A stretch of DNA of 64,000 nucleotides from Ranitomeya imitator (Eukaryota). Position numbers and translations under genes: made by a program. Shown here piece after piece: positions 1 through 64,000 of this stretch. The notes beneath the pieces were generated by a model. The model had not been told where the DNA came from. It saw nothing but the letters and a program-made list of their open reading frames with translations, and did not search any database. Position 1 is the stretch's first letter; each line of letters opens with the position of its first letter. The stretch covers positions 2,232,001 to 2,296,000 of the forward strand of contig NC_091285.1 in the NCBI RefSeq assembly GCF_032444005.1, written 5' to 3'.

Positions 1-180
1 GAATGATGGACCCAGTCTCCAATCTCTCTTGGCTGCATACACCTGGGCATTGCACTTCAGATACGTCTCCTGCAAGAAGAAGACGTCTGATCTCTCATCA
101 GACAAACGCTGGTAAATCGCCTGCCGCCGGCTACCAGTCCTCACACTGTTCACATTAATGGAGCTTATTCTTAGCCGCAT
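1..180 (-). CDS. ORF2 N-terminus (APE endonuclease) of the Tx1-like element, partial
   Basis: Manual translation from ATG at 180: MRLRISSINVNSVRTGSRRQAIYQRLSDERSDVFFLQETYLK. This matches the SxNVN...DxxxLQET start of L1/Tx1 endonucleases. Not in the ORF track. Confidence 0.9.
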   Translation of the reverse strand, partial: MRLRISSINVNSVRTGSRRQAIYQRLSDERSDVFFLQETYLKCNAQVYAAKRDWRLGPSF

Positions 181-185
181 CCTGA

Positions 186-3175
186 TTACTTAGACTTTCT
201 GGTCTTCTTCCTCCTTCCACTGCTGTCACCTGCAGTGCCCCATCTCTTTGTGGACACGGGAGGATCAGGATCCACCTCATCAGAGACATTTTCTATGGTG
301 TATGAAGGACCTTGCTCCATTTGTGCCTCTTCTTCTTTGTCTTCTTCTCCCAGTACATTGTAACGTCCAGGACTTATCGCCAACAATGGAGGCTCAGAGG
401 TTTTCTGGACTGTTGGGAATTTTCTGGAAAAATCCACAAAGGCATTTTTTATAGTCACAAAACCTTCCTCATCCACACTGGACACTGCGGACAGTTTATC
501 TGCTTCTACAGATGAGCTGGGCTGAAGCTTGGACAGTCTGGCAACAGGTTTTCTGGACACCTTAAGTCTCTTTTTAGTAACTGGCATTTTATGCCTTACT
601 TTAGTGGCTAACCAGTGCTTAGATCTTACTTTAATGGCTGATGGTGGTACTTTAGGCATTTCTTCAGTGGCTGGTGGTCCTAGTAGTGCAGCATCCGTTA
701 GTAATATCTCACTCTTTGAAGCATGTTGACTGCTACTATGACTTATCACCTCATCAGTGCCAGCTTCTTGGACAACATCTGCATCTCTGGTGACATCTTT
801 TTCTGTAATTTCCAAGGAGGTCTGGCCATATTTATTATGTTCTGCATGAGGGCAATCACGGAACGTATGCCCGAGTCCTGAGCACAGGTTACAGATGACG
901 GGTCCTGTGCATTTGTCCTTTGTATGCCCGGACTGTCCACATAATGAGCACGTGATACGAGAGTTCATGGTGAGGTGCCTGCCCCCACATCTATGGCACA
1001 GACGTGGCTGACCGGGGTAGTAGCATATCCCCCTCTCTGAGCCCAGGTAGAAGGAGTGCGGCAGATGTCTGGTTATACCATTCTCTTGTAGAAGCTGGAT
1101 TTTCACAGAATATCCTCCATTCCATATTTGCTCCTCATCATAGATCTTCTCGGGATGACTTCTCACCATGCACTGCCGGCTCAGCCAGGGCTGCAGATCC
1201 GCCAGCGCCAGCACCTCAGACTGGAACAGAACAGTGGCCGTTATCTCCTGCGGCTTAGACAGCTGGATACAATGGAGATGATCCCAGATCTCATCTCCTC
1301 TGGTGTTATTATAGATGTTCCAGAACAGATCCAGATCACACTGGAGCTTAAAGCTGATGTCATAGATCCTGCTGGATGGGACATGGATCAGAGCGTAGAC
1401 CTCAGATGCCTTAAACTTCATAAACTCTTTCAGAAGAACCTTTCCAATATAGATTCTGGATGGGATCTTCTCCTCTGGTCCCGTGTACTTTATCCTGACA
1501 GCGTTCCTCCTCTGAGGTGGAGGGTTCACCAGTCTTGTGACATTGGACAACAGTCTCCTGAACTGATGTTGGTCAGCAGAAGGGTCAGTGCTGGAGCTTT
1601 CCCCAGCCACAGGTGGATAAGTGCTGGAGCTTTCCTCAGCCACAGGTGGATCAGTGCTGGAGCTTTCCCCAGCCACAGGTGGATCAGTGCTGGAGCTTTC
1701 CCCACCAACAGGTGGATCAGTGCCGGAGCTTTCCCCAGCCACAGATGGATCAGTGCTGGAGCTTTCCTCAGCCACAAGTGGATCAGTGCTGGAGCTTTCC
1801 TCAGCCACAGGTGGATCAGTGCTGGAGCTTTTCTCAGCCACAGGTGGATCAGTGCTGGAGCTTTCCTCAGCCACAGGTGGATCAGTGCTGGAGCTTTCTG
1901 CACCAACAGGTGGATCAGTGCCGGAGCTTTCCCCAGCCACAGATGGATCAGTGCTGGAGCTTTCCCCAGCCACAGATGGATCAGTGCTGGAGCTTTCCCC
2001 AGATACAGGTGGATCAGTGCTGGAGCTTTCCCCAGATACAGGTGGATCAGTGCTGGAGATCTCCACCACCGCAGGAGGATCAGTGCTGGAGATCTCCCCA
2101 GTCACAGGTGGAGCAGTGCTGAAGCTCTACCCAGCCACAGATGGATCAGTGCTGGAGCTTTCCCCAGTCACAGATGGATCAGTGCTGGAGCTTTCCCCAG
2201 TCACAGGTGGATCAGTGCTGAAGCTTACCCCAGCTCCATGATTACTAACACCTGTTTGTGCTGCAAAAACATCCAGATCCACTACTGATTGTTGCACAAT
2301 GCGGTCTCCATTCACTGACATGGAGGGTTTAGAGTCCATTACTACTGACTGTTCAGAGTTCATTATTACTGCAGTGTGGTCTTCATTCACTAACATACAT
2401 AACATACCTGTAGACTCCATTACAACATTGTCTCCATTCACTGACATGGAGGGTCCAGACTCCATTATAATGTTTGAATCTGTTGCAGACAGGCGAGCAC
2501 CAGTGACCGGGGTCTCACACACAGTGTCAGTACAAGGGGCACTTTCTTTATCACACACAGGAGCTGTGCTCACTCCATTGCTGCACAGAGTCCATTGCAG
2601 TTAACCCCTTGTTTGCTGACACACTTTCCTCTGGAGCATTGTCTGCTGCCTCAGACCCCTCACATTCTGCGGCTGATATAAGTTCTGCATTTCCTTCCAG
2701 ACTTCCTTGCTCCGCACCGTGCAGTTTTATTTTTAATGTCCTTTTTTTTACCAATGAGGCTTTTTCTACTCTCCTTCTGGGCTCTGGATCCCCTTTTTTT
2801 CTCCATAGCCCAAGTTACCTTTCTGGGCACAGAGTTTACATCTTTCTCCAAGTTTTCTTTCTGAATGGCCAGCTCTGGTCTGCAGTCATCCAGGCTCTCA
2901 CTTTTCATCAGTTTTAGCTTTGGATCAGTCTCATTCTTAATTTCATCATTTAATTTGCCGATTTGCAATTTCAGCTTAAAAATGCTTTGCCTTGTAACTT
3001 TAGCACTCAATCCAGCAACATAACAAGCAGGTTTAGAAGACTCACCAGCCACCATTTCCAGCTTTCCATTACCATCAGGTCCATGCTGCAGGCCACACTC
3101 CAGGCTGGGAGCTTCCCCTGGATCATCAACCCAGCTTCCCTCCCCTCCACCTGGGTCAAAAGCCGAGACCACCAC
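186..3175 (-). pseudogene. ORF1 (gag-like, ZCCHC3-like) of the Tx1-like element; open 2105-186, disrupted upstream
   Basis: Knuckles CHRCGGRH, CSLCGQSGHTKDKC and CNLCSGLGHTFRDC. An in-frame TAG at 2127-2129 separates it from same-frame ORF 2127-2573. Frameshifted fragments 2551-2754 and 2660-3175 look like a coiled-coil N-terminus. Confidence 0.8.
1582..2235. repeat. 33-bp coding minisatellite (~20 copies) inside ORF1
   Basis: Unit GGATCAGTGCTGGAGCTTTCCCCAGCCACAGGT, which translates on the - strand as AGESSSTDPPV. Confidence 0.95.
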
Positions 3176-3205
3176 CCTGCTGGGAGCTCAAAAACACACG
3201 TCTAT

Positions 3206-3744
3206 CCTCTCCTATGTACAAGAATAGAACTACTATAATACCGCCCCTATGTACAAGAATAGAACTACTATAATACTGCCCTTATATACAGAATATAACT
3301 ACTAAATAGTCCCCTATGAACAAGAATATAACTACTATACTACCGCCCCTATGTACAAGAATATAACTACTATACTACCGCCCCTATGTACAAGAATATA
3401 ACTACTATACTACCGCCCCTATGTACAAGAATAGAACTACTATACTACCGCCCCTATGTACAAGAATATAACTACTATACTACCGCCCCTATGTACAAGA
3501 ATAGAACTACTATAATACTGCCCTTATATACAGAATATAACTACTAAATAGTCCCCTATGTACAAGAATATAACTACTATACTACCGCCCCTATGTACAA
3601 GAATATAACTACTATACTACCGCTCCAATATACAAGAATATAACTACTATAATACCGCTCCTATGTACAAGGATATAACTACTATAATACCGCTCCTATA
3701 TACAAGAATATAACTACTATAATACTGCCCCTATGTACAAGAAA
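3206..3744. repeat. 35-bp AT-rich minisatellite, block 1
   Basis: Unit CTATGTACAAGAATATAACTACTATAATACTGCCC in tandem. Confidence 0.95.
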
Positions 3745-6700
3745 TATTATTATTATTTATTGTTATAGCGCCATTTATTCCATGGTGCTTTACATGTAAG
3801 GAGGGGTATACATAATAAAAACAAGTACAATGATCTTAAACAATACAAGTCACAACTGGTACAGGAGGAGAGAGGACCCTGCCCGCGAAGGCTCACAATC
3901 TACAAGGGATGGGTGAGAATACAGTAGGTGAGGGTAGAGCTGGTCATGCAGCGGTTTGGTCGATCGGTGGTTACTGCAGGTTGTAGGCTTGTCGGAAGAG
4001 GTAGGTCTTCAGGTTCTTTTTGCAGGTTTCGATGGTAGGCGAGAGTCTGATGTGTTGTGGTAGAGGGTTCCAGAGTAGGGGTGATGCGCGCGAGAAATCT
4101 TGTATATGATTGTGGGAAGAGGAGATAAGAGCTGAGTAGAGAAGATCTTGTGAGGATCGGAGGTTGCGTGTAGGTAAGTACTGGGAGATGAGGTCACAGA
4201 TGTATGGAGGAGACAGGTTGTGGAAGGCTTTATACGTCATGGTTAGGGTTTTGTACTGGAGTCTCTGGGCAACGGGGAGCCAGTGAAGGGATTGATAGGG
4301 GGAGAAGCTGGGGAATAGCGGGGGGGACAGGTGGATTAGTCAGGCAGCAGTTTAGAATAGATTGGAGGGGTGTGCGAGTGTTAGAGGGGAGGCCACAGAG
4401 CAGGAGGTTGCAGTAATGAAGGCGAGAGATGATGAGGGCATGGACTAGGGTTGCAGATTCTTGGTTGAGGAATGAACAGATTCGTGAAATATTTTTGAGT
4501 TGAAGTTGGCAGGAAGTGGAAAGGGCTTGGATATGTGGTTTGAAGGAGAGATCAGCGTCAAGGATTATCCCGAGGCAGCGAGCTTGTGGGACTGGGGAGA
4601 GTGGGCAGCCGTTTACCGTAATGGATAGGTTCGTTGGGGGGGGTCGCGTGAGATGGGGAAAAGATGATGAATTCTGTTTTGTCCATGTTAAGTTTCAGAA
4701 ATCTAGCGGAGAAGAAGGAGACGCTGAATGTCCGGTCTGTTAGGTATGATGAGATCCAAAATAGGGCCAAGTCTATGATGCCAAGGGATGAGAGGGTCTG
4801 TAATAATAGGGAATGGTCCTCTGTGTCAAAGGCAGCCGACAGGTCCAGGAGGAGGAGAGAGTAGTGTCGCTTGCTCTTGGTGGATAAGAGGTCATTGGTG
4901 ACCTTAGTTAGGGCAGTTTCAGTGGAGTGGTGTGACCAGAAGCCAGATTGTAAGCAGTAGAAGAGGGAGCAAGAAGAGAGATGGGAGGACAGTTTAAGAT
5001 AGACGTGTTGTTCCAGTAGCTTGGAGGCATAGGGGAGAAGTGATATAGGGCATTAGCTAGATACAGAGGATGGGTCAAGAGAGGGCTTTTTGAGGATAGG
5101 TGTGATGGAGGCATGTTTAAAGCTTGAGGGGAAAACACCAGTTGTTAGTGATAGGTTGAAGAGATGGGTTAGGGTTGGGATGAAGACTGTGGTGAGGTTT
5201 GGGATGAAGTGGGATGGTATTGGGTCAAGTGCACAGGTAGTGAGATGTGATCTTGAGAGTAGAGTGGAGAGTCGATCTTCTGTAATGGTGGAGAAGTTGG
5301 TTTTGGAGGTGGAGGGCTCGGAAGTCGGGACGAAGGGCTCTGGGGGTTGTTGACCAAAACTGTTTCTGATGTTATCAATCTTCTGCTTGAAAAATGAGGC
5401 AAAGTCTTCAGCTGAGATGAGTGGGGAGGGAGGAGGTGCTGGGGGACGGAGGAGAGAATTGAAGGTGTTGAATAACTGTTTTTGGTTGTGAGACAGGGAG
5501 GATATGAGAGATGAGAAGTAGGTTTGTTTAGCTGTGGCGAGTGTGGTCATGAAAGTAGTAAGGGACTGATTGAAAGCGATGAAGTGCTCGTTGGAGTGGG
5601 ATCTTTTCCATCTGCGCTCAGCAGCCCTGGAAGCTTGCCTCAGTTCTTTGGTCACGCTGGTGTGCCAGGGCTGTCTGTTGATTTTGCGAGCTTGGTATCT
5701 GTAAGTGGGGCAGCAGATTCCAAAGCTACAGCTATTGTGGTGTTATATAGAGCGACAGCGTCATCCGCATTGTGTAAGGAACTTATTTCTGTGAGAGGGA
5801 GGAGGGATTCAGAGAATGAGTGTAGGTCAAGGTGTTTAAGATTTCTGCGAGGTTGTGAAAGTTTGTGGGGTGGGTATTGTGGACATGGAGTGGAGAGGGA
5901 AGAGAATGTGGGAAGGTTGTGGTCAGAGAGAGGAAGAGGTGAGTTAGAGAGGTTAGATAGGGAAAAGAGGCAGGTGAAGATGAAGTCCAGTGTGTGGCCA
6001 TCTTTGTGGGTGGCTGCAGAAGACCATTCAGTGAGGTCGAAGGAGGAAGTGAGAGATAGTTTAGTGGTAGCTGAGAGGGAAGTGTCAATGGGTATGTTGA
6101 AGTCGCCCATGATGATAGTAGGGATGTCTGCGGAAAGGAAATGAAGTAGCCAGGTGGTGAAGTGGTCAAAGGTGGTGGTGGCTGGCCCTGGGGGGCGGTA
6201 GATGACAGCCAGTTGGAGGTTTGAGGGGGAGTAGATGCACACAGAGTGCACCTCAAAGGAAGGGAGGGTAACAGAGGGTGGCAGTGGGATTGGGGTGAAG
6301 GAGCAGGTATCTGACAGGAGAAAACCAACTACTCCGCCATGTTTGCTGCTGGGGTGGGGTGTGTGAGAAAGGTGGAAGCCACCATACGAAAGTGCAGCAG
6401 GATAGGCTGTGTCAGAAGGGGTGAGCCAGGTTTCGGTGATGGCGAGGAAGGAAAGTTTGGTAGTAACAAAAAGATCATGGAAGTAGGAATGCTTGTTGCA
6501 GACAGAGCGAGCATTCCACAGAGCTCCTCTTAGTGGGACTGGGGAAGCGGGGGCTGGGTGAATGGGTATAAGGTTAGAGAAATTTTGATGGAGTGTGGGT
6601 GGGAGGTAGAACTGACTGTGGGGATGTGGTGAGGAGGACCAGGATTTGGAGAGATATCACCAACAGTGAGAAGGAGCAGAGAAAGTGTTAGCAGGTGGGA

Positions 6701-7649
6701 GCAGGAGAGGGCATGAGGTGGCTGTCTGTGTTTGGAGACAGAGGATTGTATGTTAAGGAACAGTTCTGAAGAGGTGAGGCGGATGGGGAGTATTGAAGAG
6801 GTTATGAACAGTTCCTTACTTGGTGTAGGGATTAGGGGAGTTAGCAGAAAGTGAAGAATTATAGGGGTGAAAGTGAAAACAAACAAACATTGTTTACATT
6901 GACTGGCCAGTGTTACCCTTAGTTCCCTTCTGGTTCATTTCTGGTTTTAATTCTACATAATCTTCACACTTCTAGGACACACTTATAGGAATCACACTGC
7001 AGACTGAAGTCTATGCAGACTTGAGCTATGCAATATGTGTACAACTAAGTGCATTCAGGTGTGAAGCAGAGCGGAGTGGTCTCTGTTCTTCTTGGTCAGA
7101 GAATTACGGGTGGACCAGATGCATACAATCAAGCCAGAGTAAACAACATCATAAATAACACTAGGGTAGAGCTGGGGTTAGTTAAAAGACATACCATGTG
7201 AATGCTAGGTGCAGAGGTGAGTCTATGTGCAAAGCTGGGTGATGTACTATGTGCACTTCATAGACAGACAGCAGGAGAGGAGAGCTGGGTGGATGAACAT
7301 ACCATGTGAAAGCTAGGAGCAGAGGCAAGTCTATGTGCAAAGCTGGGTGATGTACTATATGTACTTCATAAACAGACAGCAGGAGAGCTGGGTGGATGAA
7401 CATACCATGTGAATGCTAGGTGCAGAGGCAAGTCTATGTGCAAAGCTGGGTGATGTACTATGTGAACTTCATAGACAGACAGCAGGAGAGCTGGGTGGAT
7501 GAACATACCTGTCGGAAGAACAGAGATACTTGTTAGAGTGCGATGGTGGCAGGTAGCAGGGCACAGTCAGTATACTTCTATCTGGTTTTAATTCTACGTA
7601 ATCTTCACACTTCTAGGACACAATTATAGGAATCACACTGCAGACTGAA
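3745..7649 (-). mobile_element. L2-clade LINE, near full length, degenerate
   Basis: The 3' end reads ...GCGCTATAACAATAAAT(AAT)n at 3745. APE fragments lie at 5652-6514 (TIIMGDFN, SDHNL) and RT fragments at 3971-5655. The catalytic core is deleted near 4720 (DRTFSVSF joined to LKLNMDKTE). The N-terminus has GDISPNPGP. Confidence 0.9.
7165..7510. repeat. ~120-130-bp tandem repeat (~3 copies) in the L2 5' region
   Basis: Recurring ...GTCTATGTGCAAAGCTGGGTGATGTACTAT...GAGCTGGGTGGATGAACATACC. Confidence 0.85.
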
Positions 7650-7935
7650 TATAACTACTATAACACTGCCTCTATGTACAAGAATATAACTACTATAATA
7701 CTGCTCCTATGTACAAGAATATAACTACTATAATACTGCCCCTATGTACAAGAATATAACTACTATAATACTGCTCCTATGTACAAGAATATAAGTACTA
7801 TAATACTGCCCCTATGTACAAGAATATAACTACTATAATACTGCTCCTATGTACAAGAATATAACTACTATAATACTGCTCCTATGTACAAGAATATAAG
7901 TACTATAATACTGCTCCTATGTACAAGAATATAAC
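7650..7935. repeat. 35-bp minisatellite, block 2
   Basis: Same unit and orientation as 3206-3744. Confidence 0.95.
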
Positions 7936-8170
7936 TATAATAATAATAATAATTTTATTTATATAGCGCCAACACATTCCGCAGCGCTTCACAATTTATA
8001 GAGGGGACTTGTACAGACAATAGACATTACAGCATAACAGAAATCACAGTTCAAAATAGATACCAAGAGGAATGAGGGCCCTGCTCGCAAGCTTACAAAC
8101 TATGAGGAAAAGGGGAGACACGAGAGGTGGATGGTAACAATTGTTTTAGTTATTCGGACCAGCCATAGTG
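7936..8170 (-). mobile_element. Second L2 3'-end fragment (different subfamily)
   Basis: The + strand reads (AAT)n TTTATTTATATAGCGCCAAC...GCAGCGCTTCACA, similar to the L2 end at 3745. Confidence 0.7.
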
Positions 8171-8213
8171 TAAGGGTACCGTCACAATACCATTTCGATC
8201 GCTACGACGGTAC

Positions 8214-10087
8214 ATAGTAACATAGTTAGTAAGGCCAAAAAAAGACATTTGTCCATCCAGTTCAGCCTATATTCCATCATAATAAATCCCCAGATCTACG
8301 TCCTTCTACAGAACCTAATAATTGTATGATACAATATTGTTCTGCTCCAGGAAGACATCCAGGCCTCTCTTGAACCCCTCGACTGAGTTCGCCATCACCA
8401 CCTCCTCAGGCAAGCAATTCCAGATTCTCACTGCCCTAACAGTAAAGAATCCTCTTCTATGTTGGTGGAAAAACCTTCTCTCCTCCAGACGCAAAGAATG
8501 CCCCCTTGTGCCCGTCACCTTCCTTGGTATAAACAGATCCTCAGCGAGATATTTGTATTGTCCCCTTATATACTTATACATGGTTATTAGATCGCCCCTC
8601 AGTCGTCTTTTTTCTAGACTAAATAATCCTAATTTCGCTAATCTATCTGGGTATTGTAGTTCTCCCATCCCCTTTATTAATTTTGTTGCCCTCCTTTGTA
8701 CTCTCTCTAGTTCCATTATATCCTTCCTGAGCACCGGTGCCCAAAACTGGACACAGTACTCCATGTGCGGTCTAACTAGGGATTTGTACAGAGGCAGTAT
8801 AATGCTCTCATCATGTGTATCCAGACCTCTTTTAATGCACCCCATGATCCTGTTTGCCTTGGCAGCTGCTGCCTGGCACTGGCTGCTCCAGGTAAGTTTA
8901 TCATTAACTAGGATCCCCAAGTCCTTCTCCCTGTCAGATTTACCCAGTGGTTTCCCGTTCAGTGTGTAATGGTGATATTGATTCCCTCTTCCCATGTGTA
9001 TAACCTTACATTTATCATTGTTAAACCTCATCTGCCACCTTTCAGCCCAAGTTTCCAACTTATCCAGATCCATCTGTAGCAGAATACTATCTTCTCTTGT
9101 ATTAACTGCTTTACATAGTTTTGTATCATCTGCAAATATCGATATTTTACTGTGTAAACCTTCTACCAGATCATTAATGAATATGTTGAAGAGAACAGGT
9201 CCCAATACCGACCCCTGCGGTACCCCACTGGTCACAGCGACCCAGTTAGAGACTATACCATTTATAACCACCCTCTGCTTTCTATCACTAAGCCAGTTAC
9301 TAACCCATTTACACACATTTTCCCCCAGACCAAGCATTCTCATTTTGTGTACCAACCTCTTGTGCGGCACGGTATCAAACGCTTTGGAAAAATCGAGATA
9401 TACCACGTCCAATGACTCACCGTGGTCCAGTCTATAGCTTACCTCTTCATAAAAACTGATTAGATTGGTTTGACAGGAGCGATTTCTCATAAACCCATGC
9501 TGATATGGAGTTAAACAGTTATTCTCATTGAGATAATCCAGAATAACATCCCTCAGAAACCCTTCAAATATTTTACCAACAATAGAGGTTAGACTTACTG
9601 GCCTATAATTTCCAGGTTCACTTTTAGAGCCCTTTTTGAATATTGGCACCACATTTGCTATGCGCCAGTCCTGCGGAACAGACCCTGTCGCTATAGAGTC
9701 ACTAAAAATAAGAAATAATGGTTTATCTATTACATTACTTAGTTCTCTTAGTACTCGTGGGTGTATGCCATCCGGACCCGGAGATTTATCTATTTTAATC
9801 TTATTTAGCCGGTTTCGCACCTCTTCTTGGGTTAGATTGGTGACCCTTAATATAGGGTTTTCATTGTTTCTTGGGATTTCACCTAGCATTTCATTTTCCA
9901 CCGTGAATACCGTGGAGAAGAAGGTGTTTAATATGTTAGCTTTTTCCTCGTCATCTACAACCATTCTTTCCTCACTATTTTTTAAGGGGCCTACATTTTC
10001 AGTTTTTATTCTTTTACTATTGATATAGTTGAAGAACAGTTTGGGATTAGTTTTACTCTCCTTAGCAATGTGCTTCTCTGTTTCATT
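8214..10087 (-). mobile_element. CR1-clade LINE, 5'-truncated
   Basis: Short octamer-like 3' tail (CATAGTAA CATAGTTA on +), RT ORF, and TAC on both flanks (8211-8213, 10088-10090). Confidence 0.93.
8315..9964 (-). CDS. CR1 reverse transcriptase domain (ORF2 C-terminal part, no endonuclease)
   Basis: Motifs YLDFSKAFD, GVPQGSVLGPVLF and FADD. No stops, and the frame is open upstream to the truncation point near 10087. Confidence 0.93.
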   Translation of the reverse strand: MVVDDEEKANILNTFFSTVFTVENEMLGEIPRNNENPILRVTNLTQEEVRNRLNKIKIDKSPGPDGIHPRVLRELSNVIDKPLFLIFSDSIATGSVPQDWRIANVVPIFKKGSKSEPGNYRPVSLTSIVGKIFEGFLRDVILDYLNENNCLTPYQHGFMRNRSCQTNLISFYEEVSYRLDHGESLDVVYLDFSKAFDTVPHKRLVHKMRMLGLGENVCKWVSNWLSDRKQRVVINGIVSNWVAVTSGVPQGSVLGPVLFNIFINDLVEGLHSKISIFADDTKLCKAVNTREDSILLQMDLDKLETWAERWQMRFNNDKCKVIHMGRGNQYHHYTLNGKPLGKSDREKDLGILVNDKLTWSSQCQAAAAKANRIMGCIKRGLDTHDESIILPLYKSLVRPHMEYCVQFWAPVLRKDIMELERVQRRATKLIKGMGELQYPDRLAKLGLFSLEKRRLRGDLITMYKYIRGQYKYLAEDLFIPRKVTGTRGHSLRLEERRFFHQHRRGFFTVRAVRIWNCLPEEVVMANSVEGFKRGLDVFLEQNNIVSYNY

Positions 10088-10807
10088 TACGATTCGTGAC
10101 GTTCCAGCGATATCGCTACGATATCGCCGTGTTTGACACGCAGCAGCGATCAGGGATCCTGCTGAGAATCGTACGTCGTAGCAGATCGTTTAGAACTTTC
10201 TTTCATCGCTGGATCTCCCGCTGTCATCGCTAGATCGGTGTGTGTGACACCGATCTAGCGATGCGATCCAGCGATGCGTTCGCTTGTAACCAGGGTAAAC
10301 ATCGGGTTACTAAGCGCAGGGCCGCACTTAGTAACCCGATGTTTACCCTGGTTACAAGCGTAAAACTAAAAAAAAACAAACAGCACATACTTACATTCTG
10401 GTGTCCGTCAGGTCCCTTGCCGTCTGCTTCCCGCACTGTGACTGCCGGCCGTAAAGTGAAAGCAGAGCACAGCGGCTGTGCTTTCACTTTCCCTTTACGG
10501 CCGGCAGTCACTGAGTGCAGGAAGCAGACGGCAAGGGACCTGATGGACACCAGAATGTAAGTATCTGCTGTTTGTTTTTTTTTTAGTTTTACGCTTGTAA
10601 CCAGGGTAAACATTGGGTTACTAAGCGCGGTCCTGCGCTTAGTTACCCGATGTTTACCCTGGTTACCCAGGGACCTCGGCATCGTTGGTCACTGGAGAGC
10701 TGTCTGTGTGACAGCTCCCCAGCGACCACACTACGATTTACCTACGATCACGGCCAGGTCATATCGTGTTCATGTAAAGCTGCATGAACCAGTTAACTGC
10801 CTAAGTA

Positions 10808-11287
10808 AGTAACTACTATAATACTGCACCTATGTATAAGAATATAACTACTATAATACTGCCCCTATGTACAAGAATATAACTACTATAATACTGCTCC
10901 TATGTACAAGAATATAACTACTATAATACTGTTCCCATGTACAAGAACATAACTACTATAATACTGCTCCTATGTACAAGAATATAACTACTATAATACT
11001 GCTCCTATGTACAAGAATATAACTACTATAATACTGCTCCTATGTACAAGAATATAATTTCTATAATACTGCTATGTACAAGAATATAACTACTATAATA
11101 CTGCTACTATGTACAAGAATATAACTACTATAATACTGCCCCTATGTACAAGAATATAACTACTATAATACTGCTCCTATGTACAAGAATATAACTACTA
11201 TAATACTGCCCCCTATGTACAAGAATATAACTACTATAATACTGCTCCTATGTACAAGAATATAACTATTATAATACTGCCCCTATA
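10808..11287. repeat. 35-bp minisatellite, block 3
   Basis: Same unit and orientation. A further partial unit follows the Tc1 at 13977-14000. Confidence 0.95.
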
Positions 11288-11289
11288 CA

Positions 11290-13976
11290 CAGTGCCTTTC
11301 CTAAGTATTCGTCCCCCTGGAACTATTCCACCTTTCCCCACATATCAGGCTTCACGCATTAACCCCTTCAAGTCGCGGCCCTTTTTCGTTTTTGCGTTTT
11401 CATTTTTCACTTCCCTCCTTCCCAGAGCCATAACTTTTTTATTTTTCTGTCAATATGGTCATGTGAGGGCTTATTTTTTGCGGGACGAGTTGTACTTTTG
11501 AACGACACCATTGGTTTTACCATGTCTTTTACTAGAAAACGGGAAAAAAATTCCAAGTGCGGTGAAATTGCAAAAACAGTGCAATCCCACACTTGTTTTT
11601 TGCTTGGCTTTTTTGCTAGGTTCATTAAATGCTAAAAGTAACCTGCCATTGTGATTCTCTAGGTCATTACGAGTTCCTAGACATCTAACATGTCTAGGTT
11701 ATTTTTTATCCAAGTGGTGAAAAAAAATTCAAAACTTTGCTTAAAAAAAAAAAAAAAAAAGGCCATTTTCCGATACCCGAAACGTCTCCGTTTTTCGTGA
11801 TCTGGGGTCGGGTGAGGGCTTATTTTTTGCGTGCCGAGCTGACGTTTTTAATGATACCATTTCGGTGCAGATACGTTCTTTTGATCACCCGTTATTGCAT
11901 TTTAATGCAATGTCACGGCGACCAAAAAACGTAATTCTGGCGTTTCGGATTTTTTTCTCGCTACGCTGTTTAGCGATCAGATTAATGCTTTTTTTAATCG
12001 ATAGATCAGGCGATTCTGAACGCGGCGATACCAAATACGTGTAGGGTTTATTTTTTGTTTTGTTTTATTTAGGATGGGGCGAAAGGGGGGTGATTTAAAC
12101 TTTATATTTTTTTTAGTATTTTTAAAAACATTTTTTTTTACTTGTGCCATGCTTCAATAGCCTCCATGGGAGGCTAGAAGCTGGCATAGCCTGATCGGCT
12201 CTGCTACATAGCAGCGATCATCAGATCGCTGCTATGTGGCTGAAATGCAGGTGTGCTGTGAGCGCCGACCAAAGGGGGTCGCTCACAGCAGGCCGGCATC
12301 AGTAACCATAGAGGTCTCAAGGACCTCTATGGTTACCTTCCTGATGCATCGCCGACCCTCCGATCATGTGACGGGGGTCGGCGATGACATCATTTCCGGC
12401 CGCCCGGAAGCGCCGGTTAAATGCCGCTGTCTGCGTTTGACAGCGGCATTTAACAGGTTAATAGCGGCGGGTGAATAGCGATTTCACCCGCCGCTATTGC
12501 GCACACATGTCAGCTGTACAAAACAGCTGACATGTTGCGACTTTGATGTGGGCTCACCGCCGGAGCCCACATCCAAGGGGGTGACACGGCATGCGCAGTA
12601 CTAGTACGGTGCATGTCGTGAAGGGGTTAAAATAACAAATGTAAATTTTTGGTGAAGAATCAACAACAAGTGGAACACAATTGTGAAGTTGAACGAAATT
12701 TATTGGTTATTTTACATTTTTGTGGAAATTCAAAATCTGAAAAGTGGGACGTGTATTATTATTCGGCCCCTGTAACGTAATACTTTGTTGCGCCACCTTT
12801 TGCTGTGATTACAAGTCGCTTGGGGTTTGTCTCTATCAGTTTTGTACATGGAGAGACTGAAATTCTCGCCCGTTCTTCCTTGGCAAACAGCTCGAGCTCA
12901 GTGAGGTTTTATGGAGATAGTTTGTGAACAGCAGTTTTCAGCTCTTTCCACAGATTCGCGATTGGATTGAGGTCTGAACTCTGACTTGGCCATTCTAACA
13001 CCTGGATACGTTTATTTGTGAACCATTCCATTGTAGATTTTGCTTTATGTTTGGGATCATTGTGTTGTTGGAAGACAAATCTCCGTCCCAGTCCCATGTC
13101 TTTTGCAGACTCCAACAGAAAGGTCCTGTATTTCAAGAAAGGTCCTGTATTTGGCTCCATCCATCAATTTTAACCATCTTCCCAGTCCCTGCTGAAGAAA
13201 AGCAGGCCCAAACCATGATGCTGCCACCACGTTTGACAGTGGGGATGGTGTGTTCAGGGTGATGAGCTGTGTTGCCTTTACGCCAAACATATTGTTTGTC
13301 ATTGTTGCCAAAAAGTTTGATTTTGGCTTCATCTGACCAGAGCACCTTCTTCCACATGTTTGGCGTCTTCCAGGTGACTTGTTGCAAACTTTAAACACTT
13401 CTTATGGATATCTTTGAGAAATGGCTTTCTTCTTGCCACTCTTCCATAAAGGCCAGATTTGTGCAGTGTACTACTGATTGTTGTCCTATGGACAGACTGT
13501 CCCACCTCAGCTGTAGATCTCTGCAGTTCATCCAGAGTGATCATGGGCCTCTTGGCTGCATCTCTGATCAGTCTTCTCCTTGTTTGAGTGCGTTCCTTGG
13601 TCTTCACACAGAACCCTGAGACTATCACAGAGCAGGTGCATTTATACAGAGACTTGATTACACACAGGTGGATTATATTTATCATCATTAGGCATTTAGG
13701 ACAACATTGGATCATTCAGAGATCCACAATGAACTTCTGGAGTGAGTTTGCTTCACTGAAAGTAAAGGGGCCGAATAATATTGCACGCCCCACGTTTCAG
13801 TTTTTGAATTTTCACAAAAATGTAAAATAACCAAAAAATTTCATTCAACTTCACAATTGTGTTCCACTTGTTGATTCTTCACCAAAAATTTACATTTGGT
13901 ATCTTTATGTTTGAAGCATGACATGTGGGAAAAGGTTGAAATGCTCCAGGGAGCTGAATACTTTTGCAAGGCACTG
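11290..13976 (-). mobile_element. Tc1-family DNA transposon with long (~200-bp) TIRs, defective, interrupted by a TTAA element
   Basis: Termini CAGTGCCTT...AGTATTC and GAATACTTTTGCAAGGCACTG followed by TA. Transposase fragments: [47 protein letters not shown]. The N-terminal HTH is partly deleted. Confidence 0.92.
11363..12626. mobile_element. Non-autonomous piggyBac-type element
   Basis: TTAA|CCCCTTC ... GAAGGGG|TTAA. No ORF; several internal hairpins. Confidence 0.8.
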
Positions 13977-14006
13977 TACAAGAATATAACTACTATATTG
14001 CTGTCC

Positions 14007-14553
14007 CGAACAGCAAACTCCCCAGTAAAGCAAGATTGAAAAAATATAAAATAAAACTGCAATATAAAGCAGATCGTTCAGCAGTTATCTGGGTGGACCG
14101 CTCAATCCTCTGAGCTCAGTGATTGGCTACTGATTGTACTACATGACGCCACCGCCACAACACTGAGAAGGGAGCGGCGGTGGCAGGGAGTCGGCAATGG
14201 ACACAAGGAGGATGTGAGATGGGTGTACATACATCATTACTTAATTCCCCTTTATTTCAATTTAAGCGAAAATTCACTATTATAGGGCTATTCCACTTAA
14301 AGTAAAGCATCCCAAATGCTGTAAATGCCAAAAATAACAGGATGTTGTTGCCTTCCTTGTGTCCAGTGCCGACTCCCTGCCACCGCCGCTCCGTTCTCAG
14401 TGTTGTGGCGGTGACGTCATGTAGTGCAATCAGTAGCCAATCACTGAGCTCAGAGGATTGAGCGGACCACCCAGATAGCTGAACGATCTGCTTTATATTG
14501 CAGTTTTATTTTATATTTTTTCAATTTTGCTTTACTGGGGAGTTTGCTGCTCG
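14007..14553. repeat. Foldback: ~200-bp inverted repeats around a ~140-bp spacer (MITE-like)
   Basis: 14007-14211 is the near-perfect reverse complement of 14351-14553. No clear TSD. Confidence 0.85.
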
Positions 14554-15324
14554 TGCTATTAAGTTAAATATATTTGCAAATTTTATACTTTATTTTTGCT
14601 TTTCTGCAATTTTCCGACTTGCTGTCAGGTGCCTGTAGCCAATGTAGAATTATAATACTGTCCCCTAGTTTTTTCTGTTAATCAAGTAGTGATTTGATGC
14701 AGCTGCAGTAATATATACTCTATACTTGTTAGACAAGATTGGCGCTTTGTGTTTTGGGAAAGTTCTTACTATTAACCTCTGAGTGACCAGACAGTAGTGA
14801 TCCTCCTCCTCTTCTCAGCGGTTGTGTGGAGGATGAGGGGGGTGATAGTCCCTCGGCTCAGCGGCGGCTGCTGAATATTCATTCTGGTCAGATTCCGCGC
14901 AGACAACAAAGTCTCCGATCATCTGCTCATCAGCTCCGATCAGTTGTTTCCGCAGGCGAGGAGTCAGGTTGTCAGCGCTCACCTTCAGCTGTCATTGCGG
15001 CTGCCAGGAATCTCTAGACGCTGCAGCTTCTATCAACAATTTAAAGTAATCAGAAAGGAGTCGGATACAGCGCGGTGCAGACCATACACTGGGAACTGCA
15101 ACCACGAGGTGACCCGAACAAGATCTTGACACCAGAACATCCCAGAGCTGCTACTGACTGGGCCCTGGAGCCAGCGAGACATGATGTAACAGCAGAATAG
15201 TGAGTGCAGCTCTGGAGGTGACTGGAGGGTAGCTCCTGTTTTTCGGATCAGTTTCTGCAGGACAGTCTCCATCCCGCTACATTTGTCATATGAGAATCCT
15301 TCTGCACAATCTCCTTTTCGGTCA

Positions 15325-16695
15325 CATTTTGCGCCTCTTCTTCCTGGCAGTCCCTGGTCATCTAGTTTTGCGCCTCTTCTTCCTCGCCGTCACTTAGTTT
15401 CGCTCAACAGCTTGCTCACAGTCCCTGATCATTTAGTTTTGTGCCTCTTCTTGCTTGCAGTCACTTAGTTTCGCTACACAGCTTGCTCGCAGTTCCTGGT
15501 CATCTAGTTTTGAGCCTCTTCTTCCTTGCAGTCCCTGGTCATCTAATTTTGCGCCTCTTCTTGCTCGCAGTCACTTAGTTTCACTCCACAGCTTGCTCGC
15601 AGTCCCTGGTCATTTAATTTATTTTGCGCCTCTTCTTCCTGGCAGACCCTGGTCATTTAGTTTTGCGCCTCTTCTTGCTCGCAGTCACTTAGTTTCGCTC
15701 CACAGCTTGCTCGCAGTCACTGGTCATTTAGTTTTGCACCTCTTCTTGCTCGCAGTCACTTAGTTTCGCTCCACAGCTTACTCTCAGTCACAGGTCATTT
15801 AGATTTGTGCCTCTTCTTCTTGGTAGTCACTGGTCACTTAGTTTTGCGCCTCTTAACGAAATCGTCATGTGTGAAGGTACCTTAACGATATCGTTGCAAC
15901 GTCACGCTTTTTGTGACGTCACCGCTGTGCTGCTTTACGGCCAGCGCTGACAGTCAGTGCGGGAAGCTGACGGCGGGGGGGACGTGACAGACATCGGAAT
16001 GCGAGTATGTAGTGTTTTTTTTTTTACTTTTACTATGGTAACCAGGGTAAATATCGGGTTACTAAGCGCGGCCCTGCACTTAGTAACCCGATGTTTACCC
16101 TGGTTACCCGGGGATTTCGGCATCGTTGAAGACAGTTTCTACGATGCCGAAGTCGTTCCCCTGATCGTTGGTCGCTGGAGAGAGCTGTGTGACAGCTCCC
16201 CTGCGACCACACAACGACTTACCAACGATCACGGCCAGGTCGTATCGCTGGTCGTGATCGTTGGTAAGTCGTTTAGTGTAACGGTACCTTTACTCTCAGT
16301 CATAGGTCATTTAGATTTGTGCCTCTTCTTCCTGGCAGTCACTAGTCATTTAGTTTTGTGATTGATCTTCCTGGCAGTCACTGGTGATTTAGTTTTGTGC
16401 CTCTTCTTCCTGGCAGTCACTGGTCACTTAGTTTTGCACCTCTTCTTGCTCGCAGTCACTTAGTTGCGCTCCACAGCTTGCTCGCAGCCACTGGTCATTT
16501 AGTTTTGCGCCTCTTCTTGGCAGTCACTGGTCACTTAGGTTTGCGCCTCTTACTCTCAGTCACAGGGCATTTAGATTTGAGCCTCTTCTTCCTGGCAGCC
16601 ACTGGTCATTTAGTTTTGTGATTCTTCTTCCTATCAGTCACTGGTCACTTAGTATCGCTCCTCTTCCTCCTGGCAGTCACTGGTCATTTTGTTTT
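15325..16695. repeat. Degenerate ~35-40-bp minisatellite interrupted by a MITE
   Basis: Unit approximately GCAGTCACTGGTCATTTAGTTTTGCGCCTCTTCTTGCTC. Confidence 0.9.
15853..16289. mobile_element. Harbinger-type palindromic MITE (left end rearranged)
   Basis: Contains the 70-bp hairpin and ends ...GTGTAACGGTACCT|TTA. Confidence 0.75.
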
Positions 16696-17429
16696 GCGCC
16701 TGTGATAATTAGTTCTCTGTTGTAGCCTCATAAGAGATGAAACAGTAATAAAAACTTTATTTTTAAATCCTTTTGTTCTTTGTTCCCTCAAAATGTTTTT
16801 TAGTATGTAAAAGAGTATGTTTTGTGTACAGATCTCCCTGGTTTCCTGTGGTTTATCCTCCCTCCATGTGGAATTCTTGTAATTTATGAGCCTGTGGACC
16901 CATGATCAATCTATGTAAATGGTGGAGAACACGACACTCACCGTTATCTGCACCTTACAAGGTTATTAAACGACAGTGGTGAAAAGTTATCAGTGCGGCC
17001 GCCATCTTCCTATAAATCACTGTCACATCCTGAAGACGAGGCCAAAAACGTGAGATGGGTAAATCCTGCAGAATGTCTACCGGACCGTCAGGGGGTGTCC
17101 AGACCTCTGTAGTCTCCAGGTTCCTGCACTTTCTGACCCGTTAGGGCCGGGGTGTCCACACAACACAACTGTTCGTCAGGCCGATCACAGATATCCGCTG
17201 TCATATCATCCACATTATTCCCGACGCTGCATCTTTCAGGATCTTGGCCGCATTTAGCTCTTGTGGTGCTAAAGAATTATTTGTCAAAGAATGATAAAAG
17301 AGTAATGGCAAAATGACCCCTGGAGCCCTGCTGGAATCACGATACAAGGGGCCCTCAGAAGCAGGGCCCAGTCACTGCTGGTGACCGTACGTAGACACAT
17401 GAGACAGCTGTCCCAGTTGTATCCCTCAC

Positions 17430-18260
17430 TGGACAAGGAAGACTCAAATAGGATGGATGACGTCTTAGTTGCTTGGATTGATGAGGTCCCGGTCCCAGTT
17501 CACTGGATAAGGTCCTGGTTGGTTGCTTAGATGAGGCCTTGGATGGTTGGATGAGGTTCTGGTTGGTTGGAGGAGATTCTGGTTGGCTGGATGAGATCCT
17601 AGTTGGTTGGTGAGGTTGTGGTTGGTTGGTAAGATGAAGCCTTGAATGGCTCTGAGGTCCTGGTTGCTTGGTTGTATGCGGTCCTAGTTGCTTGGCTGAG
17701 TAAGGTCCTGGTTGCTTGACTGGATAGAGGTCCTGGTGGGCTGGAGGAGGTCCTGGTTGGTTGGCGAGGTCCTGATTGGTTGGCGAGGTTCTGGTTGGTT
17801 GGATGAGGTCCTAGTTGTACGATTGGATTAGGTCCTGTATGCTTGGCTGGATGAGGTTAGGGTAAGAGTTAGGGCTGATGAGGTCCTGGTTGCTTGGTGA
17901 TGTCCTGGATGCTTGAATAGATTAAATCCTGGTTGCATAGTTGGTTGAGGTGCTGGTTGCATGAGATATTGATTGGTTGTATGAAATCCTGCATGGCTGG
18001 ATGAGGTCCTAGTTGCTTGATTGGATGAGGTCCTGTTGCTTGGATGGGTGAGATCCTGGTTTCATGGTTAAATAAAGTTATGGATGCTTGATTGGATGTG
18101 ATCCTGGTTGGCTGGATGAGTTCCTGGTTGTTTGGAGAGATGAGGCCTTGGTTGGTTAGATGAGGTGGTCCTGGTTGGTTGGACAAGGTCTTGGTTCTTT
18201 GGATGAGGTTCTGGTAGCATGGTTGGTTGGATGAGGTCCTGGTTGGCTGGAGTACAGCTA
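17430..18260. repeat. Degenerate ~20-bp repeat
   Basis: Recurring GGTTGGTTGGATGAGGTCCT-like unit. Confidence 0.8.
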
Positions 18261-18599
18261 TATTCAGTATACAGACCATTACTTTGCTTCCCTGTTGTGT
18301 CCTCACTGGAAAAATGTTCATAACACATAGACCCCAGGGGCAGAGGAGGTCATGGGGTGGAGAGGACATGGTGCCAAACATTGTCAGTGCGTCCACTATC
18401 GTAACAAAGACTTTCTCACGTCAGATCCGGGTTATGCTCTTCTCCACACAATGGACCCTCTCATCCACAAAATATCTGCTCTGAGCTCCAGGCGAAACCA
18501 GGGAGAACAATCTTCAATTATCTGTAGGTAGAAGGCAGGGAAGGCGGCCGAGTATCCGGATACATGCACCTCTGCAATCTCCTGCTCATCTTCCGCTTA

Positions 18600-18919
18600 G
18601 GGTTCATTCACACCGTCGTGTAAGTGCACGTTCACATTCTCATCGAGGGGAGTGGAGTGACACTCTCTCGTCGTCTGTGTACAGTGAGGTTCTTTACTCA
18701 GCAGCTATTAATCCTTTACACGACCATTTAGCATTTCCCATATTACATTCAGTATCTGTGACTGCTGGACACGGCACTGATCTCCGTGCGGAGCGAAATG
18801 CTTTTCTCGTACTGTCTGATCTTGGAGTGAAATTGTAGCTGAATAGAGCAGACGAAAACTGCAGAACTGCGCGGCCTCATTGAATAACGTTGGTCCGATT
18901 TTCCAGTGTGAGCGAGCCC
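18600..18919. mobile_element. Old Harbinger-type MITE
   Basis: TTA|GGGTTCATTCACAC ... GTGTGAGCGAGCCC|TAA. Confidence 0.55.
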
Positions 18920-18924
18920 TAACT

Positions 18925-20986
18925 CTCCGAGACCCACATATAGGATCAGCTCACTGCTCTCCTGACATCCTCTGTGCTGCTGATGATCCTGCGCCACTAT
19001 TTAACACTATGACTTCCCATATGAAAAGGTTGCTCGTTGTGCCGACAACCCCCAGTTTGCTCCACAGCACTTTTGATCCTTTGTATGCTCCAGCTGCCCT
19101 GACTGATCTGGGCAGCACATGTGGACCAGGCAGAACGTGTACCGGGCGGCACCGGCATCCCGTGAGTTATGTTCTCTTTCCAGCACAAAGTCATAAAGCT
19201 ACAGTGGTGAGGATGAGAGATGCCAGAGACCACGAGTGCACATTGCAACCAGGTGCCGATTCCTTGAACTAGCACTCTAGTTTTCAGGCAGAGTGGCGAC
19301 GGGAACATGCACAGTCATCCTGACTTGGGTGATCCCAATATACAGCAGGTTTTGTGGGGTGCTCCTGGCATACGGCAGGTCCTGTGTGGAGGAAGAGTCT
19401 GCTGCGGGTGCATGTGTGCTGCAGGAGCTGGGAAGGGAGGAAGAAACTACCACCCGGGACTTTTTGTCCACCCTCTTCTCAGTAAAGAGGAGTTAATGGA
19501 ACTGGATCCTGGGGCTGGGCCCCCGACTTCCACCTCCCGGTCAAGGCCGGCAGGAGGCCACAAGAACCGGCTAAGGAATCGACCGGGTCAGGTGGGCCTC
19601 TGGATGGAGCAAGCCTGGGGCCCCAGACAAGGACCTCGGAGGGGCCTCATGACCCCTGAATCCATGACCGTGGCGGCTCCTCCCGGAGGTAAGCAATGGA
19701 CTGGCAAAATTGAACTGGCAGTGCCCCATGACTGGGTCGGTAAGGGAGCACGGGAGCCTGTCACCTATGGTTCCTGCATTCACACACATCTCTGCGGATG
19801 CGAATGGATCGCCCCCACGTCAGGGCAATGGGCTACTCGGTACCGGGCCCCCTTCTGTAGTTGGTGGGGATGTCATGGTGGCTGAACCCGGTCCGTGGCC
19901 CTTTGAGGGGCATCCAATAAAAGGACAACAGTTTATGGTAGTGTTCGTGACACCACCTGTGGTATTCGGTCAGGGTGAACGACGCTGCTTAGGCGTCCGC
20001 TGGGGTGATGTTATGGCAGCTAGATGGTATACCTTCCCACAGGTGAAGTATGTCCCCAGGGCTTCCCAGAGTGTAGATGGTGGATGGTGCAAGGCGCAGT
20101 GAATAACGAGGACACGAGGGTGTAGTCTCTTTACCTTTACTGAAGGCTTCAGCATCCACAGTCCAGGGTAGGGACCACAGGGTAGGCAGAGTCCGGCCGG
20201 TCTGAAGGCAAATCCAGAGTCCCCTTATCCAGGAGGAATTCAATAGCCTTCCCCTAGCGCACAGTAACACAGTAGGTCCCTATTTGCATAAGCTCCTCAC
20301 TGTTGTTACTCCTCTCACTGTTCCCCGTGGTCGGATAGAACAAACCCGTATGACTGATGGCCTGAGGCTTTTTTATAGGGACCCTAGAGACGCCCCGGCC
20401 CCCACAAGTTGCCACCGTGTCTTCTTAGGTATTAAGGTCGGACAGCCAACTTGGAATTAACTGTCCTGCCAGTCTCTGAAGTAACGGCATAGACCTCTTT
20501 ACTCCCTCGGTGTTCTGGCCACCGGATCTGCGCTTCAGCTGGAGGCAGCCTGCTTCTAGCTGGTCTCCCACTGATGTTTCACTCCTGTTGCTATGACTTC
20601 TTTTCTCACTCACTACAGCACAATTCTCTTCGTGTCCCTTCCTGGGATGCTGCCGCATGGGATGCAGGCGCAGCTCCGTGTACCCTCATCCTCCTCAGAC
20701 CACAATCCAGCCAGCTCGACCTGGAGACCTTTCCTCGTCGATCCCCAGCCAGGAACTCTCCCCTCCTCGTTCTGACTAACTTCCTAACCAACCCACCAGT
20801 TTTACCCTGTGTGAGGAGTGGCCTGATAGAACCCTTAGCTCCCGCTGGTGGACTGGTGTGTGAAGTGTGTGTGTGTGGCTGTGATACCTGGACAGAAGAT
20901 CTCTTTCATTGCCCTCAGACGTAACATCACTCCCCATGGTGGAAGAATAACATTACTGCAATGAACCAGGACTCTGGGGCGCTGCA
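18925..20986 (-). mobile_element. LTR-like sequence (~19947-20986) plus adjacent internal region of an unclassified, probably Gypsy-type, element
   Basis: On the - strand it reads TGCAGCGCCCCAGAG...GGTGTCACG, which resembles LTR termini. No pol motif was seen. Confidence 0.4.
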
Positions 20987-21706
20987 CGAAGAGGCTGCAA
21001 AAAAGCTGCAGTTGCTCTGGGAGGAGTTGAGGGGAGAAAAGCAAAAGCGAACAGAGCCTCCGACTCAAAGAGATTGGAGCTCTCCGCCATGGTGAAGAGG
21101 CTGAAGGGGTCCATCCAGAAGCTAGAGGAAAGGAGGGTGGGTCATCCTCGCCAGCAGTGGCCCCTTCCAAAAAAAGCTGGAAAAAGATGACTGGTTTAGA
21201 ACCTTGACTGGTGGGAGTCCTGAGGGGTCGCAGAGTCCCAACCAAGAGGAAGAATATGATGAGGATGAGGTATGCAAGGAGATCAGGAGGATGTAGAAGT
21301 AGTTAGCTGATCCCGATAATTCCTCCCAATATGAAAGTTTGGAAGAGGAGATTGTGGAGCAGACTAGACAAAAAGGTGGAAGTACTAAATATAAAAAAAG
21401 TAAGGAGAGGGTAAAAAAAAAACCTTCCCAACCCCCAACCGTGAGAGTGTCCAAGGAAGGCTCCCCTCTGATCGCCCTCCACAACAGAGTCCAAGCCCTC
21501 GACAACTTTGCTGAGAGAGGATGGGAGTAAGGAGTCAGGGGCAACATGTGAGGGGTTTTCGGGGTCCATCCTCCAGAAGATGTACGTCCTTCTGGAGGGG
21601 GAAATTCCCCTGGAGTCCAGGAGACAGGAATAAAAAAAGTTGGACACCTCAGTGTCCCTGGAAAGGAGGGTCGACCCAGATACCACACATACGTATACCA
21701 ATGGTA

Positions 21707-22700
21707 CAAACATACTCCAGTGGCACACACATACACCAGTGATTCACCAGTGGCACACACGTACACCAGTGATTCACCAGTGGCACACACGTACACCAGT
21801 GATTCACCAGTGGTACACACGTACGCCAGTGATTCACCAGTGGTACACACGTACGCCAGTGATTCACCAGTGGTACACACGTACTCCAGTGATTCACCAG
21901 TGGTACACACATACTCCAGTGATTCACCAGTGGTACACACATACTCCAGTGATTCACCAGTGGTACACACATACTCCAGTGATTCACCAGTGGTACACAC
22001 ATACTCCAGTGATTCACCAGTGGTACACACATACTCCAGTGATTCACCAGTGGCACACACATACACCAGTTATTCACACACACTCATACACCAGTGATAC
22101 ACGTACATCAGTCACACACACTCATACACCAGTGATACACACGTACATCAGTCACACACACTCATACACCAGTGATACTCACATAGATTAGCCACATACA
22201 CCAGTGATATACACGTACATCAGTCACACACACACATACACCAGTGATATACACGTACATCAGTCACACACACACACATACACCAGTGATATACACGTGC
22301 ATCAGTCACACATACACCAGTGATATACACGTACATCAGTCACACACACTCGTACACTAGTGATACACACGTACATCAGTCTCACACACTCATACACCAG
22401 TGATATACACGTACATCAGTCACACACACTCATACACCAGTGATATACACGTACATCAGTCACACACACTCATACACCAGTGAAATACACGTACATCAGT
22501 CACACACACTCATACACCAGTGAAATACACGTACATCAGTCACACACACACATACACCAGTGATACACATGTACATCAGTCACACACACACCAGTGATAC
22601 ACACGTACCTCAGTCACACACACTCATACAGCAGTGATACATACGTAGATTAGTCACATACACTAGTGATACACACATACATCAGTCATACACCAGTCAG
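21707..22700. repeat. Compound minisatellite: a 30-bp unit grading into a related ~38-bp CA-rich unit
   Basis: (CCAGTGATTCACCAGTGGTACACACATACT)n to about 22085, then CAGTGATATACACGTACATCAGTCACACACACTCATACAC-like units. Confidence 0.92.
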
Positions 22701-24834
22701 AGTGGTAGTTTCCTCCCGATGCCGCTGCCTGAACACCTGCGGAACCAGTTTCTGGATTGACGGCTGGGATCAGCAGAGCCTTTATATGGAGTCTGGACGA
22801 TCTCGTCTGGTTTGTTGCTTTGACACATACAGTAATTATTACTGATCACATTTCAGGGGACAGAATAATGTGGGAACGCCTCGCACTCCGGCTCTTACAT
22901 ATCAGGTTTATAGATGGGTGCGTGATGCTTGCTGGCAAGCTGATGAGGCCTCACCACGAAGGGCTGAAGGTATACAATGCCGCCATGCCTCATAGCCATA
23001 GACCCGGCTGTGCAGCTTGCGTCAATGCCCAGTGCCCATCAGTACGTCGCCATCTGTACTTAGACCGAGGATGTGTGAAGCCAGACTAGGATTTAGCCAA
23101 CAGTTTACCAAAGAAATCTGGAGTATTTGAAATGTCGCAATTTTTTTACCAACTTGTAGATGCAAAACAAGTTATGACGTTTACTCTGATTCAGAGAAAA
23201 GAGACTTCCGGCCGGGGACCAAGGCTGGAGCTCAATCTAGTCCAGCCCTTCCTAGTGTTGCTAGAGGTGATTGACAGGTCTCGCCCTGTGTACACACAGT
23301 GGAGAGTCTGTTACAGGCTCAAAAAGGCTACCTCAGGCAGACTTGGCACAGGGCACTGCGTTCGGCAGATTCCAGATGAACCCTGATACTTCACCCTTTA
23401 TCCACCGTACAGGGATCAGGTCTTATAACAGGGTCCATCTGATTACTTCCACAGAAGGGCTGCTGCCAGAGGAGCAAACCAGAGGCCAGAGTGGTCATAA
23501 CACAAGGTCAAAACTAAAAAGTCATGTCAGGGCAAAATCAGGAGGCAAGCGGGTGGTGGAAACACAAGCCCAAAGCCTTTATGACTTAGTCCTTAGATGG
23601 GTCCATTTATCAGACAAGATATACCCCAGAAATATGCACCTATCTGATGTGGCCATAATATCTGGAAGTCATCCAGTGAGGACCACATGGTCGCCCCTCG
23701 ACATTCAGAATAACAGGCGGCCATTACAGAGCCTGAAATATATTAGTACGGGAAAGCGGGGGGATCCCAGATCTTTAGACACTTGGGCATCAACAAATTT
23801 GGTGGCAGAACCACAAACAATGAAGGCCTGAAGCCGCAGATTCTTCTAGATAAGACAGACAGGTAACAACAATTTGCAGAACATCCTCGGTCTCACATAG
23901 GCAGAGGTAGAGATGGGAACTAACATTTGGTCAGAGAATCCAGAATGAAACATGGTGCAGGGCTGGGCCATTCGTCTGTGAGTCGGTGGCCCGGAGTCTC
24001 ATCCTCAGCAGGACGTCACCCTTGGATTGTTCCCACAGAAGGGCTGCTGGCCGGAGGAGCAAGCCAAAGGCAAGAGAGATCGTCATGTGAAGTAAAAACC
24101 AAGAAGTTACATCAGGGACAAAATCAGGAGACAAGCCTATGGTCGAAATACAATTTGAGGTCAGACAACAGGATGCACAGACTATCGTTACACAAGAGCA
24201 AAAGATGGGAGAGAGCAGGTCTAGGAACACTAACAACTCTGCTGGGGTTTACATAGAGAGGAGATGCCATCGCTGCCAGCAGAGAGCTGATTACATACCA
24301 GCTCACTGCAGCCAAACACAGGTGGACAGAAAAAGCGACAACTGGTCTCAGCAATGTAAGAAATGAGCTACCACATATACGCTGCCGACGTCCAGCAATG
24401 GCCTCGATATTAGTGCGTCCTGACCCCAACTGCCAGGGCAGGCCATGCAGCAGGGCGTTCAGTCTGGACGAACAGTCCCAATATATTCTTATCCTTTACT
24501 GCAGCGGGCTGACAAAATGAGTAATATTACTGATAACACTCCGTCATCTCCCAATAGTGACCCGTCCAAGAGCGGAAACCCCAAAGTACGGCCCTAATGT
24601 TATCACTGGTGAACAGACCACAAGGCCACTATTCCTCTATCACTGCTGACAACCAGGGTGTGCACATGTGTGAGGCTGTCAGCACCCCGTCCTGGTGATC
24701 CTGTTATCTGCCATCTGACTACTGGTAGGATGAAGCCCCCATCGGACGCAAGGTGTAGGAATGTCTCATCACCAGACGGAATCTGCCGCTGCTACGAGAC
24801 AATGCGGTTATTATGGAAACAGTGGTAACTAAAG

Positions 24835-24980
24835 TGCCAGACATCAGACTGTCAGCTCCGTGACCCAGCAGTCTCGTCTGTCATCAGACTGTCAGCTCCG
24901 GGGACCAGCAGTCTCGTCTGACAGGAAACTGTCAGCTCCAGGGCCCAGCAGTCTCGTCTGTCATCAGACTGTCAGCTCTA
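24835..24980. repeat. ~39-bp tandem repeat (3-4 copies)
   Basis: CAGCAGTCTCGTCTGTCATCAGACTGTCAGCTCC recurs. Confidence 0.8.
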
Positions 24981-25494
24981 GAGGCGGCAGAACCCCCATC
25001 ATCAGACGGTATTGTCCACCATCTGTACGGATAGCACAGGAAGTGAGAAGTGCAGAGAGAAACTTCTTCCTACTAGCGGTGATACTGAGGGCCCTACAGG
25101 GCATCTGGCACACCAGCCAACCTGAACAAGCAGTGCTGCAGTATAAAGCATGGGGAAGAGGCAGATGACATCACACTTCAGTAGTCATTGCCGCACCCCC
25201 CCCCCCCCCCCCCGGTGTGTGAGCAGAGCTCCACTGGGGCAGTCAACGAGGCTTAGAGCCCCATGATACGATGTAGACCTGTGAACGAGCCGGCAGTGAC
25301 ACAATGGGACCCGAGAAGGACGCCCCCGACGCTGCATGGAGCATAATCTAGTGGAGCGCAGCGGATGGAGGCGCCCATCTGCAGACTCTGCTATGGCCAT
25401 TTCTTATGCCGGTCACACTGTTGCCAGGAGGGGGCTGCGGATACAATGTACCCCACAAGATGGAGGAGTGTAGTGCCCAAAAACTTCAGGCTAA

Positions 25495-26218
25495 AGGTAC
25501 CGTCACACATAGCGACGCTGCAGCGATACCGACAACGATCCGGATCGCTGCAGCGTCGCTGTTTGGTCGCTGGAGAGCTGTCACACAGACCGCTCTCCAG
25601 CGACCAACGATCCCGAGGTCCCCGGTAACCAGGGTAAACATCGGGTAACTAAGCGCAGGGCCGCGCTTAGTAACCCGATGTTTACCCTGGTTACCATCCT
25701 AAAAAGTAAAAAAACAAACACTACATACTTACCTACAGCCGTCTGTCCTCGGCGCTCTGCTTCTCTGGTCTGGCTGTGAGCGCCGGGCAGCCAGAAAGCA
25801 GAGCGGTGACGTCACCGCTCTGCTTTCCGGCTGACCGACGCTCACAGCCAGAGCAGGAGGAGTGCAGAGCGCAGCGCTGGACGACAGACGGCTATAGGTA
25901 AGTATGTAGTGTTTGTTTTTTTACTTTTAGGATGGTAACCAGGGTAAACATCGGGTTACTAAGCGCGGCCCTGCGCTTAGTTACCCGATGTTTACCCTGG
26001 TTACCAGCAAAGACATCGCTGAATCGGTGTCACACACGCCGATTCAGCGATGTCTGCGGGGAGTCCAGCGACGAAATAAAGTTCTGGACTTTCTTCCCCG
26101 ACCAGCGATCTCCCAGCAGGGGCCTGATCGCTGCTGCCTGTCACACTGGACGATATCGCTAGCGAGGACGCTGCAACGTCACGGATCGCTAGCGATATCG
26201 TCTAGTGTGACAGTACCT
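25495..26218. mobile_element. Complete palindromic Harbinger-type MITE
   Basis: TAA|AGGTACCGTCACAC ... GTGTGACAGTACCT|TAA, with nested hairpins. Confidence 0.88.
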
Positions 26219-26389
26219 TAAGATTTGACAGGAGCTGAGAAGGAATCAGAGCACAGAGGAGATAATCATCTTCTCTTCTGACAAGTCTGGACGGAGTCCA
26301 TCACTGAGCGGCCGCATTCCTCTGCCTAGCTATATACATCTCATAGGTATCACATACATCCACTGTGCCGCAGACACATCTGTCCTATC

Positions 26390-28305
26390 ATTATGTCCCC
26401 AGAGAACGAGGACGCCCCGCTGTCCCCAGACGAGGACAGCTCCCGATGTCACCAGAGAACGAGGACGCCCCCGATGTCCCCAGAGAACAAGGACAGCCCC
26501 TGATGTCCCCAGAGAACGAGGACGCCCCGATGTCCCCAGACGAGGACGCCCCCGATGTCCCCAGACGAGGACGCCCCCGATGTCCCCAGACGAGGACGCC
26601 CCCGATGTCCCCAGAGAACGAGGACAGCTCCCGATGTCCCCAGAGAACGAGGACAGCTCCCGATGTCCCCAGAGAACGAGGATGCCCCCCGATGTCACCA
26701 GAGAATGAGGACAGCTCCCGAGTCACCAGAGAACGAGGACGCCCCCGATGTCTCCATTTAACGAGGACACCCTTGATGTCCCCAGAGAACGAAGACACCC
26801 CCATGTCCCCAGAGAACGAGGATGCCCTCGATGTCCCCAGAGAACGAGGATGCCCTCGATGTCCCCAGAGAACGAGGATGCCCTCGATGTCCCCAGAGAA
26901 CGAGGATGCCCTCGATGTCCCCAGAGAACGAGGATGCCCTCGATGTCCCCAGAGAATGAGGATGCCCTCAATGTCTCCAGAGAACGAGGACAGCTCCCGA
27001 TGTCCCCAGAGAACGAGGACAGCTCCCGATGTCCCCAGAGAACGAGGACAGCTCCCGATGTCCCCAGAGAACGAGGACAGCTCCCGATGTCCCCAGAGAA
27101 CGAGGACAGCTCCCGATGTCCCCAGAGAACGAGGATGCCCCCCGATGTCACCAGAGAATGAGGACAGCTCCCGAGTCACCAGAGAACGAGGACGCCCCCG
27201 ATGTCTCCATTTAACGAGGACACCCTTGATGTCCCCAGAGAACGAAGACACCCCCATGTCCCCAGAGAACGAGGACATCCCCGATGTCACCAGAGAACGA
27301 GGACAGCTCCCGATGTCCCCAGAGAACGAGGAAGCCCCCGATGTCCCCAGAGAACGAGGATGCCCCCAGAGAACGAGGACAGCTCCTGATGTCCCCATTT
27401 AAGGAGGACACCCTCGATGTCCCCAGAGAACGAGGACAGCTCCCGATGTCCCCAGAGAACGAGGACAGCTCCCCCGATGTCCCCAGAGAACGAGGACAGC
27501 TCCCGATGTCCCCAGAGAACGAGGACAGCTCCCGATGTCCCCAGAGAACGAGGACATCTCCCGATGTCCCCAGAGAACGAGGACATCTCCCGATGTCCCC
27601 AGAGAACGAGGACAGCTCCCGATGTCCCCAGAGAACGAGGATGCCCCCCGATGTCACCAGAGAATGAGGACAGCTCCCGAGTCACCAGAGAACGAGGACG
27701 CCCCCGATGTCTCCATTTAACGAGGACACCCTTGATGTCCCCAGAGAACGAAGACACCCCCATGTCCCCAGAGAACGAGGATGCCCCCAGAGAACGAGGA
27801 CAGCTCCTGATGTCCCCATTTAAGGAGGACACCCTCGATGTCCCCAGAGAACGAGACCGCCCCCGATGTCCCCAGAGAACAAGGACAGCTCCCGATGTCC
27901 CCAGAGAACGAGGGCGCCCCCGATGTCCCCAGAGAACGAGGACATCCCCGATGTAACCACAGAATGAGGACACCTCAGATTTAACCATAGAACCAGGAGG
28001 AAATCCCCGATTGCACAGAAGATCCAGGAGGACATCCTCATGTAACAAGAGAATGAGGAAACCCCTGATGTTAGGGGAGAAGGAGGACACCCCTGATGTA
28101 CAGTAACCAGAGAATGAAGACACCCTTGATGTCAGAGAACCACCCCTGATGTCTCCAGAGAACGAGGACACCCCTCATGTCACCAAAGAATGAGGACACC
28201 CGATGTACAGTAGCCAGACAAGGAGGACACCCTTGATGTCAGAGAAACATCGCTGATGTCATCAGAGAATGCTCCTGATGTCACCAGAGAACGAGGACAC
28301 GATGT
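26390..28305. repeat. 27-28-bp minisatellite with block duplications; a degenerate continuation follows the gap (31571-31880)
   Basis: Unit CCGATGTCCCCAGAGAACGAGGACAGCTC. The variant block containing GATGTCTCCATTTAACGAGG recurs near 26750, 27205 and 27710. Confidence 0.93.
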
Positions 28306-28307
28306 AA

Positions 28308-28732
28308 GGCCGGTTTCACATGTCAGTGGCTCCGGTACGTGTGGTGAGTTTCCTCGCGTACCGGAGACACTGACACACGTAGACACATTAAATTGAATGT
28401 GTATCTGCAGATGTCAGTGTGTTTTCACAGACCATGTGTCCGTGTGCAAAACACAGACATGTCAGTGTTCGTGGGAGCGCACGGATAACAGGGACCCATT
28501 AAAGTCAATGGGTGCGTGTAAACACGTATGGCACATGGATGCCATCCGTGTGCTGTCTGTGTGCGTTTTTTAATTCATAGGGTTAAAATGGAAAACAATT
28601 TTTTAAAAAAACGGACACGGACGAGAAAACGGACAGCACACAGATGAGACACGGATGGCCTATGTGCACACACGGACAGCTCCGGGACCGTTTCTTCACG
28701 TGCCGGAAAAATCTTGATGTGTGAGACTGGCC
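28308..28732. mobile_element. Harbinger-type MITE
   Basis: TAA|GGCCGGTTTCACA ... TGTGAGACTGGCC|TAA, inserted in a GATGTAACCAGAG repeat unit. Confidence 0.85.
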
Positions 28733-28786
28733 TAACCAGAGGTCCAACAGAACAATCCTGGAGTCACAGGAGATTCAAATGGATAC

Positions 28787-31393
28787 TGTCACGGATCCCT
28801 TCTCCGTGGAGTCACTTATTCGTCACGTGCCTGCTCTCACACGTGACTTGGGGTTGTGCCTGCAAGGGTTAATCTATCTCCCCACTCTCAGTCCAGCATT
28901 CAACCTCTGTCCTATGCTGTAAGGGGAGCATAAATCACACATCGACCCAGGCCACACACCCGCTCATACACGCTGCCACCACTCATCGAATACACGGGCG
29001 ATATGTCCCAGAAATAACTAATAAAAATATGTTTATCCCTCATAAGGCTCACACACCTCTAGGCTATGGATTCTTTAGAACATTCAAAGTTCAACTTATT
29101 AAAGTTTATACTTTAATAGCAAAAGGTTCAATGCTTACAATAGAAAAAGGTATAAAAATATGATAATAAAAACACATACAACTTATGTGTCACGATTCCC
29201 CTGACCGCTGTCACCAATTGGTCAGGATTCACACCGTGACCGTCACCCCTACGTCACGGGTTGGGGTGACTTTAGGCCAACAGACGGCTATCACATGTGC
29301 AGGGGGGCTTATCTTAGTTATCCCTCCACTCCACGATGTGATGAAAAAACCACACACAAGGCTATTGACCTCTTAGTATGCAGCAGGGGCTTATTCTAGG
29401 TATCCCACTGCTTTCAATATACCACAAACTGCAGGGATTTATGTATATCTCGCTTACAGTTCCACTTAACACTTGCAGCTCTCTGGCGCCCCCTTACTCT
29501 CAGGTCAGATTAGGTACTGCACCCTGGGTAATTAGTCGCCAGAAAAGCTGCCTGCTATGTACTGGCTATTGGGCACGCTGCAGCGACGCGATAACTACTC
29601 CCACTCAGGGAGGAAAAATAATTATAAACCCCGCAGCCGCTTCAGCATCACCCAAAAGTCTGCACACTATCGGTATCACTGCCACCAGCTTCGATTAACC
29701 GGGTCCGAAGCAAACCCAACACAACAGTAACAGTAGCGTATTTTCCCTTCAAGAGACTTAGGGTACGGTTTAGAACAGGAGAAAGAACTGGTATTAAATA
29801 ATATACCCCATCAAAAGTTTCAGGCAGTGTTTTATCAAAATATTTTACAAAGATGTTACAAATGAGACAATTGCAAATATGTACAAGGGTAATTATAACA
29901 TAAAGGGAGTAAATGAGATAAAGCAACACTCACATGTTTAAAGCATGACAGGCAACCATACGTCCCAGCTCATTTGGACGTGTGCAGGGCTCTTCCAGGA
30001 GAAGACAAGAAATCAAGCAGAAAGAGACTCCTCAGAGCCTGCCAGACACTTAAAACATTAAGGCTGTGACATCACAGAAAGGCTGGCTTATCCAGACCCT
30101 CCTCTCTCTACATTCTGCCTAAACTTTAAACTATTTTCTCTAATTTCTATAACTTCACTACAAAACACGTCATAGTTCTAACAAACCCATCAATAATCTC
30201 GGATTAACGTGAGCATTCTAATGAGATCAAATATGTCCTATCTGGGATACATATTTACAGAGAAAACCCTACTTCTTTACCAGACGGAGTTAGAAGCCCG
30301 AGTTTCAAGGGATGGGTAGGTACACCGAGTGAGAATAAGAATATATATTTTCGTATGTCTAGCTTAAATCGTTTGCCTAATATCTAACAAAAACTAAACA
30401 AAGAATCTTTCATGGATCCTCGCAGTTTCTACTTCAATTATAGCTGAACAAGAGCTTACACAGGAAATGCCGGTCGTAAATTACTTTTGGCTCTCCTAAC
30501 CCCCACACTCTCTGAGAAGGAAAGCCAGGAATTTGCAGTATCACGCCAAGAAGGGGGCTTAGCCCACGCAGGCTAGCAAGAGAACTACTTATGATATTTC
30601 ATGCCATATCGTGACACCTCCCCCTTTTGGTGTGCGCTAGGGAGGCAGTACCCCACGGTATGCCTCCATGGGCACCTCAATAGGTTCACCATGGCGGGAG
30701 AGTCCATCTGCATTCCCATGCTCTTTGCCCGTTTTGTGTTCAATGGTGAAGTCAAACTGCTGAAGGGCAAGGCTCCAGCGTAGCAAGGAAAGCCAGGAAT
30801 TTGCAGTATCACTCCAAGAAGGGGGCTTAGCCCACGTAGGCTAGCAAGAGAACTACTTATGATATTTCATACCATATCGTGACATTATGCAAAACAGTGT
30901 CAAAATAAACAGGAGAAAACTTACAGAAATCATCTAACTTGTAGTTTGCTTTCTGCTCCCTGAGGGGGGTGAAGGGAGTTGGAACACATTAGCTTCTCAG
31001 GCTGCCCTCACATGTGAACACAATTCTCTGTCTGCAGCCTAAATTTATATCTTTGGTCTGAGGTCAGGTTTCTAGAACGGCCCCTCAGGCCAATATCATA
31101 ACTGGTGCCTGTTTGATTGGCCCATGGCCGCGCTACTAATGAATATATATTATTTTTCTCTTGAGACATGTGTGAAATGGTTCCTAGGGATACCTTCCCT
31201 CAAGCCGAAATTAGCATCTCCCCTCCAAGCACTCAGAGGTGTCAAGTGTTCCTTTGTTCTTGGCTCTAGCTAGACCCCCTGGTGAGATATGGAGACAGAA
31301 TTCCTACTCTTCTCAAGGAAGTACCTATTAACACCTAGGTGCGACTGGCCTTCAGGACAGATGCTACATTATCACTAGTCACACATATAACCC
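28787..31393. mobile_element. LTR-like host sequence (28787-29187 and 30885-31393) running into the assembly gap
   Basis: Begins TGTCACGG and joins up across the nested element. Confidence 0.5.
29188..30884 (-). mobile_element. Internally deleted Gmr1-type Gypsy LTR retrotransposon: 100 bp of 5' LTR, pol end, PPT, 1.43-kb 3' LTR
   Basis: TTATG on both flanks. 30517-30616 is duplicated at 30785-30884. PPT AAAAGGGGGAGG abuts the LTR. 30784-30637 translates LRWSLALQQFDFTIEHKTGKEHGNADGLSR, the end of RNase H. Confidence 0.8.
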
Positions 31394-31570
31394 NNNNNNN
31401 NNNNNNNNNNNNNNNNNNNNNNNNNNNNNNNNNNNNNNNNNNNNNNNNNNNNNNNNNNNNNNNNNNNNNNNNNNNNNNNNNNNNNNNNNNNNNNNNNNNN
31501 NNNNNNNNNNNNNNNNNNNNNNNNNNNNNNNNNNNNNNNNNNNNNNNNNNNNNNNNNNNNNNNNNNNNNN
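31394..31570. other. Assembly gap (177 N)
   Basis: Run of N. Confidence 1.
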
Positions 31571-33725
31571 TATGTAACCAGAGAATGAGGACAATCCTGA
31601 TGTAACTGGAAATGCTGGAGGACAGCCCTGAGGTAGTAAGGGATCCAAGAGAACACCTGGGATGTCAAAGGAAAACAAGGTGGACACAGAGGTAAACAAA
31701 CATTTAGGAGGACACCCCGATGTAACCGGAGATACAAGAGGATGTCCCTGATGTAACTGGAGAACAAGGACAACCCTGATGCCATGGGGATCCAAGAGAA
31801 CACACCTGAGGTAACCAAATATCTATGAGGACAACCCTGAGGTAACAAAACATCCAAGAGGGCACCCAAGTGGTAACCAAAAATTCAGGGCAACGTCCCT
31901 GAAATTTTTAGGTCAGCTCCTTATAAGTCATGGCTGTGTAGGAACTACAAGTCTCACCAAATGGTTATGAGAGTGGGTGCTTGCCGAGATTTTCAGCCCA
32001 AAAAAATGGGCTGAAAGTGCCTCTCTTGGCTTATAGTCATGGAAGGCCGGGGGGGGGGGGGGATTAGGTGGGTGAGTGACGAAGGTCACGTACTCACCTG
32101 CTCCTGGCGCGGTCCCTGCATGTCCCATGGTCTCCGGCACCTTCTTCCTCCGTTCAGCGGTCATGTGGTACCGCTCATTAACCCCTTCATGACCCAGCCT
32201 ATTTTGACCTTAATGACCTGGCCATTTTTTGCAATTCTGACCAGTGTCCCTTTTTGAGGTAATAACTCAAGAACGCTGTCTACTTTCCATCAGCATAATT
32301 TTAGACAACATTTTTTTTTTTCCAAGGAAGTTATAAAGGTTAAAATTTGACCAGCAATTTCTCATTTTTACAACAAAATTTACAAAACCATTTTTTTTAG
32401 GGACCACCTCACATTTGAAGTCAGTTTGAGGGCTCTATATGTCTGAAAATACCCAAAAGTGACACCATTCTAAAAACTGCACCCCTCAAGGTGCTCAAAA
32501 CCACATTCAAGAAGTTTATTAACCCTTCACGTGCTTCACAGCAGAAGCAACATGGAAGGAAAAAAATTAACATTTAACTTTTTAGTCACAAAAATGAACT
32601 TTTAGCAACATTTTTTTTTTTTTATTTTCCCAAGTGTAAAAGGATAAACTGGACCCCGAAAGTTGTTGTACGATACCCCATATGTGGGGGGGGGGGGGAG
32701 AAAATCACTGTTTGCGCTCACAACAGGGCTCGGAAGGGAAGAAGCGCCATTTTACTTTTTGAATGAAAAATTGGCTCCAATTGTTAGCGGACACCATGTC
32801 GCGTTTGGAGAGCTCCTGTGTGCCCAAACAATGGAGCTCCCCCACAAGTGACCCCATTTTGGAAACTAGACCCCCCCAAGGAACTTATCTAGATGCATAG
32901 TGAGCACTTTCAACCCCCAGGTGCTTCACAAATTGATTCGTAAAAATGAAAAAGTACTTTCCAGGAAGTCCCTCCTGACAGCACCACCAGGAGGTTGTCC
33001 TTCTTATCGTTGATAGAGACAGGAAACACAGAAGAGGTTAAATAGCCCCTCCCCCCCTCAGTGTTTTTCCTGTCCCTATCAGGGACAGACGCAGAGGAGC
33101 GTTGGCGCGGCTTACCGTACCGAAGATTCCAATAGCCGGTTGAGCAGGGCTCCCGGAGCGGCTTCATCCCTCTCTTGAGGGCTCTGAACAGCGGAGGACG
33201 CTGACTCCGCAGGATCACGCCGATACCGAGGGAGGTCCCTCAGCGTGGGTTGAGCTTTGTGCTCCCGTCTTCGGCGCACCCCTCTCCAGAGGGCTCTACA
33301 CCTCCAGCTGTACCCGGTCCATGCCGGCGGTGATCGGACCTAAGAGAGCCGCGTCCTCGTGCAGGTCGTGTCCCTGTGCGCGGCGCGTCATCGGGGCGCG
33401 GCGCATCATCGGGGCGCACCGAGTCATCAAGTGCGCCGCGTCGCGCGCCACAGCGCTAAGCGGCCTGTTGACTTCCGGTGACGTTCCTGGGCAGTGGACC
33501 TCGTGGTTATGGACGGGGACGCCGAAAGAAGCACAACCTTTGACTGTGATATGCAGCCCGGTGGGGGTTCCCGCCCATGGATGAGTGGGTGTTCCTGGAA
33601 CCCGCAGTCATCAGGAAGAGATCACCTGCAGCTGAGCTCAGAAGGAGGACGAGTCAGATGATTTGAAGGCAGGTAAGATAACCTATTTAACCTCAAACAC
33701 CTGACAGCACACTGATCCTATAGAG

Positions 33726-35115
33726 ATGGAGGGTGCAGATCGTCCAGATATCCAGTCCTCAGAGCTCGCCCCTGTACATGTAAGTTATACATAAGGGGAT
33801 CGCCTCACATCGCCAGTCACACACAAGCTATATAGCGCTTCCGTATCTTTTTCAGGATAAAGAAGCGTCTAAGTGTCCAGCAACAGTCCAAAAACGCAAG
33901 ACGAGTAAATGCCCTCTATGCTCTAATAGACTGCCAGAAGGACATACGAAGAAAGTGTGTGATGGCTGTATGGCAGGACTGCTTAAAGGAGAGCAGGCCT
34001 CCTTTATGGACAGTATCACAACTATGATCAGGGAGGAAGTACAGTCCACAGTATCGGCACAAATACCAGCCAAATCCCCCCACCCTAAAAGACCTAGGTG
34101 GGAACAGGATCTTAGTTCAGAAGAGGGTGAGCTTTCAGCTTACTCCATATCTGACTCCATGGAAGGCGAATGCTCTCCAAATGTCCTCCCAGAAGAAAGA
34201 AATAAATATCTATTCTCTTCTGAGCACACGGACACACTACTGCAGGCCGTTAGAAATACCATGAAGGTAGAAGACGCCACAGAACCCCTTACGGTCCAAG
34301 ACGAGATGTTTGGCGGGCTCAGAGCTCGCAGGAACAGAGTTTCCTGTGAATCACTATATTCAACAAATGATCTTGGAAGAATGGGCCGATGTAGGGAAGA
34401 AACTAGTAGTCCCAAGAGACTTTAAATATTGTTTATCTTTTGATCCAGAAGAGACCAAAATTTGGGAATCTGTACCTACAGTGGATATACCTATAGCCAA
34501 GGTCTCAAAAAAGACCGCCATTCCATTTGAGGATTCCTCGGGTCTCAAAGACCCTATGGACAAAAGATCGGAAGATCTCCTCAAGATGGCCTGGGAAGCT
34601 TCAGCCACCATCATGAAAACAAATATTGCGGCCACCTCAGTTGCCAGATCAATGTCGCTGTGGGTAGAAAAATTAAAAACCCAGATAAATAATAAGACTT
34701 CCAGAGATAAAATCTTGAAGACTTTACCACTCCTGAGGATGGCGACCAACTTTATGGCCAATGCTTCGGCAGAATCAGTCCGATTCTCTGCAAGAAACAA
34801 CGCTTTATCTAACGCAGCAAGAAGAGCTCTATGGCTCAGATCATGGTCGGGTGATACGCAGTCAAAAAATAAACTGTTCAATACCCTTCTCTGGCTTTCA
34901 TGTCTTTGGTCCAGTATTGGACGAATTGCTTGAGAAAGCAGCAGATAAGAAGGGCTTCCCTGAAGAAAAACCAAAGAACACACCGTCCTTTCGTCGGACT
35001 CGGTCCCATCCTAGACAATAGAGGGAAAGGTAAAGGCGGAAGATGAAGCTACCCGAAAGGGGGTAGAGGCAGAGGTACCTTTCAGGATCAGAAGTCAAGA
35101 GCCAACAAACAATGA
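33726..35115 (+). pseudogene. DIRS A ORF1 (gag-like) with predicted intron 33780-33855
   Basis: Spliced translation MEGADRPDIQSSELAPVH|DKEASK...CPLC-x12-CDGC...MILEEW...PTVDIPIAKVSKKTAIPFED. Frameshifts near 34340 and 34880. Confidence 0.8.
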
Positions 35116-36261
35116 CGCCAACTTAGTGGGTGGAAGGCTTCAGTACTTCCTATAGGGTTGGAAAAACATCACGCAAAACCCATGGATCTTAAGTTTGATA
35201 GAACGGGGGTACAAAATAGAATTCAGCCAAACACCTCCCAGAAGATTTTGCCTAACTCAGACCCAGTCATTATCAGTTCATCAGAGACTTCTAAAGGATA
35301 TTCAGGAACTTATCCAGACAAAAGCCATCATTCCGGTACCCCATTCCAGGAGGTTCAAAGGACATTATTCAAGTCTGTTCTCCATAAAGATACCAGGCGG
35401 GGAATACCGTACGATTATAAACCTGAAGCCTTTAAATCTATCAGTAGCTTACAAACAGTTCAAGATGGAATCCGTCAAGACTAATACCTCTAATCCAGAA
35501 GGGATCAGTAATGAGCACATTAGATCTAAAAAGTGCCTACTATCAGGTTCCCATCTCCGCTCCACACCAACAGTATCTCAGATTCGCCATAAAAGACCGA
35601 GATCACATTCTACATTATCAGTTCACGTGCCTACCATTCGGTCTCTCATCTGCTCCCAGAATATTCACCATGGCGGAGGTGATGGCCTTTTTAAGAGAAA
35701 GAGATCATCATCCCTTATCTGGACGACATCCTGCTTATAGCAGACTCTCCTCAACAGATGGAGCAGAACTTAACAACGATGTCACTCTTAAAAAGCCTAG
35801 GATGGCTAATATATCTAAAAAAAATAGGTATTAAGCTTACCGTTAATTATGTTTCCAGGAGTCCATACTGACAGCACCCTGGAGGACGTCGTCCTCCCCC
35901 TTGTTGGGACAGGAAACACACGAGAGTTCAAAAGGGCATGTCCCACCCCCAATCCTCAGTGTTGTAACAAGAACCACATCATAGAAATGCAGAAAAGACT
36001 TTTAATAGAAAGTAAATATATACATCAACTTGTCAGAAAACATATTTCCTCATATGTCAAATATAATATGCAATACATTTTATGCCAGAAACATAATACA
36101 TCTTATGTCAGGCTACATACATAGAGGATAACAGTATTACAGGGAGGGAACTACCAGTGCTGTCAGTATGGACTCCTGGAAACATAATTAACGGTAAGCT
36201 TAATACCTATTTTCCAGGACGTCCCTCCTGACAGCACCCTGGAGAGTACCAAAGCACCTCC

Positions 36262-37300
36262 TTAGGGTGGGATTACCGCCTGGAGAACCTTTCTCCCAAA
36301 TGCAGTATGTTGACCAGACAGAACATCAAGTTTATAGTGTCTACAAAATGTATTAGCACTAGCCCAAGTAGCTGCTTTACAGATCTGTTCAAGAGAGGCA
36401 CCTGCTCTCTCAGCCCAAGAAGTAGCTATCCCTCGAGTAGAATGTGCGTGGAGACCCCTTGGAGGAGGGAGCCCTTCAGACTGATAAGCCTCAGAGATCA
36501 CCGAAGTGATCCAACGAGCAATAGAGGCCCTTTTTCCCTTATTCTTCCCTCCAAATAAAACAAACAGATTTGGGTCGATACGCCACGAGTTGGTGGCTGC
36601 TAGGTAGTCTAGAACTGCCTGCCTGACGTCGAGGGAATGAAGAGCTCTTTCTTTCTCATTAGCCGGATTATCACAGAAGGATGGTAACACAATTTCCTGA
36701 TTTCTGTTTTTAACTGATCCCACCTTTGGAACAAAGGAGGGATCCAATCTAAGGATTAGACTATCTTCTCTAATCTGAAGGTAAGGGTCCCTGGTGCACA
36801 GGGCCTGGATCTCCCCCACTCTCTTAGCTGTAGTAATTGCCACTAAAAATGCTGTTTTACGTACTGGAATGGGCATACTATCGGCCGAGGCGTAAACATT
36901 TTTACAGAGGAATCTGAGGACCAGATTAAGGTCCCAGGATGGCGACATTTGTCTAATGGTAGGGCGCAACCTCTGGGTGGCTCTGATAAATCTAACTATC
37001 CACGGGTGGGATGCTAGGGGATAGTCGAGAAAAGAGCTAAGTGCCGAGATCTGCACTTTCACAGTGCTTGGTTTGAGACCTTTGTCAAACCCAGCCTGCA
37101 GGAAATCTAAAATTCTGGGTAAGTTGGGAGCGCCTGCCGTAACCTCAGACCTGCCACCCTCCAGACAGAAACGTTTCCAGATCTTCAAATAAATTGCCGA
37201 TGTGACTGGCTTTCTGCTGGATTTTATAGTAGAGATCACTTGATCTGATAGCCCTCTTGCCTTCAAGATGTTCCTTTCAGGATCCATGCAGAGAGATGGA
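36262..37300 (-). CDS. DIRS B tyrosine recombinase domain (C-terminal part of track ORF 36262-38967)
   Basis: Catalytic-type motifs TAKRVGEI, AHSTR and FCRHY are all present. Confidence 0.88.
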
Positions 37301-37481
37301 GATTCTCTGGACTCGGGTGGTACACCGGACCCTGGTGGCTTACATCTGCTCTGAGAGGAAGCTCTACTGGGCTCTCTATTGCCAGATCCACCAAGAGAGA
37401 ACCAGCTCCTTCTCGGCCAAAATGGTACAATCAATATGACTCGAGCACGATCCTCTTTGATTTTTCTGAGAACAGCTGGAA

Positions 37482-39015
37482 TCAGCGCAAGAGGCGGGAA
37501 TGCGTAGGAGAGAGGTTCTCTGGATCCTGGAACATCTCCTGATTGAGTTCCCACTCTGTTGCAAACACCCGTCTCCTGCTCAGATAATCTGCAATGACGT
37601 TCTGCGAGCCTTCTAAGTGGATTGCCGAGATGGATAGAACCGAATTTTCTGCCCAACGGAATATTCTTCCCGCAAGCTCCTGAAGCGGATAGTGTCTTGA
37701 GCCTCCCTGATGCTTCAGGAAAGACACCGTTGTAACGTTGTCGGATAGTATCCTGATATGACAATTTCTGAGGGTGTGTCGGTTCCTTCTTAACCCCTCC
37801 CAGACGGCATACAACTCTTTGAAGTTGGAGGAGCTGTGAACGACATCTGCTGGCCACCTCCCTTGTAGGATCCTGCCCTTTAGGTGGGCTCCCCAGCCCC
37901 AGGCATCTGTAGTTACCACCACATAGGGATTGGTAGACCATAACACCCCGACTCTTAGCTTCTCTGGTTGATTCCACCAGAGTAGAGATCTGCGTACTGG
38001 ATACGTCAGCCTTAAAGAACTGTCCAGAGAAGACTGACGACGGTCCCATCTGGAAAGGATTAACCTTTGCAGAGGTCTTGAATGGAACTGAGCCCATCTT
38101 ACACACGGTATGCAAGCCATCATCAGACCTAGTACCTTCATGGCCGTTCTTATTGATGTTCTGCATTCTAATAGGAGCCTGATCTGGATCCGGATTGCCT
38201 CCAACTTGTTCTCGGGTAGCAGGGATATCCTGTTTCTCGAATCCAGACATACTCCCAGGAAGGTCTTTTTGCACTCCGGAGTCAGGTCGGATTTCTGCCA
38301 GTTTATGATCCATCCTAACCGCTCCATCACTGACACAGATCGGTTCCTGTGATCTGACAGAATCTCTTGTGTACTTGCGATCAGGAGAAAATCGTCTAGA
38401 TATGGGACTATCTTGATCCCCTGGCTTCTCAGGAAAGCGACAATTTCTGACACCAGCTTTGTAAACACACGAGGTGCTGAGGCAAGCCCAAACGGAAGGC
38501 ACTGGAACTGGTAGTGACAGGTCCCGGACGGCAGCACCACCGCAAACCTCAGAAGTTTCTGAGATGATGGGTGAACAGGGACCTGATAATAGGCACTCTT
38601 CAGGTCGAGAGTGCACATCACAGCGTCCCGATCTATTAGGAGGATTGCAGAGCGAATGGACTCCATGCGAAACCTCTTGTACTTGACCCAGGCATTTAGA
38701 GGTTTCAAATTTATTATTGTGTGCGAGTCGCCGGAAGGCTTCATTATAGAAAATAGGGAAGAGTAGTGACCCCGACCTACTTCTAGTGGTGGAACTGGAA
38801 TTATGACCTCTGAGGAAAGCATGTCCTCTAGGTCTAACATCATGGAAGAGTTTTGCATGACCATCGTAGGAACGATGTATCTGTCCGGAGGATGGGAGGA
38901 AAGCTCGATGCTGTAACCTTCTGACACAGTCCGAAGAACCCATTGATTCTGGGTGACTCGGGCCCAATTCTCCACAAAGTGGCGGAGCCTTCCCCCTATA
39001 AGGGTGGCGTCATTG
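37482..39015 (-). CDS. DIRS B RT/RNase H (ORF2); ends early because of a deletion in the MT domain
   Basis: LDLKSAYYQVP, LPFGLASAPRVF, YLDD, TTDA, ELYAV, SDN and ADYLSR. Confidence 0.88.
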
Positions 39016-40439
39016 TGTCTTAGGCTTTGAGGATGGGCTAAAGAAGAAACTCCTGTTTCTATTGCCCTTGTTACGGAAACCTCTACCGAATCCTCTATTG
39101 GATCTACCCCCTCTGTAATCGGACTGTCTCCTGAAGGGAAAACCTCTCCGAAAGGACTGGCCCTTTTTTGGTTTGCCCTCTGGAAAACCTTTTTTTTTTT
39201 TTTATCAGAGGCTGACTAAGATAGTATCTAGAGAAGGCCCGAAAACTCTCGCCCCTGAGAAAGGAATAGAGCATAATTTGGTTTTTGAGGCATTATACCC
39301 CGACCAGGATCTTAGCCAGACAGCCCTTCTAGCCGCATTGGATAAGGAACCATTTCTAGCTGAAAACCTGACTGATTCAGCAGTCATGTCAGATAGGAAG
39401 GCCGTGGCAGATTTCATGATAGGAAGGGAGCTTAATATATCAGCCCTGGGGGTCTTATTGGATAGGTGTTCCTCCAATTGACCCATCCAAAGGTACATAG
39501 ACCGAGCTACCGAGGTAGCTGCTATGTTGGTCTTAATTAGGGCTGCGGAAGATTCCCAAGCCCTTTTTAGCAGTATGTCGGCTTTCCGATCCATGGGATC
39601 GCGCAGATTTGAAGAGTCCTCAAATGGTATGGCTGTCTTTTTAGCAACCTTTGCCACAGGAACATCCACTTTGGGGATCTCCTCCCAAAGTTTGACTATT
39701 TCTGGCTCAAAAGGTAAGCGAGCTTTGAAGTCCTTAGTCAAAACCAGCCGACGTTCTGCCTCCTTCCACTCCTCCAGTATCATGGCCTTGATATGCTCGC
39801 TTACTGGGAAGACGTCTGCCTACGTGACATAAGTCCCCTAAACATCAGATCCTGTCTGGATTGAGGCTTGGATGTCTCCTCAATCTGCATCGTGCTCCGC
39901 ACCGCCTGCACAAGTTCATTTGTATCCTCAGCCTGGAAGAGGTATTTTCTCTGGTGGTCCTGACTCCCTGAAGGAAGTTCCCCTTCCTCTTCAGAGGTGA
40001 AGTTATCAGAGGCAGACAGGTCCTCAGAGCTATACTCTGGCTCTCTCAAGTCTCGTTCCCGTCTGGCTCTCTTGCGGCTGGGAACCGGGCTGGACCTCTC
40101 CACAATACTGGACAAAGAAGCCTGAACTTCTTCCCGTATTAGGGACCTCATCTCTGACAGAAGTGTCGGCTGTTCATCCCTCATAACCTTGGAAGTGCAA
40201 TCTGCACACAAGGTTTTAGCATGAGTGTCCGGGAGCTTTACGTTGCATATGGGGCATCTATAGGATTTCCTAGATGATTTGCCGGACTTCTTAACTTGAG
40301 CAGGGGGGGCAGCGGGGGTTCCCTTATCCTTAAAAGACATAAGATAGGAAGAAGTAATGGGATACCTGAGTATATGTGCGTGGATAGGGGGGACAGCGCT
40401 ATGCGCACTCACCCCTTCCTCCGCTGGTGCGCCTTCCAT
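39010..40439 (-). pseudogene. DIRS B ORF1 (gag-like) with predicted intron 40412-40329
   Basis: MEGAPAEEG|DKGTP...CPIC-x12-CADC...MILEEW...PKVDVPVAKVAKKTAIPFED. Frameshifts near 39830 and 39200. Confidence 0.82.
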
Positions 40440-41068
40440 GACGATCCTGAGCAGGTCCCCGCAGCGTCCACGCTGGATTAGGAGCGATTCAGCTGCTTGT
40501 GCGTCCCACGCTGGAAGTGACGTCCCACCGGAAGTGACGGTAACAGATGCCGCGAAACCGGAAGTGACGCGGTTCCCCGGGACTTCCGCTAGAAGACGCT
40601 CTGCCAGACGCCGCACCGCTCTGGATGCCGCGCCGCATGGAACCGCGTAGCGGCCGAGAGCCTCCCCCCGGAAGGAGCGGCCCACAACAGGAACTCGCCC
40701 TTCCTGTTCTTTGGAGCAGAGGGACCCCCCTCTGGAGGGTTTCTGCCCTGAGCCTCTTGACAGGGGGAAGGGTATTGGACGAGCCGCACGATCCCCGAGC
40801 ACCGGTAAGCTAGCGCAGCTTCTCTCGTGTGTCCCTTGCAGGGACAGGAAAAACACTGAGGATTGGGGGTGGGACATGCCCTTTTGAACTCTCGTGTGTT
40901 TCCTGTCCCAGCAAGGGGGAGGAGGACGTCCTCCAGGGTGCTGTCAGGAGGGACGTCCTGGAAAAAAAAAAAAATCAGACCTCAGACCCGAAACAAGGAA
41001 ATTATTCCTCGGAGTGATCCTAGACTCAGTTCAGGAACATAAGTACCTCCCGCATCACAAGCAGGACT

Positions 41069-41111
<43 letters not shown>

Positions 41112-41142
41112 TTCCTAACATTACAGAAGCAAAAGCAAACAT

Positions 41143-41563
41143 TAGGCTTGAACGAAACGGATCGGACAAATTCAAAAGTCGCCGACTTTCGGCAAAGTCG
41201 GGTTTCATGAAACCCGACCCTAGTGTGGGATCGGTCATGCGGTCGGCGATCTTTGCGCCAAAGTCGCGTGTCGTATGACGCATTTAGCGCCATTTTTCAG
41301 CCAATGAAGGAGCGTGGGCAGAGTGATGACATGGGTCTTAGGGGTGTGCCTATCGCCATCTTATCGCTTGTGTGCTGTAGTAGCGATTTGCAATGTGTAA
41401 CACCAGCTTTTCGGAGAGAGGGAGAGAGAATTTTGACTTGCATTGGGTTTCGCGTTTCGGTTGAACCCCGACTTTACGTGATAATCGGCCGATTTCACTC
41501 GACTTTTGAGAAAGTCGGGTTTCGCGAAACCCGACTCGATCTTAAAAAAGTCGCTCAACCCTA
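41143..41563. mobile_element. hAT-type MITE in the DIRS A RT
   Basis: TAGGCTTGAACG ... CGCTCAACCCTA with an 8-bp TSD GCAAACAT/GCAATCAT. Removing it restores the RT frame. Confidence 0.85.
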
Positions 41564-42769
41564 GCAATCATCCATAAGAAAGGCCATGTGGGTACTGGGC
41601 TTAATGACATCCTGCGTTTCCAGTGTTTAGTGGAGTCAATATCACTCAAGACCCCTGCGGCAAGAAATTCTCTCACGTTGGGAAGGCAGAGATGTAACCC
41701 TGGACAAAAAAGTGTGCTTATCCCTAGACGCAAAGCGTTCACTGTCATGGTGGGATTCTATCACCAATTTGAGATATTCCAAAAAAACGGTGCCAATAAT
41801 CTTTAGGTGACCTTAAAGGCGACCATGTGATAAAGGCCGGAGTCCGGCCGAAACGTCAAAACTGTCGCTTCACCTACCACCGTAAATAAAATTTACTCAC
41901 TTGAAAGCATACTTTTCCATTGAGTGCAGTGATTCTATATCTATTTTGCACTGTCATGGTGGACCATAACAAAAAATCTCGAGAAAGGAAAGCCTTGGAG
42001 AACATCTCCGTGTATAAGAATCACTACAGATGCAAGCCTCAGCAGCTGGGGAGCCCACATAGAAGAAAACTACTTTCAAGGGACTTGGCCTGCATCAGTA
42101 TGAAGCAGGTCTTCAAATTACAGAGAACTCAGGGCAGTCTGGGAAGCCTTAAGAACATTCCAGGAAAGATTAAAAGGCCAACACATCCGTGTCTTTTCGG
42201 ACAATTCAACGACAGTAGCCTACTTCATCAAGGTGGTCCAAAACATCGTTACCTACAGGACCTGTCAGATACAATATTCTCCTGGGCAGATCAATAACGG
42301 CAGTTCATCTAAGAGGCACCGAAAACCAGGTAGCCGACTTTCTAACCAGACAGAAATTATGTCCCACAGAATGGTCCTTAAACGAGGAAATCTTCCTCCA
42401 ACTAACCCAACTTTGGGGCTTCCCGAAGGTAGATCTGTTCGCCTCAAGGAAGAATACAAAGACACAAAGATTCTTTTCGCTGAATCCAGGAGACAGACCA
42501 TCAGGAATAGATGCACTGGCTCAAAACTGGGACATGAAATTGGCATACGCTTTTCCTCCGTTGGCTCTAATACTGAGGGTATTGAGAAAGATCCAGGAGA
42601 GCCAGACATCAGTTATCTTGATAGTCCCATACTGGCCCAAAAGGAGATAGTTTCCTCTACTGAAATGGATGTCCTTGGAGGATCCAATCCATCTACCAGC
42701 AGTGCCAGACCTGTTATCTCAGGGCCCCCTAGTTCATCAGAACCCGGGTCTACTACAATTAACAGCATG

Positions 42770-44008
42770 GATCCTGAAAAAGAGATTCTAAGATCAAAAG
42801 GCCTCTCAGTACCAGTCATTGCCACTATCCAAAACAGTAAGAAAACTGTAACTTCCGCAATATACAGGAAAATATGGAAAAAGTTCTGCTCCCAGAGTAC
42901 GGCTCCTGTATCGGTCTCTCAAGGACCAGACATTCCAAAAATTCTAGACTTTCTCCAGTTGGGTTTTGATAAAAGACTAAGGCCTAGTACATTGAAGGTA
43001 GAAATATCAGTCCTCAGTTCCTTCTATGACTTCCAGCTAGCCTCCCATCCATGGATAGTGAGGTTTGTCAAGGCCATTCAGAGACTTAGGCCTACAATTC
43101 GCAGTTCAGTGCCTCCCTGGGATCTAAACCTGGTCTTGAATGAACTCTGTAAGGAACCATATGAGCCACTAGCTCAAGCAGATTTAAGAACTGTAACCTT
43201 TAAAGCTCTCTTCCTAGTGGCAATAACTTCAGTGCAACGTATCAGTGAGATCCAATCTTTATCCATTAAGGATCCATACTTAAAGGTCCAGGATGATTGT
43301 ATCATCCTTAACCTTCGTCCAGCTGAGTAGGTACAATTGTAACTATTCCGTTTTAAAATTGCAATAACTTTTTTTTTTTCGAAAAGCCGTAGAGGGCTGA
43401 AATTTTGTGACATCTCTGCAGTTTTGGTCCAGAATATATTGGCCAAATTTCAATAAAATATATATGAAGGTACAATTGTACCTCTGCAGCCTGTTAACGT
43501 AAAATTATGCAGCCTGACGTAGGTTAAACTAGACCCTGGGTTCCTTCCTAAAGTAGTCTCTGACTTCCATAGAAGTCAAGAAATTGTTCTGCCTACATTC
43601 TGCCAAAACTTCAGTAACGTCAAAGAGCAATCTCTTCACGCTTTAGATGTCAAAAGGACAATTCTACACTACTTAGAGATCACAAATGATTGGAGAATTG
43701 ACTCCAACCTCTTCATCCAGATGGCTGGAAGAAATAAAGGAAAGAAAGCATCCAAAGCTACTCTAGCTAGATGGATTAAGTCTACCATCACGGCAGCCTA
43801 CATCTCGGCAGGGAGAACCCCTCCAGAAAGCCTCAAGGCACATTCGCTGAGAGCAATCTCAGCCTCATGGGCAGAAAGCTCCGGGGTTTCTATGGATCAA
43901 ATATGCAAAGCTGCAACATGGTCAAGAGCAAATACTTTCTGTAGACATTATAAATTAGATTTAACAGTAAACAGACTACATTTGGGAGGAAAGTCCTCCA
44001 AGCTGTAA
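42770..44008 (+). pseudogene. DIRS A tyrosine recombinase, interrupted by a TTAA MITE
   Basis: VQRISEI, AHSLR and FCRHY. Removing the MITE gives IILKLDPGFLPKVV. Confidence 0.88.
43312..43522. mobile_element. 211-bp piggyBac-type MITE
   Basis: TTAA|CCTTCGTCCAGCTG ... CAGCCTGACGTAGG|TTAA. Confidence 0.8.
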
Positions 44009-45449
44009 TCCCGCCCTAAAAAATAGGAGTTATTTGGTATTTCTCCTGGTGGTGCTGTCAGGAGGGACGTCCTGGAAAGTAGGAATTAGTGCTACTGGTA
44101 AGATTGTTTCCAGGAGTCCATCATGACAGCACCCCTTATATACCCTCCCTTGAGTTCCTGTCTGATATGTGATGTAAACATGTGTAGAGAGGAATTTCAA
44201 TAAAATAGAGTTGCATCCATCCAGGTGTGGTACTTGAAAAAAATCACTGAGGGGTGGAAGTGGGGAGGGGCTATTTAACCTCTTCTGTGTTTCCTGTCCC
44301 TATCAAGGATAAGAAGGACAACCTCCTGGTGGTGCTGTCATGATGGACTCCTGGAAACAATCTTACCGGTAGGACCAAATTCCTACTTTTTTTTTTTTTT
44401 TTTAACCCCCAAATTTTTTAGCCTCAATTTTTTTGTTTTCACATGGGTAACAGCATAAAATGGATCCTACAATTTGTTGGGCAATTTCTCTTGAGTACAC
44501 CGATGCCTCATATGTGGGGGTAAACCACTGCTTGGGCACACGGCAAGGCTCAGAAGGAAATGAGCGCCATTTGACTTTTTGAATGAAAAATTAGCTCCAA
44601 TCGTTAGCGGTCACCATGTCGCATTTGGAGAGCCCCTGTGTGCCTAAACATTGGAACTCCCCCACAAGTGACACCATTTTGGAAACTATACCCCCCCCCC
44701 CCCCCCCCCCCCCCAAGGAACTCATCTAGATATGTGATGAGCACTTTGAACCCCCAAGTGCTTCACAGAAGTTTATAACACAGAGCCATGAAAATAAAAA
44801 ATCGTTTTTTCCTCAAAAATGATATTTTTTAGCCCGCAATTTTTTATTTTCACAAGGGTAACACGATAAATTGAAACCCAATAGTTGTTGTCCAGTTTGT
44901 CCTGAGTACGCTGATGCCCAATATGTGGGGTGAACCACTGTTTGGACAAACGTCGGGGCTCGGAAAGGAAGTAGTGACGTTTTGAAATGCAGACTTTGAT
45001 GGAATGCTCTGCGGGCGTCACGTTGCGTTTGCAGAGACCCTGATGTACCTAAACAGTAGAAACCCCAAACAAGTGACCCCATTTTGGAAACTAGACCCCC
45101 CCAATGAACTTATCTAGATGTGTGGTGAGCACTTTGAACCCCCCAGTGCTTCGCAGAATTTTATAACGCAGAGCCGTGAAAATAAAAAAATCTTTTTTTT
45201 CCCCACAAAAATAATTTTTTAGCCATTTTTTTTATTTTTCCAAGGGTAACAGGAGAAATTAGACCCCCAAAATTGTTGTACGCTTATGCTCCATATGTTT
45301 GGGTAAACCACTGTTTGGGCACACGTCTGGGCTCGGAAGGGAGGGAGCAACATTTGACTTTTTGAGTGCAAGATTGGCTGAAATCAATGGTGGCGCCATG
45401 GCGTGATTGGAGACCCCCTGATGTGCCTAAACAGTGGAAACCCCTCAAT

Positions 45450-46020
45450 TCTAACTCCAACACTAACCCCAACACACCCCTAACTCTAACCATAATCACA
45501 ACCCTAACCCCAACACACCACTAACCACAACCCTAACCCCAACACACCCCTAACCCTAACCACAAGCCTAACCCTAACCTCAACACACCCCTAACCCCAA
45601 TTCCAACCCTAACTTTAGTTCCAGCCCTAACCCTAAGGCTATGTGCCCACGTTGCGGATTTGTGAGCGTATTTTTCCGCACGGTTTTTGAAAAATCCACC
45701 GGTAAAACGCACTGCGTTTTACTTGCGGATTTCCAGTGTTTTTTGTGCGGATTTCACCTGCGTATGCCTATTGAGGAACAGGTGTAAAACGTTGCGGAAT
45801 CCGCACAAGGAATTGACATGTTGCGGAAAATACAACGCAGCGTTTCCGCACGGTATTTTCCGCACCATGGGCACAGCGGATTTGGTTTTCCATAGGTTTA
45901 CATGGTACTGTAAACGTGATGGAAAACTGCCACGAATCCGCAGCGGATCCGCAGCCAAATCCACACCGTGTGCACATAGCCTAATTCTAACCCTAATTGC
46001 AAGCCTAACCGTAACCCTAG
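45450..46020. repeat. Degenerate telomere-like (CCCTAA)n tract inside the piggyBac-type element, split by a MITE
   Basis: CCCTAA, CCCCAA, CCACAA and CTCTAA variants. Confidence 0.8.
45637..45981. mobile_element. Harbinger-type MITE
   Basis: TAA|GGCTATGTGCCCAC ... GTGCACATAGCC|TAA. Confidence 0.88.
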
Positions 46021-46736
46021 TGGAAAAGTAAAAAAATATATATTTTATTTATTCCATTATTTTCCCTACCTATGGAGGTGATAACGGGGGGCTTTATTTA
46101 CTATTTTTTTTGTTTTGATCACTGTGATATAACCTATCACAGTGATCAAAATGTACCTGTAACGACTCTGCCGGCCGATTCGGCGGGCGTACTGCGCATG
46201 CGCCCGCCATTTTGGAAGATGGCGGCACCCATCGAAAATGCCTGACGGACACCGGGAGGGTCTCCGGTACTCCAGCGGTATGGGGGGGTCGGATCGGACA
46301 GTGGTGGGGGTACAAAACGGAGGGGAGGAAAGACTGACAGCGGCAGCAGATCGCCGCTGTCAGACGGTGGGTGGGGGTCAGATCGCGGTCTCCAGCCATG
46401 GCCAATGATACTGCAGCATCGGCCATGGCTGGATTGTAGTATTTCACCAAATTTCATAGGTGAAATATTACAAATTGCTCTGATTGGCTGTTGAAAGTGA
46501 AACAGCCCATCAGAGCGATCGTAGCCACGTGGAGGTAAAGCCACCCCCCCTGGGCTAAAGTACCACTCCCTCTGTCCCTGCAGATCTGGTAAAATTGGAG
46601 TTAACCCTTTCACCTGATCTGCAGGGACGCAATCCCTCCATGACGCCACATAAGCGTCACAGGTCGGGAAGGGGGTTAAAGTAATGAATATGGACTCCAC
46701 TCCCATATGGGTAGACCCGCATATTCATTACTGTAA

Positions 46737-47032
46737 GGCTATGTGCACATGTTCAGGTTTTTTCGCGCTAAAAACGCTATAAAAACTAATTAAAAACGCA
46801 TACATTACGCATTCTATCATTTAGAATGCATTCTGCACGTTTTGTTCACATGGGTGTGTTTTTTTCCTCGAAAAATGAGCATGTTCATTATTTTTGCGGA
46901 TTTTCTGTGTTTTTCCCGCAATTTTATGCATTTGGGAAAAAACGCACAAAAAACGCATGCGGATTTCTGGCAGAAATGTCTGGTTTTTGTCAGGAAAATT
47001 TCTGCAAGAAATCCTGACGTGTGCAAATACCC
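46737..47032. mobile_element. Harbinger-type MITE
   Basis: TAA|GGCTATGTGCACA ... TGTGCAAATACCC, with a palindromic interior. Confidence 0.75.
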
Positions 47033-48044
47033 TCATGAGCGGTACCAGTGACCGCTCAATACAAGAAGAAGCTGCGGGTCCTGGAGACCATCTGTCCGCA
47101 GAAGCTGCCAGGGACCGCGTCGGGAGCAGGTGAGTATTAAATACTCACCTGTCCCTTCTTTCAGCGTTGGCGCCGCTCCGTCTTCCGCGCCCTCTGCAGT
47201 GACTGTTCAGGTCAGAGGACGCGATGACGTATTAGTGTGCGCGCCGCACTCTGCCTGAACAGTCAGTGCGGAGAGAAGGGACGCTGAGGAGCAGCGATGA
47301 GAGGTATGTCTTTTTTTTTTTGCAGCATTATATGTTGCACATTGTTATATGGAGTGTCTATGGGGCCATACTGAACTGTATGGAGCATTATATGGGGCAT
47401 ATTTGTATATGGAGCATCTATGGGGCCATAATGAACTGCATGGAGCATTATATGGGGCTCATCATGAACTGTATGGAGCATCATATGGGGCTCCTGATTC
47501 AATATGGATATTCAAAAACACGTAACCTACTGATGTCTCAATTAATTCTACTTTTGTTGGTGTCTATTTTTATTTTTGAAATTTACCAGTAGCTGCTGCA
47601 TTTCCCACCCTAGGCTTATACTCGAGTCATTAAGTTTTCCCAGTTTTTTGTGGCAAAATTAGGGGGGGTCGGCTTATACTCGAGTATATACGGTAAAACA
47701 AAAACATTCAAGAATACTTAACCGCCGTCTTTCCACCTGAGGAACTTGGGCCCAAGTCAACTGCTCCTGCTCTAAGGCACTGGACTGTTCTGTAAAGAAA
47801 ATACATGATTTTACCACGTGTCATACTGACATACATACCTGTCAGTATAGCAAATGTCCTCACTTCATCAGTCTCCTGTCCGCTGTGGGAGGCATTCTGT
47901 TCTTCACTGGAGGACATCTTTGAAGAAGGCTGCAAGAGAGACACGAGTACAGACTGCAGTAACATTTTCATAGCGTGTATACATCTAGATGCATACATGC
48001 ATCTAGAGTCTTGAGAGTCCCGAACTTCCTTTGCCCTCACCCCC

Positions 48045-48262
48045 TCTTATACCCTATGTAGTCTGATGTATGCACGCGTAGCGAACACATGTCCTTGCGT
48101 ACCAATGCATTCCCACAGTATTGCGTTTTTCAACGCACTTATGCATGCGGACGATTGCGCAATATTGGACGCATCAAAAAATGCAACATATTGCGTTCGA
48201 CAGACAGCGAAATAACGCATGCTGATCATACGCTGTGCACAGAAACGCTAATGTGAACCCAG
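48045..48262. mobile_element. Harbinger-like terminal fragment
   Basis: Ends ...GCTAATGTGAACCCAG; subterminal palindromes. Confidence 0.45.
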
Positions 48263-48263
48263 T

Positions 48264-50407
48264 ATGGGGGGAGAGCATGGTCGGTGTGGGGGGGGGGGGG
48301 GAAGAGCACGGTCGGTGTGGGGGGGGAAGAGAGCACGGTCTGTGTGTGGGGAGAGGAGAGCGCAGTCGGTGGGGGGGGAAGCACGGTGTGTGTGTGTGTG
48401 TTGGGGAGAGCACAGTCGGTGTGGGAGGAAGCATGGTGTGTGCGCGGGGGGGGGGCACGGTCAGTGTGGGAGGAAGCATGGTGTGGGGGGCACGGTCGGT
48501 GTGTGGGGGTCGGGAGAGCACGGTCGGTGGGGGGGGGGGGGGAAGCACGGTGTGTGTGTGTTGGGGAGAGCACAGTTGGTGTGGGAGGAAGCATGGTGTG
48601 TGCGCGGGGGGGGGGGCACGGTCAGTGTGGGAGGAAGCATGGTGTGGGGGGAGGGGGGCATCGTCGGTGTGTGGGGGTCGGGAGAGCACGGTCGGTGTGG
48701 GGGGGGGAAGCACGGTGTGTGTGTGTTGGGGAGAGCACAGTCGGTGTGGGAGGAAGCATGGTGTGTGCGCGGGGGGGGGCACGGTCAGTGTGGGAGGAAG
48801 CATGGTGTGGGGGGAGGGGGGCACGGTCGGTGTGTGGGGGTCGGGAGAGCACGGTCGGTGTGTGGGGGTCGGGAGAGCACGGTCGGTGGGGGGGGGGAAG
48901 CACGGTGTGTGTGTGTTGGGGAGAGCACAGTTGGTGTGGGAGGAAGCATGGTGTGTGCGCGGGGGGGGGGGGCACGGTCAGTGTGGGAGGAAGCATGGTG
49001 TGTGCGGGGGGGGGGGGGGGCACGGTCAGTGTGGGAGGAAGCATGGTGTGGGGGGAGGGGGGCATCGTCGGTGTGTGGGGGTCGGGAGAGCACGGTCGGT
49101 GTGGGGGGGGGAAGCACGGTGTGTGTGTGTTGGGGAGAGCACAGTCGGTGTGGGAGGAAGCATGGTGTGTGCGCGGGGGGGGGCACGGTCAGTGTGGGAG
49201 GAAGCATGGTGTGGGGGGAGGGGGGCACGGTCGGTGGGGGGGGGTCGGGAGAGCACGGTCGGTGGGGGGGAAGCACGGTGTGTGTGTGTTGGGGAGAGCA
49301 CAGTTGGTGTGGGAGGAAGAATGGTGTGGGGGGAGGGGGGCACGGTCGGTGTGTGGGGGCGGGAGACCACGGTCAGTGTGTGGGGGTCGGGAGAGCATGG
49401 TCGGGGGGGGGGGGGGTAAGCACGGTGTGTGTGTTGGGGAGAGCAGTGTCGGCGTGGGAGGAAGCATGGTGTGTGCGCGGGGGGGGCACGGTCAGTGTGG
49501 GAGGAAGCATGGTGTGGGGGGAGGGGGGCACGGTCGGTGTGTGGGGGTCGGGAGAGCACGGTCGGTGGGGGGGGAAGCACGGTGTGTTGGGGAGAGCACA
49601 GTTGGTGTGGGAGGAAGCATGGTGTGGGGGGAGGGGGCACGGTCGGTGTGTGGTGGTCGGGAGAGCACGGTCGGTGGGGAAGCACGGTGCGTGTTGGGGA
49701 GAGCACAGTCGGTGTGGGAGGAAGCATGGTGTGGGGGGAGGGGGGCACGGTCGGTGTGTGGGGGGAAGCACGGTGTGTGTGTGTTGGGGAGAGCACAGTC
49801 GGTGTGGGAGGAAGCATGGTGTGGGGGGAAGCACGGTGTGTGTGTGTTGGGGAGAGCACAGTCGGTGTGGGAGGAAGCATGGTGTGGGGGGAGGGGGCAC
49901 GGTCGGTGTGTGGTGGTCGGGAGAGCACGGTCGGTGGGGAAGCACGGTGCGTGTTGGGGAGAGCACAGTCGGTGTGGGAGGAAGCATGGTGTGGGGGGAG
50001 GGGGGCACGGTCGGTGTGTGGGGGGAAGCACGGTGTGTGTGTGTTGGGGAGAGCACAGTCGGTGTGGGAGGAAGCATGGTGTGGGGGGAAGCACGGTGTG
50101 TGTGTTGGGGAGAGCACAGTCGGTGTGGGAGGAAGCATGGTGTGGGGGGAGGGGGCACGGTCGGTGTGTGGTGGTCGGGAGAGCACGGTCGGTGGGGAAG
50201 CACGGTGCGTGTTGGGGAGAGCACAGTCGGCGTGGGAGGAAGCATGGTGTGGGGGGGGCACGGTCGGTGTGGGAGGAAGCATGGTGTGGGGGGGGGCACG
50301 GTCGGTGTGTGGGGGGAAGCACGGTGTGTGTGTGTTGGGGAGAGCACAGTCGGTGTGGGAGGAAGCATGGTGTGTGCGCGGGGGGGGGGGGCACGGTCGG
50401 TGTGGGG
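48264..50407. repeat. G-rich compound tandem array (~2.1 kb)
   Basis: Modules GAGAGCACAGTCGGTGTGGGAGGAAGCATGGTGTG and GGGGGCACGGTCGGTGTG with long G runs. Confidence 0.95.
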
Positions 50408-50439
50408 TGAGATCACGGTCACGCAGCTCCATCGTCCTC

Positions 50440-50617
50440 CTCAGATCTGTCACCTCACCTCAGAATGAGCGGGAAGGCGGGTGATACTTGTGGGGGCGTG
50501 GCTAGAATGCCCTCAGTGAAAGCCGCGCTCTGTGATTGGCCGGCTACTGCCAGTGAGCGGGAGCGCGCTGCGCGGTCTGTCCCAGCAGGCAGTGCGCGTC
50601 CCCGCTCCGTGACAGAC
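50440..50617 (+). promoter_or_regulatory. PLEKHA5: CpG-rich promoter / 5' UTR of PLEKHA5
   Basis: GC box GGGGCGTGGC at 50493-50502, inverted CCAAT box (GATTGG) at 50534-50539, and high CpG density immediately before the ATG. Confidence 0.7.
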
Positions 50618-50709
50618 ATGGCGGCGGATCCGAGCCTGGAGTGGGTCAGCTCCCTGCCCTGGGCGTGGGGCTACGGCATCTCCGCGGGCGGCAGAGTCTT
50701 CTTCATCAA
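50618..50709 (+). CDS. PLEKHA5: PLEKHA5 coding exon 1 (first half of WW domain 1)
   Basis: MAADPSLEWVSSLPWAWGYGISAGGRVFFI(N), then donor AA|GTAACC. It matches my recollection of the vertebrate PLEKHA5 N-terminus MAADLNLEWISLPRSWTYGITRGGRVFFIN. Confidence 0.93.
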
Positions 50710-50785
50710 GTAACCGGGGCTCCGGGGGGAGGAGAGGAGACTGCGGCCCGGACCGCGCTCACTCATGTGTCTGCTCTCCCCACAG

Positions 50786-50862
50786 TGAGGAAGCTCAGAG
50801 CACGACCTGGCTGCACCCGGCGACCGGGGAGACCGTGCTGACCGGACACCGGAAGAGCCCCG
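50786..50862 (+). CDS. PLEKHA5: PLEKHA5 coding exon 2
   Basis: Acceptor CCCACAG|T; EEAQSTTWLHPATGETVLTGHRKSP; donor G|GTGAGT. Phases are compatible with exon 1 across a 76-nt intron. Confidence 0.93.
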
Positions 50863-50878
50863 GTGAGTGCGAGCGGAT

Positions 50879-53800
50879 CTGTGTGCACGCTCCCCCTCTA
50901 TACAGCTGTGTGCGCGCTCCCCCTCTCTATACAGCTGTGTGCGCGCTCCCCCTGTATACAGCTGTGTGCGTGCTCCCCCTCTATACAGCTGTGTGCGCTC
51001 CCCCTCTATACAGCTGTGTGCGTGCTCCCCCTCTATACAGCTGTGTGCGCTCCCCCTCTATACAGCTGTGTGCGCTCCCCCTCTCTATACAGCTGTGTGT
51101 GCGTGCTCCCCCTCTATACAGCTGTGTGCGCTCCCCCTCTCTATACAGCTGTGTGCGCGCTCCCCCTGTATACAGCTGTGTGCGTGCTCCCCCTCTATAC
51201 AGCTGTGTGCGCTCCCCCTCTCTATACAGCTGTGTGCGCGCTCCCCCTGTATACAGCTGTGTGCGTGCTCCCCCTCTATACAGCTGTGTGCGTGCTCCCC
51301 CTCTATACAGCTGTGTGCGCTCCCCCTCTCTATACAGCTGTGTGTGCGTGCTCCCCCTCTATACAGCTGTGTGCGCTCCCCCTCTCTATACAGCTGTGTG
51401 CGCGCTCCCCCTGTATACAGCTGTGTGCGTGCTCCCCCTCTATACAGCTGTGTGCGTGCTCCCCCTCTATACAGCTGTGTGCGCTCCCCCTCTCTATACA
51501 GCTGTGTGTGCGCGCTCCCCCTGTATACAGCTGTGTGCGTGCTCCCCCTCTATACAGCTGTGTGCGTGCTCCCCCTCTCTATACAGCTGTGTGCGCGCTC
51601 CCCCTCTCTATACAGCTGTGTCCGCGCTCACCCTCTATACAGCTGTGTGTGCGCGCTCCCCCTCTATACAGCTGTGTGCGCTCCCCCTCTCTATACAGCT
51701 GTGTGTGCGCGCTCCCCCTGTATACAGCTGTGTGCGTGCTCCCCCTCTATACAGCTGTGTGCGTGCTCCCCCTCTCTATACAGCTGTGTGCGCGCTCCCC
51801 CTCTATACAGCTGTGTGCGCTCCCCCTCTCTATACAGCTGTGTGTGCGCGCTCCCCCTGTATACAGCTGTGTGCGTGCTCCCCCTCTATACAGCTGTGTG
51901 CGTGCTCCCCCTCTCTATACAGCTGTGTGCGTGCTCCCCCTCTATACAGCTGTGTGTGCGCGCTCCCCCTCTATACAGCTGTGTGCGTGCTCCCCCTGTA
52001 TACAGCTGTGTGTGCGCTCCCCCTCTATACAGCTGTGTGCGCGCTCCCCCTGTATACAGCTGTGTGTGCGCGCTCCCCCTCTCTATACAGCTGTGTGCGT
52101 GCTCCCCCTGTATACAGCTGTGTGCGCGCTCCCCCTCTATACAGCTGTGTGCGTGCTCCCCCTGTATACAGCTATGTGTGTGCGCGCTCCCCCTCTATAC
52201 AGCTGTGTGCGCGCTCCCCCTGTATACAGCTGTGTGTGCGCGCTCCCCCTCTCTATACAGCTGTGTGCGTGCTCCCCCTGTATACAGCTGTGTGTGCGCG
52301 CTCCCCCTCTATACAGCTGTGTGCGTGCTCCCCCTGTATACAGCTATGTGTGTGCGCTCCCCCTCTATACAGCTGTGTGCGCGCTCCCCCTGTATACAGC
52401 TGTGTGTGCGCGCTCCCCCTCTCTATACAGCTGTGTGCGTGCTCCCCCTGTATACAGCTGTGTGCGCGCTCCCCCTCTATACAGCTGTGTGCGTGCTCCC
52501 CCTGTATACAGCTATGTGTGTGCGCGCTCCCCCTCTATACAGCTGTGTGCGCGCTCCCCCTGTATACAGCTGTGTGTGCGCGCTCCCCCTCTCTATACAG
52601 CTGTGTGCGTGCTCCCCCTGTATACAGCTGTGTGCGCGCTCCCCCTCTCTATACAGCTGTGTGCGTGCTCCCCCTGTATACAGCTGTGTGCGCGCTCCCC
52701 CTCTCTATACAGCTGTGTGCGCGCTCCCCCTCTCTATACAGCTGTGTGCGCGCTCCCCCTGTATACAGCTGTGTGCGTGCTCCCCCTCTATACAGCTGTG
52801 TGCGTGCTCCCCCTGTATACAGCTATGTGTGTGCGCGCTCCCCCTCTATACAGCTGTGTGCGTGCTCCCCCTCTCTATACAGCTGTGTGTGCGCTCCCCC
52901 TGTATACAGCTGTGTGCGTGCTCCCCCTCTATACAGCTGTGTGCGTGCTCCCCCTGTATACAGCTATGTGTGTGCGCGCTCCCCCTCTATACAGCTGTGT
53001 GCGTGCTCCCCCTCTCTATACAGCTGTGTGCGCTCCCCCTGTATACAGCTGTGTGCGTGCTCCCCCTCTATACAGCTGTGTGCGTGCTCCCCCTGTATAC
53101 AGCTATGTGTGTGCGCGCTCCCCCTCTATACAGCTGTGTGCGTGCTCCCCCTCTCTATACAGCTGTGTGTGCGCTCCCCCTGTATACAGCTGTGTGCGCG
53201 CTCCCCCTGTATACAGCTGTGTGCGCGCTCCCCCTGTATACAGCTGTGTGCGTGCTCCCCCTCTCTATACAGCTGTGTGTGCGCTCCCCCTGTATACAGC
53301 TGTGTGTGTGCGCTCCCCCTCTATACAGCTGTGTGCGTGCTCCCCCTCTCTATACAGCTGTGTGCGCTCCCCCTGTATACAGCTGTGTGCGCGCTCCCCC
53401 TCTCTATACAGCTGTGTGTGCGCGTGCTCCCCCTGTATACAGCTGTGTGTGTGCGCTCCCCCTGTATACAGCTATGTGTGCGCGCTCCCCCTCTCTATAC
53501 AGCTGTGTGCGTGCTCCCCCTGTATACAGCTATGTGTGTGCGTGCTCCCCCTGTATACAGCTATGTGTGTGCGTGCTCCCCCTGTATACAGCTATGTGTG
53601 TGCGCTCCCCCTGTATACAGCTGTGTGTGCGTGCTCCCCCTCTATACAGCTGTGTGTGCGTGCTCCCCCTCTATACAGCTGTGTGCGCGCTCCCCCTCTC
53701 TATACAGCTGTGCGCTCCCCCTCTCTATACAGCTGTGTGCGCGCTCCCCCTCTCTATACAGCTGTGTGCGCGCTCCCCCTCTCTATACAGCTGTGTGCGC

Positions 53801-56800
53801 GCTCCCCCTCTCTATACAGCTGTGTGCGCGCTCCCCCTCTCTATACAGCTGTGTGTGCGCGCTCCCCCTCTATACAGCTGTGTGCGTGCTCCCCCTCTCT
53901 ATACAGCTGTGTGTGTGTGTGCGCTCCCCCTGTATACAGCTGTGTGCGTGCTCCCCCTGTATACAGCTATGTGTGTGCGTGCTCCCCCTGTATACAGCTA
54001 TGTGTGTGCGCTCCCCCTGTATACAGCTGTGTGTGCGTGCTCCCCCTCTATACAGCTGTGTGCGCGCTCCCCCTCTCTATACAGCTGTGTGCGCTCCCCC
54101 TCTATACAGCTGTGTGTGCGCGCTCCCCCTCTCTATACAGCTGTGTGTGTGCGCTCCCCCTCTCTATACAGCTGTGTGTGTGCGCGCTCCCCCTCTATAC
54201 AGCTGTGTGTGTGCGCGCTCCCCCTCTATACAGCTGTGTGCGCTCCCCCTGTATACAGCTGTGTGTGCGCGCTCCCCCTCTCTATACAGCTGTGTGTGTG
54301 CGCGCTCCCCCTCTATACAGCTGTGTGCGCGCTCCCCCTCTATACAGCTGTGTGTGTGCGCGCTCCCCCTCTCTATACAGCTGTGTGTGTGCGCGCTCCC
54401 CCTCTATACAGCTGTGTGTGCGCGCTCCCCCTCTATACAGCTGTGTGCGCGCTCCCCCTCTATACAGCTGTGTGCGCGCTCCCCCTCTATACAGCTGTGT
54501 GTGCGCGCTCCCCCTCTCTATACAGCTGTGTGTGTGCGCGCTCCCCCTCTATACAGCTGTGTGTGCGCGCTCCCCCTCTCTATACAGCTGTGTGTGTGCG
54601 CGCTCCCCCTCTATACAGCTGTGTGTGCGCGCTCCCCCTCTCTATACAGCTGTGTGTGTGCGCTCCCCCTCTCTATACAGCTGTGTGTGTGCGCTCCCCC
54701 TCTATACAGCTGTGTGTGTGCGCTCCCCCTCTCTATACAGCTGTGTGTGCGCGCTCCCCCTCTATACAGCTGTGTGTGTGCGCGCTCCCCCTCTATACAG
54801 CTGTGTGCGCGCTCCCCCTCTATACAGCTGTGTGTGCGCGCTCCCCCTCTATACAGCTGTGTGTGCGCTCCCCCTCTCTATACAGCTGTGTGTGTGCGCG
54901 CTCCCCCCTCTATACAGCTGTGTGTGCGCGCTCCCCCTCTCTATACAGCTGTGTGTGCGCGCTCCCCCTGTATACAGCTGTGTGTGCGCGCTCCCCCTCT
55001 CTATACAGCTGTGTGTGCGCTCCCCCTCTATACAGCTGTGTGTGTGCGCGCTCCCCCTGTATACAGCTGTGTGCGCGCTCCCCCTCTCTATGCGCGCTCC
55101 CCCTCTCTATACAGCTGTGTGTGCGTGCTCCCTCTGTATACAGCTGTGTGTGTGCTCCCCCTGTATACAGCTGTGTGTGCGCTCCCCCTCTCTATACAGC
55201 TGTGTGCGCGCTCCCCCTGTATACAGCTGTGTGTGAGCGCTCCCCCTCTCTATACAGCTGTGTGCGCGCTCCCCCTCTCTATACAGCTGTGTGCGCGCGC
55301 TCCCCCTGTATACAGCTGTGTGCGTGCTCCCCCTGTATACAGCTGTGTGTGTGCTCCCCCTGTATACAGCTGTGTGCGCGCGCTCCCCCTCTCTATACAG
55401 CTGTGTGCGCGCTCCCCCTCTATACAGCTGTGTGCGCGCTCCCCCTCTCTATACAGCTGTGTGTGTGCGCGCTCCCCCTCTATACAGCTGTGTGTGCGCT
55501 CCCCCTGTATACAGCTGTGTGTGTGTGCTCCCCCTCTCTATACAGCTGTGTGTGTGCGCGCTCCCCCTGTATACAGCTGTGTGTGTGCGCTCCCCCTCTA
55601 TACAGCTGTGTTTGTGCGCTCCCCCTCTATACAGCTGTGTGTGCGTGCTCCCCCTCTCTATACAGCTGTGTGTGTGCGCGCTCCCCCTCTATACAGCTGT
55701 GTGTGCGCGCTCCCCCTGTATACAGCTGTGTGTGTGTGCGTGCTCCCCCTGTATACAGCTGTGTGCGTGCTCCCCCTCTATACAGCTGTGTGTGCGTGCT
55801 CCCCCTCTATACAGCTGTGTGCGTGCTCCCCCTCTCTATACAGCTGTGTGTGCGCTCCCCCTGTATACAGCTGTGTGTGCGTGCTCCCCCTCTATACAGC
55901 TGTGTGTGCGTGCTCCCCCTCTATACAGCTGTGTGCGTGCTCCCCCTCTCTATACAGCTGTGTGTGCGCTCCCCCTGTATACAGCTGTGTGCGTGCTCCC
56001 CCTCTCTATACAGCTGTGTGTGTGCGCGCTCCCCCTCTATACAGCTGTGTGTGCGCGCTCCCCCTCTCTATACAGCTGTGTGTGTGCGCTCCCCCTCTCT
56101 ATACAGCTGTGTGTGTGCGCTCCCCCTCTATACAGCTGTGTGTGTGCGCTCCCCCTCTCTATACAGCTGTGTGTGCGCGCTCCCCCTCTATACAGCTGTG
56201 TGTGTGCGCGCTCCCCCTCTATACAGCTGTGTGCGCGCTCCCCCTCTATACAGCTGTGTGTGCGCGCTCCCCCTCTATACAGCTGTGTGTGCGCGCTCCC
56301 CCTCTCTATACAGCTGTGTGTGTGCGCGCTCCCCCTCTATACAGCTGTGTGTGCGCGCTCCCCCTCTCTATACAGCTGTGTGTGCGCGCTCCCCCTGTAT
56401 ACAGCTGTGTGTGCGCGCTCCCCCTCTCTATACAGCTGTGTGTGCGCTCCCCCTCTATACAGCTGTGTGTGTGCGCGCTCCCCCTGTATACAGCTGTGTG
56501 TGCGCGCTCCCCCTCTCTATGCGCGCTCCCCCTCTCTATACAGCTGTGTGTGCGTGCTCCCCCTGTATACAGCTGTGTGTGTGCTCCCCCTGTATACAGC
56601 TGTGTGTGCGCTCCCCCTCTCTATACAGCTGTGTGCGCGCTCCCCCTGTATACAGCTGTGTGTGAGCGCTCCCCCTCTCTATACAGCTGTGTGCGCGCTC
56701 CCCCTCTCTATACAGCTGTGTGCGCGCGCTCCCCCTGTATACAGCTGTGTGCGTGCTCCCCCTGTATACAGCTGTGTGTGTGCTCCCCCTGTATACAGCT

Positions 56801-59800
56801 GTGTGCGCGCGCTCCCCCTCTCTATACAGCTGTGTGCGCGCTCCCCCTCTATACAGCTGTGTGCGCGCTCCCCCTCTCTATACAGCTGTGTGTGCGCTCC
56901 CCCTGTATACAGCTGTGTGTGTGTGCTCCCCCTCTCTATACAGCTGTGTGTGTGCGCGCTCCCCCTGTATACAGCTGTGTGTGTGCGCGCTCCCCCTCTA
57001 TACAGCTGTGTTTGTGCGCTCCCCCTCTATACAGCTGTGTGTGCGTGCTCCCCCTCTCTATACAGCTGTGTGTGCGCGCTCCCCCTCTATACAGCTGTGT
57101 GTGCGCGCTCCCCCTGTATACAGCTGTGTGTGTGTGCGTGCTCCCCCTGTATACAGCTGTGTGCGTGCTCCCCCTCTATACAGCTGTGTGTGCGTGCTCC
57201 CCCTCTATACAGCTGTGTGCGTGCTCCCCCTCTCTATACAGCTGTGTGTGCGCTCCCCCTGTATACAGCTGTGTGTGCGTGCTCCCCCTCTATACAGCTG
57301 TGTGTGCGTGCTCCCCCTCTATACAGCTGTGTGCGTGCTCCCCCTCTCTATACAGCTGTGTGTGCGCTCCCCCTGTATACAGCTGTGTGCGTGCTCCCCC
57401 TCTATACAGCTGTGTGCGTGCTCCCCCTGTATACAGCTATGTGTGTGCGCGCTCCCCCTCTATACAGCTGTGTGCGTGCTCCCCCTCTCTATACAGCTGT
57501 GTGTGCGCTCCCCCTGTATACAGCTGTGTGCGCGCTCCCCCTGTATACAGCTGTGTGCGTGCTCCCCCTCTCTATACAGCTGTGTGTGCGCTCCCCCTGT
57601 ATACAGCTGTGTGTGTGCGCTCCCCCTCTCTATACAGCTGTGTGTGCGCGTGCTCCCCCTGTATACAGCTGTGTGTGTGCGCTCCCCCTGTATACAGCTA
57701 TGTGTGCGCGCTCCCCCTCTCTATACAGCTGTGTGCGTGCTCCCCCTGTATACAGCTATGTGTGTGCGTGCTCCCCCTGTATACAGCTATGTGTGTGCGT
57801 GCTCCCCCTGTATACAGCTATGTGTGTGCGCTCCCCCTGTATACAGCTGTGTGTGCGTGCTCCCCCTCTATACAGCTGTGTGTGCGTGCTCCCCCTCTAT
57901 ACAGCTGTGTGCGCGCTCCCCCTCTCTATACAGCTGTGTGCGCGCTCCCCCTCTCTATACAGCTGTGTGCGCGCTCCCCCTCTCTATACAGCTGTGTGCG
58001 CGCTCCCCCTCTCTATACAGCTGTGTGCGCGCTCCCCCTCTCTATACAGCTGTGTGCGCGCTCCCCCTCTCTATACAGCTGTGTGCGCGCTCCCCCTCTC
58101 TATACAGCTGTGTGCGCGCTCCCCCTCTCTATACAGCTGTGTGTGTGCGCGCTCCCCCTCTATACAGCTGTGTGCGTGCTCCCCCTCTCTATACAGCTGT
58201 GTGTGTGTGTGCGCTCCCCCTGTATACAGCTGTGTGCGTGCTCCCCCTGTATACAGCTATGTGTGTGCGTGCTCCCCCTGTATACAGCTATGTGTGTGCG
58301 CTCCCCCTGTATACAGCTGTGTGTGCGTGCTCCCCCTCTATACAGCTGTGTGCGCGCTCCCCCTCTCTATACAGCTGTGTGTGCGCTCCCCCTCTATACA
58401 GCTGTGTGTGCGCGCTCCCCCTCTCTATACAGCTGTGTGTGTGCGCGCTCCCCCTCTATACAGCTGTGTGTGCGCGCTCCCCCTCTATACAGCTGTGTGC
58501 GCGCTCCCCCTGTATACAGCTGTGTGTGCGCGCTCCCCCTCTCTATACAGCTGTGTGTGTGCGCGCTCCCCCTCTATACAGCTGTGTGCGCGCGCTCCCC
58601 CTCTATACAGCTGTGTGTGTGCGCTCCCCCTCTCTATACAGCTGTGTGTGTGCGCGCTCCCCCTCTATACAGCTGTGTGCGCGCTCCCCCTCTATACAGC
58701 TGTGTGCGCGCTCCCCCTCTATACAGCTGTGTGCGCGCTCCCCCTGTATACAGCTATGTGTGTGCGCGCTCCCCCTCTATACAGCTGTGTGCGTGCTCCC
58801 CCTCTCTATACAGCTGTGTGTGCGCTCCCCCTGTATACAGCTGTGTGCGCGCTCCCCCTGTATACAGCTGTGTGCGTGCTCCCCCTCTCTATACAGCTGT
58901 GTGTGCGCTCCCCCTGTATACAGCTGTGTGTGCGCTCCCCCTCTCTATACAGCTGTGTGTGCGCGTGCTCCCCCTGTATACAGCTGTGTGTGTGCGCTCC
59001 CCCTGTATACAGCTATGTGTGCGCGCTCCCCCTCTCTATACAGCTGTGTGCGTGCTCCCCCTGTATACAGCTATGTGTGTGCGTGCTCCCCCTGTATACA
59101 GCTATGTGTGTGCGTGCTCCCCCTGTATACAGCTATGTGTGGGCGCTCCCCCTGTATACAGCTGTGTGTGCGTGCTCCCCCTCTATACAGCTGTGTGTGC
59201 GTGCTCCCCCTCTATACAGCTGTGTGCGCGCTCCCCCTCTCTATACAGCTGTGTGCGCGCTCCCCCTCTCTATACAGCTGTGTGCGCGCTCCCCCTCTCT
59301 ATACAGCTGTGTGCGCGCTCCCCCTCTCTATACAGCTGTGTGCGCGCTCCCCCTCTCTATACAGCTGTGTGCGCGCTCCCCCTCTCTATACAGCTGTGTG
59401 TGTGCGCGCTCCCCCTCTATACAGCTGTGTGCGTGCTCCCCCTCTCTATACAGCTGTGTGTGTGTGTGCGCTCCCCCTGTATACAGCTGTGTGCGTGCTC
59501 CCCCTGTATACAGCTATGTGTGTGCGTGCTCCCCCTGTATACAGCTATGTGTGTGCGCTCCCCCTGTATACAGCTGTGTGTGCGTGCTCCCCCTCTATAC
59601 AGCTGTGTGCGCGCTCCCCCTCTATACAGCTGTGTGCGCGCTCCCCCTCTCTATACAGCTGTGTGTGTGCGCGCTCCCCCTCTATACAGCTGTGTGTGTG
59701 CGCTCCCCCTCTATACAGCTGTGTGCGCGCTCCCCCTGTATACAGCTGTGTGTGCGCGCTCCCCCTCTCTATACAGCTGTGTGTGTGCGCGCTCCCCCTC

Positions 59801-62800
59801 TATACAGCTGTGTGCGCGCGCTCCCCCTCTATACAGCTGTGTGTGTGCGCTCCCCCTCTCTATACAGCTGTGTGTGTGCGCGCTCCCCCTCTATACAGCT
59901 GTGTGCGCGCTCCCCCTCTATACAGCTGTGTGCGCGCTCCCCCTCTATACAGCTGTGTGCGCGCTCCCCCTCTATACAGCTGTGTGCGCGCTCCCCCTCT
60001 ATACAGCTGTGTGTGCGCGCTCCCCCTCTCTATACAGCTGTGTGTGCGCGCTCCCCCTCTATACAGCTGTGTGTGTGCGCGCTCCCCCTCTATACAGCTG
60101 TGTGTGCGCGCTCCCCCTCTCTATACAGCTGTGTGTGTGCGCGCTCCCCCTCTATACAGCTGTGTGTGTGCGCGCTCCCCCTCTCTATACAGCTGTGTGT
60201 GTGCGCGCTCCCCCTCTATACAGCTGTGTGTGTGCGCGCTCCCCCTCTATACAGCTGTGTGTGCGCGCTCCCCCTCTCTATACAGCTGTGTGTGTGCGCG
60301 CTCCCCCTCTATACAGCTGTGTGTGTGCGCGCTCCCCCTCTCTATACAGCTGTGTGTGCGCGCTCCCCCTGTATACAGCTGTGTGCGCGCTCCCCCTCTC
60401 TATACAGCTGTGTGTGTGCGCTCCCCCTCTATACAGCTGTGTGTGTGCGCGCTCCCCCTGTATACAGCTGTGTGTGCGCGCTCCCCCTCTCTATGCGCGC
60501 TCCCCCTCTCTATACAGCTGTGTGTGCGTGCTCCCCCTGTATACAGCTGTGTGTGAGCGCTCCCCCTCTCTATACAGCTGTGTGCGCGCTCCCCCTCTCT
60601 ATACAGCTGTGTGCGCGCGCTCCCCCTCTCTATACAGCTGTGTGTGTGTGCTCCCCCTGTATACAGCTGTGTGTGCGCTCCCCCTCTCTATACAGCTGTG
60701 TGCGCGCTCCCCCTGTATACAGCTGTGTGTGAGCGCTCCCCCTCTCTATACAGCTGTGTGCGCGCTCCCCCTCTCTATACAGCTGTGTGCGCGCGCTCCC
60801 CCTGTATACAGCTGTGTGCGTGCTCCCCCTGTATACAGCTGTGTGTGTGCTCCCCCTGTATACAGCTGTGTGCGTGCTCCCCCTGTATACAGCTGTGTGT
60901 GTGCTCCCCCTCTCTATACAGCTGTGTGCGCGCTCCCCCTCTCTATACAGCTGTGTGCGCGCTCCCCCTGTATACAGCTGTGTGTGCGCGCTCCCCCTGT
61001 ATACAGCTGTGTGCGCGCTCCCCCTGTATACAGCTGTGTGTGTGCGTGCTCCCCCTCTCTATACAGCTATGTGTGTGCGCGCTCCCCCTCTCTATACAGC
61101 TGTGTGTGCGTGCTCCCCCTGTATACAGCTGTGTGCGTGCTCCCCCTGTATACAGCTGTGTGTGCGCGCTCCCCCTCTCTATACAGCTGTGTGTGCGCGC
61201 TCCCCCTCTCTATACAGCTGTGTGCGCTCCCCCTCTCTATACAGCTGTGTGTGTGCGTGCTCCCCCTGTATACAGCTGTGTGTGCGCGCTCCCCCTGTAT
61301 ACAGCTGTGTGCGTGCTCCCCCTCTCTATACAGCTGTGTGTGCGCGCTCCCCCTGTATACAGCTGTGTGTGCGTGCTCCCCCTGTATACAGCTGTGTATG
61401 CGCGCTCCCCCTCTCTATACAGCTGTGTGTGTGCGCTCCCCCTCTCTATACAGCTGTCTGCGTGCTCTCCCTGTATACAGCTGTGTGTATGCTCCCCCTG
61501 TATACAGCTGTGTGTGCGCGCTCCCCCTGTATACAGCTGTGTGTGTGCGTGCTCCCCCTCTCTATACAGCTGTGTGTGCGTGCTCCCCCTGTATACAGCT
61601 GTGTGTGCGTGCGCTCCCCCTGTATACAGCTGTGTGTGTGCGTGCTCCCCCTGTATACAGCTGTGTGCGTGCTCCCCCTGTATACAGCTGTGTGTGCGCG
61701 CTCCCCCTCTATACAGCTCTGTGCGCGCTCCCCCTCTCTATACAGCTGTGTGTGTGCGCTCCTCCTCTCTATACGGCTGTGTGTGTGTGCGCTCCCCCTC
61801 TATACGGCTGTGTGTGTGTGTGCTCCCCCTCTCTATACGGCTGTGTGTGTGTGTGCTCCCCCTCTCTATACGGCTGTGTGTGTGTGCGCGCTCCCCCTCT
61901 TTATACAGCTGTGTGCGCGCTCCCCCTCTTTATACGGCTGTGTGCGCGCTCCCCCTCTTTATACGGCTGTGTGCGCGCTCCCCCTCTTTATACGGCTGTG
62001 TGCGCGCTCCCCCTCTTTATACAGCTGTGTGCGCGCTCCCCCTCTTTATACAGCTGTGTGCGCGCTCCCCCTCTTTATACAGCTGTGTGCGCGCTCCCCC
62101 TCTCCATACAGCTGTGTGTGAGCGCTCCCCCTCTCTATACAGCTGTTTCCCCAGTATACAGCTGTGTACGTGTGCCCCCTGTATACAGCTGTGTGCTCCC
62201 CCTCTCTATACAGCTGTGCATGTGCGTGCTTCCCCTCTATACAGCTGTGCATGTGCGTGCTCCCCTCTCTATACAGCTGTGTGTGCCCCCCGTATACGGC
62301 TGTGTATGTGCGTTCCCCCTCTCTATACAGCTGTGTACGTGTTCCCACTGTATACAGCTGTGCGCACTCCCCCCTCTATACAGCTGTGTATGTGTGCCCC
62401 CTGTATACAGCTGTGCGCGCTCCCCCTCTATACAGCTTTGTGTACGTGTGCCCCTGTATACAGCTGTGCGCGCTCCTCTATACAGCTGTGTACGTGCCCC
62501 CGTATACAGCTGTGTGCGCTTCCCCTCTTTATACAGCTGTGAGTGCGCTCCCCCTCTATACAACTGTGTACGTGTGCTCCTCCGTATACAGCTGTGTGTG
62601 CGCTCCCCCTCTCTATACAGCTGTGTACGTGTTCCCTGTATACAGCTGTGCGCGCTCCCCCTCTGTATACAGCTGTGTACGTGTGCCCCCCGTATACAGC
62701 TGTGTGCGCTTCCCCTCTACAGCTGTGCGCTTCCCCTCTCTATACAGCTGTGCGTCCTCCCCCTCTATACAGCTGTGTGTGTGTGTGCTCCCCCTGTATA

Positions 62801-63190
62801 CGGCTGTGTGTGCGCTCCTCTCTATACAGGAGTGCGCGCTCCCCCTCTCTATACGGCTGTGTGCGCGCTCCCCCTCTATACGGCTGTGTGCGCGCTCCCC
62901 CTCTATACGGCTGTGTGCGCGCTCCCCTCTCTATACGGCTGTGTGCGCGCTCCCCCTCTCTATACGGCTGTGTGCGCGCTCCCCCTCTCTATACGGCTGT
63001 GTGCGCGCTCCCCCTCTCTATACGGCTGTTTTCCCCAGTATACAGTGTGTACGTGCTCCCCCTCTATACAGCTGTTTCCCCCAGTATACAGTGTGTACGT
63101 GTTCCCCCTCTATACAGCTGTGTATGTGCACCCCCGTATACAGCTGTGTATGTATGTGTGCCCCCCCCATGTACTACATATAACAAGTAT
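50879..63190. repeat. 12.3-kb minisatellite in PLEKHA5 intron 2 (roughly 400 units of ~26-36 bp)
   Basis: Unit GCTCCCCCT(CT)n or GCTCCCCCTG, then TATACAGCT(GT)n(GC)n. The 3' edge (after ~61700) is diverged. Confidence 0.97.
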
Positions 63191-63252
63191 TAGTGATGAG
63201 TAAAGGAAATGATATGGGGTGTACTAATTATTGTACAGCTAGAAATCTGAAT

Positions 63253-64000
63253 ACTGTGCATTAGTATTCGGCCCCCTGTAGTCTGATGCCCCTAAATAAC
63301 ATCCTGAGTGACCGATCGCCCCCAGAAGTCACATCATTAGTACCCTGCGTCCCCCTGGGTGTGATTCCTCCTCAGTATAACGACAGCTGTTCTGTGAAGG
63401 CCTCAGAGGTTTGTGTGAGAACATCAGGGATCATGAAAACCAAGGAGCCCACCAGACAAGTCAGGGATAAAGTGGTGGAGAGGAGGAAAGCAGGGTTAGG
63501 TTATAGAAAATAGCCCAAGCTCTGAACATCTCACAGAGCATCAATCCATCATCCAAACATGGAGGGAGAATGGCACAACTGCAAACCTACCAAGACATGG
63601 CTGTCCACCTAACCTGACATCTGAAGGAAGGAGAGGATTAATGAGAGAAGCAGCCGAGAGGCCCATGGTCACTGGAGGAGCCGCAGATCCACAGGGGGGA
63701 GAAACTGTCCACAGGAGAACTATTAGTCGTGTGCTCCACAAATCTGCCCTTTATGGAAGAGGAGCAAGTAGAAAGGCATTGTGGAAGCCCCAAGAAGTCC
63801 CATGTAGGGGACACAGTGAGTATGTGGTGGAAAACGAACACTGCATATCACCCTGAAAACACCATCCCCACCGTCTTGCGTGGTGGCAGCATCATGCTGT
63901 GGGGAGGCTTTTCTTCAGCAGTGGCAGGGAATCTGGTCAGAGGTGATGGGTCGATAGATGTAGCTAAATACAAGGCGATCCTGGAGGAAAACCTGTTAGA
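63253..64000 (+). mobile_element. Degenerate Tc1-family element, continues off the right edge
   Basis: TIR-like AGTATTCGGCCCC. Transposase remnants MKTKEPTRQVRDKVVE...[15 protein letters not shown] and LHKSALYGR. Confidence 0.85.

Follow-up and report, generated by a model that had tools for sequence, protein, structure and literature searches.

Retrotransposons normally lose introns because they are copied from processed RNA. The initial annotation of the locus described here treated intron-keeping retroelements as scattered exceptions, a fair summary given that Penelope-like, Ogre, copia, and BARE elements are documented cases (PMC2377424, PMC3735527). Within a 64,000-nucleotide stretch of the Ranitomeya imitator genome (the window), two DIRS retrotransposons, here called A and B, each appear to carry a spliceosomal intron at the same position in gag. 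This locus raises two questions: whether the introns are genuine, and what they would mean for elements that replicate through RNA.

Element A (32955–44371, plus strand) is degraded, and its halves are separated by the nearly intact element B (35821–40977, minus strand), which sits within the RT region of A. Both have inverted terminal repeats (A, 32967–33059 and 44257–44349, 93 nt, 94% complementary; B, 35861–35963 and 40852–40954, 103 nt, 96% complementary) together with internal pieces complementary to both termini, at 36157–36244 in B, which is the DIRS1-like arrangement. Pfam searches of B gave an RVT_1 match (8.5e-19) in the open reading frame at 37482–38975, a weak RT_RNaseH match, and a LAP2alpha match (PF11560, 3.8e-12) at 39205–39783, the last also found in an intact relative (L004, 8.4e-19); they found no integrase or protease domain. 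The Phage_integrase match in B at 36265–37401 is weak and below the Pfam cut-off (E 0.033, profile positions 25–165 of 172), as is that in A (E 0.076), and the B reading frame shows HSTRG and RHY motifs. With the B proteins as tblastn queries, A was matched by gag at 33877–34931, by RT, in pieces of 40–59% identity, at 35159–35823 and 40951–42395, and by the recombinase region at 42657–43154. The gag-like ORF1 of Xenopus DIRS likewise has a LAP2alpha-type domain (PMC9210276), and RefSeq labels such frog DIRS gag genes “lamina-associated polypeptide 2-like.” The best explanation is that A and B are DIRS1-like retrotransposons, probably of the tyrosine-recombinase type, in the genome of a dendrobatid frog. 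Both copies are dead, A being split by B and carrying several frameshifts in its list of open reading frames and B carrying one frameshift in gag, so neither is expressed as a functional element.

The first coding exon of A (33726–33779, plus strand) has 18 codons, MEGADRPDIQSSELAPVH, and a start codon in the Kozak context GAGATGG. It is followed by a candidate intron of 76 nt (33780–33855) with donor CAT/GTAAGT (33780–33785), 82% pyrimidine at −20 to −4, a 3′ end TTTTTCAG finishing at 33855, and acceptor CTTCCGTATCTTTTTCAG/GAT. Gag exon 2 (33856–34931) begins DKEASKCP (GAT AAA), has a CxxC..CxxC zinc knuckle beginning at residue 19, is of LAP2alpha type in its C-terminal part, and is frameshifted near 34335–34367 and 34875. 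Unspliced, the frame from the ATG meets a TAA 12 nt into the intron, whose length is not divisible by 3, and no ATG is available upstream in the frame of exon 2; use of the ATG at 33726 would thus need splicing, as first proposed. The first in-frame Met of exon 2 is residue 39, within the second CxxC, so that a downstream start loses part of the knuckle. The peptide pattern of exon 1 and its phase-0 end (..H/GT) are common to A, R. variabilis (L006, MEDTARPEGTDQLQGH), and Anomaloglossus (L007, MDEDDRSDAGAPAESQGH), and the latter two peptides are exon 1 of RefSeq models. A second, 51-nt intron in the 5′ UTR of A (33673–33723, plus strand) had also been put forward; its motifs are present as written, but comparison does not support it, since it is shorter than every one of the gag introns described below and L006 and L007 have only a donor-like CAG/GTAA, with no acceptor at the equivalent place.

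In B, the first coding exon (40413–40439, minus strand) has nine codons, MEGAPAEEG, with the start codon in the Kozak context GTCATGG, and has homologous peptides in MEGNMPAKEG (L001), MEGNAPAGEG (L002), MEERNAEEG (L005), and MENRNEEIG (L004). The candidate intron (40329–40412, 84 nt) has donor GGG/GTGAGT (40412–40407) and acceptor TATCTTATGTCTTTTAAG/GAT; its 3′ end, TTTTAAG, finishes at 40329, and the acceptor AAG/G is weak, with A at −3. Exon 2 (39205–40328) begins DKGTPAAPP (GAT AAG) and contains the knuckle (residues 25–45), the LAP2alpha domain, and a single frameshift near 39783–39810. The initial annotation had placed the start codon, donor, acceptor, and DK after the junction of A correctly to the base, and was equally accurate for the start, peptide, donor, acceptor, and in-frame length of the intron in B. 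It was also right that the two elements are diverged yet alike in phase 0 and in DK: their Gag proteins are 39% identical in the N-terminal part and 62% in the C-terminal part. Upstream of the B start codon, 70–130 nt 5′ of the gag ATG, lie three ETS-like motifs, GTCACTTCCRG (40511–40568, minus strand; 3 matches vs. 0.02 expected), which recur in the same orientation 5′ of gag in most related loci and are probably an internal promoter.

We compared 14 gag 5′ ends, comprising A, B, and 12 fetched copies (L001–L008, including L002b, L011, L014, and L015) from Ranitomeya imitator, R. variabilis, Dendrobates tinctorius, Anomaloglossus, Bufo gargarizans, Engystomops, and two further contigs; the 14 copies represent at least 8 families and 6 named frog species. 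All 14 have a GT..pyrimidine tract..AG unit of 66–102 nt at the same place 5′ of the gag zinc knuckle, which extends the shared position from the two window elements to the whole sample and bears out the expectation that GT/AG would be conserved in other amphibian DIRS copies. The donor is GTRAGY in 13 copies (the exception, L014, has the poor donor GTATTG), pyrimidines make up 71–88% of positions −20 to −4 in every copy, and the acceptor is YAG in 12, with a weak AAG in B and L001. In 13 of the 14 the unit is in phase 0 and the frame of the exon 1 ATG joins that of gag; L002b is without an in-phase ATG. Exon 1 peptides are conserved and their lengths, 9–23 codons, differ by whole codons, whereas intron length modulo 3 is 0 in seven copies, 1 in three, and 2 in four. 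Between families, intron interiors are 53.5% identical vs. 51.7% for shuffles and 62% for the adjoining exon 2. Comparison thus shows that the position, splice signals, and phase of this putative intron are conserved although its interior cannot be aligned between families. The X. tropicalis gag leader has a 93-nt intron of the form GTAAGT..TTTCAG, and the 5′ splice site tends to sit in a local hairpin.

In 12 of the 14 copies, a stop or a frameshift prevents unspliced RNA from being read through into gag. The intron is open in frame in B and L014, and both could therefore make Gag without splicing; in B this looks incidental, since its nearest relative, L001, has the same signals around an 85-nt intron with a stop. 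Wherever the knuckle is intact, the first Met of exon 2 lies within or after it, and in 12 of 14 copies joining the sole available ATG to the knuckle requires removal of the intron. The full arrangement (an ATG-started open frame, phase 0, GTRAGY, 60–110 nt, a pyrimidine-rich tract with AG, and an in-frame join to gag) arises in 8 of 28,000 sequences made by shuffling the 250 nt before exon 2, or ~3e-4 per copy, vs. 12 of 14 natural copies. In five RefSeq gene models, each from a different species, precisely this intron is removed; it measures 72 nt in R. imitator (XP_069606553), 87 nt in R. variabilis, 75 nt in Anomaloglossus, 98 nt in Bufo gargarizans, and 86 nt in Engystomops, though such models may owe part of their structure to ab initio prediction. 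No spliced gag was found among ~60 cluster members or representatives from Logan, whose contigs are assembled from public sequencing runs (RNA or DNA); all of them retain the intron. Taken together, the comparison supports the view that in all 14 copies the gag unit has the behavior of a real intron of the spliceosomal type, conserved in position.

Retention of the intron extends to copies that have moved recently. Three copies on three chromosomes of B. gargarizans, and three at separate sites on one chromosome of Engystomops, are in each case 99.5–99.8% identical over ~5 kb, and all retain the intron; a search for intronless copies, which the initial annotation had suggested, found none among 20 fetched loci, a small sample. 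That all genomic copies keep the intron, even those this similar, indicates that the reverse-transcribed RNA is the unspliced one. This part of the earlier proposal is borne out by the genomic copies, and its other part, that Gag is made from spliced mRNA, agrees with the comparison and the gene models.

We consider it probable that gag in both elements is interrupted by a true U2-type GT-AG intron, with spliced RNA yielding Gag and unspliced RNA serving as template. The primary transcript would probably begin at an internal promoter ~100–200 nt upstream of the ATG. Splicing would join the ATG exon to the gag body and make full-length Gag possible; in unspliced RNA of most families, translation from the ATG would stop within or just past the intron and give no Gag. 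The unspliced form, retained by every genomic copy, very young ones included, would be the one reverse-transcribed, and splicing would thereby divide transcripts into a translated and a replicated pool, making a splicing-based control of DIRS replication plausible. Nothing we saw explains why the spliced mRNA goes uncopied, because it keeps the rest of the element; candidate explanations are a cis signal that would be lost with the intron, or a failure of intronless progeny to be expressed, as in Penelope. More tentatively, the gag-start intron may be ancestral and obligatory in anuran, perhaps vertebrate, DIRS1-like elements, partitioning spliced, Gag-producing RNA from a translationally silent, unspliced template pool; we regard this as possible rather than likely.

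A less probable reading is that the intron is spliced without acting as a switch, being needed for efficient export or translation (intron-mediated enhancement, as has been suggested for Penelope), so that both RNA forms may be reverse-transcribed and the intron persists since intronless progeny, poorly expressed, leave no descendants. Without its 75-bp 5′ intron, a Penelope reporter still produces RNA but is virtually unexpressed (PMC2377424), and the same reading draws on two features of the DIRS intron: spliced DIRS mRNA would keep every other cis element, and no packaging signal was identified inside an intron whose interior diverges so freely. Against it, the fetched loci include no intronless copy, for what so few loci can say, the blocked read-through leaves unspliced RNA of most copies Gag-silent, as expected of a dedicated template, and the hairpin around the 5′ splice site hints at splicing that is tuned rather than maximal.

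We think it very unlikely that the unit goes unspliced in vivo, its signals being kept for RNA structure or as a DNA-level site and Gag being made from a non-AUG, internal, or downstream Met start. The Logan run-assembled reading frames, all with the intron, and the in-frame read-through of B and L014 fit such a reading, but it is hard to explain otherwise the conserved GTRAGY, pyrimidine tract and AG, phase 0, and in-phase ATG exon, or an interior that randomizes and a length that drifts by non-multiples of 3 while the signals stay; a downstream Met start would also lose the conserved zinc knuckle, and independent annotation pipelines agree on this intron in five species. Coincidental similarity or an artifact of two decayed copies, conceivable when A and B are both dead with frameshifts and the TAA in A alone could be decay, is in effect refuted by recurrence in further copies from the six named species, intact young ones included, and by the shuffle result.

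Frog genomes contain abundant DIRS elements, whose replication is poorly understood, and introns of Penelope, Ogre, and copia/BARE have each revealed a separation of translated from replicated RNA. If an intron does gate Gag, it would offer a handle on the balance between translation and reverse transcription in DIRS, on the nuclear exit of unspliced RNA, and on how the template is marked. Descriptions of DIRS gag based on open reading frames, such as those of curated Xenopus families with three ORFs (PMC9210276), would then overlook the real start codon. The searchable literature, which does not include the key DIRS papers, yielded no account of a native DIRS intron.

The major splice donor of retroviruses lies within a local hairpin of the 5′ leader, and their unspliced RNA is the genome; gag is translated from that same RNA, and splicing is used for downstream genes. 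A 5′-proximal donor in a hairpin is common to both systems, whereas the gag logic would be reversed in DIRS; pool partitioning, if true, would be the reverse of the retroviral arrangement and is not known to have been described for tyrosine-recombinase retroelements. In Arabidopsis Ty1/Copia elements, splicing reportedly yields an mRNA dedicated to Gag and separates the RNA pools for translation and replication. In BARE, a small gag intron of 104 nt is removed and the spliced RNA is excluded from replication (PMC3735527). As in copia, BARE1, and Arabidopsis Ty1/Copia, splicing in DIRS would select the Gag-making transcript, and replication must use unspliced RNA. In those elements, however, Gag-Pol can still be made from the unspliced RNA, and all that splicing does is increase the Gag:Pol ratio, whereas unspliced RNA of most DIRS copies cannot make Gag; copia and BARE are, moreover, LTR elements with an integrase, and DIRS are tyrosine-recombinase elements. 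Ogre, a plant Ty3/Gypsy element, is cited as having a bona fide intron in its genomic copies that some of the transcripts lose by splicing (Steinbauerova 2008, cited in PMC3735527); DIRS share the retention in genomic copies, but the intron of this plant LTR element lies between gag-pro and RT, rather than at the start of gag.

Penelope of Drosophila virilis has a 75-bp intron near its 5′ end, with splice sites conserved between diverged copies, and transposed copies keep it (PMC2377424). The DIRS intron is likewise short (66–102 nt), 5′-proximal, conserved in its splice sites, and retained on transposition. Penelope represents another class of retroelement, one that lacks gag and has a telomerase-like RT and a GIY-YIG endonuclease; its intron lies in the promoter/5′ region, whereas that of DIRS lies between the start codon and the gag body, and its splicing was demonstrated by RT-PCR, whereas that of DIRS is predicted here from sequence comparison. 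Membership of A and B among Penelope-like elements is ruled out by their DIRS architecture (gag, RVT_1, and a putative recombinase), and the likeness is functional only. Finally, the LAP2alpha exons of mammalian TMPO and ZNF451 derive from DIRS gag, with a splice acceptor inferred (PMC4495291), and contain the same domain, PF11560, as B and L004, as host exons there and in mobile elements here. The acceptor of the DIRS gag intron is a candidate source of the acceptor of these exons, and a ready-made acceptor before the gag body, if true, would explain why mammals twice acquired DIRS gag as an alternative exon.

Both retrotransposons in the window are DIRS1-like: element A, on the forward strand, is bounded by 93-nt inverted terminal repeats (32967-33059 and 44257-44349), and element B, on the reverse strand, by 103-nt inverted terminal repeats (35861-35963 and 40852-40954), with B inserted within the reverse-transcriptase region of A. 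The termini of both are matched by internal complementary pieces, as predicted for DIRS elements. B retains an RVT_1 reverse transcriptase (8.5e-19), a gag with a LAP2alpha domain (3.8e-12), and a Phage_integrase match that is below threshold and spans most of the profile; A is split into many short frames and is detectable by tblastn only. No further DIRS copies were found in the 64-kb window, and the top protein matches come from Ranitomeya imitator and Dendrobates tinctorius.

In each element, a short exon carrying the gag ATG is separated from the gag body by a GT..AG unit. Exon 1 of A (+) runs from the start codon at 33726 to 33779 (18 codons) and is followed by a 76-nt intron, with the donor GTAAGT at 33780 and the acceptor TTTTTCAG ending at 33855, after which exon 2 begins DKEASK. 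Exon 1 of B (-) runs from 40439 to 40413 (9 codons), followed by an 84-nt intron with the donor GTGAGT at 40412 and the acceptor TTTTAAG ending at 40329, and exon 2 begins DKGTP. These coordinates, first proposed in the initial annotation, proved exact when rechecked in the sequence; an additional 51-nt 5' UTR intron proposed there for A (33673-33723) finds no support in the comparison with relatives and is rejected. Left unspliced, A meets a stop 12 nt inside the intron, and no ATG lies upstream in its exon-2 frame; the B intron is open and in frame. The N-terminal parts of the two gag sequences share 39% amino-acid identity. Further into gag, A (34335-34367, +) and B (39783-39810, -) each contain a small frameshift at a T/C-run within the VFPV codons of a conserved motif, codons that are uninterrupted in related proteins, unlike A and B. 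A second gag intron at these frame breaks is ruled out, because they are small frameshifts within codons that relatives read through; their origin is either decay that struck a slippery spot independently in both elements or a homopolymer error in the assembly.

Comparison with other frog elements indicates that the gag intron is almost certainly genuine and family-wide in anuran DIRS. Relatives were gathered by a word search that used first B gag and afterwards an alignment built from pieces of gag, and the DNA behind the proteins was fetched, providing 12 gag 5' ends in addition to those of A and B: from R. imitator (loci L001, L003, L004, and L005), D. tinctorius (L002, with two copies, L002a and L002b), R. 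variabilis (L006), Anomaloglossus baeobatrachus (L007), Bufo gargarizans (L008-L010), Engystomops pustulosus (L011-L013), and Logan contigs assembled from public sequencing runs (L014 and L015/L016). The nearest named relatives are anuran throughout. The searches returned many frog proteins, usually named "lamina-associated polypeptide 2-like" in RefSeq, and dozens of frog RefSeq genes called "lamina-associated polypeptide 2, isoforms alpha/zeta-like" encode DIRS gag, in many cases as chimeras with host exons; the LAP2-like naming of DIRS gag in anuran annotations is a systematic misnaming.

Conservation of the splice sites across DIRS copies, which the initial annotation had proposed as a check, is complete in position: all 14 gag 5' ends contain a GT..AG unit at the same place, after the short ATG exon and before the CxxC-x(10-12)-CxxC zinc knuckle, with lengths of 66-102 nt. 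GT is first and AG last in every unit, the donor fits GTRAGY in 13/14, the acceptor is YAG in 12/14 (AAG in the close relatives B and L001), and pyrimidines make up 71-88% of positions -20 to -4 in all 14. Exon 1 spans 9-23 codons, except in L003 (40 codons), whose ATG is located in an additional upstream exon, and in L002b, a distant family that has the GT..AG signals and no in-phase ATG.

The unit behaves like a spliceosomal-type intron. Between families, intron interiors are 53.5% identical, compared with 51.7% for shuffles, and the first 150 nt of exon 2 are 62% identical; introns can be aligned only in the within-family pairs B/L001 (76% identity in the intron versus 86% in the exon) and L003/L004 (75% versus 80%). 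By length modulo 3, the introns divide into classes of 7, 3, and 4 copies. The peptides of exon 1 remain visibly conserved, differ in length by whole codons, and form one group with MEGAPAEEG, MEGNMPAKEG, MEGNAPAGEG, MEERNAEEG, and MENRNEEIG, and another with MEGADRPDIQSSELAPVH, MEDTARPEGTDQLQGH, and MDEDDRSDAGAPAESQGH. Without splicing, the ATG frame is blocked by a stop or frameshift in 12/14 copies. Initiation of Gag at a downstream ATG is rejected: in every knuckle-intact copy, exon 2 has its first in-frame Met inside or past the knuckle, so that such a start would lose the most conserved N-terminal motif. When the 250 nt that precede exon 2 were shuffled and scored for the complete arrangement, it arose in ~3 per 10,000 shuffles versus 12/14 natural copies, the remaining two being L002b (no in-phase ATG) and L014 (donor GTATTG). 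The L014 intron (668-769; contig from SRR5149381, probably an anuran DIRS) pairs this poor donor with an extended pyrimidine tract and a branch site of perfect sequence, TACTAAC, is open in frame to give a 483-aa ORF1, and may be turning into coding sequence.

Annotation-level splice calls agree with this structure. We mapped five RefSeq proteins back to their own loci, and all five models, which may be partly ab initio, are spliced exactly at the gag unit: R. imitator XP_069606553 (L003, 10121-10192, 72 nt), R. variabilis (L006, 3049-3135, 87 nt), Anomaloglossus (L007, 3055-3129, 75 nt), B. gargarizans (L008, 3058-3155, 98 nt), and Engystomops (L011, 3043-3128, 86 nt). The R. imitator family also contains a second mini-intron candidate upstream (L003 10017-10091, 75 nt; L004 ~9642-9725, 84 nt), with signals GTGAGTGCAGC..CTCCACAG and in frame with the additional ATG exon (MPETK). 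XP_069606553 leaves this GT..AG candidate of L003 unspliced, which shows that the pipeline does not merely remove every possible intron. In Xenopus tropicalis (L017), a GenBank model has a 93-nt intron (GTAAGT..TTTCAG, 4141-4233), and a candidate gag ATG (MADTALEK..) follows 2 nt after its end; the model itself starts at an upstream ATG in exon 1. A 5' intron adjoining the gag start thus reaches pipid frogs, where its position may be leader rather than coding. Published descriptions of Xenopus DIRS give three ORFs and do not mention an intron (PMC9210276). Among the Logan-contig proteins (all members of the clusters P0019, P0022, and P0024; further representatives P0069 and P0089), no spliced gag forms were seen, these proteins reading through the pyrimidine tract or starting downstream; as the runs behind the contigs (SRR5149381, SRR5149393, and SRR5149508) may be RNA or DNA, the intron-retaining forms speak neither for nor against splicing.

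The distribution of the intron among genomic copies bears on the form of RNA that founds new copies. Each of the three B. gargarizans loci is on a different chromosome, and the three Engystomops loci occupy separate sites on one chromosome; each trio is 99.5-99.8% identical over ~5 kb, and all six copies keep the intron. A search for intronless copies, also suggested in the initial annotation, found none among 20 loci. Retention in near-identical copies, together with this absence, directly implies that the RNA founding new copies is unspliced, and the reading frames argue strongly that Gag would be made from spliced RNA. The further proposal that splicing controls DIRS replication is plausible but unproven.

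Most likely, an internal promoter would start transcription, Gag mRNA would arise by splicing, and the unspliced RNA, Gag-silent in most families, would act as template. Spliced RNA would leave no copies, perhaps because a cis signal is removed along with the intron; alternatively, as for Penelope, an intronless element might go unexpressed, so that intronless progeny die out (PMC2377424). ETS-like GTCACTTCCRG motifs recur in most families at 70-250 nt upstream of the start codon of gag, always in the orientation of gag and often beside a TGACGTCA-like CRE. B has three in the window (40511-40568, -) versus 0.02 expected, and relatives carry them at L001 12285-12323, L005 25134, L006 2773-2805, L007 2774, L008-10 2872, and L015/16 364-403; the cluster probably serves as the internal promoter of DIRS. 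Often the 5' splice site of gag lies within a local hairpin (window 40385-40424, -, and 33768-33809, +; likewise in L001, L004, L005, and L007), in which a GGGG at the end of the exon is paired to a CCCC of the intron (B, L001, and L005) or the inverse pair CCCCU/AGGGG forms (A). The mean z for the hairpin is ~-1 (14 copies). L001 and L002a share the exact sequence GTAAGTGCGCATAGCGC, from which B differs by one base and of which L003/L004 have near-variants, the remaining intron being unalignable. A donor hairpin would fit tuned, incomplete splicing, and is only a hint of it.

The acceptor of the DIRS gag intron is a natural candidate for the source of the acceptor behind mammalian LAP2alpha domestications. 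A native DIRS intron is unmentioned in an overview of DIRS1-like elements (PMC3266345), a survey of fungal DIRS/Ngaro elements (PMC3783388), and a Xenopus DIRS study (PMC9210276), and work on Dictyostelium DIRS-1 replication describes an artificial intron marker only (PMC7192593). A literature search for retrotransposons of the tyrosine-recombinase class that have both spliced and unspliced RNA found none, and these DIRS papers give no prior description of the gag intron, although one may exist elsewhere. Intron-keeping retroelements on record include Penelope-like elements, Ogre, copia, and BARE (PMC2377424, PMC3735527). The closest functional analogue of the DIRS gag intron is the 75-bp 5' intron of Penelope, and the closest in logic is BARE, in which translated and replicated RNA pools are separate and gag has a 104-nt intron. 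DIRS differs from these in element class, being a tyrosine-recombinase retrotransposon, and in having its start codon cut off from the body of gag by the intron, so that the unspliced RNA of most copies would be unable to make Gag.
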